DNA from: Prasinococcaceae sp. CCMP 1430
Taxonomy: Eukaryota > Plantae > Prasinodermophyta
Length of the DNA: 64,000 nucleotides
Assembly (NCBI GenBank): GCA_013416795.1
Contig: RQSC01000858.1
Location: forward strand, 1-64,000
Direction of reading: 5' to 3'
Notes under the pieces: generated by a model
Databases searched by the model: none
The model's input: only the letters and a program-made list of their open reading frames with translations
Told to the model about the DNA's origin: nothing
Position numbers and translations under genes: made by a program
Shown here: positions 1 to 64,000 of the stretch, one piece after another
Position numbering within the stretch: position 1 is the first letter of the stretch
How the letters are laid out: the number at the start of each line of letters is the position of its first letter

Positions 1-102
1 CCCGGCGGCTCGCCTGCGTTTCGATGGGGGCGCCGAACGCGGGCCTCCCCCCGCCGCCGCCGCGCGGCCATCGAAACGCACCCGCCCGTCGCGCCCCCCC
101 TT

Positions 103-296
103 TATTTTCTTTTTATTTTTAAATATCCGGTTTTTTTAGCGAAATGAACTCGCTTTGGTGGTGACATATTTTCTTTTTATTTTTAAATATCCAGGTTTTT
201 TTTAGCGACATGAACTCGCTTTGGTGGTGACATATTTTCTTTTATTTTTAAATATCCAGTTTTTTTTGAGCGAAATGAACTCGCTTTGGTGGTGAC
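103..296. repeat. AT-rich tandem repeat, three copies of a ~64-bp unit
   Basis: The unit TATTTTCTTTTTATTTTTAAATATCC(A/G)G(T)nAGCGA(A/C)ATGAACTCGCTTTGGTGGTGAC(A) is read directly at 103-166, 167-232 and 233-296. Confidence 0.95.
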
Positions 297-855
297 GCGT
301 CCATTTTCATTTTCATTTTTATGGCCGTTTTCTTGAACAAAAAACGTGCTTGGCAGTTGCGCTTTTTATTTCATTTTTGGTTGACGACGCGTGATCGAAA
401 GGAATGCGTTTTTCTTTTTCTTTTTCTTTTTCTTTTTCTTTTTTATTATCCCCCCCCCGCCTCCTCCCCGCGCGCCCGGGGCGCGCGTGGCGCCGCGACG
501 CGGCGGCGATCGGGGTACGCGTCGGGCCTAATTGCGGTTCTTACCTAGGGTTTACAGACGAGCGCCGGGGCGGGGCGCGCCCCTCGCGTGGGACGTGTGC
601 CGGGGCGTCGAGGCCGGGGCGCGCCCCTCGCGCGGGACAGTACACCTGCTTGATGCTCTTCTGCCCCTTGCGCGGGACGTGTGCCGGGGCGTCCACGCAG
701 GCATGGCCACGCGCGCGCCGCTAGCCGCACGCGCGCGCCGCTAGCCGTGGGCACGCACGGATGGCGGAGCGAGCGACGTTGAGTGGGGCGACTCGCGCGC
801 AAGTGTTCTGCCGACCTGCTCGTTCGTGGGCGAGGGGTCTGCTCTAAGCCCGCCG

Positions 856-3231
856 TCACCCTTGGCCGACGCCCACGAGCGGGGCGTACACGCACCGACC
901 GTAGGGACTCTCCACCATCTCGCCGTTGACGCCCACGCCGACCACGTGTAGTGCCGCGAAGCTCGGCCCCCCTTCGGTGCGCACGTCCGCGAAGGCTTTC
1001 CGACGCAGCTGGTACGCCTTCCTGCAGAGGTCGTTGGCCCGCACGCGACTCGACCGCCGCATGACCGCGGCGACCTCCTCAGCGAAGTTGCAACGCAGCA
1101 GCTCGGCGCGCACCTCCGCCGAGGTGAGCCACGCCAGCAGAACGAAGGTCACAAAGGATGGGTCGTTGGCTACGACGTGGTCCTGCACCATCAGCCACTC
1201 GTCACGTGCAAGCACCTCGGAGAAGGCGCTGCGCAGCAGTGGCCATGCGTACACCACGGGACCGGCAGCCGCGCTTGAGAGCGACGCCCACAGCGGCGTG
1301 TCGTTCGCGGCGAGCAGATCGTCGATAGCACGCAACGGCGAGCGCGGTGGGCCCGGGAAGCCCCCGCGCATCAGGCCTGCGTACTGATTCATGAGAAGGG
1401 ACGCGACCGCCTCGAAGCACGCATGCTCCTCAATCCGGAAGAGCGCGACGAAGGGGAACACAAGACTGGGCAGCCACTCGGCCGCGCTTAGGGGCTCGCA
1501 CCATGCCGCAAGGCAGCCCAACACGCGCTCCGTGCGTGCGGCCAGCCGCCCATCTCGGATAGCCGCGACCTCAGCAAAGCCTTGCACGATGCCGCGCGCC
1601 AGGGACGCCCGCATGGTGGCAGCATATGCCTGGCCCAGCATGGGTAGTCGCAGCAAGTGTGTCCACACGAGCCTCCGGTGGCGCTCTGGAAACGAGCCGT
1701 AGCTCTCGAGCAGACCGCGCAGGCGCGTGCGCGAGCTTTCAAAGCCATCGCGTGCGAGCATCTCCCCAATGCCGTCTCGCGCGCCCGCACCGACCACGAA
1801 TGGATAGTGAGCCTCGTGCGGTGGCCCGACGATGGCGTCCTTGGTCAGCGCCCAGCGCAAGCTGCACGCCTTTGCAACCTTAGGATCGACCCCAGGGATG
1901 TCGTACTGCATGGGCGGTGTGGACGCGGCCGCGTGTGCATGGCGCGAGGGTACCGAGTAGGGCCGCGCCGTCGACGCTGTTGCTGGCGTCGACGGCGTCA
2001 TTCCAGCGGTGCGTCCAGGCGAACGCCCGCGGGCATGTGCGCGCGCGGGCGTGCCCCTGCGGGCCTCGGCTTCCATCTCCGCCTCGATCTCAGTCTCGAC
2101 TTCCGCCTCGAGTTCCCCATCATCGAGCAGCGGATACCCTCCCGCTGCAATCGGCCTTGCTCGTGACGGGCGCGGCGCGGCGACCGCCCCCGCCGCAGTG
2201 GCACGGCGAGCAACGTGCGCGTCGGCGTACAGTGTGAGTCTGCTCCCGCCGTGGCTAAGCACAGCGGTGTACCTGCCACACGCGTCAGCGGCCGCGGCCG
2301 TGCCAGCGATCGCTGACACTTGCGACGCCGTCGCGAGATTAATATAGTGCACAGTGGCGTCCGAGCAGAGCACAGATATCACGTTGCACCCGCGCACGAA
2401 GGAGAGCGAGGTCGCACCCGTTGCGGGCTCAGGCAGCTGCACCGCGTGCGAGAAGGCGCCGGTTGGGCCGTCCCAAACCATCACGAAGGGCGTGTCGCCA
2501 ACCGCGCACAGCAGAGTGCCGTCCGGAGACATGGCCGCGGCAGCGAGCGTCGTGTCGTCGTCGATGATGGCGTTGTCCTCCACGCGCGCGTCGACGGCAC
2601 CAGTCGCCGTGTTCCACACCAGCGGGACAGTGTGCCCCGTGAAGGTCACCAGCACCTCATCGTCGCGCGCGCTGAAGCCCGCGGACGTCGCCGCGTACGG
2701 CCCGACAGTGAGCGCCGAGATGCGCGAGTGGTCGTGCAGCGACCACAGCACGATGGCGTCGGCGGACACGCTGAGCATCGTCCCCCCCCGCGGATGGGCG
2801 TGGACTGCGGTCACGGGAGCGTTGTGCACCTTCGACAGCGTGGACACACCCTCCCCGCATTTGGAGACGTCGACCATTCGCATCGAGCCGTCGGCGAAAG
2901 CCGCGATGAGCTCTGTGCGCCGCCCGCGCCGCGTGGAGAAGCACACAGCCGTCGCGGCGCCGCCGCGCGGGCGGCTCACCGCCGTACACCAGCGGTTGTG
3001 ACGCATCCGCAACGCGAAGAGCCGCCCGCGGGCGTCGCCCAGCGCCACGTCGTCGCCTGTCGCGCTCACGCACACGGCGGTGAACGCGCTCTCGCCGCTC
3101 GCCGCGCTGCCACCCAGTGCAACGCGCGCGTCCCACGCGTCGACGGTGAGAAGCGCGCCGTCCTCGCGCATGGGCGGCTTGTGCGTCCACACCCTCCCGC
3201 CCCGGCCCTTCAGGACCAGCGAGCACGCCAT
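856..3231 (-). CDS. TBC1D31: WD40-repeat plus TBC (Rab-GAP) domain protein, TBC1D31/WDR67-like
   Basis: 791-aa ORF with N-terminal WD40-like repeats, then LRGLLESYGSFPERHRRLVWTHLLRLP and WLPSLVFPFV..LF..W..LLRSAFSEVL..DEWL...DHV, as in TBC1D31. The 3' end may be spliced further (possible GTGCGT donor near 893). Confidence 0.8.
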   Translation of the reverse strand: MACSLVLKGRGGRVWTHKPPMREDGALLTVDAWDARVALGGSAASGESAFTAVCVSATGDDVALGDARGRLFALRMRHNRWCTAVSRPRGGAATAVCFSTRRGRRTELIAAFADGSMRMVDVSKCGEGVSTLSKVHNAPVTAVHAHPRGGTMLSVSADAIVLWSLHDHSRISALTVGPYAATSAGFSARDDEVLVTFTGHTVPLVWNTATGAVDARVEDNAIIDDDTTLAAAAMSPDGTLLCAVGDTPFVMVWDGPTGAFSHAVQLPEPATGATSLSFVRGCNVISVLCSDATVHYINLATASQVSAIAGTAAAADACGRYTAVLSHGGSRLTLYADAHVARRATAAGAVAAPRPSRARPIAAGGYPLLDDGELEAEVETEIEAEMEAEARRGTPARAHARGRSPGRTAGMTPSTPATASTARPYSVPSRHAHAAASTPPMQYDIPGVDPKVAKACSLRWALTKDAIVGPPHEAHYPFVVGAGARDGIGEMLARDGFESSRTRLRGLLESYGSFPERHRRLVWTHLLRLPMLGQAYAATMRASLARGIVQGFAEVAAIRDGRLAARTERVLGCLAAWCEPLSAAEWLPSLVFPFVALFRIEEHACFEAVASLLMNQYAGLMRGGFPGPPRSPLRAIDDLLAANDTPLWASLSSAAAGPVVYAWPLLRSAFSEVLARDEWLMVQDHVVANDPSFVTFVLLAWLTSAEVRAELLRCNFAEEVAAVMRRSSRVRANDLCRKAYQLRRKAFADVRTEGGPSFAALHVVGVGVNGEMVESPYGRCVYAPLVGVGQG

Positions 3232-3555
3232 CGCGCCTCGCCCAGCACCACGGCGTGCCCGGCGCGCGCGCCCAGCCCGGGGGCTTGACGCGGCGCGGCG
3301 CGCTCACACGCGACCACTCTGGCGTGTGAGAACGCACTTGCGCACCGCCTGCACGCGTGCGCGCACGTAGGAGCTGGGGTCGGGGCGTGGGAGGGGGGCA
3401 CTGCTGGGAAGGAGGGGGGGGGAGGGGCGGGAGGGGGGCGAGCCTGGCGCGCGCCGCGCCCCGGGGAACGCGCGGTCTCGCATTTCGCCGGCGCATTGCG
3501 CGAATACTTATTACATCTTAGATACGTCTCGCACCGCGGCATGCGCAACAAAACT

Positions 3556-3692
3556 CCGTTGTTTTAACCCCGTCCGTTGTCGCCCGTTGGGCGTCAGCTC
3601 GCGCGCGGGCAACAACAACGGCCGTCCGCAGCGCGGGTCGAATTTTGACCCGCCGTTATTTCTTGAATGTCTTTGTTCGTCACAAATAACGG
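3556..3692. promoter_or_regulatory. Cluster of six YAACGG (MSA/MYB-like) motifs in the TBC1D31/SRP68 divergent intergenic region
   Basis: CCGTTG at 3556, 3574 and 3584, CAACGG at 3616, CCGTTA at 3653, TAACGG at 3687. Function is inferred from the plant MSA core. Confidence 0.5.
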
Positions 3693-3874
3693 ACATGCCG
3701 AATCCAAGTCATCGAAAACACAATGCGTGAAACCGTAGATTTGGGTTACGTTGTTTGGAGCCGGGTCGATTTCGGGTAGGGTCCACAAATATTTAGATTT
3801 AGATTTAGATTTCGCCGCGCGCCGGCGGCGGCCACTGCGCGCGCGCGCGCGCGCGCCCCACGCCGGCGGCGGCG

Positions 3875-6142
3875 ATGGAGGAGGGGGCGGCGATGGCGTC
3901 GATCGACTTCGAGGGTGCGTGGTGCGCGCGTCACCGCCCTGCACCAACCACACGCACCGCACGAACCCCGCTCATCACCTTTTGCGCCCGCGCGCGCGCG
4001 CCCGGCCGTCCTGTCTTCCCAGCCGCCGGCGCGCCACTGCCAGCAATGCGCGCGGTCCCAGTGAAGCTGACTCGCCCGGCATCCCCTTCCCCACATACAC
4101 ACCTCCCCTCCTCGCCGGCACCGGAACGCCTCTTTGCGCGCGCGCGCCCACGCGCACCGCGCAGCGCTTGGTACCATCCGCGCCGCGCAGGCGCTGCACG
4201 GGGTGCGCCACGGCGACTACCGCCGCTACAGGTGCGCGCCGCCCCCGCCGCCCCCAGCTGCGCCGCGCCGACAATTCAGAGCAACCCTAGGCACCCGGGC
4301 GCGGGCGCGGGTGTCTGCCGCTGACTGCCCGCGCGCGCGCACTCCGGCGCCTGTGCGACCATGACCTACAGGCGCTACTGCGCCCGCCGCGCTGCGCGCC
4401 TCATCAAGGTCCTCGGTCAGCAGCAGCCGCGCAAGTACAGCAAGGAGCGGAGCGGCCCTGCTGGCATCGTCGGGAAGGGCCAGGCCGCGCATGATGAGCG
4501 GCAGCTGCTCGTGTTGATTGCGCACGCGGAGCGCGCGTGGGCGTACGCGATGGAGCTCAAGGCGGACCCCACCGCGCCACGCTCGGTCGGGCGCCACGCT
4601 GCCTCGCGCCTGCGCAAGGCTGTCAAGTGGGCGAGCGAGCTCGCCCGCGTCGCCGCCGCGCAGGCGCCCAGGCGCGCCGCGCTCGAATGCGAGGCGTACA
4701 GCAGCTGGCTCTCGGCGACGCAGATCATGGAGCAGGCTGCGTCTAAGGAGGCCTGGACCGCAGCGCTAGAGAAGCTCCGCCGTGTGAGGGCGGCTCTTGG
4801 CGAGGCGGAGCCGCTCGGGGACGCTGAGGCACACGCGCGGTGCAGGCAATTCATGGTCGAGATCGAGCCGGCGATGAAATACTGCGAGTATAAGGGCGGC
4901 GACGCGTCCGGGCCCGAGCCGGTGCTCACGTTGCCTGGCGCGAGCCTTGGAAACGATGCTGCGGCCCCTGCCGCTTCGACAGAGGCGGCCGGGTCGGGCG
5001 AGCCGGTGACGCTGTGCTGGCGCGGACAGGAGCACGTGGTGACCAGCGGTGCTGTTCACGCGGCAGCTGCCCGAGCGCAGGCGGCAAGCGAGAAGCTCGC
5101 CATGGACTCGAGTGCGACTGACGGGGGCGGTGAGGGCGGCGATGGTGGGGACGCGAAGGATAGTGTGGAGGAGGGCCGCATGGGTGTGTACGACAGCCTA
5201 CTGATGGCGTACAGCGACGCGCAGTCAGCCGCGCGCAGTGCCGGGGCCAGCGACGACGTGCAGGCGTGCCTGAAGGGGCTGTACCTGGAGGCGTCGATTG
5301 CACGTAGCGAGGAGATGGTGCGCCACAGCCTGTCGCGCTGGGAGGCATCGCAGGCCGCGTCGTCAAGGGGCAGCGAGGCGGACAAGGGGGTAGGAAAGGG
5401 CAAGGGGGGCAAGAACAAGCAGCAGGGGCGCGTGGTGCGCATCGGGGACGTGCTGCACCTTCTGGAGACTGTCGCTGCGACAACCAAGGAGCTCGGCGGC
5501 GTCTCTCCCGATGACCAGGTGCTCGCGGCGGAGTGTGTGGCCTCGGAGGCGGTGACGCATGCGCGCCGCTGCACCTACCTCGCAGGTGCTCACGCTCGCG
5601 AGCAGAGGCTGGCCGAGGCCGAGAGCCTGCTTTCGCTCGCCGGCGAGTCCCTGAGCCGTGCGCAGCAGCTCTTCGAGCGTCTGGACGGCGCTGGTGATGG
5701 TGCTGGTGCGGGTGCAGTGAGCGGCTACGCGGCCCGCGTGCGGAGTGAGCTTGCCGACGTCGACGCCCGTTCGCGCTCGCTCCGCTGCGTCGTGCGCGCG
5801 CGCAGCGCCACCGCTGGTCTGTCGGCCACTCGCGACGCGGAGAGGGGGATGGCGGGCGTCGGGCTGGGGGCCAGCGCCGGTGCGAGCGCGACCCGGCCAG
5901 CGCTGCACCTCTCGACGGCCGCGTGCGAGTTCGTGAGCTACCTCGCGCCCAAGACCACCGACGGGGGTTTGGCGGAGGTGCCGCCCGCCTTCGAGGCGGT
6001 TCCGGCGCGTCCCATCATGTTCGACATTGCCGCATCTGCCATCGACTACCCGGACATGTCGGAGTTCAAGCCCAAGGAGGACAAGGCCGGCAGCTACATG
6101 GGCGGCTTCGCCAAGTCGCTGTTCGGCTGGGGCAGCAAGTAG
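3875..6142 (+). CDS. SRP68: Signal recognition particle subunit SRP68, 3 exons (3875-3914, 4165-4231, 4372-6142)
   Basis: Splicing at GT..AG sites restores AQALHGVRHGDYRRYRRYCARR. Also AERAWAYAMELK, SRLRKAVKWA and C-terminal PARPIMFDIA..IDYPD are SRP68 motifs. Confidence 0.92.
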
Positions 6143-6268
6143 GGTGTGGCGCTCCGCTCCCCCCGATCCCCCGCGCGCGCGGCGCCGCCGCTCGCCGGGC
6201 GTGTAAACAGCGACGGGCGCGTGCATCGGCGCCGGGGCCGAGGGGCGCGCGGGCGAAGGCGCTGCGCC

Positions 6269-6628
6269 NNNNNNNNNNNNNNNNNNNNNNNNNNNNNNNN
6301 NNNNNNNNNNNNNNNNNNNNNNNNNNNNNNNNNNNNNNNNNNNNNNNNNNNNNNNNNNNNNNNNNNNNNNNNNNNNNNNNNNNNNNNNNNNNNNNNNNNN
6401 NNNNNNNNNNNNNNNNNNNNNNNNNNNNNNNNNNNNNNNNNNNNNNNNNNNNNNNNNNNNNNNNNNNNNNNNNNNNNNNNNNNNNNNNNNNNNNNNNNNN
6501 NNNNNNNNNNNNNNNNNNNNNNNNNNNNNNNNNNNNNNNNNNNNNNNNNNNNNNNNNNNNNNNNNNNNNNNNNNNNNNNNNNNNNNNNNNNNNNNNNNNN
6601 NNNNNNNNNNNNNNNNNNNNNNNNNNNN
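6269..6628. other. Assembly gap (360 N)
   Basis: Run of N in the sequence. Confidence 1.
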
Positions 6629-7174
6629 GCGCCCCCCGGTGGCCGCCCCACAACGGCCACTGCTGCTGCTGCTGCTGCGCTGCGCCGCGCGCCCCGCGGC
6701 CCCGAAGTTGGGCGCGCGCCTTTTGCCGTTCCGCTCCGGCGGCAGGGAGGGGAGCGAACGCGCGCCGCTCCGCTCCGCGCGCGGCGCCGCGCTCGCGTCT
6801 GCGCAAAGACGAGCAGCGGCAGCGCGCGCGCGCGCGAGCGCGCGCGCGCGCGAGCGCGCGCCGGCCGCTGCCCGCGAGAGAGAGCGGGAAGGGGCAGGAG
6901 GTAGCAGGAGGGGCGGGGGAAGGGGGCAGGGGGGGAAGGGACGGACTGGTAGAGCTTCGACCGCCGTGGCGCAGGCCCTGTCCGAGGTCTTCAGGCCCGG
7001 GGGAAGGGGGGTGGGAGCGGTGCACCGGGCGCGCGCTCGTGCGCTATGCGCGCCGATCGGCCGCCGATCGCCGCGGTGTGTGCCCGGCTTGCCCTCGCGC
7101 TGACGCGCCCTGTCCGCGTCACCCCGCCCTCGCCGCGCCGCCCTGCCGCGACAACCCTCGCGCGCTGCGCGTAG

Positions 7175-9364
7175 GCCGAGGAATCCGTCACCGCCGCCGC
7201 GCGTCCGATGCGCGAAGGCGGCGAGACGCACGAGTTCCAGGCCGAGGTGAGCCGCCTGATGGACATCATCATCAACTCGCTGTACTCCAACAAGGACATC
7301 TTCCTGCGCGAGCTGATCTCGAACGGGTCGGACGCGATGGACAAGATCCGCTTCGTGGCGCTCACCGACTCGGACGCGCTGGGCGAGGGCGACGCCGCCT
7401 CGCTCGACGTGCGCATCAAGATCGACAAGGAGAAGCGCATGCTCTCCATCCGCGACAAGGGCGTGGGCATGACCAAGAAGCACCTCGTTGAGCACCTCGG
7501 CACCATCGCCAAGTCGGGCACGGCCGCGTTCCTCGATACAATGGCGTCGGGCGGCGACATGTCGCTGATCGGCCAGTTCGGCGTCGGTTTCTACTCGGTG
7601 TACCTCGTGGCCGACCACGTCGAGGTTGTCACCAAGCACAACGACGACGCGCAGTACATCTGGGAGTCCAAGGCCGACGGCTCCTTCGTCATCACCGAGG
7701 ACACTGAGAATGAGCCCCTCGGCCGCGGCACCGACATTCGCATCTACCTGAAGGAGGAAATGCTCGAGTACCTCGAGGAGGAGAAGATCACCGACCTGGT
7801 GAAGCGCTACTCCGAATTCATCAACTTTCCCATCTACGTGTGGACCAGCTCGGAGTCCGAGGTCGAGGTGGAGATCCCCCAGGAGGAGCTCGAGGAGGCC
7901 GACGAGGGTGACGAGGGTGAGGCCATCGCCACCACCCGCATGGAGAAGGTGACCACTTACGACTGGGAGCGCGTGAACAACAACAAGGCCATCTGGCTGC
8001 GCTCGCCCAAGGACGTCGAGGAGGAGGACTACAACGAGTTCTACAAGTCACTGACCGGCGACTTCCAGGACCCGCTCGCGCACACCCACTTCGTGGCCGA
8101 GGGCGACGTCGAGTTCAAGGCCGTCCTCTTCGTGCCCAAGAACGCCCCAGCTGACCTCCTCAACGCTAACCTCGAGGGCGAGGCCTCGCTCAAGCTCTAC
8201 GTGCGCCGCGTGTTCATCAGCGACGAGTTCCACGAGCTCTTGCCCAACTACCTCAAGTTCATCAAGGGCCTGGTCGACTCCGACTCCCTGCCGCTGAACG
8301 TGTCGCGCGAAATGCTGCAGCAGCACTCCTCGCTCAAGACCATCAAGAAGAAGCTCGTGCGCAAGGCGCTCGACATGCTGCGCAAGATGGCTGACGAAGA
8401 GATGTATGTGGACGAGGGCGAGGAGGAGGCCGAGGACGACGACGCCCCCATGAAGTACAGCGAGTTCTGGAGCCAGTACGGCAAGGCCATCAAGCTCGGC
8501 ATCATCGACGACTCGTCCAACCGCTCGCGCCTGGCCAAGCTGCTGCGCTTCTACACCTCGTCATTCCCGGAGGAGCTCACCTCGCTCGAGGAGTACGTGG
8601 AGCGCATGAAGGAGGATCAGAAGCACATCTACTACCTCGCCTGCCAGTCGCAGGAGGAGTGCGCCGCGTCGCCCTTCGTTGAGAAGCTCATCAAGGATGG
8701 CTACGAGGTCATCTTCTTCACCGACGCTATCGATGAGTACGTCATGCAGTCCATGACCGAGTTCGACGACAAGTCCTTCCAGAACGCCTCCAAGGAGGAC
8801 ATGAAGATGGGCTCGACCGACACCGAGACCGCAGGCAAGATCAAGGAGCTCTACAAGCCGCTCACCAAGTGGTGGAAGGACGCCGTGGATTCGGACGAGC
8901 TGGAGGCCGTCAAGGTGTCGCAGCGCCTCACCAGCTCTCCGCTGGCGGTGGTCACCTCCAAGTACGGCTGGAGCGCCAACATGGAGCGCATCATGAAGGC
9001 GCAGGCGCTCGGGGCGGGTGCCGAGCAGCAGTCGTACATGAAGTCCAAGAAGACGCTCGAGATCAACCCCAGGCACCCGCTCATCATCAAGATGCTCGAG
9101 AAGGTGCACGAGGATTCGGAGGACGCGGCGCTCAAGACGCAGGCGTACCTGCTGTACGAGTCGGCGCTGCTCGAGTCGGGCTTCACCCCCGACGACCCCA
9201 AGGCCTTCAACGCCCGCCTGCTGCAATCGCTCCAGGGGGCCATCGGCGTCGAGTCCCTGGAGGTCGACGACGACTACGAATTCCCCTTCCCCGAGGAGGA
9301 GGAGGTCGTCGAGGAGGAGGAAGTCGCCGAGGAGCCCGCCGCGGCGGACCACAGCGAGCTGTAA
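7175..9364 (+). CDS. HSP90B: ER HSP90 (endoplasmin/GRP94); 5' signal-peptide exon not resolved
   Basis: EFQAEVSRLMDIIINSLYSNKDIFLRELISNGSDA, IGQFGVGFYS, LPLNVSREMLQQ, C-terminal HSEL retention-like signal. A branch point GCTGAC and acceptor GTAG at 7171-7174 precede the in-frame AEESVT. Confidence 0.93.
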   Translation, partial: AEESVTAAARPMREGGETHEFQAEVSRLMDIIINSLYSNKDIFLRELISNGSDAMDKIRFVALTDSDALGEGDAASLDVRIKIDKEKRMLSIRDKGVGMTKKHLVEHLGTIAKSGTAAFLDTMASGGDMSLIGQFGVGFYSVYLVADHVEVVTKHNDDAQYIWESKADGSFVITEDTENEPLGRGTDIRIYLKEEMLEYLEEEKITDLVKRYSEFINFPIYVWTSSESEVEVEIPQEELEEADEGDEGEAIATTRMEKVTTYDWERVNNNKAIWLRSPKDVEEEDYNEFYKSLTGDFQDPLAHTHFVAEGDVEFKAVLFVPKNAPADLLNANLEGEASLKLYVRRVFISDEFHELLPNYLKFIKGLVDSDSLPLNVSREMLQQHSSLKTIKKKLVRKALDMLRKMADEEMYVDEGEEEAEDDDAPMKYSEFWSQYGKAIKLGIIDDSSNRSRLAKLLRFYTSSFPEELTSLEEYVERMKEDQKHIYYLACQSQEECAASPFVEKLIKDGYEVIFFTDAIDEYVMQSMTEFDDKSFQNASKEDMKMGSTDTETAGKIKELYKPLTKWWKDAVDSDELEAVKVSQRLTSSPLAVVTSKYGWSANMERIMKAQALGAGAEQQSYMKSKKTLEINPRHPLIIKMLEKVHEDSEDAALKTQAYLLYESALLESGFTPDDPKAFNARLLQSLQGAIGVESLEVDDDYEFPFPEEEEVVEEEEVAEEPAAADHSEL

Positions 9365-9545
9365 ATTCCCACCCGCCTCGCGCAAGCGACACACGCAGCT
9401 GCTGAATTTTATCTCACGCACGGCCCCCGATGTCGGCGCCCCGCGGCGCGCTCGCTCTCATCGTCCCACCATGCGCTTGGTCGTAGATGTGTTCGTTTAC
9501 AGCAAAAATGGGACGCCCTGCGAGCAGCTCTTTCGCCCGGGCGGC

Positions 9546-10384
9546 TTACAGGTCCTCACTGTCGGGGTTGTACGCGCCGACGGCCTTGCGCGCCTTGGCG
9601 ACGTCTTCCGGCAGCAGGGTGTTCCGGTCGACGAACTTCTTTGGCTCGTCCTTGATCATTGACCAGCCGATGTAGCCCGCGAGCGGCACCGAGGAGAATG
9701 CGAGCACGTTGAGCATGATGGCCTGCGGCAGCGGCGCGAAAGTGCAGGTATCCGTGTCGAAAAGGGGCTCGGGGTTCACGCAACCCGAGTACCACTTGAG
9801 CTCGGCCTCCTCAGGGAACTGCGTGGGCACAACCGAGGAAGCGGCGCGCCGCACAACACAAGCGGCGCCGGGGGCGCACGACGCGGCAGATGCGAGCGTT
9901 CAGGCAGGCAGCGGGGTCAGCGCGGCGCACTAAGGTGGCAGCTACGGGACGCTCGGGCACTTTTATGCCCCAAACAAGTCCCAACATGCCCATCCCGCTC
10001 CACACCGGCAGTGGGATGGCGCAATAGCGCGTCCGTGTGCGCTTAGAGCGCACGCGCGATTTAGGGTTGGCGAAGAGTCGCCAAGCGGTGGCGGCAGGGC
10101 GCGGCGTCGCACGCGTTTGCCAGCGCGCCCAGGCCTGAGCGCTCCACATCATCGCGGCATTCGCCGGCCCACGCGCGAGTGTGGGGTCAGGAGGCCCCAC
10201 CTGCGCCCGCAACCCCTCCCCCCCGCGCCAGCCCGCGCGAGCAGCGCGCACGCACCGGCGTCTCGGGCGCCCTCGCATACTTCACAGGTAGGCCCATGCC
10301 GCCGGCGGCGGGCGCCGACGTCTGCAGGCCGCGGACGCCGCGCGGCGCCAGCCGCATCAGCTCCCGCGCTTTGCTCGCGAGCAT
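9546..10384 (-). CDS. NDUFB8: Mitochondrial complex I subunit NDUFB8 (ASHI)-like, 2 exons (10384-10256, 9818-9546)
   Basis: The spliced product MLASKARELMRLAPRG..GGMGLPVKYARAPETP|FPEEAELKWYSGCVNPEPLFD plus one TM helix resembles plant NDUFB8 (GMGLPV..P..EL.W..G...PEP..D). Canonical GTGCGT donor and CAG acceptor. An alternative start is at 10414. Confidence 0.78.
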
Positions 10385-11820
10385 GGCGCCCGTGCGGCTG
10401 CTCTTGGTGGCCATGCAGGTGCAGCGCGCTCGGCGCCGCCGTGCGCGGGCGCGCGGGCGCGTCGGCGCTGGGCGAGACTGAGCTGCCGCTCTCTACTGGC
10501 AGGCCGCGACTCGTCGTGCTCGGGACGGGCTGGGGTGGGGCACGCATCGCGCGAGACATCTCCTGCGATCTGTACGACCTTACCATCATCTCGCCGCGCA
10601 ACCACATGGTATTCACGCCGCTGCTCGCAGCGACGACGGTTGGCACGCTCGAGCTGCAGAGTGTCGTCGAGCATGTGCGACACTTGCAGCCCGCGCTGCG
10701 CAGGCCTCAGAACCACTTCTGCATCAGCAAGGCCACCGCCGTCGACGCCGAGCGTAAGGTGGTCACTTGCAGGGCGCACGACGGCCTCGAATTCGAGCTT
10801 GGCTACGACAAGCTGGCAATAGCAACGGGTGCCGCGGGCTCCACCTTCGGCATCCCTGGCGTGCGCGAGTACGCACTCCCGCTGCGCGACGCGCGCGATG
10901 CTGCTGCAGTGCGCGACAAGCTGCTCGGCATCGTCTCGCTCGCGAATACGCCGACACGCCGCGTCCAGGACCGCATTAAGCTGCTCAGCGTGGTGATCGT
11001 GGGCGGCGGGCCCACCGGCGTCGAGTTTGCCGGCGAGCTCGCCTCGTTCATCCGTGAGGACCTGGCCAAATTCAACCCGGACGTGGGTGCCGGCATGAAA
11101 GTGACTTTGGTAGAGGGCAATGAGCTGCTTGGCTCGTTCGATCACACGCTCAGAACATATGCAGCGAGCAGGCTGATGCACGCGGGCGTCCACCTGGTCA
11201 AAGGCACCGTGGAACGGGTCACGCCTAGCAGCGTCGAGCTCAAGGACGGCTCCAGCCTCCCGTTCGGCATGCTCGTATGGAGCACGGGAGTAGGTCCGAC
11301 GACTTTCACCCGCTCGATGCCCTTTGTTAGAGGGACGAGTGGGAGGCTGGCGGTCGACGGACGTCTGAATGTGACCGATGCAAAGGGTGGGGGGCTGTTG
11401 GCCGACGTGTTTGCGCTCGGTGACTGCGCGACCAACGAGGCCGAGCCGCTGCCGCCTCTGGCGCAGGTGGCTGAACAGCAGGGCAAGTTCGTCGCTAAGC
11501 TCCTCAACGATGACGCCAAAGGCGAGGACGTGTCCGAGCGCGAGTTCTCTTACCGACACTTGGGGGCGATGGCGGCTCTCACCACGGGTGAGGCGGTCAT
11601 TGAGGTCGGACGTGACAAACGCTTCACCATGACGGGCCTGCTCTCGTTCCTCGCGTGGCGCTCGGCCTACCTCACGCGCCTGGGCACCTGGCGGAGCCGC
11701 ATTCACGTGGCAATCGACTGGTTCACGACGCTGTGCTTAGGCCGCGACATGAGCCGCGTGGGAGTCCGGGCGGCCGCCGATGTGGAGCGCGCGCGCGCCA
11801 CGCCTCCCCCCCCGCGATAG
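10383..11820 (+). CDS. Type II (alternative) NAD(P)H:quinone oxidoreductase, NDA-like; start uncertain
   Basis: RPRLVVLGTGWGG, SPRNHMVFTPLL..TTVGTLE, YDKLAIATGA, IVGGGPTGVEFAGEL, ALGDCA, AQVAEQQG, WRSAYLTRL. No EF-hand. No in-frame ATG precedes the first motif. Confidence 0.9.
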
Positions 11821-12044
11821 TGTTGCGCGCACGCAACGCCATCCCAGCCCGCACGTGCCCGATTGTGATTCTCTGTTTACTTTGGCAGGCTTCGCACACG
11901 CAGCCTGCAGGCCAGCAGCGGTGCACCGGCATGCCGCCCGCCCTTGCGCGTCGCGCGTTTGCAGCGTCGGCATCGCGTCGCGGCGCTACGGATGCTTGCG
12001 CGCACTATTCTGCCTGGCCCACGCGCGCGCGCGCGCTCTAGCGG

Positions 12045-13080
12045 CTACACGACGGTCTGTCCTTGCCGGGGATCCTCTTCGCGCCCCCCGGCGCCGCCGA
12101 GGGACATGAGCCTCCTGGCGGCCTCCTCGGCCACGCGCTTCGACGCCTCCGTGCGCGCCGTGGCCTCTTCCCATCCCACTGGCCTGTCGAACGCGTGATC
12201 CGTGTCGAGCAGCGTCCACCACGCGCCCGCCGTCGCCGCCGCCATCGCCGCCTTGTGGCCCGCCAGCGCCGTCTTCCAGCGCGCGGCGGACATGCCCTTG
12301 GTGAAGCTCTTTGGGGCGGCGTTAAGAGGCAGCTCTTCCAGCGTGCTCGGGCCACACCGCAGCGAGGTGTGCAGCGCCGCCGCGGCGCCAAGCGCCTCCT
12401 CGCCCTGGGCGGCCACGCCGCGCGCCTCGGCGCGGCCCTCCTGGAAGGCCGCCCACATGCGCGCCGCGTCGGCACGCGCGCTCTCTTTGGCATCCTCGGC
12501 GGCCGCCTCCCACGCGGGGCGCCCCGCGTCGCGCGCGAGGCTCGTGCTCACTTTGCGCGTCGCGAGCTGCCACGCCCCTCCGGCGCGCTCGTGCGCCCCT
12601 TCGCCCTCGCGCCTGCGCGCCGCGAGGTACGCCGACAGCGTCGCCTTCTCCTCCGATGTGGGCCCTCCCCGCGCCCCCCCCGCGCCCTCGATGCGCGCGG
12701 CCGCGCGGCGCCGGACCGTCTCTGCCGCCCGCGCGAGCGCCTCGCCGCTCGGATGCGCGGGCGCGGGCGCCGCCGCTCCCGCCCCCTCGCGAGCGCGGCT
12801 CCCCACCGCGTCCTTCGCGAGCGCCCCGCCGCCTTTGGCCTCCTTGGCCTCCTTGTAGCGCTGCTGGATGTAGGCCGCCGCGTTGTCGAGCTTGCGTTCC
12901 TCCGCGGCGCGGCGGTGCGCGGCGGCCTTGCGCGCGGCCTTAGCGCGCCACATGGCCTGGATGTAGCGCACCGCCTGCTCGGTGCGGATGGCCTCCACGC
13001 TTCCCGCCTCGCCCAGCGCCTCGGCGGCGCTCAGGCCCCGCAGCGACGCGAGCACGGCCTCGGAGGCGCGCACGCGCGCG
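12045..13080 (-). CDS. IQ-motif-containing hypothetical protein, 5' end lost in gap
   Basis: The frame is open from the gap to the stop at 12045 and has two IQ-like motifs (IQAMWRAKAAR, IQQRYKEAK) and helical Ala/Glu/Arg-rich composition. Confidence 0.6.
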
Positions 13081-13125
13081 NNNNNNNNNNNNNNNNNNNN
13101 NNNNNNNNNNNNNNNNNNNNNNNNN
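13081..13125. other. Assembly gap (45 N)
   Basis: Run of N in the sequence. Confidence 1.
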
Positions 13126-13704
13126 CCCCCAACCACACCATCTCTAGCGCGCACACGCACACGCACACGCACACGCATCCCCCCACCCCCCCACACCCGC
13201 CCGCCGACCCCACACACAGCGCGCGCGCGCGCGCATTTTCGAACGCGGCGCGCGACGCGGGTCGAGAAGTTAGGGTCCAGCGCCCGAATTGCACTCGCCT
13301 TCGAATGAATATAAATCCGCAGGCTCCGCCGGCGAGGAAACGGAGCCGCGCGGGCGAACGGTTCGGGTTTGCGTAGCGCGTCGGATTTCGCTTCCGTTGG
13401 GTCGGGGATCGAGATTGATATGATGGTATATAGATCAGCTATGATGCGGAATTCATGGACGTTTTTGTTGGTTGTGTTTTGGGTTTTGCGTTCGACGTCA
13501 TGCGTCATGGCGCGCGGCGCTGGTATCGCGCAGCCGCCGCGGCCGCGACGCACGATGCCTGCAGGGGGGCAGGGCAGTGGAGGGCGCCAGAGGGAGGGCA
13601 CGGCACGGAGGGGGCGTGTGTGTAGGTGGGGTGGATCGAGGCGATGGCACACGCGCGGCCGGTGCAGCGCGCCCACCTCTCGCGTGGCCACGGCGGCCCG
13701 CGCG

Positions 13705-15190
13705 ATGTCGTGTGCGTCGTTCGGCGCGCGCTGTCGCAGCGTGGAGGAGTTCAAGCCGGTGCGGACGCGCGCCGACGCCGGCGCCCACGCGCTCCTGCGC
13801 CCGCGCGTGCGCTTCGTTTGTGTGCAGAGCCTCCGCCTGACTGCCAGCGCTCCCTCCTCTCTCCTGCGGTGCGCTCCCTCCAGCTGAACCACATCGACGA
13901 GGGCACGTATGGCGTGGTGTGGCGAGCGGAGGACGAGCGCACAGGCGAGGTCGTCGCACTCAAACGCGTCAAGATGGAGAAGGAGCGCGAGGGCTTTCCC
14001 CTGACGGGCGTGCGAGAATTCAACACGCTGCTGCGATGCAACCACCCCAATCTTATCAACGTGAAGGAGGTGGTGGTGGGCTCACGCGACAAAATCTACA
14101 TGGTCATGGAATACGTCGAGCACGACCTGCGCAACGTCATGGACGCCATGCGTACGCCATTCTCGCTGCCCGAGGCCAAGTGCATCATGCGTCAATTGCT
14201 TTCAGGCATCGCTTACCTGCACGATCAGTGGGTGCTGCACCGTGACATCAGTTGAGTGAGAAAGCCACCGCCGCCGCCACGCCCAAAACCGCCGCGGCCG
14301 CGCGAGGCCATGCGGCGCTTCGCAGCGCCGCCCGGCCGGTCGGGCCCATGCACTGACGCGTCCGCGTCCACCTCGCGCTCCGCGCGTCGCCCTGCGCGTG
14401 CAGAGACTTCCAATATCCTGTACTCGAACAAGGGCGAGGTGAAAATATGTGACTTTGGCCTCGCGCGTCAGTACGGCGAGCCGCTTCGCGCGTACACTCC
14501 TGTGGTGGTCACCCTGTGGTACCGTGCGCCCGAGCTGCTGCTCGGCGCGGACCACTACTCGACGCCCATCGACGTGTTTTCGCTGGGGTGCGTGATGGCG
14601 GAGCTCTTGCAGGGCAAGACGCTCTTCAACGGGAAGGGCGAGCTGGAGCAGCTCGGGCAGATGGTCGACCTGCTGGGTTCGCCCACCGAGCGCGACTGGC
14701 CGACGCGCGGGCGCAAAGGCGAGCCCGGATACGTGCCGGGCATCCTGGACCTGCCTGGGCTGACGGGCGCTGGCACTGGCGCGCGGCTGCGCCACCAGCC
14801 GCACTTCCGGCTACGAGAAAAGTTTCCCAAACACTCGTTCCACGGCGGGCCGACTCTCTCGGACGCGGGCTTCGACCTGCTCGAGTCGATGCTCAGGTGG
14901 GACCCTCTGGCGAGGCCGACGGCAGCCGAGGTGCGCGAGCGCGCACCCGAGCCGGTGCGGGCAGCCCCGCATGGGCAGCGCCTGCAGCACAGCCGCTGGC
15001 TACCTCTCTCTCCCGCGCGCGCTGACCGTGCGCTCCTGCCGCGCCCCCCCAGGCGCTGCGCCACCCGTGGTTTCAGGAGGCGCCGCTCGCGAAGGACCCG
15101 TCGCTCATGCCGACGTTCCCGAGCAAGCACGAGCGCCGCCACCGCGCGGCCCCCTCCCACGCGCCCGCCGCGGACTTCGACTCGACGTGA
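13705..15190 (+). CDS. CDKG: Cyclin-dependent kinase, CDKG/CDK11 family, 4 exons (13705-13758, 13884-14250, 14404-14930, 15053-15190)
   Basis: CRSVEEFKP|[39 protein letters not shown]|[40 protein letters not shown]. An in-frame upstream ATG at 13507 is possible. Confidence 0.9.
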
Positions 15191-15667
15191 GCGCGGCGCG
15201 GAGCATGTGTACACCCCCAACCCCCTCTTGTAAACTAGCTCGCCTTGCTGCGGCAGAGTGATGGTACCATCGATGGTATTGCACTGCACTGTACCGTGCC
15301 ACGCGGCATGGGCCTGTGACAACACACGCCCTCCACACACACACACACACAAAAAAAAACAGCAAAAAAAAAATCCTTTGGCGGCTCTAGCGTTGGCCGG
15401 AGTTCAAAATCCGCCGCGGATTTCGCGCGCGTCCGCCCCGGCGATTCAGTGCTTTGCGCATTCAGCCGTGGTGCAATTCGGCGCGCATCCAAGAGGAGCG
15501 CGCGATCGCGCGGCAGCGAGGTCGTCGTCCGCTGCCATCTGGTCTTCCTCCTCGGAGTCTCCGTCAAAAAGCGCACTCGGAGTGGCGGGGCCTCCGCACC
15601 GCACGGTGCCACCCCCCAGCGGGGCCACACGGAGCGCGGAGCGCGGGGCGCGGGGCGCGGGCGCGCG

Positions 15668-16861
15668 ATGGTGTGGCCCTTCGGCAGGGGTTCGAAGGAC
15701 GCCGCAAAGGTGCGCCCGCGCGCCACCGCCCGCGCGCGCGAGAGAGAGGGAGAGCGACGGCCGGCGGCGTGCTGACGCCGCGGCCCCGTGCGCCGCGCGC
15801 TGCGCACCCCCGGAACGCCAACCACCGCCACCGCACACACGCACACCCACACACCCACACCTGGCGACTCGCAGGCGTCCGACGAGACCATCAAGGACGC
15901 ATCGGCGGTGCCCGCCGCTCAGGCCCCCGAGCCCGCGCAAGGTGCGTGCGCAGGGACGGCGCCGCGCCGCTGGCCCTCCTTTTTGTGGCTCCGGCGTCGC
16001 CAACCTGCTCCTCCAGGGGGAACCCTAGCGCGTGAACGCCGGCGGCGCCGGCTGCTACTGCGCGCAGCGCTGGCTGCCACCGCGCGCAGCGCCGGCTGCC
16101 GCTGCGCCACGACAGGGCGCGCCGCGCTAAGCAGCGAGGCGGGTGGCGCGCGCGCTGACATGCCGTGCGTCATACTCGCCGCTCCCTGCGCCCGTGCGCC
16201 CGACGCCCGCGCGGGACTGCGTACCCATCCACCATCGCAATCGCGCCCGGCGCCGCGCCGCCCTGCAGCGTCCTCCGGACGACGGCTGCACAACCCGTAC
16301 GCGGACTTGAACCTGGCCGGCGTGTCGCCTGGCACAATCGACACGAAGGCTTACAGGGTGTCCAGAGCCCCGGAGTTCCTGTTTCAGGAGGAAGCCAAGG
16401 TGAAGACGCGCTCGTGGAGCGAGAACGTGACGTACTACACCGGCATGGGTTGGGCTGGTGGCGCGTTGGTCGGCGCGTCGGTCGGCGCCGTCGCCGCGCT
16501 TCGCGCGCCGGCGGTGGCGTCCGCTGCGGCAGGGGGGGGCGTGGGTGCGATTCCGCAGAGCGAGCGCCTTGCTCGCACACTGCGGTACAACCGCGTGCTC
16601 AACGCAGCCGGTTCCAACGGGCGCAAGATCTCCAATATCCTCGGCACGCTCGGGCTACTGTACGCGTTCGCAGAGAGCGGGTTGCAGTATGCGCGCGACG
16701 GAGAGGACGACTGGATGAACACAGTCGCCGCTGGTGTGGCAACTGGCGGCCTGTATCGCGCGGGCGCGGGGCCGGTGCACGCTGCCAGAGGAGCCGTCGC
16801 CGGCGCAGGAGCGGGCGCCGTGGCTGCGGCGCTCAAGGCCGCGATGAGCTACCTCGAGTGA
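15668..16861 (+). CDS. TIM23: Mitochondrial inner-membrane translocase Tim23, 3 exons (15668-15709, 15875-15941, 16269-16861)
   Basis: HNPYADL..PEFLFQEE..RSWSENVTYYTG, LRYNRVLNAAG, NILGTLGLLYAFAES, DDWMNTVAAG match plant TIM23. Splice phases are consistent. Confidence 0.85.
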
Positions 16862-17144
16862 GCCCGCAAGGGCTGGCGCGCACGCACGCACGCACGCACG
16901 CACATTTTTTGTCCCTATCCCTAATAAAAAAACACACGGCGGCGCACATTTGAAGACGCGTGGATCGCCCAGCGCTCGCTTTGGCGCCGCGGGGCGTCGA
17001 GGTTTGTATGCGATCGCGTGCCGTGCTCTTTCTTATCAGGGGGCATCCGCGCGCGCGACGAGTTGTGTCCACGCCTACCATCCAACTCGACAGCAGCTGC
17101 GTATGTCTGCGCCCGCCCATGTCGGCGCCTTGTGCGGGGAGAGC

Positions 17145-19829
17145 TCAATCCTGCTCTTCATACGCCGGGTTGACTGCGAGCATGCGCCCGTTGTGATAGT
17201 GCTCGCCCACGAGCTCCACGTCAGCCGCACTTGGCTCCCCGCCATCGTCCGCCATTACCATCAACATGCCCTCGGCCGCGATGAGGTGCTGCACGACGGC
17301 GCGCGTGAGCGTGGCCTCCTCGCGGGCCTTGGCCTCGTCCACCGACCCCGCCTCGATGAGTCCCCGCACGTGCGCCGCAACGAGCTCCGACTGCTGCACA
17401 CTCTCCTTGCCGCTCTCCTCCGCCTGCCTGAAGCGGATGAGCAGCGACTGCGACACGCGCGAGAAGCGATCCCACGAGATCGACACCGAGGTGCTCTGCT
17501 CCTGCTTCACCGCGGCGCCCTCGCTGCCGTTCATGTCTGTGTCGTCTGCGTCCGCGGCAGCGGCGTCCTCGTCGGCGAGGATGGGGCCGAGCGCGTCGTC
17601 CATGTCTGGCGAGTCCTCCTCAAGGACCACGTCCTCGGTCTCGAGCGCGACGATGGACGTGCGCAGCAGGTTGCGCGCCTCCATCACGTGCCACTCCTTG
17701 ATCTCCTTTGACAGCGTGGCGCGCGCCAGCGCCTCAGACAGCCTCACCATCGCCTCCAGCTGGCGCACGGTCATGCGGTACGCCGAGCCGGAGCCGGGCG
17801 CCGCGTCGGCGTTGCGCAGCTTGCAGTAGCCCTTGACAAGCTCCTTCTTTGCCTCCTCGGTCATCGTGGGCCTAATGCTCCTCGCGTAGCGCACGAATCG
17901 CTGCATCTGGCCGGTGGAGTAGGGCGGGTCGAGCGCGTTGCCGCCCTCCTTGTGGCACGACACGATGTGCCTCGCCACGTTGTAGTCGTGCACCTCGTTG
18001 GGCTCGTCGATCATCACGTGGATGAGGTCGAAGCGCGACATGATGGCGGGCGGTAGCGCCACGTTGTACTTCAGCGGCTTCGAGCGGTCGTAGCGACCGT
18101 CGGTGGGGTTGGCCGCCGCCAGGATCGACGTGCGCGCGTTCAGAGTCGCGTTGATGCCCGCCTTGGCGATCGAAATGGTCTGCTGCTCCATTGCCTCGTG
18201 GATGGCCACCTGATCCTTGACGTCCATCTTGTCGAACTCGTCGATGCAGCAGATGCCGTTGTCTGCGAGCATGAGCGCGCCGGCCTCGATGCAGTACTCG
18301 CCAGTCTCGGGCTCCTTCACCACGGTGGCTGTGAGGCCAGCCGCGCTGCTCGACTTGCCGCTGGTGTAGACTGCGCGCGGCAGGAAGTCGGCGACGTACT
18401 TGAGGAACTGCGACTTGGCGCACGAGGGATCGCCGACGATCGCCACGTTGATGTCGCCGCGCAGGTTGATGCCCTCAGGGGTGCGCTTGTGCATGCCGCC
18501 GAGGAGCATGAGGAGCACCGCACGCTTGATCTCCGGCGCGCCGTGGACGCCGGGTGCGATCGACGCGATGAGGCGCTCGTAGAGCTGCGAGCGCTGCAGG
18601 CGCTTCATCTGCTCGATCTCGGCCGCCTCCTCGTCGGTGAAGGCGTTGTCGGCGGGGACGTCGCCCTCCTGTGTCTGTGTGGCCTCCTCGCGCGCATCGA
18701 CGCCGCCCTTGCCGTCGCCCTTGGTCACCGAGCTCACCTGGAAGCACAGCTTGTAGTTGAGCTCGCGCACACCCAGGCGCTTGAGGCCGGTGACGCCCTG
18801 GTTGGCCTCGCCGCCCGCGCGGCCACCGCGCTCCTTGACCTCCGTGCGCTCGCCGGCCCTCGCGAGCGCGGCCACGTCGGGCACCGCGACGAGCGAGCCC
18901 GTGAACACGCACTTGTCGCCCGCGCGCGCCTGCTCGACGACCTCGTGGCGCAGGATGAGGTCCATCGAGCGCGGCAGCGAGCCCGCGGGCACCTCCTCGG
19001 CGGATTCCTGGCAGCGCACGCGCTGCCAGTCGACGAACTTGCAGCGCTCGGTCAACAGCTTCCACCCCTTGCGGTTGCCGCACGCCGCGTTCGTGCAGAT
19101 GCTCGGCTCGGTGTACGCGAACTGCTGCTCGACGTTGGTGATCACTGTGTTGCACATCGGGCAGGCGAACGCGCCGAACAGGAGCTCGGGGCGCACCTCG
19201 GACGTGCGGGTCACCGTGCCGCGCACCGACACCAAGCGGCCGACGTGCTCCGTGCGCAGCGCGCGCAGCTCGGAGACCTCGGGGAGGTTGTAGAAGGAGA
19301 CGTAGAACTCCTTGTCGCCGTTCTCCTCCTGCAGCATCTGCGGCTGGTGCTGCCTGACGAAGTTCTGCGCGGCCTTGCGCAGGTAGGGCTCGAAGCGGTA
19401 GTACTCGGCGAGGATGGCGTCGTTGGCGAGCACGGCGTCGAACTCGGCCACGTGCGCGAAGTCCACGCGCAGCGTCGAGCTCTCGTCGTCCTTCATCGCC
19501 GCCAGCGCGTCCACGTACGTGCGCGGCTCAGCGCCGGCGCCGCTCGACGCGCCGTCGGAGCGGCTCGCGAGCGAGGAGTCGGCGCCGCCCTCCGGGAAGC
19601 CGTTGAGGAACTCGAGAAACTTGGCCTGCACCTCGACGCCGCCCGCGTCCTCCGCCTGCGGCACGCTCATGTCGGCCGCGGCGCCGATGCCCGGCACCAC
19701 GCCCTCCGCGAGCGGCGACGCCGCGAGCACGTCCGCCATCGCGCGCGCCTGTGGCCCCGTGCGCGAGGTGGGGCGCAGCTGGTAGAAGAGCTGCAGGTAG
19801 GCGGCATCGCCATCACTCGCTGGTGCCAT
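17145..19829 (-). CDS. MCM6: DNA replication licensing factor MCM6, intronless; start 19829 or 19739
   Basis: GDPSCAKSQFLKY, SAAGLTATVVKEPETGEYCIEAGALMLADNGICCIDEFDKM, HEAMEQQTISI, SRFDL, C4 zinc finger. Confidence 0.95.
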   Translation of the reverse strand: MAPASDGDAAYLQLFYQLRPTSRTGPQARAMADVLAASPLAEGVVPGIGAAADMSVPQAEDAGGVEVQAKFLEFLNGFPEGGADSSLASRSDGASSGAGAEPRTYVDALAAMKDDESSTLRVDFAHVAEFDAVLANDAILAEYYRFEPYLRKAAQNFVRQHQPQMLQEENGDKEFYVSFYNLPEVSELRALRTEHVGRLVSVRGTVTRTSEVRPELLFGAFACPMCNTVITNVEQQFAYTEPSICTNAACGNRKGWKLLTERCKFVDWQRVRCQESAEEVPAGSLPRSMDLILRHEVVEQARAGDKCVFTGSLVAVPDVAALARAGERTEVKERGGRAGGEANQGVTGLKRLGVRELNYKLCFQVSSVTKGDGKGGVDAREEATQTQEGDVPADNAFTDEEAAEIEQMKRLQRSQLYERLIASIAPGVHGAPEIKRAVLLMLLGGMHKRTPEGINLRGDINVAIVGDPSCAKSQFLKYVADFLPRAVYTSGKSSSAAGLTATVVKEPETGEYCIEAGALMLADNGICCIDEFDKMDVKDQVAIHEAMEQQTISIAKAGINATLNARTSILAAANPTDGRYDRSKPLKYNVALPPAIMSRFDLIHVMIDEPNEVHDYNVARHIVSCHKEGGNALDPPYSTGQMQRFVRYARSIRPTMTEEAKKELVKGYCKLRNADAAPGSGSAYRMTVRQLEAMVRLSEALARATLSKEIKEWHVMEARNLLRTSIVALETEDVVLEEDSPDMDDALGPILADEDAAAADADDTDMNGSEGAAVKQEQSTSVSISWDRFSRVSQSLLIRFRQAEESGKESVQQSELVAAHVRGLIEAGSVDEAKAREEATLTRAVVQHLIAAEGMLMVMADDGGEPSAADVELVGEHYHNGRMLAVNPAYEEQD

Positions 19830-19955
19830 GCCACGCCGCGCCGCGCCCGCACCCGCGCCCGCCCCCGCGCATGCGCTTTGACACGCCGCCTCCCGCAGGT
19901 CGGAGCGCATTGCGCGCGCGCGACCGCGTGCGTTTCGACACGGTCGCCGGAACGG

Positions 19956-20002
19956 CGGCGGGAAACGCGCGCGCGCGCGCGCGTTTCCCGCCGTTTTCGC
20001 GC
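19956..20002. promoter_or_regulatory. Perfect 38-bp palindrome with two inverted E2F sites (TTTCCCGCC) around a (CG)9 core, plus a third TTTCGCGC site, upstream of MCM6
   Basis: CGGCGGGAAA-(CG)9-TTTCCCGCCG at 19956-19993 and TTTTCGCGC at 19994-20002. The E2F consensus is TTTSSCGS. Confidence 0.75.
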
Positions 20003-20339
20003 GGGGGCGGGGGCGGGGGCGACGGCAGCGCGTCGAAACCCTATTCTATCTTAACCACAAAAATCTCAGTTCAAACCCTGCTACCTACCGACTCCTGTCT
20101 TCTGTGCTGTGCTGTACAGAGGTGAGCTTTAAGATCGTCGCCCTCGCCAGGCGTATTTGCGCCCGCCTAAAAATCGTTCCGGCGCGCGCCGCTTGGCCGG
20201 GGCGCGCCCAGTTTCAACCGCGCTACTCATAGGGACTTTCCGCGCCCCCGCCGGCGCGGCGAGGCGCCGCCGTCGCCGGCCGACCGAGGGGGGGGGGGGC
20301 CAAAAAGCTCACGAGTGCGCGCGTGAAATGCGACATAAA

Positions 20340-20372
20340 GATTTTGATTTTGATTTTGATTTTGATTTTGAT
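20340..20372. repeat. (GATTTT)5 hexamer microsatellite in the MCM6/RNF121 intergenic region
   Basis: Read directly. A similar (ATTTAG)3 lies at 3791-3812. Confidence 0.9.
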
Positions 20373-20845
20373 CTAAAAGTCCGCGCGCGGCGCGCGCTCG
20401 AGGAACGCGCGCAGCGCAGGGTGTGTGCCGGAGCAGTGCCCTCGCGCCAGCCAACGCCCGTGCGCATCCGTGATGTGAAACCTGAATGACGGGCGCGAAC
20501 ACCGCGCTTCCCCCTGATGTTGCGACCATCCGACGTGGCTGACCCCGAGTGCTGTATGGATTAATAACGGACCGCGCGTCCGCCTTGATTTTGCCTATTC
20601 CCGAATTTCCGCGCTCCGAATCTGCGAAAGGCGTTTTTGTGGGTGCAAAATGATCTACCGTTTTGTTTCCCACATCCGAATCTGCGCTCACGTTATCTCG
20701 AAAGAAAACATTGAACTCCGTCGGGCGGCGGCCGCCGGGGGGGGGGCGCGGCAGAGAGCGCCCGGCGGGCGCGGGCTCTGTATAACACACAACCGCGCGG
20801 CTGCGGCGGTGGGGCGCGAGGGGGGGCACGGCCGAGGCGGCCGGC

Positions 20846-22509
20846 ATGGGCGTCGGCGCGGGCGGTGACGCGCTGCAAGATGGTGTCCTCGACGGCGGTG
20901 GGAGCGTGGGGGGGCACGAGGCGGTGGCTTTGGCGCACGAGCACGCGGGCGCGGTGACGAGGTGCGGCGCGCATGCGTAGAGCGGCGCGACGCGGCGCAA
21001 CACGGCGGCGCGAGCAGTGCAGTGCAGCGCGGCGCTCGCCCCGTCGTCGCCTGCCCTGCGAGGACTGTGGGGCTCACGCTGCCATCTCCGCGCCGCGGCC
21101 GCGCTCGGCACCCAGGAGTGTCTCACGGCGCCATGGCCAGCACGGCGTGTACTACGTCGCTCACTCTGCGCCCACGCCGCATGAGCGCGAGGTGGACGCC
21201 GCACTGGGCGGCTTCTTCAACCTCATATTCTTGCTCATGGTTGTGTTTCAGTTCTGCATCATGCTGTGGCGCACGCGCTCGCCCAAAACCTACACCGCCG
21301 TGACGCTCGGTGGCCTGTGGCTCTTCCCGCTTGGCTTCGCGGAGTACTTCCACCTGTGGACGTTCCTATCGACGGTGCGTGTACTGCGCACCCTCGCCTA
21401 GCTCGCGGCGCGCGCGCTGTGCGCCGCGTGGCTGCGCGAGCGCGCTCGTGCCGCTGACCCGCCCTGCGTTGGTCCGACTGGCGCTCGTTCCTTCGCACGC
21501 GCGATCGCGCGCGTGCGGCAACGCGCTGCAGTGGGGCGTCTTCTCGGGGGTCGCAGGGGTGCTGCTCTACCTGGCGGCGCAGCGCCCCCTCGCCCCGTCC
21601 ACGCCTCGCCGCGTATACTCGTGGTTTCTGGGCGTGCATAAGCTCAGCGTCTGGCTGGGCTCGATAGCGGGCTGCCTCATTTTCTTGGACTTCTTCGGCG
21701 TGCAGGTGCCGCAAGCGGGCACCGCGAAGGGGCTCAAGCTGTGGCCGCTCGGGGTGATCGGCATGGTCATACTGTTTTACGCGCTGTACTACGGTGTGCT
21801 AGGGCGCGACCTCGCCGAGGTGTGTGCGGATCGCATGGTGAACACGATGGGCGCCGTGACCAAGGGCGGGCGGCGCGAGCAAGGCCAATGTGCCACGGGC
21901 GCCGATGGCACGCGCCGCAGCACGCTACAGGCAGGAGTGCGCGCGGATCTGCGGTTCACGAGCAACGACGTCTGCTCGATCTGCAACTGCGCGCTGCCGC
22001 ACCCAGCCGCGGCCGCAACGGCCGCCCTGCCCTCAGCGGCGGCTGTTGCTGCCACACCGGGAATGCCGCCACTGCCGCCCCGTCCTGGGCACGTGGACAG
22101 GCTCGTCACGCTGCCCGGGTGCAAACACCAGTTTCACGAGTTCTGTCTCCGCGGGTGGATGATCGTCGGGAAGAAGGACACGTGCCCGTACTGCAACGAG
22201 AAGTGCGACATGCGAGCCTTAAAGCTCTCGCCGTGGGACAACCACTCCCACACTTGGATGCAACTGCTGGACGCGACGCGATATCTGGTAGTGTGGAACC
22301 CAATCATCCTTGTGTTCACTCTGCTGCTGCTCAAGGGCACCGGCTTCGAGCCGCTGCTGGAGGAGAGCCAGAAGCTTCACAAGGAGCACGCGCATCGTGA
22401 TGCCGCCTTGTTGAAGCAGGTCATTGCGGAAGCGGCGGCCGATAGCGCGCTCCACGCCTCTGCAGACGCCGCGGCACACTTGATAGCAACGCCAGCACCG
22501 CCTAGCTAG
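20846..22509 (+). CDS. RNF121: Transmembrane RING-H2 E3 ligase RNF121/RNF175-like, 3 exons (20846-20961, 21116-21374, 21532-22509)
   Basis: TPRRVYSWFL, LFYALYYGVLGRDLAEVCAD, CSIC..CKHQFHEFCLRGWMIVGKKDTCPYCNEK, LLDATRYLVVWNP. The first exon is less certain. Confidence 0.85.
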
Positions 22510-22637
22510 CTATAGTCACCAATCTAATAAGCGAATGTTGACGGGATCTTTGGCTCGGGATTGGCCGTATTACCTATCGCCACTACTACCTGCTCTATCA
22601 GCCGTAGTCTCTACCCTACTCTAGCTACTGTAGCTAG

Positions 22638-24819
22638 CTACCGGAGGTGTGCCGCGTCCGCAGTGGCCGCGGCAAAGCGTTTCAGCAGCGGCATGATCTC
22701 GCTGCCAGGAAAGCGCCCGAGTACGCCGTGCACCGCTTCGATCTCAGAGAACGCGGCCACGCCGTCCGTGAAGCCCAGCGCCGTCCCCGCAAGCGTGCTG
22801 CGCTTCGCAGCTCCCAGCGGCGTCCGCGCGGCGTTGCTCTTTGAAAGAGGGGGCACGGCCTCGGGCGAAGCGTCGATAGACTCGCCCGACGGCATCGCCT
22901 GTCGGCGTCTCTGCGGGCGCCCGCCCGCCCCGCCCTTAAAGTCCGGCCCCGGCGCCCCGTTTGTGTCTGCATCCATCAGCGCACCAGACAGCAGAAACCG
23001 TCGTTTGCATGTCAACTTGTTGTGACACTCGTTGTCTCCGCACGTGCACCCGTCACCGGTGCCGCAGTTTAACCCATTGGAAGGGTCGCAGATCCGGATG
23101 GGCGATGGGTCGGTCGAGGCTTCGAGGCAGGCCTGCTCCCCGAGCGCCTCGACAGCGTCGACGAGCCTAGCGACCGCGAATGGTACAGGCTCTAGAGAGT
23201 GGTCGCCGAAGGCCACAGGTGTGGAGTGGTCAGCAGTCACGCAGATGATATGCTTTGGGCGCGTCCCTCGAGCCTGAAGCGGGGCGCCGGCACCATCGAC
23301 GCCGCGCTCCTCGCGCCACAGCAGCCCCATGAGCCTCGCCAGCATCGCATCGACTGCCTCGATGGCATTGACCTTCAGGGGGGCGTTGCCGTCGTGGCCG
23401 GCATCGTCGATCGCCTGGATGGAAATGCCGTGAGGTCGTCGGCGCGCGCGTCGTGTCAGCGCTTGGTCGATGCGCACGCATATGCGAGCACTGCACTGGC
23501 AAGGCGCTCGCGCGCTTAGGCGCGCCGTGCGGTGGCGGCCCGGACCTTGACGTGGGCGAAGCACATGTCATAGGTGCGAGTGGTCTCAGGGTCGGATCCA
23601 CGCAGAGCGCTGGCGACGCGCGCCGCCTTTGCGCCAAGGTCAGTGTGGTAGTCCCCGGTGGCGCCATCTGCGGAGAGGATGTCGAAGCCAAGCTGTATGC
23701 CCATGCCTGCGATGACCTTCGTCGGGGCCACCATGGCCGCGCGGAGGCCATGCCGTTCCGGGAAAGGCTCTGTGTCGAGGCGCACGCCGCAGCCGCGAAG
23801 CAACACAACGTCGGCCGTGGTCATGCCGAGCGCACGGCGCTCGGCGTTGATGGGGTGTGACGATAGCACGCGACGGAACGCGTCTGAGACGACTTGGACG
23901 ACTTTGGCTGAGGTGCAGGCCTCCGTGGTGTCATCAGTGGGCTCACAGCGCATGAGGCGCCTCCCGTCCTTCAGGGGGTCTGTGCCAGAGACGTTGCCGG
24001 AGAGACCTGGGCCGTGCACGACCACGCCACACCTGTGCTCCGTGGCATATCGCACAGACACGGAATGCTCCGGCCAGCCAGGCAGAGGCGTGCCGTCCAG
24101 CGCGGCACATAGCGTCGGCCCGAGCGCCTCGAAGTTGCGGTCGGCACGGCGCCGCACGACCACAGGGCACTCGTCTTCCACGCTCGCGCCGGTCTCAAGC
24201 GTGGCGAAGTTGCACTTGAATGCGATCTCACCGGGCGCCATATCGAGACCCTACGCGAGGGCAATCCGGGAGCACGCGTCGTGTCAGCCGCACGAACACA
24301 CGCGGCGTCAGCCAAGCGCCCATTGCCGCGCCGCCTCGAGCGCTGAGCCTACGGCACGGGCGCGCGCGATGGAGGCAGGCACGCGCGCGGCGCGCTGCGC
24401 ACCGCCCCAAGGCTTTCGAACGCGCCGCGGCCAACGTAGTACGTGCTTGGCGCGTATGACAACATCGAAAGGTGTGCCGTGTCGGAGCCGCACGCGAGGC
24501 CCGGCTCGACAGGGTCCACAAGGCCATTGAGCCCCGCGCACGCGAGCGCGTCGAGCGCGGGCGTGCGCGCAAGCGCAAGCGGCGTCGCCGCGCGGCGACA
24601 GCCGCCGCTGTCATACTCCTCTCCGCGCCGGGGACTTGCGCCCGCGAGAGCGTCGACCGCGCGCACGTCAACGTCCCCGAGGCCGTCGACCATCACCCAC
24701 ACGACCTTGACCGGCGCTGCCTTCGGCGCCTTCGCTGCGCATGCCGCCGCCCCAACCTCCGTTGCCGCCGCCGCCGCCGCCACCAGCGGCGAGGGATCTG
24801 CCGCGGCAGGAGGGACCAT
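22638..24819 (-). CDS. Cofactor-independent phosphoglycerate mutase, archaeal/ApgM-type (alkaline phosphatase superfamily), 3 exons (24819-24403, 24250-23546, 23414-22638)
   Basis: VMVDGLGD, PGLACGSDTAHLS, GRGAFESLGA|GLDMAPGEIAFKCNFAT, YATEHRC, FAHVK|AIDDAGHDG, CVTADHSTP..GDHSLEPVP. Confidence 0.87.
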
Positions 24820-25005
24820 TGCCACCGCCCCGCCCACGCACGAGAGGCGAGGGGGGCGGGGCGCCGTGGCAAGGGGGATAGGGGATGGGCGCCCCGCGCG
24901 GCTGTGTGGCTGCATCACGGCGCCGCCGCCCATCACTCCCAGATTTTTGCCCTGAATTTGCTGTCATTTTGGTCGCAATAAATAAAAGTATTACAGTACA
25001 AAAAA

Positions 25006-27033
25006 TTACCTGCCGCGCAGCCTGCGCAGCAGGGAGAACAGCCCGCCCGACCCGCCACCGTCGCCACTTGCCCTGGCGCGCCTTAGCAGCAGCGACATGA
25101 TCCCGCCGATGAGCATGCTCTGGAGTGTGCCGGTCATCAGAATGACGTTGTAGGGCATGGAGAAGTCAGGTAGCGGCTGGTCGAGGAGCAGCGCGTCGCT
25201 GTAGAGGGGCGCGAAGCCGTCACCCAACAGGCGGTCGTCGCGGCCGTGCCCTTCCAACGCGCTCAGGCGTGCGAGCAATGGTCGCTGCTGCAGGTCATGG
25301 CGCTCAGTGGGCGACGCGACTCCCATCACCCTCCAACTTCGGCCAGCCACAGCGGCCGCGCTCCTGGGGGCTGGCGTGAGCGCCAACATCGCCGCGGGTA
25401 TGTCCCGCCCTCGGCTCGCGTCAGGCAGATACTCGTCGACGTGCCTGAGCGTTGACTCGATGTCGGCGCGGAGCTCAATCCACGCTGAGCCACGCGGGAG
25501 CGCGCCGCATAGCTCCAGCGTTGCGGGCCTACCCGCCGTGGCGGGCACGAGGGAGTGCAAGGGGAACAGGGCCTGCCATTGCACCTCGCGCCCATCCAAG
25601 CGCGTGCGCATCGTGTGCAGCCATACTCGCGCCCATGCCGGCACCATTTGCAGCACGCAGAAGTGGATTGCCTCACCGCTGCCACCCCCTGTGCCCTCAG
25701 ACATGTAATTGACCCGGTCTAGGCGGATTTCGAGGACCGCAGTCCCGGCCGGTGCCGCTGCAGGCTGGCGCGCCGTACGGCTGATTCGTAACGGCGGCCC
25801 CCGTGAGGGTGGCCACATGCGTGCGGGCACCTCACCCGCAGCAGCCAGCGCCGCCAGGGACTCACCTGGAGCGAACTCGATCGACATGGGCGCGGAGCCA
25901 CCGAAACCAGCTGTGCGAGCTTCTGGCACCGCGAAGTCGAGCAGCACGCGCCGCAGCTCGCCCTCAATGCTATCAGCGCCTGCATTTGCGTCGGTTGTGC
26001 CACCCTCGTCGAGGACCGCCGATGGCTGCGGCGAGACCGAGTACGCCACGTTTCGAACGGCGTCAGCGCCCGCACCTCCGACGCGGACGCCGGCCGCGCG
26101 CAGGAGCTCGCCTTCGAGCTCGACGTACACGCGGCTGTGCCTCGCGACCTCGCAGCGACCGGTCGCGGGGCCGCCGGGAAGAATCTCTGACAGTCTCCAG
26201 CCAGCGCCTGCGCCGCGCGCGCTTGGTGGAAGCACGAGCTGCAGTGTCTGCACCAGCCGCGCGACGCCACCAATCGCGCTGATTGAGATTCCAAGCGAAT
26301 GATAGCTCGCGCGGTATACTGCTCGTCGACCGGCCTCGCCAGCGAGTAGCGCCGCGACGCCAGCGTGGTCACGGCACGGGAGAAGCTTGATCCAGGGCGT
26401 GAGATTCTCCACACAGACCGCCTCGCGCGGCAGCACACCGTAGCGCAGCTCGCCTGTGTCGCCGATGCCCGGCCGTCCCCTCGGAGGCGCGGCGGCGTCC
26501 CTGCTGCGCTCGTTGCGGCATGCCACGAGTGCGGGGGCTGTAACCTCGCCTGTCACCAGCCGCGGGATGGAAGTGCAAAGCATCGCACCTAGCGTGACCA
26601 TCAGCTCGTCCCACAGAGCATCTGCCTCGCCTGAACCCAGGTGCGGCGCGAACTCTGCCCACGCCTCTAGCCCAGCTGGGCGCGCACCTAAGCTCGCGTT
26701 GCCCCAGCGCGTGTAATCCCACCGACCGTGAGTGAAGCTTAGCTCGAGCTTTCGCACATGGTGTCGCCGCAGCACGGCGAGCGCCGCCGCAGGGAAGTGA
26801 CGCGGGAAGCGTTGCGCCGCCCCATTCTCTTCGCCGCCGCCGCCCCCCGGAAGCTCCTGCGCAAAGTGGAACAATGCGGCGACGGAGCCGTCCGGCAGCG
26901 GCCGCAGGAGCAGCTCCTCGTCGAACGTCTCGGCCGCGGCGGCAGTGGATGCTCCTGCGGCAGCAGCGGCGGCGGGTGGTGCGAGCGCCGGCGCGTGCGC
27001 CAGCGCCAGCGCCAGGGCCAACGCCAGCGCCAA
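25006..27033 (-). CDS. PIGT: GPI transamidase subunit PIG-T/Gpi16; start codon not resolved
   Basis: ETFDEELLLRPLPDG, LELSFTHGRWD, LPREAVCVENLTPWIKLLPC, LPDFSMPYNVI plus a C-terminal TM helix. An in-frame stop at 27067-27069 with no ATG indicates a damaged or missing 5' end near the N at 27102. Confidence 0.88.
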   Translation of the reverse strand: MALALALALALAHAPALAPPAAAAAAGASTAAAAETFDEELLLRPLPDGSVAALFHFAQELPGGGGGEENGAAQRFPRHFPAAALAVLRRHHVRKLELSFTHGRWDYTRWGNASLGARPAGLEAWAEFAPHLGSGEADALWDELMVTLGAMLCTSIPRLVTGEVTAPALVACRNERSRDAAAPPRGRPGIGDTGELRYGVLPREAVCVENLTPWIKLLPCRDHAGVAALLAGEAGRRAVYRASYHSLGISISAIGGVARLVQTLQLVLPPSARGAGAGWRLSEILPGGPATGRCEVARHSRVYVELEGELLRAAGVRVGGAGADAVRNVAYSVSPQPSAVLDEGGTTDANAGADSIEGELRRVLLDFAVPEARTAGFGGSAPMSIEFAPGESLAALAAAGEVPARMWPPSRGPPLRISRTARQPAAAPAGTAVLEIRLDRVNYMSEGTGGGSGEAIHFCVLQMVPAWARVWLHTMRTRLDGREVQWQALFPLHSLVPATAGRPATLELCGALPRGSAWIELRADIESTLRHVDEYLPDASRGRDIPAAMLALTPAPRSAAAVAGRSWRVMGVASPTERHDLQQRPLLARLSALEGHGRDDRLLGDGFAPLYSDALLLDQPLPDFSMPYNVILMTGTLQSMLIGGIMSLLLRRARASGDGGGSGGLFSLLRRLRGR

Positions 27034-27128
27034 CGCCGATGCGGATGAGCAGGAAAAGGCGAAGCCTCAGGATGGCGGCGAGATCGTCGTCACGGCCCGC
27101 CNAGGCATCCGTTGGCGTATCCACAGTC

Positions 27129-28910
27129 ATGAAACTCGCTCGCGAGTCGGGCATCCTGGTCTACCTTAGCGGCGGCGGCGGTGGCGGCGGCCCCAGCGGG
27201 GGGGGTGGCCGCGTCACCCGGGGAAGCGGGACGGACGGTGGCGGGGTGGGCGGGATCCGGGGCATGTGGGACGGCGCCGCCGCCGCGAGCTCTGAGGGTC
27301 TGGCGAACGGCATGGATGTTCGCGCGAGAAGCGCATACGCGTTCGCGACACTACTATACACCGATGAATTCCTGGTGGGCGCGCGCACGCTCGGCGCGAG
27401 CCTTGCCGCAACAGGCACGCGGCACGACATGGTGGCGCTGGTGGCGCCATCCGTGTCGCCTCGAGCCGAGGCTGCGCTAATGCGCGATGGGTGGCGAGTG
27501 CGGCGGGTCACAACGCGCGCGAACCCCAACGCAGATTACCCATCGCGTTTCTGGGGTGTCTACACAAAGCTGGAGGTCTTCGCGCTGACCGAGTACGAGC
27601 GCGTGGTGTATCTCGACGCTGACACGCTGGTGGTGCAGTCCTTGGACAGCGCATTCGACTGTGCGATTGCTGCCCTCGACGCGGATGCCGACGGGGCCTT
27701 CTGCGCGAACCTCAAGCACAGCGACAAGATGAACACGGGCGTAATGGTTCTCACGCCGAGCGCCGAGCTGCACGACGACATGGCGCAGCACGCGTCCACA
27801 GTGGCGTCGTACACGGGTGGTGATCAGGGCTTCCTAAATGTGTACTTCTCTCGCTTTGCCAACGCGCCCGTATGGCGCGCCTCGACGGACGCCGATACAT
27901 ACGCCTGCGCGCCCGTCGACCACGTTCAGGCGCTCGCTCGGCTTCCAGGTGGCTACAACTACGACGTTGGGCTGTACATCATCAACTCCAACCGGTGGAT
28001 GGTGAGCCAGGCCGAGGTTTTCGTGGTGCACTTCACGCTCGGGCCCCTCAAGCCGTGGCAGTGGTACGCCGGGTGGGCGGTGCCCACGTTCCGCACGCTC
28101 GGCTGGACGGAGGCGAGGAGCTCTCTCGAGGCGGAGTGCGCAATGTGCTGGGCGGGCGCGGGGTGGCCAGAGCTGAAGGAGCTGGGACTGCTGGCCGCGG
28201 TGCCCATCCTTGCGCTCGCAGTTTTTGAGCGTACAGTCAGGCGCCGCGCCGGGGTTGGTGGCGGTGCGGTCGCAGGGGCTAGTGCGACGGTGGGGAGGGG
28301 ACTTTGGCACCCGCGCCTGCGGAGCGGCTCGGGCTCAGGCGCGAGCCCGCTGCCCCTGCGCGAAAACGGCCACGCCCACGCGCACAGGGCGTCGAGGCAG
28401 GTTAGTGCCCGACTGCGCAGCGCGGCGATGTCACCCTCCGTCGTGGAACGGATGGCCATCGCATACGGGTTGGCGAGCGCGCTGGCAGGTGTAGTACTCG
28501 CCGCGAGTGTGGTGCCCACGCAGCTGCCCGCCGCGCTCGGCTGGGCGCTCTTCTACGAATGGTTGTTCGTGTTCGTTCGCGCGGCGTACGTGCTGATGGC
28601 GGCGATGACGCATGGCATCGGCGCAATGCGTGCGTCCTCGCCGGCTGCAGCGGATGCAGCAGGGCTGTCGCCCACCGCGGGCGGCTCCCTAGGCAGTGCG
28701 CGGCGGGCAGCGATCATGGGCGTCGCGCTCGCGCTCGCGCTGCCGTGGGCCAGCGCGGCAATGGGCGTGTACAACATCTACGCGCACATCGGCCTGGTGT
28801 GCGTCGGTGTGGCCACCATGGTGGGCTTCATCGTACGCATGGCGCCAAGGCTCGCCCTGGAGAGCTACAGGGCCGGCTGGTCCGACTGCGAGAAGAAGTT
28901 CTTGCCCTGA
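27129..28910 (+). CDS. IPUT1: GT8 glycosyltransferase, inositol phosphorylceramide glucuronosyltransferase (IPUT1/PGSIP6)-like
   Basis: TLLYTDEFLVG, RFWGVYTKL, YLDADT, FCANLKHS, SYTGGDQGFLN, YNYDVGLY..NRWMV, HFTLGPLKPW and C-terminal TM helices closely follow Arabidopsis IPUT1. The start is uncertain. Confidence 0.85.
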   Translation: MKLARESGILVYLSGGGGGGGPSGGGGRVTRGSGTDGGGVGGIRGMWDGAAAASSEGLANGMDVRARSAYAFATLLYTDEFLVGARTLGASLAATGTRHDMVALVAPSVSPRAEAALMRDGWRVRRVTTRANPNADYPSRFWGVYTKLEVFALTEYERVVYLDADTLVVQSLDSAFDCAIAALDADADGAFCANLKHSDKMNTGVMVLTPSAELHDDMAQHASTVASYTGGDQGFLNVYFSRFANAPVWRASTDADTYACAPVDHVQALARLPGGYNYDVGLYIINSNRWMVSQAEVFVVHFTLGPLKPWQWYAGWAVPTFRTLGWTEARSSLEAECAMCWAGAGWPELKELGLLAAVPILALAVFERTVRRRAGVGGGAVAGASATVGRGLWHPRLRSGSGSGASPLPLRENGHAHAHRASRQVSARLRSAAMSPSVVERMAIAYGLASALAGVVLAASVVPTQLPAALGWALFYEWLFVFVRAAYVLMAAMTHGIGAMRASSPAAADAAGLSPTAGGSLGSARRAAIMGVALALALPWASAAMGVYNIYAHIGLVCVGVATMVGFIVRMAPRLALESYRAGWSDCEKKFLP

Positions 28911-29186
28911 GCAAGGCCCCTTCCCCCCCCCCCCGCAACCCATGACTCCGATCGCACCCATCGCCCCTCAATCCCATGCACACAACATTCGACCCTTGAG
29001 CATGAGGGTGCGCGCCTCAATGCATTTTGACCTCGAGCTCTGCGGCAGTCAAGACGTACACCCTACCGTAATACCTTTCGAATCCTCGAAACCGATGTTT
29101 TTCGATGTCGAGGGGCGGGCCCCAAACCCTCGTCTCATCCACTTGGTGAGCTGCGTGGGCCTGCCGGCGCGCCGGCGGCCGCCGAC

Positions 29187-30390
29187 ATGCGTGGGGTGGG
29201 GTGGGAGCCGCGCGCGGCCGGGGGGGCCGCCGCCGCGCCGGCGTACGAGGAGCGCCTGCTCGATGCGCTGGAGTCAAAGTTCGACGCGGCGAGCGTCGCG
29301 CGCGTGCGCGAGTCGCTGGAGTTCACGCTGGCGGGGCGCGAGTATAAGGTGCGCGCGCTGAGAACTGCAAGCATGCGCGCGCCCAGAGCGACACGCGCGC
29401 CCACGTGCCGATGCACCCCGCGCGTCAATGGCACTCTCTCACACGCACACGCACATGTGCGCACGCGCGTCCGACCGCAGGTGGACCATGGCGTCGAGGG
29501 ACCGCAGGACGCGCACAGCTACGTGCCCGGGCTGGATGCAAAACCATGGCACGACGCGGCTGACCACGCGTGGGCGCGTGAGCTCATGGCCGAGTGGAAA
29601 GTGCCTGCAGACGAGCTCAAGCGCGCGCTTGACCCGTCCCAAGCGGCGGAGATTTCCGCCGAGGGCTATCGCGTGTGGGCTCCTGCCGCGCGCGAGGAGG
29701 GTGCTGCATACGGCGAGGACTGGCGCACGCTGGTTCTAATGGACAGGGGGAGATGGGATGAGGTGCGTCTACGTATGCGGGCTCGCGTGTGTGCCGCCGT
29801 TCAGACCTCGTGCCTGCCTTGCGTGACCTTGTGCGAGCGCACTCCGAAGCGCACTGCGTGGCTCTTCGGCTGACTTGCAGACGGGTGCGGTCGCGCGGCG
29901 CGCACGCGCGCGTGTACTGCAGTCCAATGCTGCCCTCTTCCCAGAGACTGTCGATCTCATCAAGCGCGCCGGCGTCCCAGCACAGGAGGTGTTCTTCGCC
30001 AAACAGCCTCCGGGCACAGGCATTAAGCCGCACACGGACGGCTGCAACTTCATCATGACGAGCCATCTTGGCCTAGACGTGCCGCACGAGGATGAGCGGT
30101 GTTGGATGCGCGTGGGCAGCGAGAGGAAGCCCTGGGCCAACGGTGGCATCCTCATGTGCGACACCAGCTTCGAACACGAGACGTACAACGACGCGGAGAC
30201 GGACAGGTACGTCCTGCTGGTCCGCCACTGGCATCACGGGCTCTCCAAGGCCGAGCGACGCGCGCTGCAGTGGGTCTTCGACGCGCTCGCCGACACCTCC
30301 GTTCCCCCAGGGAAGGTCAAGGTGCGCAAGGCTGCCACGGGCTCCAAGGGTAAGGCCAAGGCAAAGAGGAGGGGCTTCGGGGGGCGCTAG
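29187..30390 (+). CDS. Aspartyl/asparaginyl beta-hydroxylase-like 2OG-Fe(II) dioxygenase, 3 exons (29187-29348, 29481-29762, 29923-30390)
   Basis: YVPGLDAKPWHD, WRTLVL, FFAKQPPGTGIKPHTD, HLGLDVP, DTSFEHE..N..RYVLLV (HxD...H facial triad). All introns are phase 0. Confidence 0.82.
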
Positions 30391-30463
30391 GCGGCTGCGC
30401 GTGCCTGCCGTGCGAGCGAGGCAGCGCCTAACGAGACTTGATGAGAACACAACTACGCGTTCG

Positions 30464-31282
30464 ATGGATCTCCGCGCGCGCGCCATTGCGCTCACGCCGG
30501 GCGGCGCGTGGGCGCTCGCCGCCGCCACTGCGGCTCCGGCCGCGGCCATCGCGCATGTCAGAGCGCGCATTCGCGGCCACTGCCCGCGGGCGCGCGGAAC
30601 GCGCCGCGCCGCCCGCGCGCCCCCGTCCGCGTTCGAAGCCACGGACGCGGCGACTGTGGCGGGCGTGCTCGGGCTGGCATATGTTGGCTGGTCGGTGACG
30701 GTGTACTCCAAGGTGACGTTCGCGCTGGCGCGGCTCATCGGCCAGAAGGTACCGAAGGGCTCGCGCTGCGTCGAGCTCAACGCCGACAGCAAGAATCTGT
30801 ACTACTACCCGCCGGAGATGGAGATCGTGACCGCGGTGGGCAACGCAGGCGACAAGCTGAGCGAGCGGCAGTACCAGTTCGACGACGCGACCGCCAAGAC
30901 TGGCGTGGCGTGCGTGTGCGTGGACGACGCGCCAGAGCGCCTGTCAAGCGTGCGGGACGCCAGCGCGGACGCCGTGGTGACCAACTCGGCGCTGGCCGTC
31001 AGCCGCGACCCGGACGCGGTGCTCGACGAGGTTTTTCGCGTACTCAAGCCCGACGGCGTCTTCGTCTTCGTGGAGATGATCAACGGCGCCGCCAGCGGCA
31101 ACCTCGACAAGATCAAGTCGCGCCCCGAGGTGAAGGCCATCTCGGTGGACGAGGAGTTTCTCGGGGGCGCCAAGCCGCACGCCGTGGGCTACTGCACCAA
31201 GAGCGTCAACACGACCGCCGCCGAGCAGCTGGGCGGCAAGCGCAAGGGAAAGGCCAAAAAGCGCTCGGGCTTCGGTGGCTGA
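30464..31282 (+). CDS. Class I SAM-dependent methyltransferase-like protein, probable plastid transit peptide
   Basis: ADAVVTNSAL..DPDAVLDEVFRVLKPDGVFVFVE matches the Methyltransf_11 C-terminal half. Motif I is degenerate (VELNADS). The N-terminus is Ala/Arg-rich. Confidence 0.65.
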   Translation: MDLRARAIALTPGGAWALAAATAAPAAAIAHVRARIRGHCPRARGTRRAARAPPSAFEATDAATVAGVLGLAYVGWSVTVYSKVTFALARLIGQKVPKGSRCVELNADSKNLYYYPPEMEIVTAVGNAGDKLSERQYQFDDATAKTGVACVCVDDAPERLSSVRDASADAVVTNSALAVSRDPDAVLDEVFRVLKPDGVFVFVEMINGAASGNLDKIKSRPEVKAISVDEEFLGGAKPHAVGYCTKSVNTTAAEQLGGKRKGKAKKRSGFGG

Positions 31283-31533
31283 GCTGGCGCGCGACGGCCT
31301 GCACCCCCGCAAGCCTCCAGTGCTGCGCTCGGGTAAATACCGAGGGCTTGAGCAGCGCGCGCGCGCGCGCGCGAACGAGCGAGCGAGCCGCGTTGGTGAT
31401 GTTTGCTGTGGACAGATTGTCATGGACAGATTACGCGCAGGCGCGGCGGCGCGGCGGCGCGGCGGGTGAGCCCAGTCCGAAGATGGCATCTTGCGTCCGC
31501 ATACCCACCCCCCATCCCTCCACAGTCCGTTCG

Positions 31534-32365
31534 TTATCGCCGCTTCCGCCCGCCCTGCGTGCCGCGGGCTGCTATGTCGCCGAGCGACTGCGCGGTGCGA
31601 GCAGACCGGGGCGACGTCAGCGCAACACGGGCGCACACGCCGCGGGCGGCTCCCAGCCACGAGAGGGCGTGGCCGCGCGATCGCGCGCACGCACCATACC
31701 AAGCTTGTCCTTGACGCTCAGCGCGGGCTTGCTCGTTCCCTCGCCGCGCAACCTGCGCGCCAGCTTGAGGGGAGCGTCAGGCTTGGCGACGCGCGTGGAG
31801 GGCGGCAGGACGGGCGCCCTCCTGTGCGCTGCCGCGCCCGTGCCCAGGCGGTCGCGGATGCCGCCGCCCTTGGCCTTGCCCTCGGCCTTGCCCTTGGCCT
31901 TGCCCTCGGCCTTGGCCTTGCCCTTGGCCCTCCCTTTCGCCGCTCGCCCCTGCGCTCGTTTGTGCTTCTCCGCCTCCCTCACGAGCGCGTCGACGTCCTG
32001 CCCGGACCTCTCCAGCGTCTCGCGCTCTTCGAGCGGGGCCGCACGCCGCGCGGCGGCGGTCAGCGCGGTGGCGGCGCGATGGCAGCAACCCGCTCGCGCG
32101 CGCCTGCGCGCGCACCTTTGTCGCTCAAGCCGCCCGCGTCCATCTTGCGTCGCACCATGCTGAGCAGCGCCTCGTGTTTGTTCGTGACGATGTATCGGTC
32201 GTCGTTCTGCACGCGCCGCGCGGTGAAGTTGGGGTTGCGCGGGTCGAACACTGGCAGCACGCCAGCCGCAGCGGGCGCGGCGGGCGCGGGCGCCGCCCTA
32301 TGCACTGCGGCGAGTGACACGACCTTGCGATCGCGCGCGCCCGCCGCAGCGGCGAACGCGCTCAT
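31534..32365 (-). CDS. Small basic protein (211 aa) with a C-terminal ALYREF-like UAP56-binding motif, 3 exons (32365-32116, 32026-31695, 31587-31534)
   Basis: Both introns have GTGCGY donors and GCTGAC branch points. The exons total 636 nt, in frame. The product ends SVKDKLGM|SLGDIAARGTQGGRKRR*. The first acceptor is AAG. Confidence 0.6.
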
Positions 32366-34025
32366 ATGCGGCTCGCCGGCAAGCGGCGTTGATGGGCGGA
32401 CCGGCCGCGAGCGCGTGGCCGCCTCGGCAGTCGTCATTGGCGACGGCCTGGCCGTGGGTCCGGCCGCGTTCGCGCAGGCGGTCGAAGGCGCGTGCGCCGC
32501 GGGTGGTGAGGTGCGAGTGGAGGTGCTGGTGTCCGGCAGAGCTGCCGAAGACCGATGGCTGCCCGCGTGCATTGTTGGCACCGTGGCCGTTCCTGCATCA
32601 GCGCGAGCTGCACGCGCGTGCACCGCCCACGCCAGTGCGCAACGCGTGCGCTTCGGCTGGGTGGGCGCTGACGGTGGAATCGATGGGAAAGCGCCGCCGC
32701 TGTCGGCAGAGGGTGTCACGTCGCTGTGCGTGCTCACCTTTAGTGCTGCGAATGCGCGTATAGCCGACGATTATGCCCTTCATGCCACGTTGGTGGCGGG
32801 GCAACGGCTCGCGCTTGTCGCGAGCCCATTCGCCTCTGTATCGAGTGCGACGGCAGCGCGCTTCCATCTGTCCGCGGGAGTGATGGCGACCGTATCAGAC
32901 CCGCACGATGGCAAGACCGCGCTCGCGCTGCTGGACACGCCCGCGTTGCCCGGCGCACAAGGCGCCCCGGCTGTGGACGCTGCGACGGGGGCACTCGCAG
33001 GCGTCGTCGCGGCAGCACCGCTGCAGCACGTGGCAGCCGGTGCAGAAACGCTCATGCTGCTGCCCGCCGAGGAGGTGCTTAAGGCAGCTCATGAGGTCGT
33101 GCCCAGGCTTGCCGCTGGCGAGGCGCGGCGAACGGTGACCGAGGCGCGCGATCCGCGCGGGACCGCCCGCGCCGAGCACCCGCAGCCCGCGTGGGCGCGC
33201 ATGGCCGCGCGTGCCGTGCATCGCGCGTGCCTCGACGACGGGAGGTGGGGAACGGCGGTGGCTCTCAGCAGCGGGCGCCACTTTACGCTGCCAGCTCATC
33301 TTTTTGGCGACCACGTTGGCGTTCGCCGCGCCGCACGGCAGGGGGCACGTCTGTGGGTGGAAGAATGCGCGGGCAGTGGTTCGACGCACTCGCGCGCTCG
33401 GCGGCGAGCGAGACTTGTTCGCGCATATCCTCATCTGGATTTGGCTCTTGGCGAGCTCGAGGCAGGCGAGCCGGCGCTGCCGCTGCTCCTTACACTCGGT
33501 CGCGGGGGCGTGGGCGCGCGCAGTGGCATTCGGCTCGCTGCCGGCACCGAGCTGCGCGCAGGCGCGCCAGTCGCGATCGCGGGCTATCCGCTCCTGCCAC
33601 ATGAGCGCGAAACAGCTTTTACGCGCGGCGAGCTGAGCGTCGTGTGCGGCCGCGGCGGCGGTGACAGTAAGTGGGGCGACGGCACGGTGGGCACCAGCGC
33701 GCGTCTCTTCGAAGGTGGTAGCGGTGGCGCGGTTCTGTTGGTCCCAGACGAAGAGCCGCCAGCACCCGCGCGCTCGCGTCCGTGTGGTGAGGCGGACGCC
33801 GAGTGCGCCGTCGCCCTTGTCGGCATCGCCCTCGGCAACATCACGCACGAACGACGCGGACACGAGCCCTGCTGCAACTGGGCGGCGGGCCCTGCGCTCA
33901 TTCGTCCGCTGGCTGAGCTGGTCGACCCCTGGGCGACATCAGCTGCGCGCCGGCGCGCCGGCGCTGAGTTGAGCAGGCGCGAGGCTATCGCCGCGCGGAA
34001 CACGGGGCCGTACTCGAGGCTCTGA
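32079..34025 (+). CDS. DEG15: Peroxisomal trypsin-like processing protease DEG15/TYSND1-like; start uncertain
   Basis: Catalytic triad contexts LPAHLF, HLDLAL and EGGSGGAVL. C-terminal PTS1 SRL*. Confidence 0.78.
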   Translation: MAATRSRAPARAPLSLKPPASILRRTMLSSASCLFVTMYRSSFCTRRAVKLGLRGSNTGSTPAAAGAAGAGAALCTAASDTTLRSRAPAAAANALICGSPASGVDGRTGRERVAASAVVIGDGLAVGPAAFAQAVEGACAAGGEVRVEVLVSGRAAEDRWLPACIVGTVAVPASARAARACTAHASAQRVRFGWVGADGGIDGKAPPLSAEGVTSLCVLTFSAANARIADDYALHATLVAGQRLALVASPFASVSSATAARFHLSAGVMATVSDPHDGKTALALLDTPALPGAQGAPAVDAATGALAGVVAAAPLQHVAAGAETLMLLPAEEVLKAAHEVVPRLAAGEARRTVTEARDPRGTARAEHPQPAWARMAARAVHRACLDDGRWGTAVALSSGRHFTLPAHLFGDHVGVRRAARQGARLWVEECAGSGSTHSRARRRARLVRAYPHLDLALGELEAGEPALPLLLTLGRGGVGARSGIRLAAGTELRAGAPVAIAGYPLLPHERETAFTRGELSVVCGRGGGDSKWGDGTVGTSARLFEGGSGGAVLLVPDEEPPAPARSRPCGEADAECAVALVGIALGNITHERRGHEPCCNWAAGPALIRPLAELVDPWATSAARRRAGAELSRREAIAARNTGPYSRL

Positions 34026-34187
34026 GTCGTGAACAGCATGGAAATGTGCGCACGTGGCAGGTGCTTTCCTTCTTACAGGCGCGGATGTCGCGTATGTGTG
34101 CAGGCGCTTGATTTCACTTCCTCTTCCCCCTCACATGTGTGATTTGATGGTGGCTTGTGTCATTAGTTCACGCTGCAGCGAGCGTGT

Positions 34188-36759
34188 TTAGGCAGCGAAC
34201 GCGCCCTCCTCCGTGACGGCAGTGTGCGTGTCGAGGAAGAGCAGGTCCTTGTAGGTGGCGAGCGTCCAGAGCTCGTCCTTGCACACGGCCTCAGCGGCGT
34301 CGCAGAGCTCGCGGACGGCGGCCATCTCACCGAAGCGCGCCTCGTAGGCCATCTTGGCGGCCTTGGGCAGGTCGGTCTCCGCGAGGGCGGTGATCTCGTG
34401 CGCCTTCTTCGTGAGAGTCTCGGCGGCGGCGGTGAGCTCCTTGGTGGTGGAGGCGTCGCACGAGGGCGCGGCGTCGCAGCACGGCAGGATGTGCTGCAGG
34501 ATCATGTCCTTGAGCGTAAGGAGCTCCATGTCAACCACCCCGATGTAGTGCTCGAGCATGATTGCCTTGCGCGCCTCGCACTCCTCGCCGGAGAACACGC
34601 CCATGCTCGAGAAGAACTCGACGTTCTTCTTCGAGTCCAGCTCGCAGATGGCGTCGACGCCCGCGTCGATGCGCCAGATGTCCTGCTTGACAGCCTTGTC
34701 GGGCCACTCCGGGTCGTAGCCGTTGCCGTTGAACACGCACTTCATGTGCTTCTTGAGCAGCTCCTGCGCGACGGCCTTGGCGTCCTCGCCGGCCTCCACG
34801 CGGTCGGCAATCACCTTCATGCCCTCGGCGGTCATCGTGTTCAGGGTCGTGTTGATCATCGACACGTTCTGCGACGAGCCCGCGGCGCGGAACTCGAAGC
34901 GGTTGCCGCCGTAGGGGAAGGGGGACGTGCGGTTGCGGTCCTCCGCCGGGATGGCCATCGGCGCGATCGAGTCGACGCCGAAGGGGAGCTCCATCTTCGC
35001 GGGCGTGTAGCCCTCGACATCCTCGCCCGCCGCGTACTTGGTGAGGAAGTCAGTGAGCGCGGGGCCCAGGTAGGTCGACATGACCGCCGGCGGCGCCTCC
35101 ATGGCACCCAGGCGGAAGTCGTTGCCCGGCGAGGCGATCGCCAGGCGCATCAGGTCGCCGTACATGTCCACGCCACGCACGACGGCGGCCATGACGACGG
35201 GGAACAGGTCGGCGTTCCCGGTCGTCTCCAGCACCTGCTTGGGGTTGAGCAGCTGCATGCCCTCCTTGGTGGCGAAGCTCCAGTTGTTGTGCTTGCCCGA
35301 GCCGTTGATGCCCGCGAAAGGCTTCTCCTGCAGCAGCGCCGCGAGGCCATACTGGGCGGCAGTCTCCTCGATGATCTGCATCACGACCAGGTTCTGGTCA
35401 GTCTGCACGCGGCAGTCGCCGAAGAGCGGCGCGAACTCGTACTGGTTGGGGGCGACCTCACGGTGGCGAGTCTTGAGGGGAATGCCAACCTTGTAGCACT
35501 CCTGCTGGATGGCCTGCATGCACTGCAGCACGGCCGTCGAGGACGTGAGCGGCGCCATGTAATGGTCGCACATCTCCTGGCCGCGCGCGGGCGTCTTGCC
35601 AATCAGCGTGCGGCCCACGAACTGCAGGTCGGGGCGCGTGTAGTAGGCGTCGCGCGGGACGAGGAAGATCTCCTGCTCGAGGCCGATGTTCGCGATGATG
35701 CCCGAGCACTCCACGCCCATCGCCTTCAGCAGGCGCGCGCCCTCCGTGGAGAGCGCCTCGCAGCTGCGGTGCAGCGGCGTCTTCTCATCGAGCGCCTGGC
35801 CGGTGTACGCCATGAAGGCACTCGGGATGAACATGACATCCTCGCGGCAGAAGGGCGGCGAGAGGGGGTCGACCGCCAGGTAGCCACCGGCGGTGTGCGT
35901 CGCGCGCAGGCCGCCGTTCGGGTACGAGGAGCCATCGGTCTCGCCAGTCAGGAGGTCGCCCTGCGCGTGATGCACGCACGTGCGCGCGGAGTCAGCTCCG
36001 TGCCTCCGCGTCGGCGAGCGAGCGGGCGGGGCAGCGGGCGGGCGGGCCTCCGGGTGGAACGTGGCAGGCTCCAACGTGCGCGCAGGAAGCGCCCGCGATC
36101 GCGCGCGGGCAAGCACGCGCACGCACCGCGTCGAACTCCCAGGAGGGCGTGCCGTCCGCGGCGAAGTTGAGCATGGAGATCTGCACGCCCGCGGCGTTGC
36201 CGTGGCGCACGCCGGTGCTGCCGAGCGGCTGGAACCAGTGGCAGTACGACGTCGCGCCCCGGTCGACGGCCCAGTCGCGCATCGCGGCGGCAACCACTTG
36301 CAGGCATCAATGCAGTGCGCGCGCGTCAGTGCCGGGCACGGCAGCAGCCCGCACAGCGCCAGACCGGCGCGCGAGCAAAACGGCGCGTCGCCTCAGAGGG
36401 CGCCGCCGCGGAAGAGGGGGGGGGAGGGCCAGCACGCGGGCTTGCGTCCGCAATGGCGATCGCGATCGCGATGGCGATCGCGATCGCAATGGCGATCGCG
36501 ATGACGCGCTCTCGCTGATGCGTGGCGGGCTCGTCTGCAAACGGGACGCCGCGCCCTCTCTCCCCCCCAACCCCCCCGCGCACACACGCGCGCTTGCACA
36601 CACGCCACAACGCAAACCCCTTTCCCCCTCCCTCACCTCGGCCTTGGCCTCGTCCTTGGTCCAGTCGGGGTTGTCGAGGATCGCGCTGGTGGCGCCGTGC
36701 TTCTTCAGGTACTTGTCGGCGACGGCGCCCTTGAAGACGTTCTGGCCGTACTCGGACAT
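34188..36759 (-). CDS. glnN: Glutamine synthetase type III, 3 exons (36759-36637, ~36297-36127, 35960-34188)
   Basis: YCHWFQP, GETDGSSYPNGGLRATHTAGGY, GLEQEIFL, RHREVAPNQYE, EKPFAGINGSGKHNNWS, DFRLGAMEAPP, DRNRTSPFPYGGNRFEFRA. The first acceptor is anomalous (see findings). Confidence 0.93.
36450..36503. repeat. Nine-unit GCRATS hexamer array in GSIII intron 1
   Basis: GCAATG GCGATC GCGATC GCGATG GCGATC GCGATC GCAATG GCGATC GCGATG. Confidence 0.9.
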
Positions 36760-36837
36760 GTCGACCGTCGCGGCCGCGCGCGCGGCGACGCGGCGACCGC
36801 GGCGACCGCGGCGCTTTGCGCGCAAGTCCGGCGTGCC

Positions 36838-38226
36838 ATGCCGCAGCCCGAGGGCGACGTGACGCCCGAGAGGCTGGAGCAGCTGCCGCAGCAGCAGAGG
36901 CTGCAGCGCGAGCAGCACGACGAGGAGGGCGGCGTTGCTCCCCCTGCGGATGCAAGCACGGGCGCGGCCAGCGCGTGGGCGAGCGCTCGGCAGGAGACGT
37001 CGGTGGCCGAGGGCGCGCGGGATGCCGCCTCGGAGGGCGGACGGCAGTCCGATCCCCCCGCGCTCCAGCCAATGCCCTCGCCAGCGCCGGCTGAGCTCGG
37101 CGTCGAAAGCTCGCTAGACGCACGGCCCGACGGGCCGCTGCTCCCCCCTCCGGGTGCCGAGTGCCGCATTTGCGCGGGCGAGGAGCTGCCGCTGGTATCG
37201 CCGTGCGGCTGCACAGGGACGTCGAGGTGGGTACACCCGGCGTGCCTTTCAAGGTGAGGAACACCAAGGCTGCTGCCGTGCACGGTCCCAACGCACGCTT
37301 GCGTAGATGCAGATGCGCGCGCGCGCCCACGCGGCGCTCGGGGCGAGCGCATGTTTGCTGACTCCGGCCCCGCGTTTCGCTACAGGTGGGTTGATGAGCG
37401 ACGCTCTGCGGTGACGTCGGCAAACCACCCCAGCATCGCCGCGCGAGCGCAGGCAGTGGCAGCGTGCGCGCGCTGTGAAGTCTGCCTGAAGGACTACGTG
37501 GATGCGACTTGCTCCGAAGAACTGGCCGACTCGCTCGCGCGCGTTCGCTCTTCTGCGGCGGCGCTTGCGCACAGCGCGGAGGATGCGCTTGGCGCGGACT
37601 TGCATGGCATCGACGAGATCGCCGAGACAATGTCCACAGCGCTCCAGCGCTTCTTCCTGAGCAGCGCCGTGGCCAACGAGGATGGGAACGAGGAATCTGG
37701 TGGTGCAGGAGCAGCGGCCGAGCGAGGAGCCAGCGGATTGACCATCAACCGGCTCGCGCGGCTCGCAGCGGAGCTCGAGCTCGCGCAGCGCCGCTACGAC
37801 GTGCGACAGGCCAGGCTGCAAGCACTCTCCCGATCGGTGCGCGTGCTGAGCGCCACAGCACTCTTCCTCATCGCATCCATGTCGCTGTTCGGTGCCGGCC
37901 GCAGCCAGCTCCACAGATACGCCCTGCTCCTCCTTGGGGCTGCTCTGATAGGTATACTGGCTTTCCGGGTTGTGGCGCTCGTACGAGCACGGCGGGAATC
38001 AGAGGACGCGGCTGTCAGTGCTGGGCGAGCGGGAGTGGCGCTGCACCTTGCACTCGCGAGGCAGCCGCACTACCGTGATGGCCTCGTGACGGCACTCGCG
38101 CGCGCGCGGTCGCGGCTCGAAGTTGCGCACGTCAACAGCCTGGGGCAAGGCGCACACGCTCCGCGCAACCGCGCAGTGTACCCGCGGACCGTTCCCGTGG
38201 TGGTAGTGGCGGGCGCGCCGCGATGA
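36838..38226 (+). CDS. RING-CH (RINGv/MARCH-type) E3 ligase with two TM helices, 2 exons (36838-37253, 37386-38226)
   Basis: CRIC..LVSPCGCTGTSRWVHPACLSR|WV...CEVC, followed by two hydrophobic segments. Confidence 0.78.
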
Positions 38227-38334
38227 GTAGGCGCACCGGAGCCTCTCTAGCACAGGACTAGCTGTAGACTGATACATCATTATTTCCACTCGCAACGAGG
38301 CTCTTATCCAGCACGCGCTTGCCTTGGCGCTACA

Positions 38335-40728
38335 TCAGTCAGAGTCAGACCCGTGCCCATCGCCACCGGTGGCACGCCCAGGCGCTGCCCTCACGGCACG
38401 CACGACGACGGCAACGTCTGCAGTCATATTGGCTTGGCCACCAACGGCGGCGGCGGCCACCGGCGCGGCATGCACGCTCCCGCCGAGGGCACGCTCGACG
38501 GCCGCTGCCGTGGCCGCAGCGGCAGCCCAATCGCCCACTGCATACACGCGCAGGCACATCACATCCGCGGGAGACAGCTCGGCCGCCTGCAGCGCGTCGC
38601 AAAGCGCGTGCGCTGCGTGTTCGCCCATCTGCGCGTGCGAAGCGCCGCTCGGCGGCGGCGCAGCGGCGGTTGCTACGCTGCGGAGCGACGCCAGCCGGCC
38701 GGGTACGTACGCGCCTCGGCAGTCGACGTCAACGTCCACGTGCGCGTGCGCCCTCGCGGCGTCCCTTGCAGTCGCAGGCGGAGACATGCCGCCGATGTCC
38801 CTCGGGGACTTTGGTGGCATTTGCGGTGGAGGCGTTCGCCACGCCCAGTCCCGCACGCGCAGGTGCATATCGTCCTCGGCGAGCCACTGCGCTGCCACTG
38901 GGGTGATTTCCACCAGCGCACCCTTCGGCAGCACGGACAACGCCACGAATGTGGTCGCTGGCCACCACTCCCTGTGGCTGCCGTACAAGGGGGGGTGGCG
39001 GACTGCACCCACCCCGTCCCCCCACCCAAACGGACCGGGGCCCGGTCGCCTCGCCTCGGCTTCACCGAAGCACAGAGCAGCCAGCGCAGCGCCGCCCTCA
39101 TCCGCGCAAGCGCGCGCGTCGTCACCCCGCGCGGCAGATACGTACACGCAACACTCGGTCATGCATCGATGCAATGGAGCGCCGACGCGCTCGGCCACCG
39201 CGCTCGCATTCGCTGCAGCGTGACGCGCCTGCAGCCTCGCCCCCTCGGCGAGCTCCATGCTGTGCGGAACGAGGCCAATCTGACCCGCAATGTGCCACAG
39301 CCCGTGCATTGCTGCTGCCTGTGCGTATGGCCCAATGCACGCTGCCGCCCAGTAGCTGACACTCTGCACGTGCAGCACCTCGCGTCCCTCGCGCGCGCCC
39401 ATGGCCGTGGTAACCTCTACCGCAGCGAGTGCACCCTCGGGGAGTGCCTTTGCCTGCACGCACGCTCGCGCGGGCGGGTTCTTGTGATTGATGTGCTCGA
39501 TGTATGCTTTGTTCGCCGTGGCAAACGCCCCCATGTCTGACAGGTACAGGTGCACATACACCGCGTCGCGCCAACCCAAGCCCTCCTTCGCGAGCGCCTC
39601 TCCGATGGCCACCAGCGCGGATCGTACCGAGTCCGCCACGTCCTCGGCAGTGTACTTCTGGACCGTGCCGCCCTCTCCACCACTGGCCAGGGCAGCGGTG
39701 GCCTCGCCGCCCGCACCCTTGCGGGGCGTGCCGCAGGCCTCAAATGAACGGAACTGTGCGTGGCCGGGCGCTCCGCGGGGCAGCGCATCAACCACAGCGA
39801 CCCCGCCCACACACACCTCGGAGAGCGACACGCCGCCGAGGTGAGCCGCTGCGGCGTCCGCGGCGCTCTCCGCGCCCTCCGTCTCGGGCTCGCGCTCGTC
39901 GGCGTCGACGCACACGACGATCGCATCGGCAGGCGCTGGCCGCGCGCTCTCCTTGGGCTCCACGCGCACCTTGGTGGGGATGAGGTGCGCGACGGGTGCA
40001 AACTTGTCCTTCTCGACGATCACGCGCTGTGTTTCGTCGAGCACCAACCTGGCGTGCGTAAAGAGCGCTGGAAGGTCGAGCGCGAGCGTCTCGTACTCGC
40101 CGCCCTCGCCGCAGGGATGACAGCCGTAGTCGCGGCCGAGCTCCTGCAGTTTGTCGCGCGCCTCGGTGAGAGTCTGACCCAGCATATCCAAAGTGATGCC
40201 GAACGCGGCGATCTTCACCAGCACGGCATGCAGGCCGCAGGTGACCATGTCGTCGAGCAGCTGTGGCTGCGGCCTCAGCCAGAGGTAGCATAGCACCGTC
40301 AGTCCGAGGCGTCCGCAAACGTCCTCCACCCTGAGCCGTTGGTAGTCGGAGGCGACGGCGCCCACGCTGACGGCGCGGATGTCAATACCTCGCGCGGCCT
40401 CGCGCCGCACGACGCTTCTGAGCAGCAGATAGAGGTCCTCCACCTCGTCGGCGCGCGCCTCGCCCTTCGCGCGCTCGTACTGGAGCGTCGTGACGCACGA
40501 GCCGCCCACGATGCCGCGCCTGTACATCGGCACGCCCACGCACGCGGGCAGCGCGTCGAGCGCGCCGTGCGCCACCGTCTGGTACATGTGCGAGTCAAGC
40601 TCCTGCGTTGCAGTGTTTGCTGGCCGCAGATTCGCCATGCACGCCAGCGTGTGCCCCGCGGCGGCGGCGTACGCCGCTGACAGCACCGAGTCCTTGCCGC
40701 CCGACACGAGCGCCACGAAGCGCACCAT
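38335..40728 (-). CDS. DPH6: Diphthine--ammonia ligase with C-terminal YjgF/RidA-like domains
   Basis: ALVSGGKDS, ELDSHMYQTV, DEVEDL, GAVASDYQRLRVE, PCGEGGEYET, then YjgF-like segments HVQSVSYWAAACIGPYAQA and LPKGALVEI. Confidence 0.92.
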   Translation of the reverse strand: MVRFVALVSGGKDSVLSAAYAAAAGHTLACMANLRPANTATQELDSHMYQTVAHGALDALPACVGVPMYRRGIVGGSCVTTLQYERAKGEARADEVEDLYLLLRSVVRREAARGIDIRAVSVGAVASDYQRLRVEDVCGRLGLTVLCYLWLRPQPQLLDDMVTCGLHAVLVKIAAFGITLDMLGQTLTEARDKLQELGRDYGCHPCGEGGEYETLALDLPALFTHARLVLDETQRVIVEKDKFAPVAHLIPTKVRVEPKESARPAPADAIVVCVDADEREPETEGAESAADAAAAHLGGVSLSEVCVGGVAVVDALPRGAPGHAQFRSFEACGTPRKGAGGEATAALASGGEGGTVQKYTAEDVADSVRSALVAIGEALAKEGLGWRDAVYVHLYLSDMGAFATANKAYIEHINHKNPPARACVQAKALPEGALAAVEVTTAMGAREGREVLHVQSVSYWAAACIGPYAQAAAMHGLWHIAGQIGLVPHSMELAEGARLQARHAAANASAVAERVGAPLHRCMTECCVYVSAARGDDARACADEGGAALAALCFGEAEARRPGPGPFGWGDGVGAVRHPPLYGSHREWWPATTFVALSVLPKGALVEITPVAAQWLAEDDMHLRVRDWAWRTPPPQMPPKSPRDIGGMSPPATARDAARAHAHVDVDVDCRGAYVPGRLASLRSVATAAAPPPSGASHAQMGEHAAHALCDALQAAELSPADVMCLRVYAVGDWAAAAATAAAVERALGGSVHAAPVAAAAVGGQANMTADVAVVVRAVRAAPGRATGGDGHGSDSD

Positions 40729-40798
40729 CGTCGTCGCGGCGGCCGCCGCTGCGCCGCTCCGCCCGCGCGTTTGCGAGCGCGGTGCCGGCGGGCAGGGA

Positions 40799-40883
40799 GG
40801 CGCTGGCGCTGCTGGCGCTGGCGCTGCTGGCGCTGGCGCTGCTGGCGCTGGCGCTGCTGGCGCTGGCGCTGCTGGCGCTGGCG
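40799..40883. repeat. 15-bp tandem repeat (GGCGCTGGCGCTGCT), ~5.6 copies, upstream of DPH6
   Basis: Read directly. Confidence 0.9.
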
Positions 40884-40990
40884 GCGGCGGCGGGGCGCGG
40901 CAGGGGTGTCGGAGACGTCAACTTGCGATTCGTTCATGCAGTGGTTGGGACTGCCGAGCCCAGGCTGTGCGCGACCAGGACCGGCCACAC

Positions 40991-42070
40991 TCAGGAGGCC
41001 ATCGGAGCCGCGCCGGCGCCCGGGTCGTAGGCCGAGGCAAGCCACGGGTGGGCGAGCGCCACCTCGGCCGTCCATCGCTTGGCGGTGTCGACGTTCATCA
41101 GCCCGCGCACGACCTCCTTCGCCGCGTCGGACACATCCGCCCACTCTGGCTCGTCCATCGAGTACTCCCCTCGCCGAATGCGGCTGAACAGCACAGCATC
41201 GTTGTCGTCCTCGAAGGGCGAGAAGCCGACGAGCAGCATGTACAGGATGACGCCCGCCGACCACATGTCGACCGCGGGCGTGTACGGCTGCTGCATCCCC
41301 GCGGCGATCGCCAGGATCTCCGGCGCCACGTACTGCGGCGAGCCGCACATTGTCTCCAACTGCTCCCCGCCGCCGAAGACCTTACTTAGGCCAAAGTCAC
41401 ACAACTTGATTAGGCGCTGCGGGGTCTTGTCGCTGAAGAGGATATTCTCGAGCTTCAAGTCCTGCACAGGCAGCGGCGAGGCGCACGTTTAGTGGGTGCG
41501 GGGGGCACGGAGAGGTGGGTGCGCGCAGGGCGACGCAAAGGGCGTGAGCGTCAGCATGGGATGTTCATCGCACGCAGCGTCCCTCCCGCGCGGGCGCCGC
41601 CGGCGGATTCGCCACCGGGCGCGCGCTAGGGCGTCCGCGCGAGCTGCGCCAGCAGACAACGGACTCACCCTGTGCACGATGCCGCAGCTGTGGAGGTACT
41701 GCACGCCCTTGAGGATTTGCTTGGTGATGCTCGCTGCCTCCGCCTCCGGGAAGCGTCCGCGCCTCACCAGCTCGGTGTGTAGCTCGCCGCCCTCGGCAAG
41801 CTCGCTCACCACTAGCACGTGGCGCGGCGTCACGTACACCTCATCCAGCCGCATGCAATTGCTGTGCATCACCGTCTGCAGCACGGCGACCTCGCGCGCT
41901 AGCGACTGGTCCCCCGGCTGATAGCGTGTCTTGTCGACCACCTTCACTGCGTGCATCACCCCCGTCGCCTTCTTCTTGCACATCTTCACGACAGCGAACC
42001 CGCCCATGCCGAGCGTCTTGCCCACCTCGAAGTCATCCTGGAACTCGCTGATCGACTGGCACACGCGCAT
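40991..42070 (-). CDS. CaMK-group Ser/Thr protein kinase without EF-hands, 2 exons (42070-41669, 41461-40991); extra 5' exon possible
   Basis: LGMGGFAVVK, AVKVVDK, ELAEGGEL, IVHR|DLKLENIL, DFGLSK, MCGSPQYVAPE, DMWSAGVILY, HPW. Confidence 0.88.
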
Positions 42071-42209
42071 CTCTGCCGGGCGGGGCGCCCGCGCGCGCTC
42101 CGATTAAGCGAATCGCGCCCCTTCCCCCCACCCCGAGTCACCCCTCCCCAGCCGCCGCGCGCAGCAGGCCCACCTTGGGATCGGCGGGCGAACAGGCCAG
42201 CAGGCGCGA

Positions 42210-42241
<32 letters not shown>

Positions 42242-42733
42242 CCTGCGCGTGTGGGCGTGGGCGGGGAAGCTCGCGTGCAGCGAGGGGCTGGAGGGGCCGC
42301 AGAGGCCGCGGCGGGATCCGAAAGGAGGGGAGGAGACGCGGTGACGCCTTGCGGGGCAGGGGAAGCGGGGCGCCCGCCCGCCCTCCCGCCCGCCCGCCGC
42401 GCCGGCAGGCGCCCGCTCCTACTCCTGCCCCTGCCCCCGCCCCGGCGGACTGGCAGGGCGAGGCCGCGCGTGCGCGCGCCGCGCGCGGGCATGGCGCACG
42501 GAGCCCACGCGGTCCCGCTCGCAGCCAGGACAGATCGGGTCGGGCTGCGGGCGCCCCCGCGCGTGTGTTGCGCGGCGTGGGAGCGCGTCCGACCCGTCCA
42601 TCCTTCCCTCCCGGGCTTGGATGCCCGTGTTGAAGAGGATGCAATGCAATGACTGTGAGTTACGCGAAGAGAGTGTACAAGGCCTTCGGGCTTGGGCGGG
42701 GTGCGGGAGAGCGCGTGCGTGCGGCCAGGGCGG

Positions 42734-45700
42734 CTACAGCTTTACACCCCTGTCGACCATCCCCCCCATGATGTCGGTCGCGATGACGGAGCTCCTGCGC
42801 TTCGTCCTCTCCCGTCCCTCAGCTTGCGAGCTCACGATGTCGGCGGCGCTCAGGCTGGGCTTGGCGGCCCTCATTGTGTCGCCGTCTTTGCCGCCCGTGA
42901 AGAGTGTCATGGAGCCCTCGACGCCCGGCGGGTGCTCGAAGGCGTAGCCCGTGTGCCTCTTCCCCGACACGCCCACGATGCCACCCACGCACAAGCTCGA
43001 AAGGCAGGGCTTGCCATCGCCCGCCTCGGCGTCGGCGTCCGTGCCTGCCTTGCGGAGCGCGAGCATTGCGGCGGTGCCGGCGTCCTTGGCAGCTTTCCCC
43101 TTCGCACCGATCATCTCCTGGACGATTTGGTAGTCCATGGGAGCAAGGTACCTCTGGAAAGCCTGATGGGCGATGTCAGGCAGCAGCGCGGCGGGCACGC
43201 ACAGCAGCGCGCCCAGGAAGTAGCGCGGGGTGCCGAAGAGGTATTGGATGAGACCGAACACCGAAAAGGCGCCGCGCGGCGGGAAGCCGTCCACGCTTGG
43301 CGTCATGCCGTTGTACCCGAAGGCGAAGACAATCCAAAACGCGATGGAGCCCCAGATGACGATGTGGTGCCACGAGGTCAAGAAATTGACACACGTGGCC
43401 ACTCGGACGTTCACGACCAGCACCACGTACGTGTACGCGGCGGTGGCGGCCGACCATTGGCCGGACATGCGGCCGTCCGCGCTGTCCGCTCCCTCGAACA
43501 TGAAGTATGCGATGAAGAATATCACCAGCGACGCCCAAATGGAGCTCACGATCCAGCGCGCGAGCTCGGGGGCATTGAAGTACGAGTTGCGCACGCCGGC
43601 CATGTAGAGCCCCGGGTGCGCTTTTGCTGCCGTCACCTTAACATCCTGGTCGAGCAGACCCAGCGCAAATACGGGGATCGACGTGAAGAAGAGGTTGTAC
43701 GTCGACTGGTACCAGTCGTCGTAAAAGCGCTGGCCCGAATAGGCGGCGAACAACGTGAACCACACTTGCGTCAAGGTGTACGTGACGTTCTCTGCAGGAA
43801 GGGAGAGAAGAGCGGCGGTGGGACGCAACGCAGCATCAGCATGTGGTCATCGAATCTTGCGCAACCACTGCGCTGCTTGTTGTGGGGCGAGTGACGGCAG
43901 CACGCGGCCACAGGGCGCGCAGCGGCACGGCTCGCCGCATAATCCGCGCATTGCGAGGCGCGCTTGGGCACACATCGCGCTGCACGCACTGTAGAAGAAG
44001 TACCCGATGACCTTTGCGATGCGCAGGTATGCGTAACGACCGTGGTTGATGAGCAGGTCCTCGAGGAATCGAAATCGCGCGATCGCAAAGTCCGATGCCA
44101 TCACTGCTTGCATGCCCTCCTCGCCCGAGATGCCAACGCCGATATGTGCCGCCTGAATCATCGAGACGTCATTCGCGCCGTCGCCGATGGCAAGCGTCAC
44201 CTGCTGCGCGCCTTCCTTGACCATACGCAGCACGTCAGCCTTCTGCATGGGCGATACGCGGCAGCAGACCACGGCCTTGCACTGCATGCCCACATCCAAG
44301 AATTGCGACTTCAGTCCAGTCTTGGTGAGATCGGCCATGATCATCGCGAGTGCCGTGCCGTCGACAATAATTGAAACCTCGATCTTGTCACCGTGCTCCT
44401 TGAGGAAGCTTGCGGCGTCGGCGAGCGTCTTGATGGCCACAGCTCCGAGCGCCGCTTTGGGGTCGTCGCCGCGTTGCTCGGCGTCCACCACCTCGTCGGC
44501 GTCCGCGCTCACCACGTACTGTTTCTGGTGGTTGCCCAGCAGCGAACACGCATATCCGATGTTAATCGCCGTCTCGAGCTTGTCGCCGGTGAGCACCCAG
44601 ATCTTGAGCCCCGCGCGCCCAAGCTTGTCGATGCACTCGGGCACGCCATCCTGCAGCTTGTCCTCGATCGCCGTGCAGCCAAGCAGCACGAGCTTGTTCT
44701 CGATGTCCTCTGCGCACGCAGCCATTTTAGCGTCGCGATCGTCCATCGCCGCGCGGGCGGCCTCCCACTTGGCCGACCACGCATTCCATTCGCCGGCGCT
44801 CAGCTCGCGCATGGCGATGCACAGCGTGCGCAGGCCGTCGCCGCCAAATTTGATCAGGTCCTCGAAGGTCACTTGCTTGTTGGCCGCGTTGGTGGGGTGC
44901 GCCTCATCAAGGCGCTCGTAGATGACGTTGTCGGCGCCCTTGCAATACAGCACTACTCGGCCTTCCGGCGTGCGCACGATGGTCGACGAGCGCTTGCGCG
45001 TCGAGTTGAACTCGAGAACGGCCAGAATTTCGTAGCGCTGGTCCTCGGTACGTCCCTCCTGGCGCACGTTGCGCTCTTTGACGAAGCACTCGGTGGGGCT
45101 ACGATGGTAGAAGAACCAACCCATCACCTTGGCGGCCACCACGAGCGCATTCTCGTCGGGGCTACTGGCCTGGTATTGCATGAGGCTCGGATCGTCCGAG
45201 CCACCCTCGGGCATTACCGTGTGACAGACTGCCAAGCAGCGGAAGAACTCAGCGATTTGGCTCGCGCTGGCCTCCTTGCGCCAGTTGCCGTTCAGCAGGC
45301 GCGGATCGTCGAAGTTGAAAAATGTCTCGCGAGCGCGCTTCCCCTCGGAGATCTGTTTCACCTCTGCGATCTTGTGCCCCAGGCGGCGCGCGGCGGCGCG
45401 CTGGATCTCGGTGATGCCTTGCCCATACGATACGCCAGCGATCGAGCATTTGAAGAACTCCATCAGGTTCCGCGTGAGCGTGCCCGTCTTGTCCGAGAAG
45501 ACGTACTGGATCTGACCGAGCTCCTCATTGAGGTTGGACGTGCGCGCCAACGCAGGCGTGTCGCTCTCAGCGTGGTACATGTTGATGTCCTTGTTCATGA
45601 ACTGCGTTGCTGTCGTAAACTTGATCACTTCGACCGTCACGTACAGCGAGATTGGGATGAGCGTGGAGAAGAGCGTGAGCAGCGTGAGAAAGTTGAGCAC

Positions 45701-47341
45701 ACCCACGAGCGGTAGGCCTTCGGGGTCAAAGAGGGCGTCCGCCTCGTCGAGCTGGAGATACCAGTGCGACTTGTCCATGGCAACGGGCAGCCCCACTGCG
45801 CCAATCATGCAGATGACGAAGAGCAGACCAAACATAAACATGATGAGCTTGTCGAGCTGACGTTCGAGGCTTGAGCGCTTGCTCGGAGGGTCGGTCGAGT
45901 TCATCATGACCTTGGACTCGTGTCCCGTGAAGACGCTGACGCCGCACACCCAGCGGGTATTTTTGAGCACGCAGCCACGCAGCAGAATGCAAGAGGGGTC
46001 GACGGGGATGGTCTTGCCACCTAGTACAACGTTGCCGGTGAATGTGTACAAGTGCGGGTTGGGCAACTCACACTCGACGCGCCCAGACACGCCCGCCAGC
46101 AGCCGCTCGGGGTCATCCATGCAGTCCTTGGTTTCCTCGAGGCTTTTTTTGCACTTGAGGTTGGTCTCGCCGTCGAGGTTCATGGTCTCAATGAAGCACG
46201 TGCCGTCCGCCTCGCTCGAGCACAATCCGATCATGTCCACGGGGAAGTTCTCCTTGTTACGCACGCGCACAATGTCGCCCACCTGAACCTCGCCCCACTC
46301 GACCACACTGAAGTGCCCACCGCGGAGGACCTTAGTACGATGAAGCGCCAGTACGCGCACAACCGCGTGCGTGGTGAGATGTTTGTGGTGGTGGTGGGGG
46401 GGGGGGGGCAGAGGACAGGGTATCAGGCTGTCAGCACGCCATACCAAGCCAGCGCGTGCACAATTGGGGTGGGTCGGAGAGGAGGCCAAGGTGCAGGCAT
46501 CAATTCTCCCGCTCTCCCACCCGCACAAGAAGGCGCATGAACTTGGTGATCCAGGCGGCGTGCATCCTCGATCTCGCGCGCTCACCTCAGTATAATCCTG
46601 GTTGATCTCGCGGTCCTTCACATAGCGCTTGTAGTCCTCAAATGCCTCCTTGAGTAGAGAGACGGAAAGCACGCAGACGAGCGGGAAGATGTTGGTCACC
46701 GGCGACACCGGCGATATCGGTGTCGCTGACATGGCCGCAATGAGTAGGAAGTACACGTTGGCCACACGCCGGAACTGCTCGTAGAGACCCTTCGGCAGGA
46801 ACGAGTACATCGTGTACTTGGTAGTGGAGATGTTGTTGCCGCAAAACTTCTTCTCGGCATTCGCCGTGGCATTGTTGATGACGAACTCACGGTGCGCCAA
46901 CGTGGCGCCATCGTCATCAGCCGCCTGAGTGAGGAGCGCGAGCACGTGCAGCGGTGAGTGTGGGTTGTGGGATCGGTGGTGGTATGAGTACGCTCAAGGC
47001 GGCGCGCCCAGAGCACGCGCCAGTAGCGATGACCAATGCCGCCAGGTGCACGCACTGATGCGTCAGATCGCAGCAAGCGGCAATGGGCGCGCGCGCCAGC
47101 GCCCCACAAGGGTCGGGCCTGAGACGGCCACAGCAAAATCCCGCCCGCGCCACGGTCCCTACGGGGCGTTGCAGCGCTGCTGCGCGGCGCGGTGCGCCAG
47201 CACGAGCTCGCACCCGGAGGTGGATGGCGTCTGCGCGCCCTCCCCAAAGCGCATACGCCCCGACCCACGCTTCCCTGCATCCATGCGCGCACATGCCTCC
47301 CCCTTCCTAACCCCCCCGCATTCGCGCGTTGGACGCACCAT
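42734..47341 (-). CDS. P4-type ATPase phospholipid flippase (ALA3-like), exons 47341-47339 (ATG only, tentative), 46924-46586, 46330-43990, 43791-42734
   Basis: ISTTKY..FLPKGLYEQFRRVAN, ETMNLDGETNLK, PISLYV, FSDKTGTLT, YQASSPDE, KGAD, AIEDKLQ, WVLTGDK, AIGDGANDVSMIQ, YFFY|KNV, SGQRFYDDW. Confidence 0.92.
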
Positions 47342-47731
47342 CGGAACGACCTTGCCGCCGCCCTTGCTCCCCGTGTTGCCCGGTGGGTGTGGGCGGGCAG
47401 GGGCTCTCCCGCGCGCTCGCGCGCGCGCGCGCTCTGTAGGGGAGGAGCGGACAGGTGGGCGGGCGGGAGGCGGGGGAGAAGGAGGGCGACGGACCCTCTC
47501 GCGCCCCTGCGCCTCCCCTGCGCCGCGCGCCGCGACGCTGAGGAGTGGCACGTCCTCCCCGCCTCCCCCCCGCCCCCGTGCCCCCTCCCCCACCCCGCCC
47601 GCCCGTGCGCGCGCGCCCCTCCGCGATCGGCGCGAACTGGCACTCAAGGCCGGGTGGCTGTGGAGCGGACGCGCGGACTGTTGGACGGGCGAGGGACCGG
47701 TGCTCAAAACTTGCGCGGAGCGCGGTGCCAA

Positions 47732-49330
47732 TTACCGCCGCTGCGAGCCGTCGCCGCCGGCGCCGCCGGCGCCCTTTTCCGCCGCCTGGCGGCGCTTCTC
47801 CGCCGCCTGCCGCGAGAGCTCCGCCAGGCGCGCCGCGGCGGTATCGCCGGCGATGGGAGTGCCGCCTCGGCCCTCCATGGCGCGGCGTTGCACCTCAGCG
47901 ATGCGGCGTCGGCGCTCCACACGCTCCGTGTCGGCGCCCTCGGCGCCCTCGGCGTCCTCCGCGGCGGCGGCGGCGTGCTGCTCCGAGGCGGCTTCGCGCT
48001 GGCGCGCCTCGTCCGCGGCGCGCTCGTCCTGGCGCATGCGACGCTCACCGGCGTAGTCCTGTAGCTTGTACAACATGCGCTCGAAGTTCTCATCCGCTGT
48101 TCCGATGCGGTGCCACGCCGCGCGCGCGAGCGGGCGGCCCCCCCGCCGGCTGCGGCGGCCACGCCGCTGCGGGAGCAGCGCATCCAGCTCCGGCCCATCT
48201 GGCACAGCCACCTCGTCCTGCAGCGCGTCCTCGCCCGCACCCCCAGCGGCGTTCGGTGTCTCGGCGTCAGCCGACGCGCCCTCGCCCGCCGCGGCAGTCG
48301 CCGTCGCCTTCGTCGCAGCGACGATCCGCTCGCGGCGGTGTGCCTTGATCACTCTGCCCAGCTTCGGATCGGACTCGTCGTACTCGGACAGCTTCACTGA
48401 CAGGCCCTCGAAGCGGTCCTCGGCAGCGGCGTCATAGAGCTCGTGTGCCTCAATGGCAGTGACGCCCTCGCCCGTCGGCTTGATCCGGTCTGCGGCCGTG
48501 ATGCCGCGCCACAGCTGCCTCGCCATCGCCTTGCGGTTCTGACGCGCGAACGCGCTGACCCTCTCTGAGTGCGCGTTGAAGTATCGCACCAGCCCTGGGT
48601 CGGCGTCCTTCCAAATGTCCGCGTGCGCCACGTCGTCGATGCCGTCGAGCGCGGTCTCGCGGCGCTCGCGATCCGCCACGGTGCCCGCGGACTCCTCGGG
48701 TGTGATTCTTCGCGACGCCCTGATGCCACGCGGCAACCCCGTGTAGTCGCGCGGCGGAGTATACAACTCCTTCCTCCCAGAGACCGGGCTCGGTAGACGG
48801 CCATCCTCGACGGCCGCCTGCATCGCAAAGGTGAACAGCTCGCCGCGGCGCTTGCTCAGCGCGGGCACGCGCTCGCCCTCCACCAGGCGCTCCATGCGCC
48901 GCGACATACGTCGCACCGTCAGCGTGGGGGGCGCGCCCGGCTCGGGCTCCACCACACCGCGCGGGAAGCGGCGCGCAGCGCGGGCGAGCACGCCGAGCGC
49001 GGCCTTGCTGTCCGAGTCAATGCTGAGCGCGGCCCGCACGATCGCGCGGCGCTGCTCGACGTCAGCAGGGTCGAACGTGCGGCCCGTCGCCGCGATCGGG
49101 AAGCTCACGCCATCGCCCTTGGCTTGCTCGAGCGCCGCCTCGAACGTCTCCTCGCCGCGCGCACTGGTGCGCTCGGCCGCTGGCGCCCACCACGCTCCGC
49201 GCGGGGCGCTGCGCGCGGCCCCGTCGCGCGCNCCCACCCGCGCCCTAACGGATGGCGCTCGGCGCGCGCGTGCCCACACTTTGGGTTTTACGTCACTTTG
49301 CATGAGGACGAGCCGCTCGCTTCGGTGCAT
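47732..49330 (-). CDS. Hypothetical protein (~500 aa) with coiled-coil C-terminus; 5' end uncertain (N at 49232)
   Basis: Long ORF with a normal globular composition, unlike the Arg/Pro-rich shadow frames. No family recognised. Confidence 0.55.
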   Translation of the reverse strand: MHRSERLVLMQSDVKPKVWARARRAPSVRARVXARDGAARSAPRGAWWAPAAERTSARGEETFEAALEQAKGDGVSFPIAATGRTFDPADVEQRRAIVRAALSIDSDSKAALGVLARAARRFPRGVVEPEPGAPPTLTVRRMSRRMERLVEGERVPALSKRRGELFTFAMQAAVEDGRLPSPVSGRKELYTPPRDYTGLPRGIRASRRITPEESAGTVADRERRETALDGIDDVAHADIWKDADPGLVRYFNAHSERVSAFARQNRKAMARQLWRGITAADRIKPTGEGVTAIEAHELYDAAAEDRFEGLSVKLSEYDESDPKLGRVIKAHRRERIVAATKATATAAAGEGASADAETPNAAGGAGEDALQDEVAVPDGPELDALLPQRRGRRSRRGGRPLARAAWHRIGTADENFERMLYKLQDYAGERRMRQDERAADEARQREAASEQHAAAAAEDAEGAEGADTERVERRRRIAEVQRRAMEGRGGTPIAGDTAAARLAELSRQAAEKRRQAAEKGAGGAGGDGSQRR

Positions 49331-49634
49331 CAAATGCACGCACGTGCACGTCGGATCACACCCATTTCAGGTCAATACAAAATCAGGGTTTAATTTCATC
49401 ACCTATGCATTTTGATGTATTTTATTGATTTTGATGGCCGGCGCGGCGGGCGCGTTCCGGAAGCGCGGCGGCGGCCGCCGCGGGCGCGAGGGGGAGCGAG
49501 CGGGGCGGTGCCACACGGCGCGCCTGCGGCGGGGTTGCATGTTACGCACGAGCGCACCTGCGCGGGCAGCAGCGGGGGGCGCCCGATCCTCCGCGCGCCG
49601 ATCGGCCGCCGCGCGCCGCGCGCGCGCCGCCGCG

Positions 49635-50641
49635 ATGGCGCCGTTCGACAAGGAGAGCGCCGCGGGCGCGCGCTTCCAGTACGACGACGCCGAGAGCGAG
49701 GTGACGCTCTCCGTGCCGATCGGTGCGGGCGTCAAGTCCAAGGACATCGCGTACAAGCTGCGGCCGTCGCACCTCACACTGGGCATCAAGGGCGGCGAGA
49801 CGCTCATCGACGAGGATCTCGGCGGCACCGTGCAGGTCGATGAGTGCTTCTGGGAGATCGATACCGTTGACGGCGAGCGCTGCGTGAACGTCGTGATGGC
49901 CAAGGCGCAGCGCTACGCCGACTGGGAGTTCTGCCTCAAGAGCGAGGACAAGCCCGCTGACATGACCATCACCGACAAGGTCTTCTTTGACATTTCCATC
50001 GGTGACAAGGACGTCGGCCGCATCGTCTTCGGCCTCTTCGGCAAGCAGGTGCCCAAGACCGTCGAGAACTTTCGCGCGCTGTGCACGGGCGAGAAGGGCG
50101 AGGGCAAGGCCGGCAAGCCGCTGCACTACAAGGGCTGCGCGTTCCACCGCATCATCCCGGGCTTCATGTGCCAGGGTGGCGACTTCACGAACGGCAACGG
50201 CACCGGCGGCGAGTCCATCTACGGCGAGAAGTTTGACGACGAGAACTTCGGCATCAAACACACTGAGAAGGGCCTCCTGTCGATGGCCAACGCTGGTCCG
50301 GGTACGAATGGCTCGCAGTTCTTCATCACCACGGCCATCACCGGCCATCTCGATGGCAAGCATGTCGTGTACGGCAAGGTTCTGGAGGGGTATAAGGAGG
50401 TCGTGCTGAAGGTCAGATGCGCGCACGCGCATTGGGGTCGCGAGGCCTCGGACACGAGTGTGCGCGCGGGGCGCTCAGCGCCCGACCGCCGTGCTATCCT
50501 TACAAGCATTGCTGACTCAGCTCGCGCGCGTCGCTTTGCTCCCCGCACCCCCTGCAGATGGAGGCCGTGGGCTCCGGCGGAGGCGAGACGTCCGAGCCGG
50601 TCGTCATCAAGGACTGCGGCGTTCTGCCCGTCGACGCGTGA
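49635..50641 (+). CDS. CS (p23/NudC-like) domain fused to a cyclophilin PPIase, 2 exons (49635-50411, 50558-50641)
   Basis: N-terminal [28 protein letters not shown] resembles a CS domain. The cyclophilin has [16 protein letters not shown] and [25 protein letters not shown]. Splicing restores VVLK|MEAVGS..VVIKDCG. Confidence 0.88.
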
Positions 50642-51109
50642 GCGCGCACGCTCACCTGCGCCCGTGCCCGCGCCGGCGCCTGCACATACCGTAATCGCCG
50701 CCGTCCTGGTCGTCCCTCCCCCCCTCTACCGCCGCCCTCAAACGCCCCTGTCGTCTGCCTGCCGCGTGTATCTCCCTGCGCGCCTGGCTGCTCGCCTCGC
50801 CTCGCCTCGCGCCGCTCCTCGAGGCCCTGTGGGCGTCACCACTCCTGCGTGCGCACATCAGGGTTAACCCCAATAAACACCTAACCCTATCGCAGAAACG
50901 CTCTCGAGTTGACCTGCGACGAGTGTGTGTGTGTGAGCGGCGGCGCCCCACACGCCGCGCGCAGGCGCTGCCCCCACCCCCCCATCCACGGGCGGTGCCG
51001 GGTGCTCGCGGTGGAGGGAGGGGGCGAGGATCGACCGCGCTGGTGCGGGGCTGTGGCGGGCGGGCAGCGCGCCGGGTGCGGTTTGCGCGCGCGCGCGGGA
51101 GGGGGGTTG

Positions 51110-53182
51110 ATGTCGGTGCTGCTCGAGACGACGCGCGGCGACGTGGTCGTGGACGTCGCGGCGGCGCGAGCGCCGCTGTGCGCGGCGAGCTTCTGCGCGC
51201 TGGCCGAGCTCGGGCGGTACGACGGCGCGCTCTTCCACGGCGTGCAGCGCGGATTTGTGGCGCGCTGCGGCGAACGCGACGCGGCCTCGGGCGAGGCGGC
51301 GCTCTTCGGCGGCGCCCGGCGCCACTGCTCCGCCTACGGCGTGCTGCGCGGCGACCCCGACCGCTGCCGCTGCGTCGAGGACGAGGCCGGGCTCAGTCAT
51401 GCGGCCAAGTACTCGGTGGCGTTCGACAAGGCCGAGGCGGGTGGCAACGCTGCCAACTTCTACATAACGCTGCGCGAGGGCCTCGACTACCTCGATGAGG
51501 GCGCGACGGTGTTTGGCGTCGTTGCCGAGGGCGGCGATATCGTGGACTCGCTGGGCGAGCTGCCTATCGACGCTGAAGGGCGGCCGCGCGTGAATGTGCG
51601 CGTGTTGCGCGCGCACGTGCTGGAGCGCGCACCGCTGGCGGAACAGCCCGATCGCGACGCGCTCGAGCGGCTGCTGCGCGAGCGCGGCAGCGAGCGCGAG
51701 CGTGCGCGTGCCGCCGCGACCGCGGCCGATGCGCGGGGGCGCGCCGACTTTGACGGGCGGCTAGAGGACGGGTTCGTGCCGAAGGCAGGCGGCGAGGGGC
51801 TTGATGCGGAGGCGCTGCGCAAGAAGGAGGCGCGCTCGCATGTTGAAGTGCTCGAGATGCTAGGCGATCTGCCCACTGCGGACGCTCGTCCGCCTGAGAA
51901 CGCGCTCTTCGTGTGCAAGCTCAATCCAGTGACGCGTGACGAGGACCTGGAGATCATATTCGGTCGCTTCGGTCCGGTGTCGAGCTGCGAGGTCGTGCGC
52001 GATGCGGCGACAGGCGACTCGCTGTGCTACGCCTTCGTGTGGTATCAGGAGCGGTCGGCCGCCGAGGTGCGCGCAAGCGCAGCCGAGCGCGTACTGCGCG
52101 CGCGCAAGGCGCAGAATGCAACCGCTCTCGCGCGCTGACACTCGAAGCGCCAATGCCTCCTCACGCGTCGACACCCGCAACCCCTCGTGCACCACGCGCG
52201 TCGCCAGGCGGCCTACCTGAAGATGGACAACGCGTTGGTCGACGATCGCCGCATTCGTGTGGACTTTTCGCAGAGCGTCAAGCGGCTCTTCGGTAAGTAT
52301 CGCTCTGGCGGCGCTCGTGCCGACCGTGCGAGCGGGCTCGAGGCGGAGGAATTCGGAGGCGCCGGCGGTGGTCGCAGTGGTGGCGGCCGTGGACGTGGCA
52401 GAGGAGGGCGCTTTGGATCTGGTGGCAGAGGTGGAAGGGGGGCGTCTGGCGGGCGCTTTGGCTCGCACGGGCAGCGTGAGGGCGCCCCGCAGCTGCAACT
52501 GCGTGCGAGCGCGGCGCGCGGGCTCAGTGGGCCGCTACTGCTCCCGGCTCGCCCGCGGCCCGCGGATGCGGAGCAGCGGCAATCGCAGGCGCAGGTGCCA
52601 CCGCAACCGGGGGAACAGCAGCAGCGGCAGCAGCAGCAGCAGGAGCAGGAACAGCACCAACGGCAAAGCAGGCGCGAAGAGGATCGCCCTGATCATGGAC
52701 GTGGTGACAGAGAAAGGGATGACGAAACTCATAGGCGCCATCATCATCACGAGAAGCGCCACAAGCACCACAAGGAGCGACATCACTCCAGCCACCGCAG
52801 GCGCCACGACAGTGACGATGAGGATGCTCGGGGTAGGGACGACGGGGAGCGGCGCGATACGCACCGAGAGCATGGTGAGCGCAGGCATCACTCCAGCAGG
52901 TCAGATCGCGAGCGGGGGCGTGAGAGCGAGCGCAGCAGGAGCAGGCACCACTCGCACAAGGCGGAGCGCAAACACTCCCATCGCGATCATCACGATCGTG
53001 ACCGCGACCGCGATCGTGACCGCGACCGCGATCGTGACCGCGACCGCGATCGTGACCGCGACCGCGATCGTGACCGCGACCGCGATCGTGACCGCGACCG
53101 CGACAGGCGCCGCGACCGCGACCGCGATCGTGATAAGAAGCACAGGCGAGAGCGCGAGAGAGATCACAGGGATCGGGAGTAA
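51110..53182 (+). CDS. PPIL4: Cyclophilin-RRM protein PPIL4/CYP59-like with RD-rich tail, 2 exons (51110-52066, 52208-53182)
   Basis: MSVLLETTRGDVVVD, PPENALFVCKLNPVTRDEDLEIIFGRFG, GDSLCYAF, AE|AAYLKMDNALVDDRRIRVDFSQSV. The tail includes six copies of an 18-bp DRDRDR unit (52994-53101). Confidence 0.9.
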
Positions 53183-53361
53183 TCACATGCGTTTGTGTAC
53201 TCGAATGGCGTTGGGTAAGGGTGCCATCGCGCGCCATGGCAGAGAGCTCCCCCTGATTTCGCGCGCCACCAATTTTCTTCAATGCATCATCTGTAAGTCG
53301 TGCCCCTCCGGGAACGCTAGCTCGCGATTGCTGCGTGCAAGACGTTTGAATGCCCACGGAG

Positions 53362-53799
53362 TCATGAGCTTGCCAGGACGTTGTCTGCGAGCCATCCGCG
53401 TAAGGCGTCTGGTGCGGCTACCGCGCGCTGGCGAACGTCACGCTCGAGCACGAGCAGCTCCGCAGCGAGCATGAGCGCCTCCTCGCGCGGCGGTAGGCCC
53501 GAGCCGCACATGCTGTGAAACGCCGCCTCGGCACCCTCGGCCCTTTCTTGTCCATCAACACCTCGGTTTGCGCCCTCGAGCGACCGCCGGTCGCTGCCGG
53601 CCACTGGCACGCGCACAGCGCTCCCGATGGTGGGCTCATCATTCTCTGAGCTCGCGGCACCCGAACCGCCCCGCGGCTCGCCTCCCGCGCCCGTCTGGGC
53701 GCGCATCTCTGTCGCTGCCTGCAGCAGCTCCTCGCGCCGCGCGGCGAGGCTCGCCGCACCGCCGCCGCCACCGTTGCCTTGCATCTCCGCCTCGCTCAT
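53362..53799 (-). CDS. Hypothetical 145-aa protein
   Basis: ATG-initiated frame with a helical C-terminal segment (EEALMLAAELLVLERDVRQRAV). No family recognised. Confidence 0.4.
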   Translation of the reverse strand: MSEAEMQGNGGGGGAASLAARREELLQAATEMRAQTGAGGEPRGGSGAASSENDEPTIGSAVRVPVAGSDRRSLEGANRGVDGQERAEGAEAAFHSMCGSGLPPREEALMLAAELLVLERDVRQRAVAAPDALRGWLADNVLASS

Positions 53800-54149
53800 G
53801 CGCACGGCCTCTCTCCCTCCTCCCTGCGCCTCCGCTCCTCCGTGGCGCCACGAGCGTCCGCGAGAGCGCTCGCTCCCAACGCGCCCTGCGCCGACAAACC
53901 CCTCCCACCCCCTTCCCGAACCCGACGCCGCGCGCGCTCGCGAGCTCTTTGGGCAGGATCTCGTGCGCCTGAGCCTCTGCGGGGAGCGGTGGCGAAGGGC
54001 ACCGCCGCGCCAACACCCCCCTCCCCACAACCACGGCGCGCGCGCCCTGTGGCGCGCACACGCGCCGCTGCCACTCCGCCCGCGCCAATGCAGAATTTTT
54101 GTTTTTGAATCGCTGCGCGTGTTTGGTACGCCCCCGCACCCTTCTATAA

Positions 54150-54522
54150 TTCAATCGAAGGAATAATTTAACCACGGGAATGTACATCATGCCAGTGGCT
54201 ATATCAAAGCGCATGCCGTATGGGCTGGCGTTTTTTTGGGGAATCGCGGCGCGCGTTCCTGCGCACATCTCGAATCCAATCGAAGGAATGATGTAACCAC
54301 GGGACTCTATTACAACTGAGTGTCAGTGTCTATATCAAATCGCATGGGCTGATCTGAATCTGCTCGCGTTTTTTTTTTTTGAATCCGATCGCGCCACATC
54401 GCACGCACATCGCACGTAGGAAGTAGTAGGAACTTCCTCCGCTTCCCACCCGCGCACTGCGCCTATTCAATCGAAGGAATAATGTAACCACGGGAATGTA
54501 ATGGCGGCTCTATCAAAGCGCA
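54150..54522. repeat. Three dispersed copies of a bipartite AT-rich element
   Basis: Block A CAATCGAAGGAATRATKTAACCACGGGA at ~54152, ~54277 and ~54468. Block B CTAT(AT)CAAA(G/T)CGCA at ~54199, ~54330 and ~54510. Confidence 0.9.
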
Positions 54523-54579
54523 GGGGCGCACGGCTGCGAGGGCGCCAGAGCGCGCGCGCGCGGAGCTTCCTCCCGCTCC

Positions 54580-54629
<50 letters not shown>

Positions 54630-54707
54630 AGGCGCTTGCGGCAGCCCTACGCGCGCGGCGGGCGACGAGGGGGCTTCGGGTAGGGCGGCGCGGCCGCGAG
54701 GGCGCAG

Positions 54708-57700
54708 ATGGCGGAGCCCGTGGAGGTGGCGACGGTGGCCCCGAGCGAGGAGGTTGAGACCGATGCGTTCTTCTTTCGCCTGCGTGCCAAGCTGCGGCTG
54801 CCGGCCGGCTCGGGCGGCGCGGCGCGTAGCGCGCGGCTGCTCGCCGGAGCGCAGCGCGCGGGCGTCGCGGCGGCGGCGTGCGACAGCGGCGTGGCGCTCG
54901 TGAGGACTGACGCGCTGATCGCCGGTGGGCGGGATGGGTCCAACCTGAGAACGCTCCCTGGGGTCGCCTTCGTGGAAATGCGTGCCCTCCTGGCGGTGTC
55001 GCTCTCTGCCGATGGCTCGCTGCTCGCTTGTGCGACGCCGCGCTCGCTGTACATATACGGGAGCGCCGCTCTGCTCGCGGACGGCGCCGCGGCCACGGCC
55101 CCTCGTGAGATCTTCACGCTTGGGATGGATGAGGGTGAGATCGTGCAGGCAGAGTTCTCGACCCACGCGCCGCATCGACTGCTGCTGGTCACGTCGACAG
55201 GCATGGCATATGTGCTCCAGATCGATGCGAACGGTGCCTCCGGAGCAAAGCTCGCGCTCGAGGGTTCGGGCGATGCTGTCGCTGCAGCTTGGGCGCCTGC
55301 GGGCGACGTTGTGGCGATTGCCCGGAGCGATGACATCATATGCGTCGGCGCCGACGATGCCAAGGTCCGGTGGAGCGTGCGACTAGGAGAGGGGGCCATG
55401 GAGGAGAGCATGGCTGGATTGGAGGGGGCGCTCTTCGTTGAAGCTCTGCGGTGGCCAACGGACGCCACGCTGCTTTGCACGGTGGGCTCCGCGGACGAGG
55501 GCGATGAGACGTCGGCTCTGGTTGCACTCGATGTGCGCAGTGGAAGCGCCGAGGTGGCGGCGTGCGACGTTGAAATGGGACTGGGTATTTTTGAGGATGA
55601 CCTAACGAGCGGGTCGCGCCAAAGAGCGCTGACGCATTGCGCTGCCGTCGAGCAGTGGGGCGTGGCCGTCGTGGCGGACAGGCGTGCCTCCGATGATCAC
55701 CTCAACCTTGTGTCATGCGCATGGGATCGCAGCGCCGAGCAGCCCTCGCCGTGCTTGCTGCGGATCGCTGAGGACATCGCGCTCGCCCGCGTCGAAATGG
55801 TCGATGGCAACGACGACTTCGTCGTGGGCTTGTGCATGGACCTCACGCGTGCCTCGGACGCTGTCGACGATCCGCGTGATGACGAGGCGCCCGCCGTGCC
55901 CTGTGCGCCTCTTCTGCTGGCGCTCACATCAGCGGGTGTACTGTGGTGCTACGCTCTCGCCGCTGCGGACAGCGATGTGCCCGTGCCTGCTCGGGATGTC
56001 ATCTCCGCGCCCGCCGCGATTCCCGAATTGGAGGCTTCCCAAGCGGAGGCTGCAGCGCCTGAGCAGCCGCCTGCCGAGGGGGGCTCCTCGAATGACACGG
56101 CCGAGGCAGAAGGGGAGAGCAGTCAGGGACTGGGTGCACTTGGCGCTGCGCTCGGCGCTGCGCTGCCTGATAGCGACGACGACGAGGAAAGTGGTGCGAG
56201 TGCAGAGGAGAGTGTCGGCGAAGTAGGCGCGGGATCGGTCGCACCTGCTGCGGTGCAGTCAGCGCTACCGGATGGCGAAACTGAAGACTCTACGCAGGCG
56301 GGTGGAGGGCGGGCTGGTACGTCCGATGATGACACGGATGAGAGCGAGGTCGAGTCACCGTTCAGGCAAGAGGGGGCAACAGAGGAGGAGCCATTCTCGT
56401 TCCGCCCATCGACGGCAGCCCAGCCTGGGGCAACTTTTTCGTTCAGTCAGCCTGCAACGCCTGCTCCGGGGAGTGCGACAAAGCCCATGACAGTGAACCC
56501 GCTTTTCAGCGCTACCGCATCGGGCGCGGGGATCTTCGGTGCTCCAACCACGCCGCCTGAGTCTGCTACCGCCACCCCGCTTTTCGGCGCCACGAAGCCT
56601 CCGCTGTTCGGCACCCCATCCTCCGGAAAGCCTGCATTCGGTGCTCTACCCGGTGGGAAAGAAAGCGACTCGGAGCCTCCCAAAGAAGCAAAGCCTCCAG
56701 TGGCAGCCTTCCCGCCCGCTGCTGCGGCCATGCCCGCCTTCGGTGCGGCGGCCGAAACCAAGGAATCGAAGCCTGCGGCGGCCGGTGCGTTCCCGGCCGC
56801 AGCTGCCGCTGTGCCTGTCTTCGGCGCCTCGGCTGTGCCTGCGGCAGCGGGCGCTTTCCCTCCTGCGGCTGCAGCCGTTCCCGCATTTGGGGCTGCACCT
56901 GCCAAGGACACAAAGTCTTCGGCGGCCGCAGCTTTTCCGCCTGCGGCTGCAGCCGTTCCCGCATTTGGGGCTACACCTACGAAGGAAGACAAGAAGACGT
57001 CGGCGGCGGCCGCGTTCCCGCCTGCGTCTGTTCCCGTGCCCGCTTTCGGCGCGCCAGCCAAGAAAGAGGACAAGAAGGCTCCGGCGGCGGGTGCTTTCCC
57101 ACCCGCAACTGCTGCTGTCCCCGCCTTTGGGGCTGCGCCTACCAAGGACAAGAAGCCTGCGGCGGCCGCGGCATTTCCGCCTGCGGCTGCCGCCGTGCCC
57201 GCGTTTGGCGCCCCGGCCAAGAAGGAAGAGAAGAAGCCTGCGGCGGCCGCGGCATTCCCGCCTGCGGCTGCCGCCGTGCCCGCGTTTGGCGCTCCGGCCA
57301 AGAAGGAAGAGAAGAAGCCTGCGGCGGCCGCGGCATTCCCGCCTGCGGCTGCCGCCGTGCCCGCGTTTGGCGCTCCGGCCAAGAAGGAAGAGAAGAAGCC
57401 TGCGGCGGCCGCGGCATTCCCGCCTGCGGCTGCCGCCGTGCCCGCGTTTGGCGCTCCGGCCAAGAAGGAAGAGAAGAAGCCTGCGGCGGCCGCGGCATTC
57501 CCAGGCCGGTTCTTCCTTCTCTTCTTCGGACGCCGCCGGCGCCGTAAGGGCGGACGCCGACGTCGGCACGGGCGCAAACCGCGAGGCCGGTTCTTCCTTC
57601 TCTTCTTCGGACGCCGCCCCGCGGCATTCCCTCCCGCAACTGCTGCAGTACCCCCTTTTGGAACCCCGGCAAAATCTCCCACGGATTCTGAGGCTGCATC

Positions 57701-60700
57701 TGTCGAACCTTCTCCAGCAGCTGGCGACAAGAAGACGGCGACTCCTCCGCGGCCAGTCCCGACACCTTACACGCCACCAGCGCCGAAGTTTGGGCAAGTT
57801 GACAATGCGCAGTCGGTAGAGGCGGCATTCTCGACAGAAATTGATTCGGTGAAGTCTGCAGGCGAAGGTCTGGCTGAGGTTATCAAGGCGATTCAGATAG
57901 GTGCACCCACGGCACCCTTTCAGGGCGTGGTCGCATCGCACACACTCCCGGAGCGCACGGCTGCGCTGGCTGATCGCGTGGCGGCACTGCGCGAGCGGGC
58001 TGATGGCGTGCGTCCTCGCATGTGCGTGCTCAAGGACCGGCTCATCGACGTGAAGGTCGGCATTGCTGAAGCAGAAGCTTCGTCGGCAGTCACGCTTGCC
58101 AGCGACGGTGTTGTTGCTGAGCTCGCCGACGAGCGCCCCCTCCCGCCCCCCGCGGCGGCGAGGCGCGATCAGTTACGCCGGCATTATGAGATCATCGTGG
58201 GCAGACTTGCTGAGGTGATGGATGACTTGGAGGCGCGTGAGCGCGCTGTTGAAAGTGCCGCGGCGGCTGGCGCTCCCAGAAAGTCGCCGGCGGCGTCGCG
58301 TGAGCCGCCGCCCAGCCAGCTCTACGGCACGATTGAAACGCAGCGTGCTATCTCGCGGGCCCATGCGCGACGTTTCGATGCCATCGAAAAGCGCATGGTC
58401 GTGCTCGGCATGCTGAGCAGCAGCCACGCAGCAGCCAACGGGACATCGCCGGTGCGAGGCTCACCCATGCCGTTGATATCTGCTTCGCCCAGTGTTCTGC
58501 GTTCGGTAGGCAACCTATCGAGCGCCGGCGGAGGTGCCAGCTCGATCAGGCAGCGCCTGGCTGGCCGCCTCGCACAGGATCGCTCACCACGAGTGACCTC
58601 TGCGAAGAAGTCCACGCCGGACAGCCAGTTGAGGGCGAAGGGCAGCGTGCCGCTTGCTCTTGCGTTCGACGCCACTGATGCTAGCACAGCGTCGCCTGCG
58701 GCGTCCTCGATGAGCATCTCACAAGCTGTGCGGGAGGAATCATCGGCGTCGATGAGCGTGTCGTCAGCACCATCGCAAAAGACCGTTATGGGCACGTCGT
58801 CGGTCTCGGGCCTCGGCGCCTTCGGGAAGAAGCCCGCTGCAAGTAAACGCTCAGCACAGCCTGCTGATAGTGCTGCTTCGAGCGCCAAGTCTGTTAGCGG
58901 CAAGCCCAATGGAAAGACTTCGTCTGAAAAGCCTGCGTCAACATCTACAATCCCACCGGCGACAGCTGCCGTTCCCGCCTTCGGCGTCCCGGCCAAGAAG
59001 GACGGCAAGTCTGCGGCGGCCGCCGCGTTCCCGCCCGCTGCTGCTGCCGTGCCCGCTTTTGGGGCTGCACCAGCCAAGGAAACGAAGCCCGCGGCGTCGG
59101 CCACATACCCTCCCTCAACAGCCTCCGTTCCAGCATTTGGGGCGGCCCCTAAGAAGGCTGACAAGAGACCTGCTGCGGCGGCCGCGGCATTCCCGCCTGC
59201 GGCTGCCGCCGTGCCCGCGTTTGGCGCCCCGGCCAAGAAGGAAGAGAAGAAGCCTGCGGCGGCCGCGGCATTCCCGCCTGCGGCTGCCGCCGTGCCCGCG
59301 TTTGGCGCCCCGGCCAAGAAGGAAGAGAAGAAGCCTGCGGCGGCCGCGGCATTCCCGCCTGCGGCTGCCGCCGTGCCCGCGTTTGGCGCCCCGGCCAAGA
59401 AGGAAGAGAAGAAGCCTGCGGCGGCCGCGGCATTCCCGCCTGCGGCTGCCGCCGTGCCCGCGTTTGGCGCTCCGGCCAAGAAGGAAGAGAAGAAGCCTGC
59501 GGCGGCCGCGGCATTCCCGCCTGCGGCTGCAGCCGTGCCCGCGTTTGGCGCCCCGGCCAAGAAGGAAGAGAAGAAGCCTGCGGCATTCCCGCCTGCGGCT
59601 GCCGCCGTGCCCGCCTTCGGCGCCCCTGCGAAGGAGAAGTCAACGCCGGCGGGTGCGTTTCCGCCTACGACTGGTGCTGTGCCGGTCTTTGGCTCGTCGG
59701 CCAAGGAGGACAAGCCAGCAGCAGTGAGCGCGCTCCCGCCCACAACTGCTGCTGTACCTGCCTTCAGTGCCCCGGCTGCGAAGGAGGACAAGAGCCAAGC
59801 GGCGGTGGGTGCTTTCTCGCCCGCGGCTGCTGCTGCGCCTGCGTTTGGATCTGTGGCAAAATCTGCCGAGGCACCGCTGGCTGGGTTTGGCTCCACGGTA
59901 GCGCTTGGATCAGGGTCCACTGCTGCGCCAGCGCTTGCATTCGGCTCGTCGGGCGCAAAACCCGCGTCCGATGCGCCGACGACTCCGCCTGCTTTCGGGA
60001 CCTCGACACCTGCGCCTGCGTTTGGAAAGCCTCCTTCGACGCCAGCGCCCAGCACTGCAGGGGCATCAGGCCCTGTTTTTGGGGGGGCAGCGTCCACTCC
60101 TGCCAGCGCAGCGGCATCGACGCCTGCGTTCGGTGCAGCAAGCTCAACCACGCCTGCCTTCAATCTCAGCCTTGGAAGCGGTTCCGCAACAACGCCCGCA
60201 GGAGCTACGCCTTCGCCGCAAAACGTGTTTGGGAAGGGAATGACAACCTCCCTGGGTGCCGCATCTCCGTCGGCAGGCGGATTTGGCCAGGCGCCGAGCT
60301 TTGGCAGTTCAATGGGTGGGCCGGTGCAGTCCACCCCGTCGCCCTTTGGCGCCGCGGCTGCGGCAAAAACCAGCCAGCCATCATTTGGAACACCTTCGAC
60401 GATGGGTGGAGCAGCAGGCAGCACCGGTGCCGCGGCCTTCGGTGCGCCTGCCGCTATGGGCTCATCAGCGGCAGCGACCGGAGCAGCGACCATGACGGGG
60501 GTCCCCGCATTCGGTCAAAGCAGTGCATTTGGCGGCGGCGCTGCATCTCCCAGCCCTAGCGCTGCTGGTAGCTTCGGAACCTTCGGCAAGCCCGCTGGTG
60601 GTGGCTTCGCTGCATCCGCAGTTCAGTCACCTGCGGCTGGCTTCGGCACCCCGAGCGGGTTCGGCCAACCCACCAGTGGCGCATCGCCGGGCGCTGCTAG

Positions 60701-61019
60701 CCCGGGTTTTGGCGCGGCGGCGGGAAGCGGCAACGCCTTCGCCTCGGCTAAAGCGGGGGGCAACATCTTTGGCGGAGGAGCCAGCCCCGCCGGCAACGCG
60801 TTCGGCGCGGCGGCCGCAAGCAGCGGAACACCCTTCGGCGCAGCGGCCGCAGGCGGCGGCAATCCCTTTGGCGCAGCGGCAACGGGAGGCGGCAACGCCT
60901 TTGGCACAGCGACTGCTGGAGGTGGCGGCGTTTTCGGCGCACAACCTGGCGGCGCCTTCGGCGCGGGAGCCTCGCCCGGAGGCCCACCTGGCGGCGCCTT
61001 TTCGCAAATGCGAAAATAG
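54708..61019 (+). CDS. NUP214: FG-nucleoporin NUP214/Nup159-like (beta-propeller, repeat arrays, coiled coil, C-terminal FG repeats)
   Basis: 2103-aa ORF with a propeller-like N-terminal ~450 aa, a central coiled-coil segment, many xAFG/SFG/PFG repeats and a C-terminal AFSQMRK resembling the FTQMRK end of plant NUP214. Confidence 0.8.
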   Translation: MAEPVEVATVAPSEEVETDAFFFRLRAKLRLPAGSGGAARSARLLAGAQRAGVAAAACDSGVALVRTDALIAGGRDGSNLRTLPGVAFVEMRALLAVSLSADGSLLACATPRSLYIYGSAALLADGAAATAPREIFTLGMDEGEIVQAEFSTHAPHRLLLVTSTGMAYVLQIDANGASGAKLALEGSGDAVAAAWAPAGDVVAIARSDDIICVGADDAKVRWSVRLGEGAMEESMAGLEGALFVEALRWPTDATLLCTVGSADEGDETSALVALDVRSGSAEVAACDVEMGLGIFEDDLTSGSRQRALTHCAAVEQWGVAVVADRRASDDHLNLVSCAWDRSAEQPSPCLLRIAEDIALARVEMVDGNDDFVVGLCMDLTRASDAVDDPRDDEAPAVPCAPLLLALTSAGVLWCYALAAADSDVPVPARDVISAPAAIPELEASQAEAAAPEQPPAEGGSSNDTAEAEGESSQGLGALGAALGAALPDSDDDEESGASAEESVGEVGAGSVAPAAVQSALPDGETEDSTQAGGGRAGTSDDDTDESEVESPFRQEGATEEEPFSFRPSTAAQPGATFSFSQPATPAPGSATKPMTVNPLFSATASGAGIFGAPTTPPESATATPLFGATKPPLFGTPSSGKPAFGALPGGKESDSEPPKEAKPPVAAFPPAAAAMPAFGAAAETKESKPAAAGAFPAAAAAVPVFGASAVPAAAGAFPPAAAAVPAFGAAPAKDTKSSAAAAFPPAAAAVPAFGATPTKEDKKTSAAAAFPPASVPVPAFGAPAKKEDKKAPAAGAFPPATAAVPAFGAAPTKDKKPAAAAAFPPAAAAVPAFGAPAKKEEKKPAAAAAFPPAAAAVPAFGAPAKKEEKKPAAAAAFPPAAAAVPAFGAPAKKEEKKPAAAAAFPPAAAAVPAFGAPAKKEEKKPAAAAAFPGRFFLLFFGRRRRRKGGRRRRHGRKPRGRFFLLFFGRRPAAFPPATAAVPPFGTPAKSPTDSEAASVEPSPAAGDKKTATPPRPVPTPYTPPAPKFGQVDNAQSVEAAFSTEIDSVKSAGEGLAEVIKAIQIGAPTAPFQGVVASHTLPERTAALADRVAALRERADGVRPRMCVLKDRLIDVKVGIAEAEASSAVTLASDGVVAELADERPLPPPAAARRDQLRRHYEIIVGRLAEVMDDLEARERAVESAAAAGAPRKSPAASREPPPSQLYGTIETQRAISRAHARRFDAIEKRMVVLGMLSSSHAAANGTSPVRGSPMPLISASPSVLRSVGNLSSAGGGASSIRQRLAGRLAQDRSPRVTSAKKSTPDSQLRAKGSVPLALAFDATDASTASPAASSMSISQAVREESSASMSVSSAPSQKTVMGTSSVSGLGAFGKKPAASKRSAQPADSAASSAKSVSGKPNGKTSSEKPASTSTIPPATAAVPAFGVPAKKDGKSAAAAAFPPAAAAVPAFGAAPAKETKPAASATYPPSTASVPAFGAAPKKADKRPAAAAAAFPPAAAAVPAFGAPAKKEEKKPAAAAAFPPAAAAVPAFGAPAKKEEKKPAAAAAFPPAAAAVPAFGAPAKKEEKKPAAAAAFPPAAAAVPAFGAPAKKEEKKPAAAAAFPPAAAAVPAFGAPAKKEEKKPAAFPPAAAAVPAFGAPAKEKSTPAGAFPPTTGAVPVFGSSAKEDKPAAVSALPPTTAAVPAFSAPAAKEDKSQAAVGAFSPAAAAAPAFGSVAKSAEAPLAGFGSTVALGSGSTAAPALAFGSSGAKPASDAPTTPPAFGTSTPAPAFGKPPSTPAPSTAGASGPVFGGAASTPASAAASTPAFGAASSTTPAFNLSLGSGSATTPAGATPSPQNVFGKGMTTSLGAASPSAGGFGQAPSFGSSMGGPVQSTPSPFGAAAAAKTSQPSFGTPSTMGGAAGSTGAAAFGAPAAMGSSAAATGAATMTGVPAFGQSSAFGGGAASPSPSAAGSFGTFGKPAGGGFAASAVQSPAAGFGTPSGFGQPTSGASPGAASPGFGAAAGSGNAFASAKAGGNIFGGGASPAGNAFGAAAASSGTPFGAAAAGGGNPFGAAATGGGNAFGTATAGGGGVFGAQPGGAFGAGASPGGPPGGAFSQMRK
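56690..57660 (+). repeat. 81-bp (27-aa) coding repeat array 1: AAAAAFPPAAAAVPAFGAPAKKEEKKP; boundaries approximate
   Basis: Four near-identical units plus degenerate flanking units. Contains the complemented block at 57503-57618. Confidence 0.9.
58950..59830 (+). repeat. 81-bp (27-aa) coding repeat array 2, same unit; boundaries approximate
   Basis: Five near-identical KKEEKK-containing units plus degenerate flanks. Confidence 0.9.
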
Positions 61020-61163
61020 CCGCTGGTGGGTTTCGTTGGCCTAGTCTAATACAGCAGCACCCCCAGCGTGTGCAGGAGGGGCGCGCTCCTCGAGGAGTTC
61101 GTGCGGCGTGCTGCGCATGTAAGATACATCACTCTATAATTATCGACGTTGACTCGCCAGGGA

Positions 61164-62480
61164 CTACTCGGTTGCGGCGTATTCCACGTCCTCCTTGAGG
61201 CGCTGCCCCCCCGCGAGCGTCGCGAAAGCCGCAAGACCGATGACGTAATGCGCGGCGCACAGCGTGAAGGCCGTGGTCCAGCCCTCAGAGGTGCCATCTG
61301 CGGCGCCTAGCACTGCGCCAGTCAACGGTACTGCGACTAAACCAGCCATTGTCGCGGCAGTGTTTCCTGCAGCAAAGAGCTGCCCCGCGCCCGCCGGCGC
61401 AACATCGAGGGCATTCGCGCTCACACCTGCCAACGTGAGCGCGTTTGCGGCGGAGCCTGCAATGACGAGCGCAACAGCAGTGTCGGGCTCCGTCCCAGGG
61501 CGCACAGCCAGCATCAGACACAGTGCGGGCGCGAGCATGCCGACAGATTGGGCAGCTACGCGAACTGCTCGTCGCTCGGAGCCCCGTCCGATCGCCGCGT
61601 CCGCTGCCAAGCCTGCAAACACGCCAACGGCGGCCTGCAGAAGGTAGGGCGCCGCCGCAGCGGTGCCTAACGCCTCGGCGGACTGCCGCCCTCCCTGCTC
61701 CTCCAGCCAAGTAGGCAGCCAACTCACGAGTCCGTACATGCCATACGAGTTGAAGTACTGGGCAGCCATGATCGCCACCGCCTGCGGAGTCCTCAGCAGA
61801 GGCCAATTCACGCTACCGAGCATCGAGTCAAGCTTCGTAGCGAGGCTGTCACGTTTTCGACCCGTCACCGACGCCTGCGCGGTCGAAGGTGTGGCCATCG
61901 ACGAGTATTCGTCGGTGCGCCCGGCCGCACGGGCGCCGCGGGCGGGCAGTAACGTCGCGAGTGGCAACCACAGCAGGGCCAGCGCTCCAAAGAGGTAAAA
62001 TGCGTACGGCCAGCCGAGCTCCTCGCTGTCAACAAGGAAGGGCACAACCTTGAAAGCAGCTGCCACCCCCAGGTAGCTCGCGGCGGTGGCGACGCCTACC
62101 GCAGCCGACTGCTGCCGCGGAGGCACGCTCGCGGAGATGAGGCTGTGGCAAGCTGGGAAGCACAGTCCCTCTGCTGCACCCAGCGCCGCGCGCACCAGCA
62201 GCAGCGGCGCGGCGCCCAGGCGCGCCGCCGAGGGCGTTGCCAGCGTCGCCAGCCCCCACGCGAGCACGCCGACGGCGAGCACTTCGCGCCCGCCATTCCG
62301 GTCAGCCACCGACCCGGCCGCAATTTGTGTGGCGCCGTAGCCCAGAAAGAATGCGCCGAGCACCTCGCCCGTCTCGGCATAGCCCAACCCTAGCTCCTTC
62401 GCGAGCGCGGGCGCGGCGACAGCGGCGACAGAGCGGTCGGCGTACGATACGGCCACGGCAGCGGCGCAGATGAGCGTCAC
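61164..62480 (-). CDS. PHT4: MFS anion:cation symporter (SLC17/PHT4-like); likely additional 5' exons up to ~63109
   Basis: VSYADRS, GAFFLGYGATQI, VRAALGAAEG, SYGMYGLVSWLPT, AGQLFAAGNT. A phase-1 GTCAG donor near 62602 could join an upstream transit-peptide-like region. Confidence 0.8.
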   Translation of the reverse strand: MTLICAAAVAVSYADRSVAAVAAPALAKELGLGYAETGEVLGAFFLGYGATQIAAGSVADRNGGREVLAVGVLAWGLATLATPSAARLGAAPLLLVRAALGAAEGLCFPACHSLISASVPPRQQSAAVGVATAASYLGVAAAFKVVPFLVDSEELGWPYAFYLFGALALLWLPLATLLPARGARAAGRTDEYSSMATPSTAQASVTGRKRDSLATKLDSMLGSVNWPLLRTPQAVAIMAAQYFNSYGMYGLVSWLPTWLEEQGGRQSAEALGTAAAAPYLLQAAVGVFAGLAADAAIGRGSERRAVRVAAQSVGMLAPALCLMLAVRPGTEPDTAVALVIAGSAANALTLAGVSANALDVAPAGAGQLFAAGNTAATMAGLVAVPLTGAVLGAADGTSEGWTTAFTLCAAHYVIGLAAFATLAGGQRLKEDVEYAATE

Positions 62481-63154
62481 TGCGCCGCGCCACGGCGTGG
62501 CAGGACCGCACGCTCATGTCAGAGCTTCGCCAAGCGGATGTCTCGCCTTTGCGGGTGGGCGCAAGCGCACGCACACACTCTTGCGCAGCTAGCGCAGCAG
62601 CGACCCGCGGCACTGACCTCCGAGGCCGTCCATGACGCCACTGGGCGGCATTTCGGCCGCTCGTTGCTCGGCCCTGCTCCTGCTGTCGTTGCCCTGCGAG
62701 CGTTGCGCACTGCCCGATCGCGGGCGCTGCCTGCGCACCCGCGGCGAGTCCCTCGAGCTACCGCTCGCGCGCCGGGGGTGGCACTGCGGGGCGCGGGCGC
62801 AGGGGAGGACACACATACAGCGCGCGGGCGTACGGCACCAGAGGGGGAGGGGAGGAGGGGTCGCGCCTGACGACACGCAGGGAGGCCGCCCGCGCGATCG
62901 CGCCCGCGCTTGCGCGCGGTTGCGCGCGCCCGCGGGCCTCCGCCGTGACAGGCTGCAGGGACCAACACGGCGCTCGATGGCCTCGGAGCTTGCGCGCGCG
63001 GCCCACGCGATGGAGCCCGCGTGCGCCGTGTCCGTGCAGCGCAGACGCCTTCCGCGGCGACGCGACTCGGCGGTCTGCCGAGCGTGCGCTGAGTGGCACC
63101 GCTTGACATGCGCACATGTACCAAAGGATTATACACAAGGCACACGCGGGCGCG

Positions 63155-64000
63155 TCAGAAGCCCCAGTCGCGTCCGGCGCTGCCGACGCCCTCGTCCCCA
63201 GCTTGGCCCGCGCGCGCGTCCGCGCTCGCGCGCGCCTCCGAGCGCCGCAACTCCTCGAGCCGCTCCTCCTCCGCCGCCGCCTCCGCCTTCTCCCGCTCCT
63301 CTAGCTCGAGCTGCTGCTGCTGCTGCCGCGCGCGCTTGGCGCGCTTTGCTGCGTTGGGCTGGCTCTTCTGGCCCGCGAGGTACACCTCGTTCTTGAGCGC
63401 GTGCCGCAGGTAGGCCGCCTGCGCGGGCGGCGGGAGGCGCACGCCGCGCGCGTCGGTGGTCAGCGCCGCGCAACCGCGGTCTCGCACGCGTGGCCCGTAG
63501 TCCGCTTGCGCGCGCGCGCACGCACCTTTTCGGCCTCGCCGCCGCAGGCCTCCCACTCCTTGTATCCCAGGCTCAGCGTGTGCCATCCGTCGCGGCGCAG
63601 CGCGTGGAGCTTCTTGCGGGTCATGCCGTTGAGCCTGCCGCCCGCGTCGAAGTGCGTGGGGCCCTGCACCTCGATGGCGAGCATGTGGTTGGCGGTGACC
63701 ACGCCGATGTCAGCGACGAGCCCGCTCTCGGTGACCACCTCGTTCTCGTGCTCGATGCCCATCGCAGCGAGCGCCGCGCTCACGTCGCGGTGCAGCGCTG
63801 AGCTCGCGCCGAGCTCGGCCGCGCGGCGTGGGCGCTCGCGCTCGCGCCAGTCGGCGGCCACGCCGGCAAGCTCGGGCGGTAGCACGTCGGGCTCCGCGCG
63901 CAGCTGCAGCAGCGCGCGCGCTCGCAGCGCCGCCCGCCGCTGGGCGACGTCCGCGACGGCCTGCTGCGTGCGTCGCGGGAAGCCGCGAATCTCGCCGCGG
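63155..64000 (-). CDS. RAP-domain (FASTK/OPR-RAP-like) RNA-binding protein, 5' truncated by the window edge; intron 63525-63419
   Basis: LHRDVSAAL..ADIGV..LAIEVQGPTHF..TRKKLHAL..GWHTLSLGYKEW is a RAP domain, followed by a spliced coiled-coil tail. Confidence 0.8.

Follow-up and report, generated by a model that had tools for sequence, protein, structure and literature searches.

Tandem repeats are described in PMC6868369 as giving rise to assembly errors and as posing challenges at multiple levels for genome and protein databases. The locus described here resembles such cases: the error lies among identical 81-nt coding units, the copy number is wrong and the protein reading is affected. Unlike collapsed or mis-joined tandem arrays, however, the 116-nt block that is the subject of this work would add to the collapse an error of strand handling, i.e. 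complementation without reversal. The literature searched contained no account of assembly errors of the complement-only kind.

In inverted duplication and in template switching, neighbouring sequence is copied with its base identities swapped, and this is also what is seen in the block. These processes give the reverse complement, however, whereas the block matches only as the unreversed complement and is unsupported by the sequencing runs. The AAGAAGGAAGAGAAGAAG part of the repeat unit is purine-rich and roughly mirror-like, and in this respect the unit is similar to mirror repeats and to the homopurine tracts of H-DNA. Mirror repeats are reversals on the same strand, whereas no reverse-only match of at least 15-18 nt was found for the block. 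Mirror symmetry was rejected as the cause of the block; it cannot yield 116 exact complement positions.

The protein predicted for the host gene is most similar in its layout to the Nup214/Nup159 FG nucleoporins. Like these, it would start with a beta-propeller related to members of PF16755 and continue with long repeat regions of the FG type. Its own Pfam score, however, falls below the curated cut-off, and its repeat is a lineage-specific 27-residue PAFG unit present in two arrays.

The host gene and its repeat arrays

The window, i.e. the whole 64-kb stretch of DNA that was analysed, has a GC content of 57-74% per 2-kb interval, mostly 65-72%. Its sequence is present in marine metatranscriptomes and in TARA metagenome scaffolds, and the contigs assembled from the DNA runs used below amount to 26-39 Mb. 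Taken together, this points to a picoeukaryote of marine origin with GC-rich DNA. As a draft scaffold with gaps and ambiguous calls, the window contains two runs of N, at 6269-6628 (360 nt) and at 13081-13125 (45 nt), as well as single Ns at 27102 and 49232. The N runs indicate that gap handling took place in this assembly. The features of the locus are given in Table 1.

Table 1. Features of the locus, with positions in the window
Feature	Position	Strand	Description and basis
Host ORF, 2103 aa	54708..61019	+	Predicted Nup214/Nup159-type FG nucleoporin; translation, profile and relative searches
Repeat array 1	56837..57502	+	81-nt units, ~8.3 copies, the last four identical; Tandem Repeats Finder and units in register
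Left junction, phase break	57502..57503	+	At least 33 nt of unit missing, most likely 33-114 nt; register analysis and copy-number model versus k-mer depth ratios
Complement-only block	57503..57618	+	Exact complement match to repeat units; contig depth 0 over 57504-57605
Unique flank between arrays	57619..58967	+	Last degenerate unit and middle domain; 0-difference contigs carrying AAGAAGCCTGCGGCGG before 57619
Repeat array 2	58968..59633	+	81-nt units, ~8.4 copies, in the same gene; complemented block identical to unit 59471-59551 over its first 81 nt

The host ORF would encode an N-terminal beta-propeller, two PAFG repeat arrays placed around a middle domain, and a C-terminal tail rich in GFG and FG. 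When compared with the profile PF16755 (NUP159/214 beta-propeller), the N-terminal 450 residues scored 16.3 bits (E 0.0063), which is below the cut-off of 29.6 bits. A phmmer search against 1.84 billion representative proteins yielded 40 relatives, with E values down to 5e-13, and the PF16755 cut-off was passed by eight of the ten relatives scanned. In the Atlas language-model feature search the same N-terminal 450 residues obtained a score of 0.96 to a Nup214-like cluster. The translation contains ~25 PAFG or PVFG units, distributed over the two arrays, as well as the FG/GFG-rich C-terminal tail, which together constitute a long FG-repeat region. The translation and these searches indicate that the gene encodes a putative FG nucleoporin of the Nup214/Nup159 type, in which membership of the beta-propeller family is assigned via transitive homology. 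On these grounds the NUP214-like label that the earlier note had attached to the gene holds.

The last near-identical unit of array 2, located at 59552-59632, shows a 9-nt in-frame deletion (PAAFPP versus PAAAAAFPP), which may be real or may be a collapse in the assembly. Upstream of the gene, a run of 49 C is present at 54581-54629, ~80 nt before the nucleoporin ATG, where TARA scaffold L001 has ~27 C. Since the C run is also present in L001, at another length, this homopolymer is real and variable in length. The intergenic region 54113-54631 does not align with L001:4905-5256, and an element AATCGAAGGAATAATGTA...CTATCAAAGCGCA is present in three copies in the window and in one copy in L001. 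At 53047-53067, six of the eight TARA scaffolds are ~54 nt longer than the window, and the BLAST pieces share 75 nt in the query versus 21 nt in the window; this points to a difference in tandem copy number.

Sequence of the block and its two junctions

At the left junction the letters of the window read ...GCGGCATTCCC up to 57502 and continue with AGGCCGGTTCTTCC... inside the block; at the right junction they read ...GGACGCCGCC up to 57618 and continue with CCGCGGCATTCCCTCCC... in the flank. As written, the block contains GGCCGGTTCTTCCTTCTCTTCTTCGGACGC. Complemented base by base and not reversed, positions 57503-57618 give a sequence that starts with TCCGGCCAAGAAGG and ends with GCCTGCGGCGG, and that reads in full TCCGGCCAAGAAGGAAGAGAAGAAGCCTGCGGCGGCCGCGGCATTCCCGCCTGCGGCTGCAGCCGTGCCCGCGTTTGGCGC followed by TCCGGCCAAGAAGGAAGAGAAGAAGCCTGCGGCGG. 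The complemented block corresponds to 1.43 units of the 81-nt repeat; it is exact at 116 of the 116 positions and shares the register of the right flank. Its identity with the unit of array 2 listed in Table 1 is exact and includes the CTGCAGCC variant at ~59527, and stretches of 55-60 nt of the complemented block are identical to every identical unit of both arrays. Apart from an internal 35-nt repeat within the block as written, neither the block as written nor its reverse or its reverse complement matched any stretch of at least 15 nt elsewhere in the window. Both ends of the block, as placed in the earlier note, are exact: a base never equals its own complement, and the match would fail if 57502 or 57619 were complemented as well. 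In agreement with the earlier note, then, the block is complementary to the repeat without being reversed, and comprises ~1.4 units including the variant of array 2.

In a k=18 scan of the whole 64-kb window, complement-only pairs joined only the block and the arrays, no reverse-only pairs of at least 18 nt were detected, and no second complement-only case was found. According to our own arithmetic ~0.06 18-mer pairs are expected by chance per 64 kb; a chance origin of the complement match of the block is excluded. Also, complement and reverse comparisons with the TARA Oceans scaffolds over 49218-57130 revealed no second patch. When actual and complemented sequences were compared in a codon log-likelihood screen, the block scored -16.9, and the only other region flagged was 26916-26990. 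The latter region, which gave the lowest score of the screen (-17.3), is separated by 112 nt from the N at 27102. It overlaps the end of a minus-strand ORF (25009-27066), and the plus frame there is probably non-coding.

Once the block is complemented its right junction is seamless, reading ...GCCTGCGGCGG followed by CCGCGGCATTCCC (in the register print, ...GCCTGCGGCGG followed by CCGCGGCATTCCCT...). At the left junction, array 1 is cut at 57502, 48 nt into a unit (...GGCATTCCC), and the complemented block begins at the first base of a unit. Hence, 33 nt of unit, GCCTGCGGCTGCCGCCGTGCCCGCGTTTGGCGC, are skipped here, and the missing length is 33 or 33 + 81n. It had been claimed from the letters that the right junction joins the normal repeat once complemented, and that the left junction is broken, with sequence probably missing. 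The unbroken run into 57619 seen in the register print supports the former, and the 33-nt phase skip and the ratios of repeat to flank depth (see below) agree in supporting the latter.

The position of the CTGCAGCC unit is informative as to where the complemented sequence comes from. In array 2 this unit is followed by a C-type unit with a 9-nt deletion, whereas in the complemented block the next unit is of the T type and leads into the unique flank of array 1. The possibility that the complemented block is a copy of array 2 was rejected, since the order of units after CTGCAGCC differs. Two T-type units in succession, the first with CTGCAGCC and the second leading into the unique flank, are a combination that occurs nowhere else in the window. 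This indicates that the block goes back to real data from its own position, where they represent the final 116 nt of array 1.

In the ORF the block encodes 38 false residues, aa 933-970, which are rich in Arg, Phe, Leu and Gly (GRFFLLFFGRRRRRKGGRRRRHGRKPRGRFFLLFFGRR); the true reading in their place is PAKKEEKKPAAAAAFPPAAAAVPAFGAPAKKEEKKPAA. The block starts at codon position 3 and finishes at codon position 1, and the missing 33 + 81n nt are divisible by 3. Moreover, the 38 codons that the true sequence has in frame include no ATT, ATC or ACT, the three that become stops on complementation. Because of this phase, of the missing multiple of 3 and of the lack of ATT, ATC and ACT codons, the frame stays open by accident. 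The earlier note had quoted the Arg/Phe peptide and had proposed that the error keeps the frame while inserting a false stretch; the peptide is indeed present in the translation of the ORF, which reads through.

Independent sequencing runs at the block

The evidence from independent sequencing runs is based on Logan contigs and not on raw reads; such contigs show presence better than absence, and a hole by itself proves nothing. Fourteen DNA runs, with two organism labels (2020, 2024), contained 0.92-0.94 of the sampled 31-mers of region 56400-58900. As 146 of the 2471 31-mers (5.9%) overlap the block, the block alone accounts for the shortfall.

Contigs of three DNA runs (X1, X5 and X6; two organism labels, three studies) and of one RNA run (X15, a marine metatranscriptome) were placed on 57300-58300. 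Depth over 57504-57605 was 0 in each of them. Flank depth was 2476.5 for X1, 97.6 for X5 and 46.2 for X6; for X15 the flank, too, had a depth of 0 until 58047, and this run, which is without a contig at the junction, is therefore neutral on the block. In each of the three DNA runs, one contig matches 57619-58300, with 0 mismatches over this 682-nt flank. The 16 loose letters that precede 57619 in these contigs are AAGAAGCCTGCGGCGG in all three runs, which is the complement of the last 16 letters of the block and corresponds to ordinary repeat. Leftward of 57619 the contigs thus read AAGAAGCCTGCGGCGG and not the TTCTTCGGACGCCGCC of the block. That they end in these letters is because the sequence turns repetitive at k=31. 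The loose-end letters, which have the full depth of the flank, speak positively for the normal repeat and against the block.

X1, X5 and X6 contain records of 910 and 1400 nt that bridge the distance between the two arrays, from where array 1 ends to where array 2 begins. In X5 and X6, the contigs of 1400 nt continue for 650 more letters, into the start of array 2, and confirm the unique stretch between the arrays. Unlike genuine DNA, the block has k-mers that are absent from the runs containing its flanks, and no contig of the three DNA runs spans its junctions. The zero sequencing support that had been expected of an artefact is what the Logan contigs of the three DNA runs show over 57504-57605.

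The JGI metagenome contigs contained neither the 30-mer of the block nor the true right junction, and the locus itself is absent from that collection. None of the metagenome contigs spans the array: the TARA Oceans scaffolds L001-L008, which belong to the same species and have 96-99% identity, reach no further than 57130, a position within array 1. The neighbouring gene to the right has no record among the metagenome contigs.

The copy number of the repeat was analyzed by dividing the k-mer depth of repeat contigs by the flank depth, and by comparing this ratio with the number of exact copies of the segment in the assembly, either as is or with the block complemented (Table 2). The model is rough, being based on mean depths of unitigs and ignoring GC bias. 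The ratios of repeat to flank depth are 6.9-10.1, more than the 4-8 copies that the assembly contains. The best fit was obtained when the block was complemented and 33 to 114 nt (33 + 81) were added. This suggests that complementing the block leaves the left junction short by a further 33-114 nt. The depth ratios indicate more units than were assembled, in line with the claim that the repeat number in the assembly is wrong.

Table 2. Ratio of repeat to flank k-mer depth and exact copies of array segments (rough model)
Run	Segment	Depth ratio	Copies in assembly	Copies with block complemented
X5	57354-57403	6.97	4	5
X6	57354-57404	6.94	4	5
X6	57312-57352	10.13	7	8
X6	57375-57421	10.15	8	10
X6	57404-57445	7.59	7	7

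Origin of the block and its consequences

We estimate at about 0.94 the probability that the block is an assembly or finishing error and not DNA of the organism, and that the true sequence is the ordinary 81-nt repeat. The depth of 0 in three DNA runs and the normal repeat letters at 57619 argue for the assembly or gap-filling artefact that the earlier note had proposed. As expected of an artefact, the block is an exact unreversed complement of the sequence expected at its place and abuts a discontinuity of the assembly.

According to this explanation, the last 116 nt of array 1 before 57619 would have been written into the consensus complemented, with their order unchanged. The most economical mechanism would be a contig-end extension or a gap-closing step. 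The anatomy of the locus suggests that the right-hand contig, starting at 57619, may have been lengthened on its left side, into a gap of the repeat array. The added stretch would have been assembled as sequence of the opposite strand, and to turn it back it would have been reversed but not complemented; a reverse complement that is reversed is a plain complement. The extended end would then have been butt-joined, with no overlap, to the left contig ending at 57502. A leftward extension and a butt join would give the seamless right junction, the 33-nt phase jump at the left junction, and the missing units. A complement is also expected from colour-space decoding or from a bitwise NOT of a 2-bit code. 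Other base swaps (A with C and G with T, or A with G and C with T) gave 0 matches at k=16, forward or reversed, in what is a weak test covering this window only.

It is quite unlikely that the sequence was instead corrupted downstream of the assembler, through a one-off manual finishing edit (for instance a hand-pasted complemented patch), or through a file-handling error or deliberate alteration in the copy analysed, with no systematic bug of gap filling or extension involved. The exact 2103-aa product of the ORF was not found in a collection of 15 billion proteins, and searches with regions of the protein gave no self hit, their only results being the relatives P0001 (47% identity) and P0002 (68%), which would be in accordance with such a corruption. 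However, the block is located at the phase break of a tandem array and is seamless on one side only. In addition, its combination of variants, a T-type CTGCAGCC unit plus a T-type unit into the flank, is real and represents place-specific data, as contig extension would yield.

The chances are slighter still, close to nil, that the block is real in the assembled isolate, as a complement-only (parallel-polarity) copy that arose by non-templated or parallel-strand synthesis and that the resequenced cultures lack or have lost: although the ORF stays open, and the run evidence comes from Logan contigs, the codon content accounts for the open frame, three DNA runs are identical over the 682-nt flank without having the block and show normal repeat at the junction, the Arg/Phe stretch is absent from both relatives, P0001 and P0002, its lack in P0001 arguing against a real block, and complement-only copying falls outside replication, repair, recombination and template switching, none of which, to our knowledge, includes a process that gives such a copy.

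Ordinary alignment detects complement-only patches on neither strand. A complement-only k-mer scan combined with a search for islands of zero coverage would reveal them and would be a useful quality check, for this assembly as well as for others. The block itself is an artefact, without biological significance or novelty, and is useful as a curation flag for the assembly. For the putative nucleoporin the consequence is a practical one: the gene product derived from the assembly has 38 false residues, and its array 1 has the wrong number of units.
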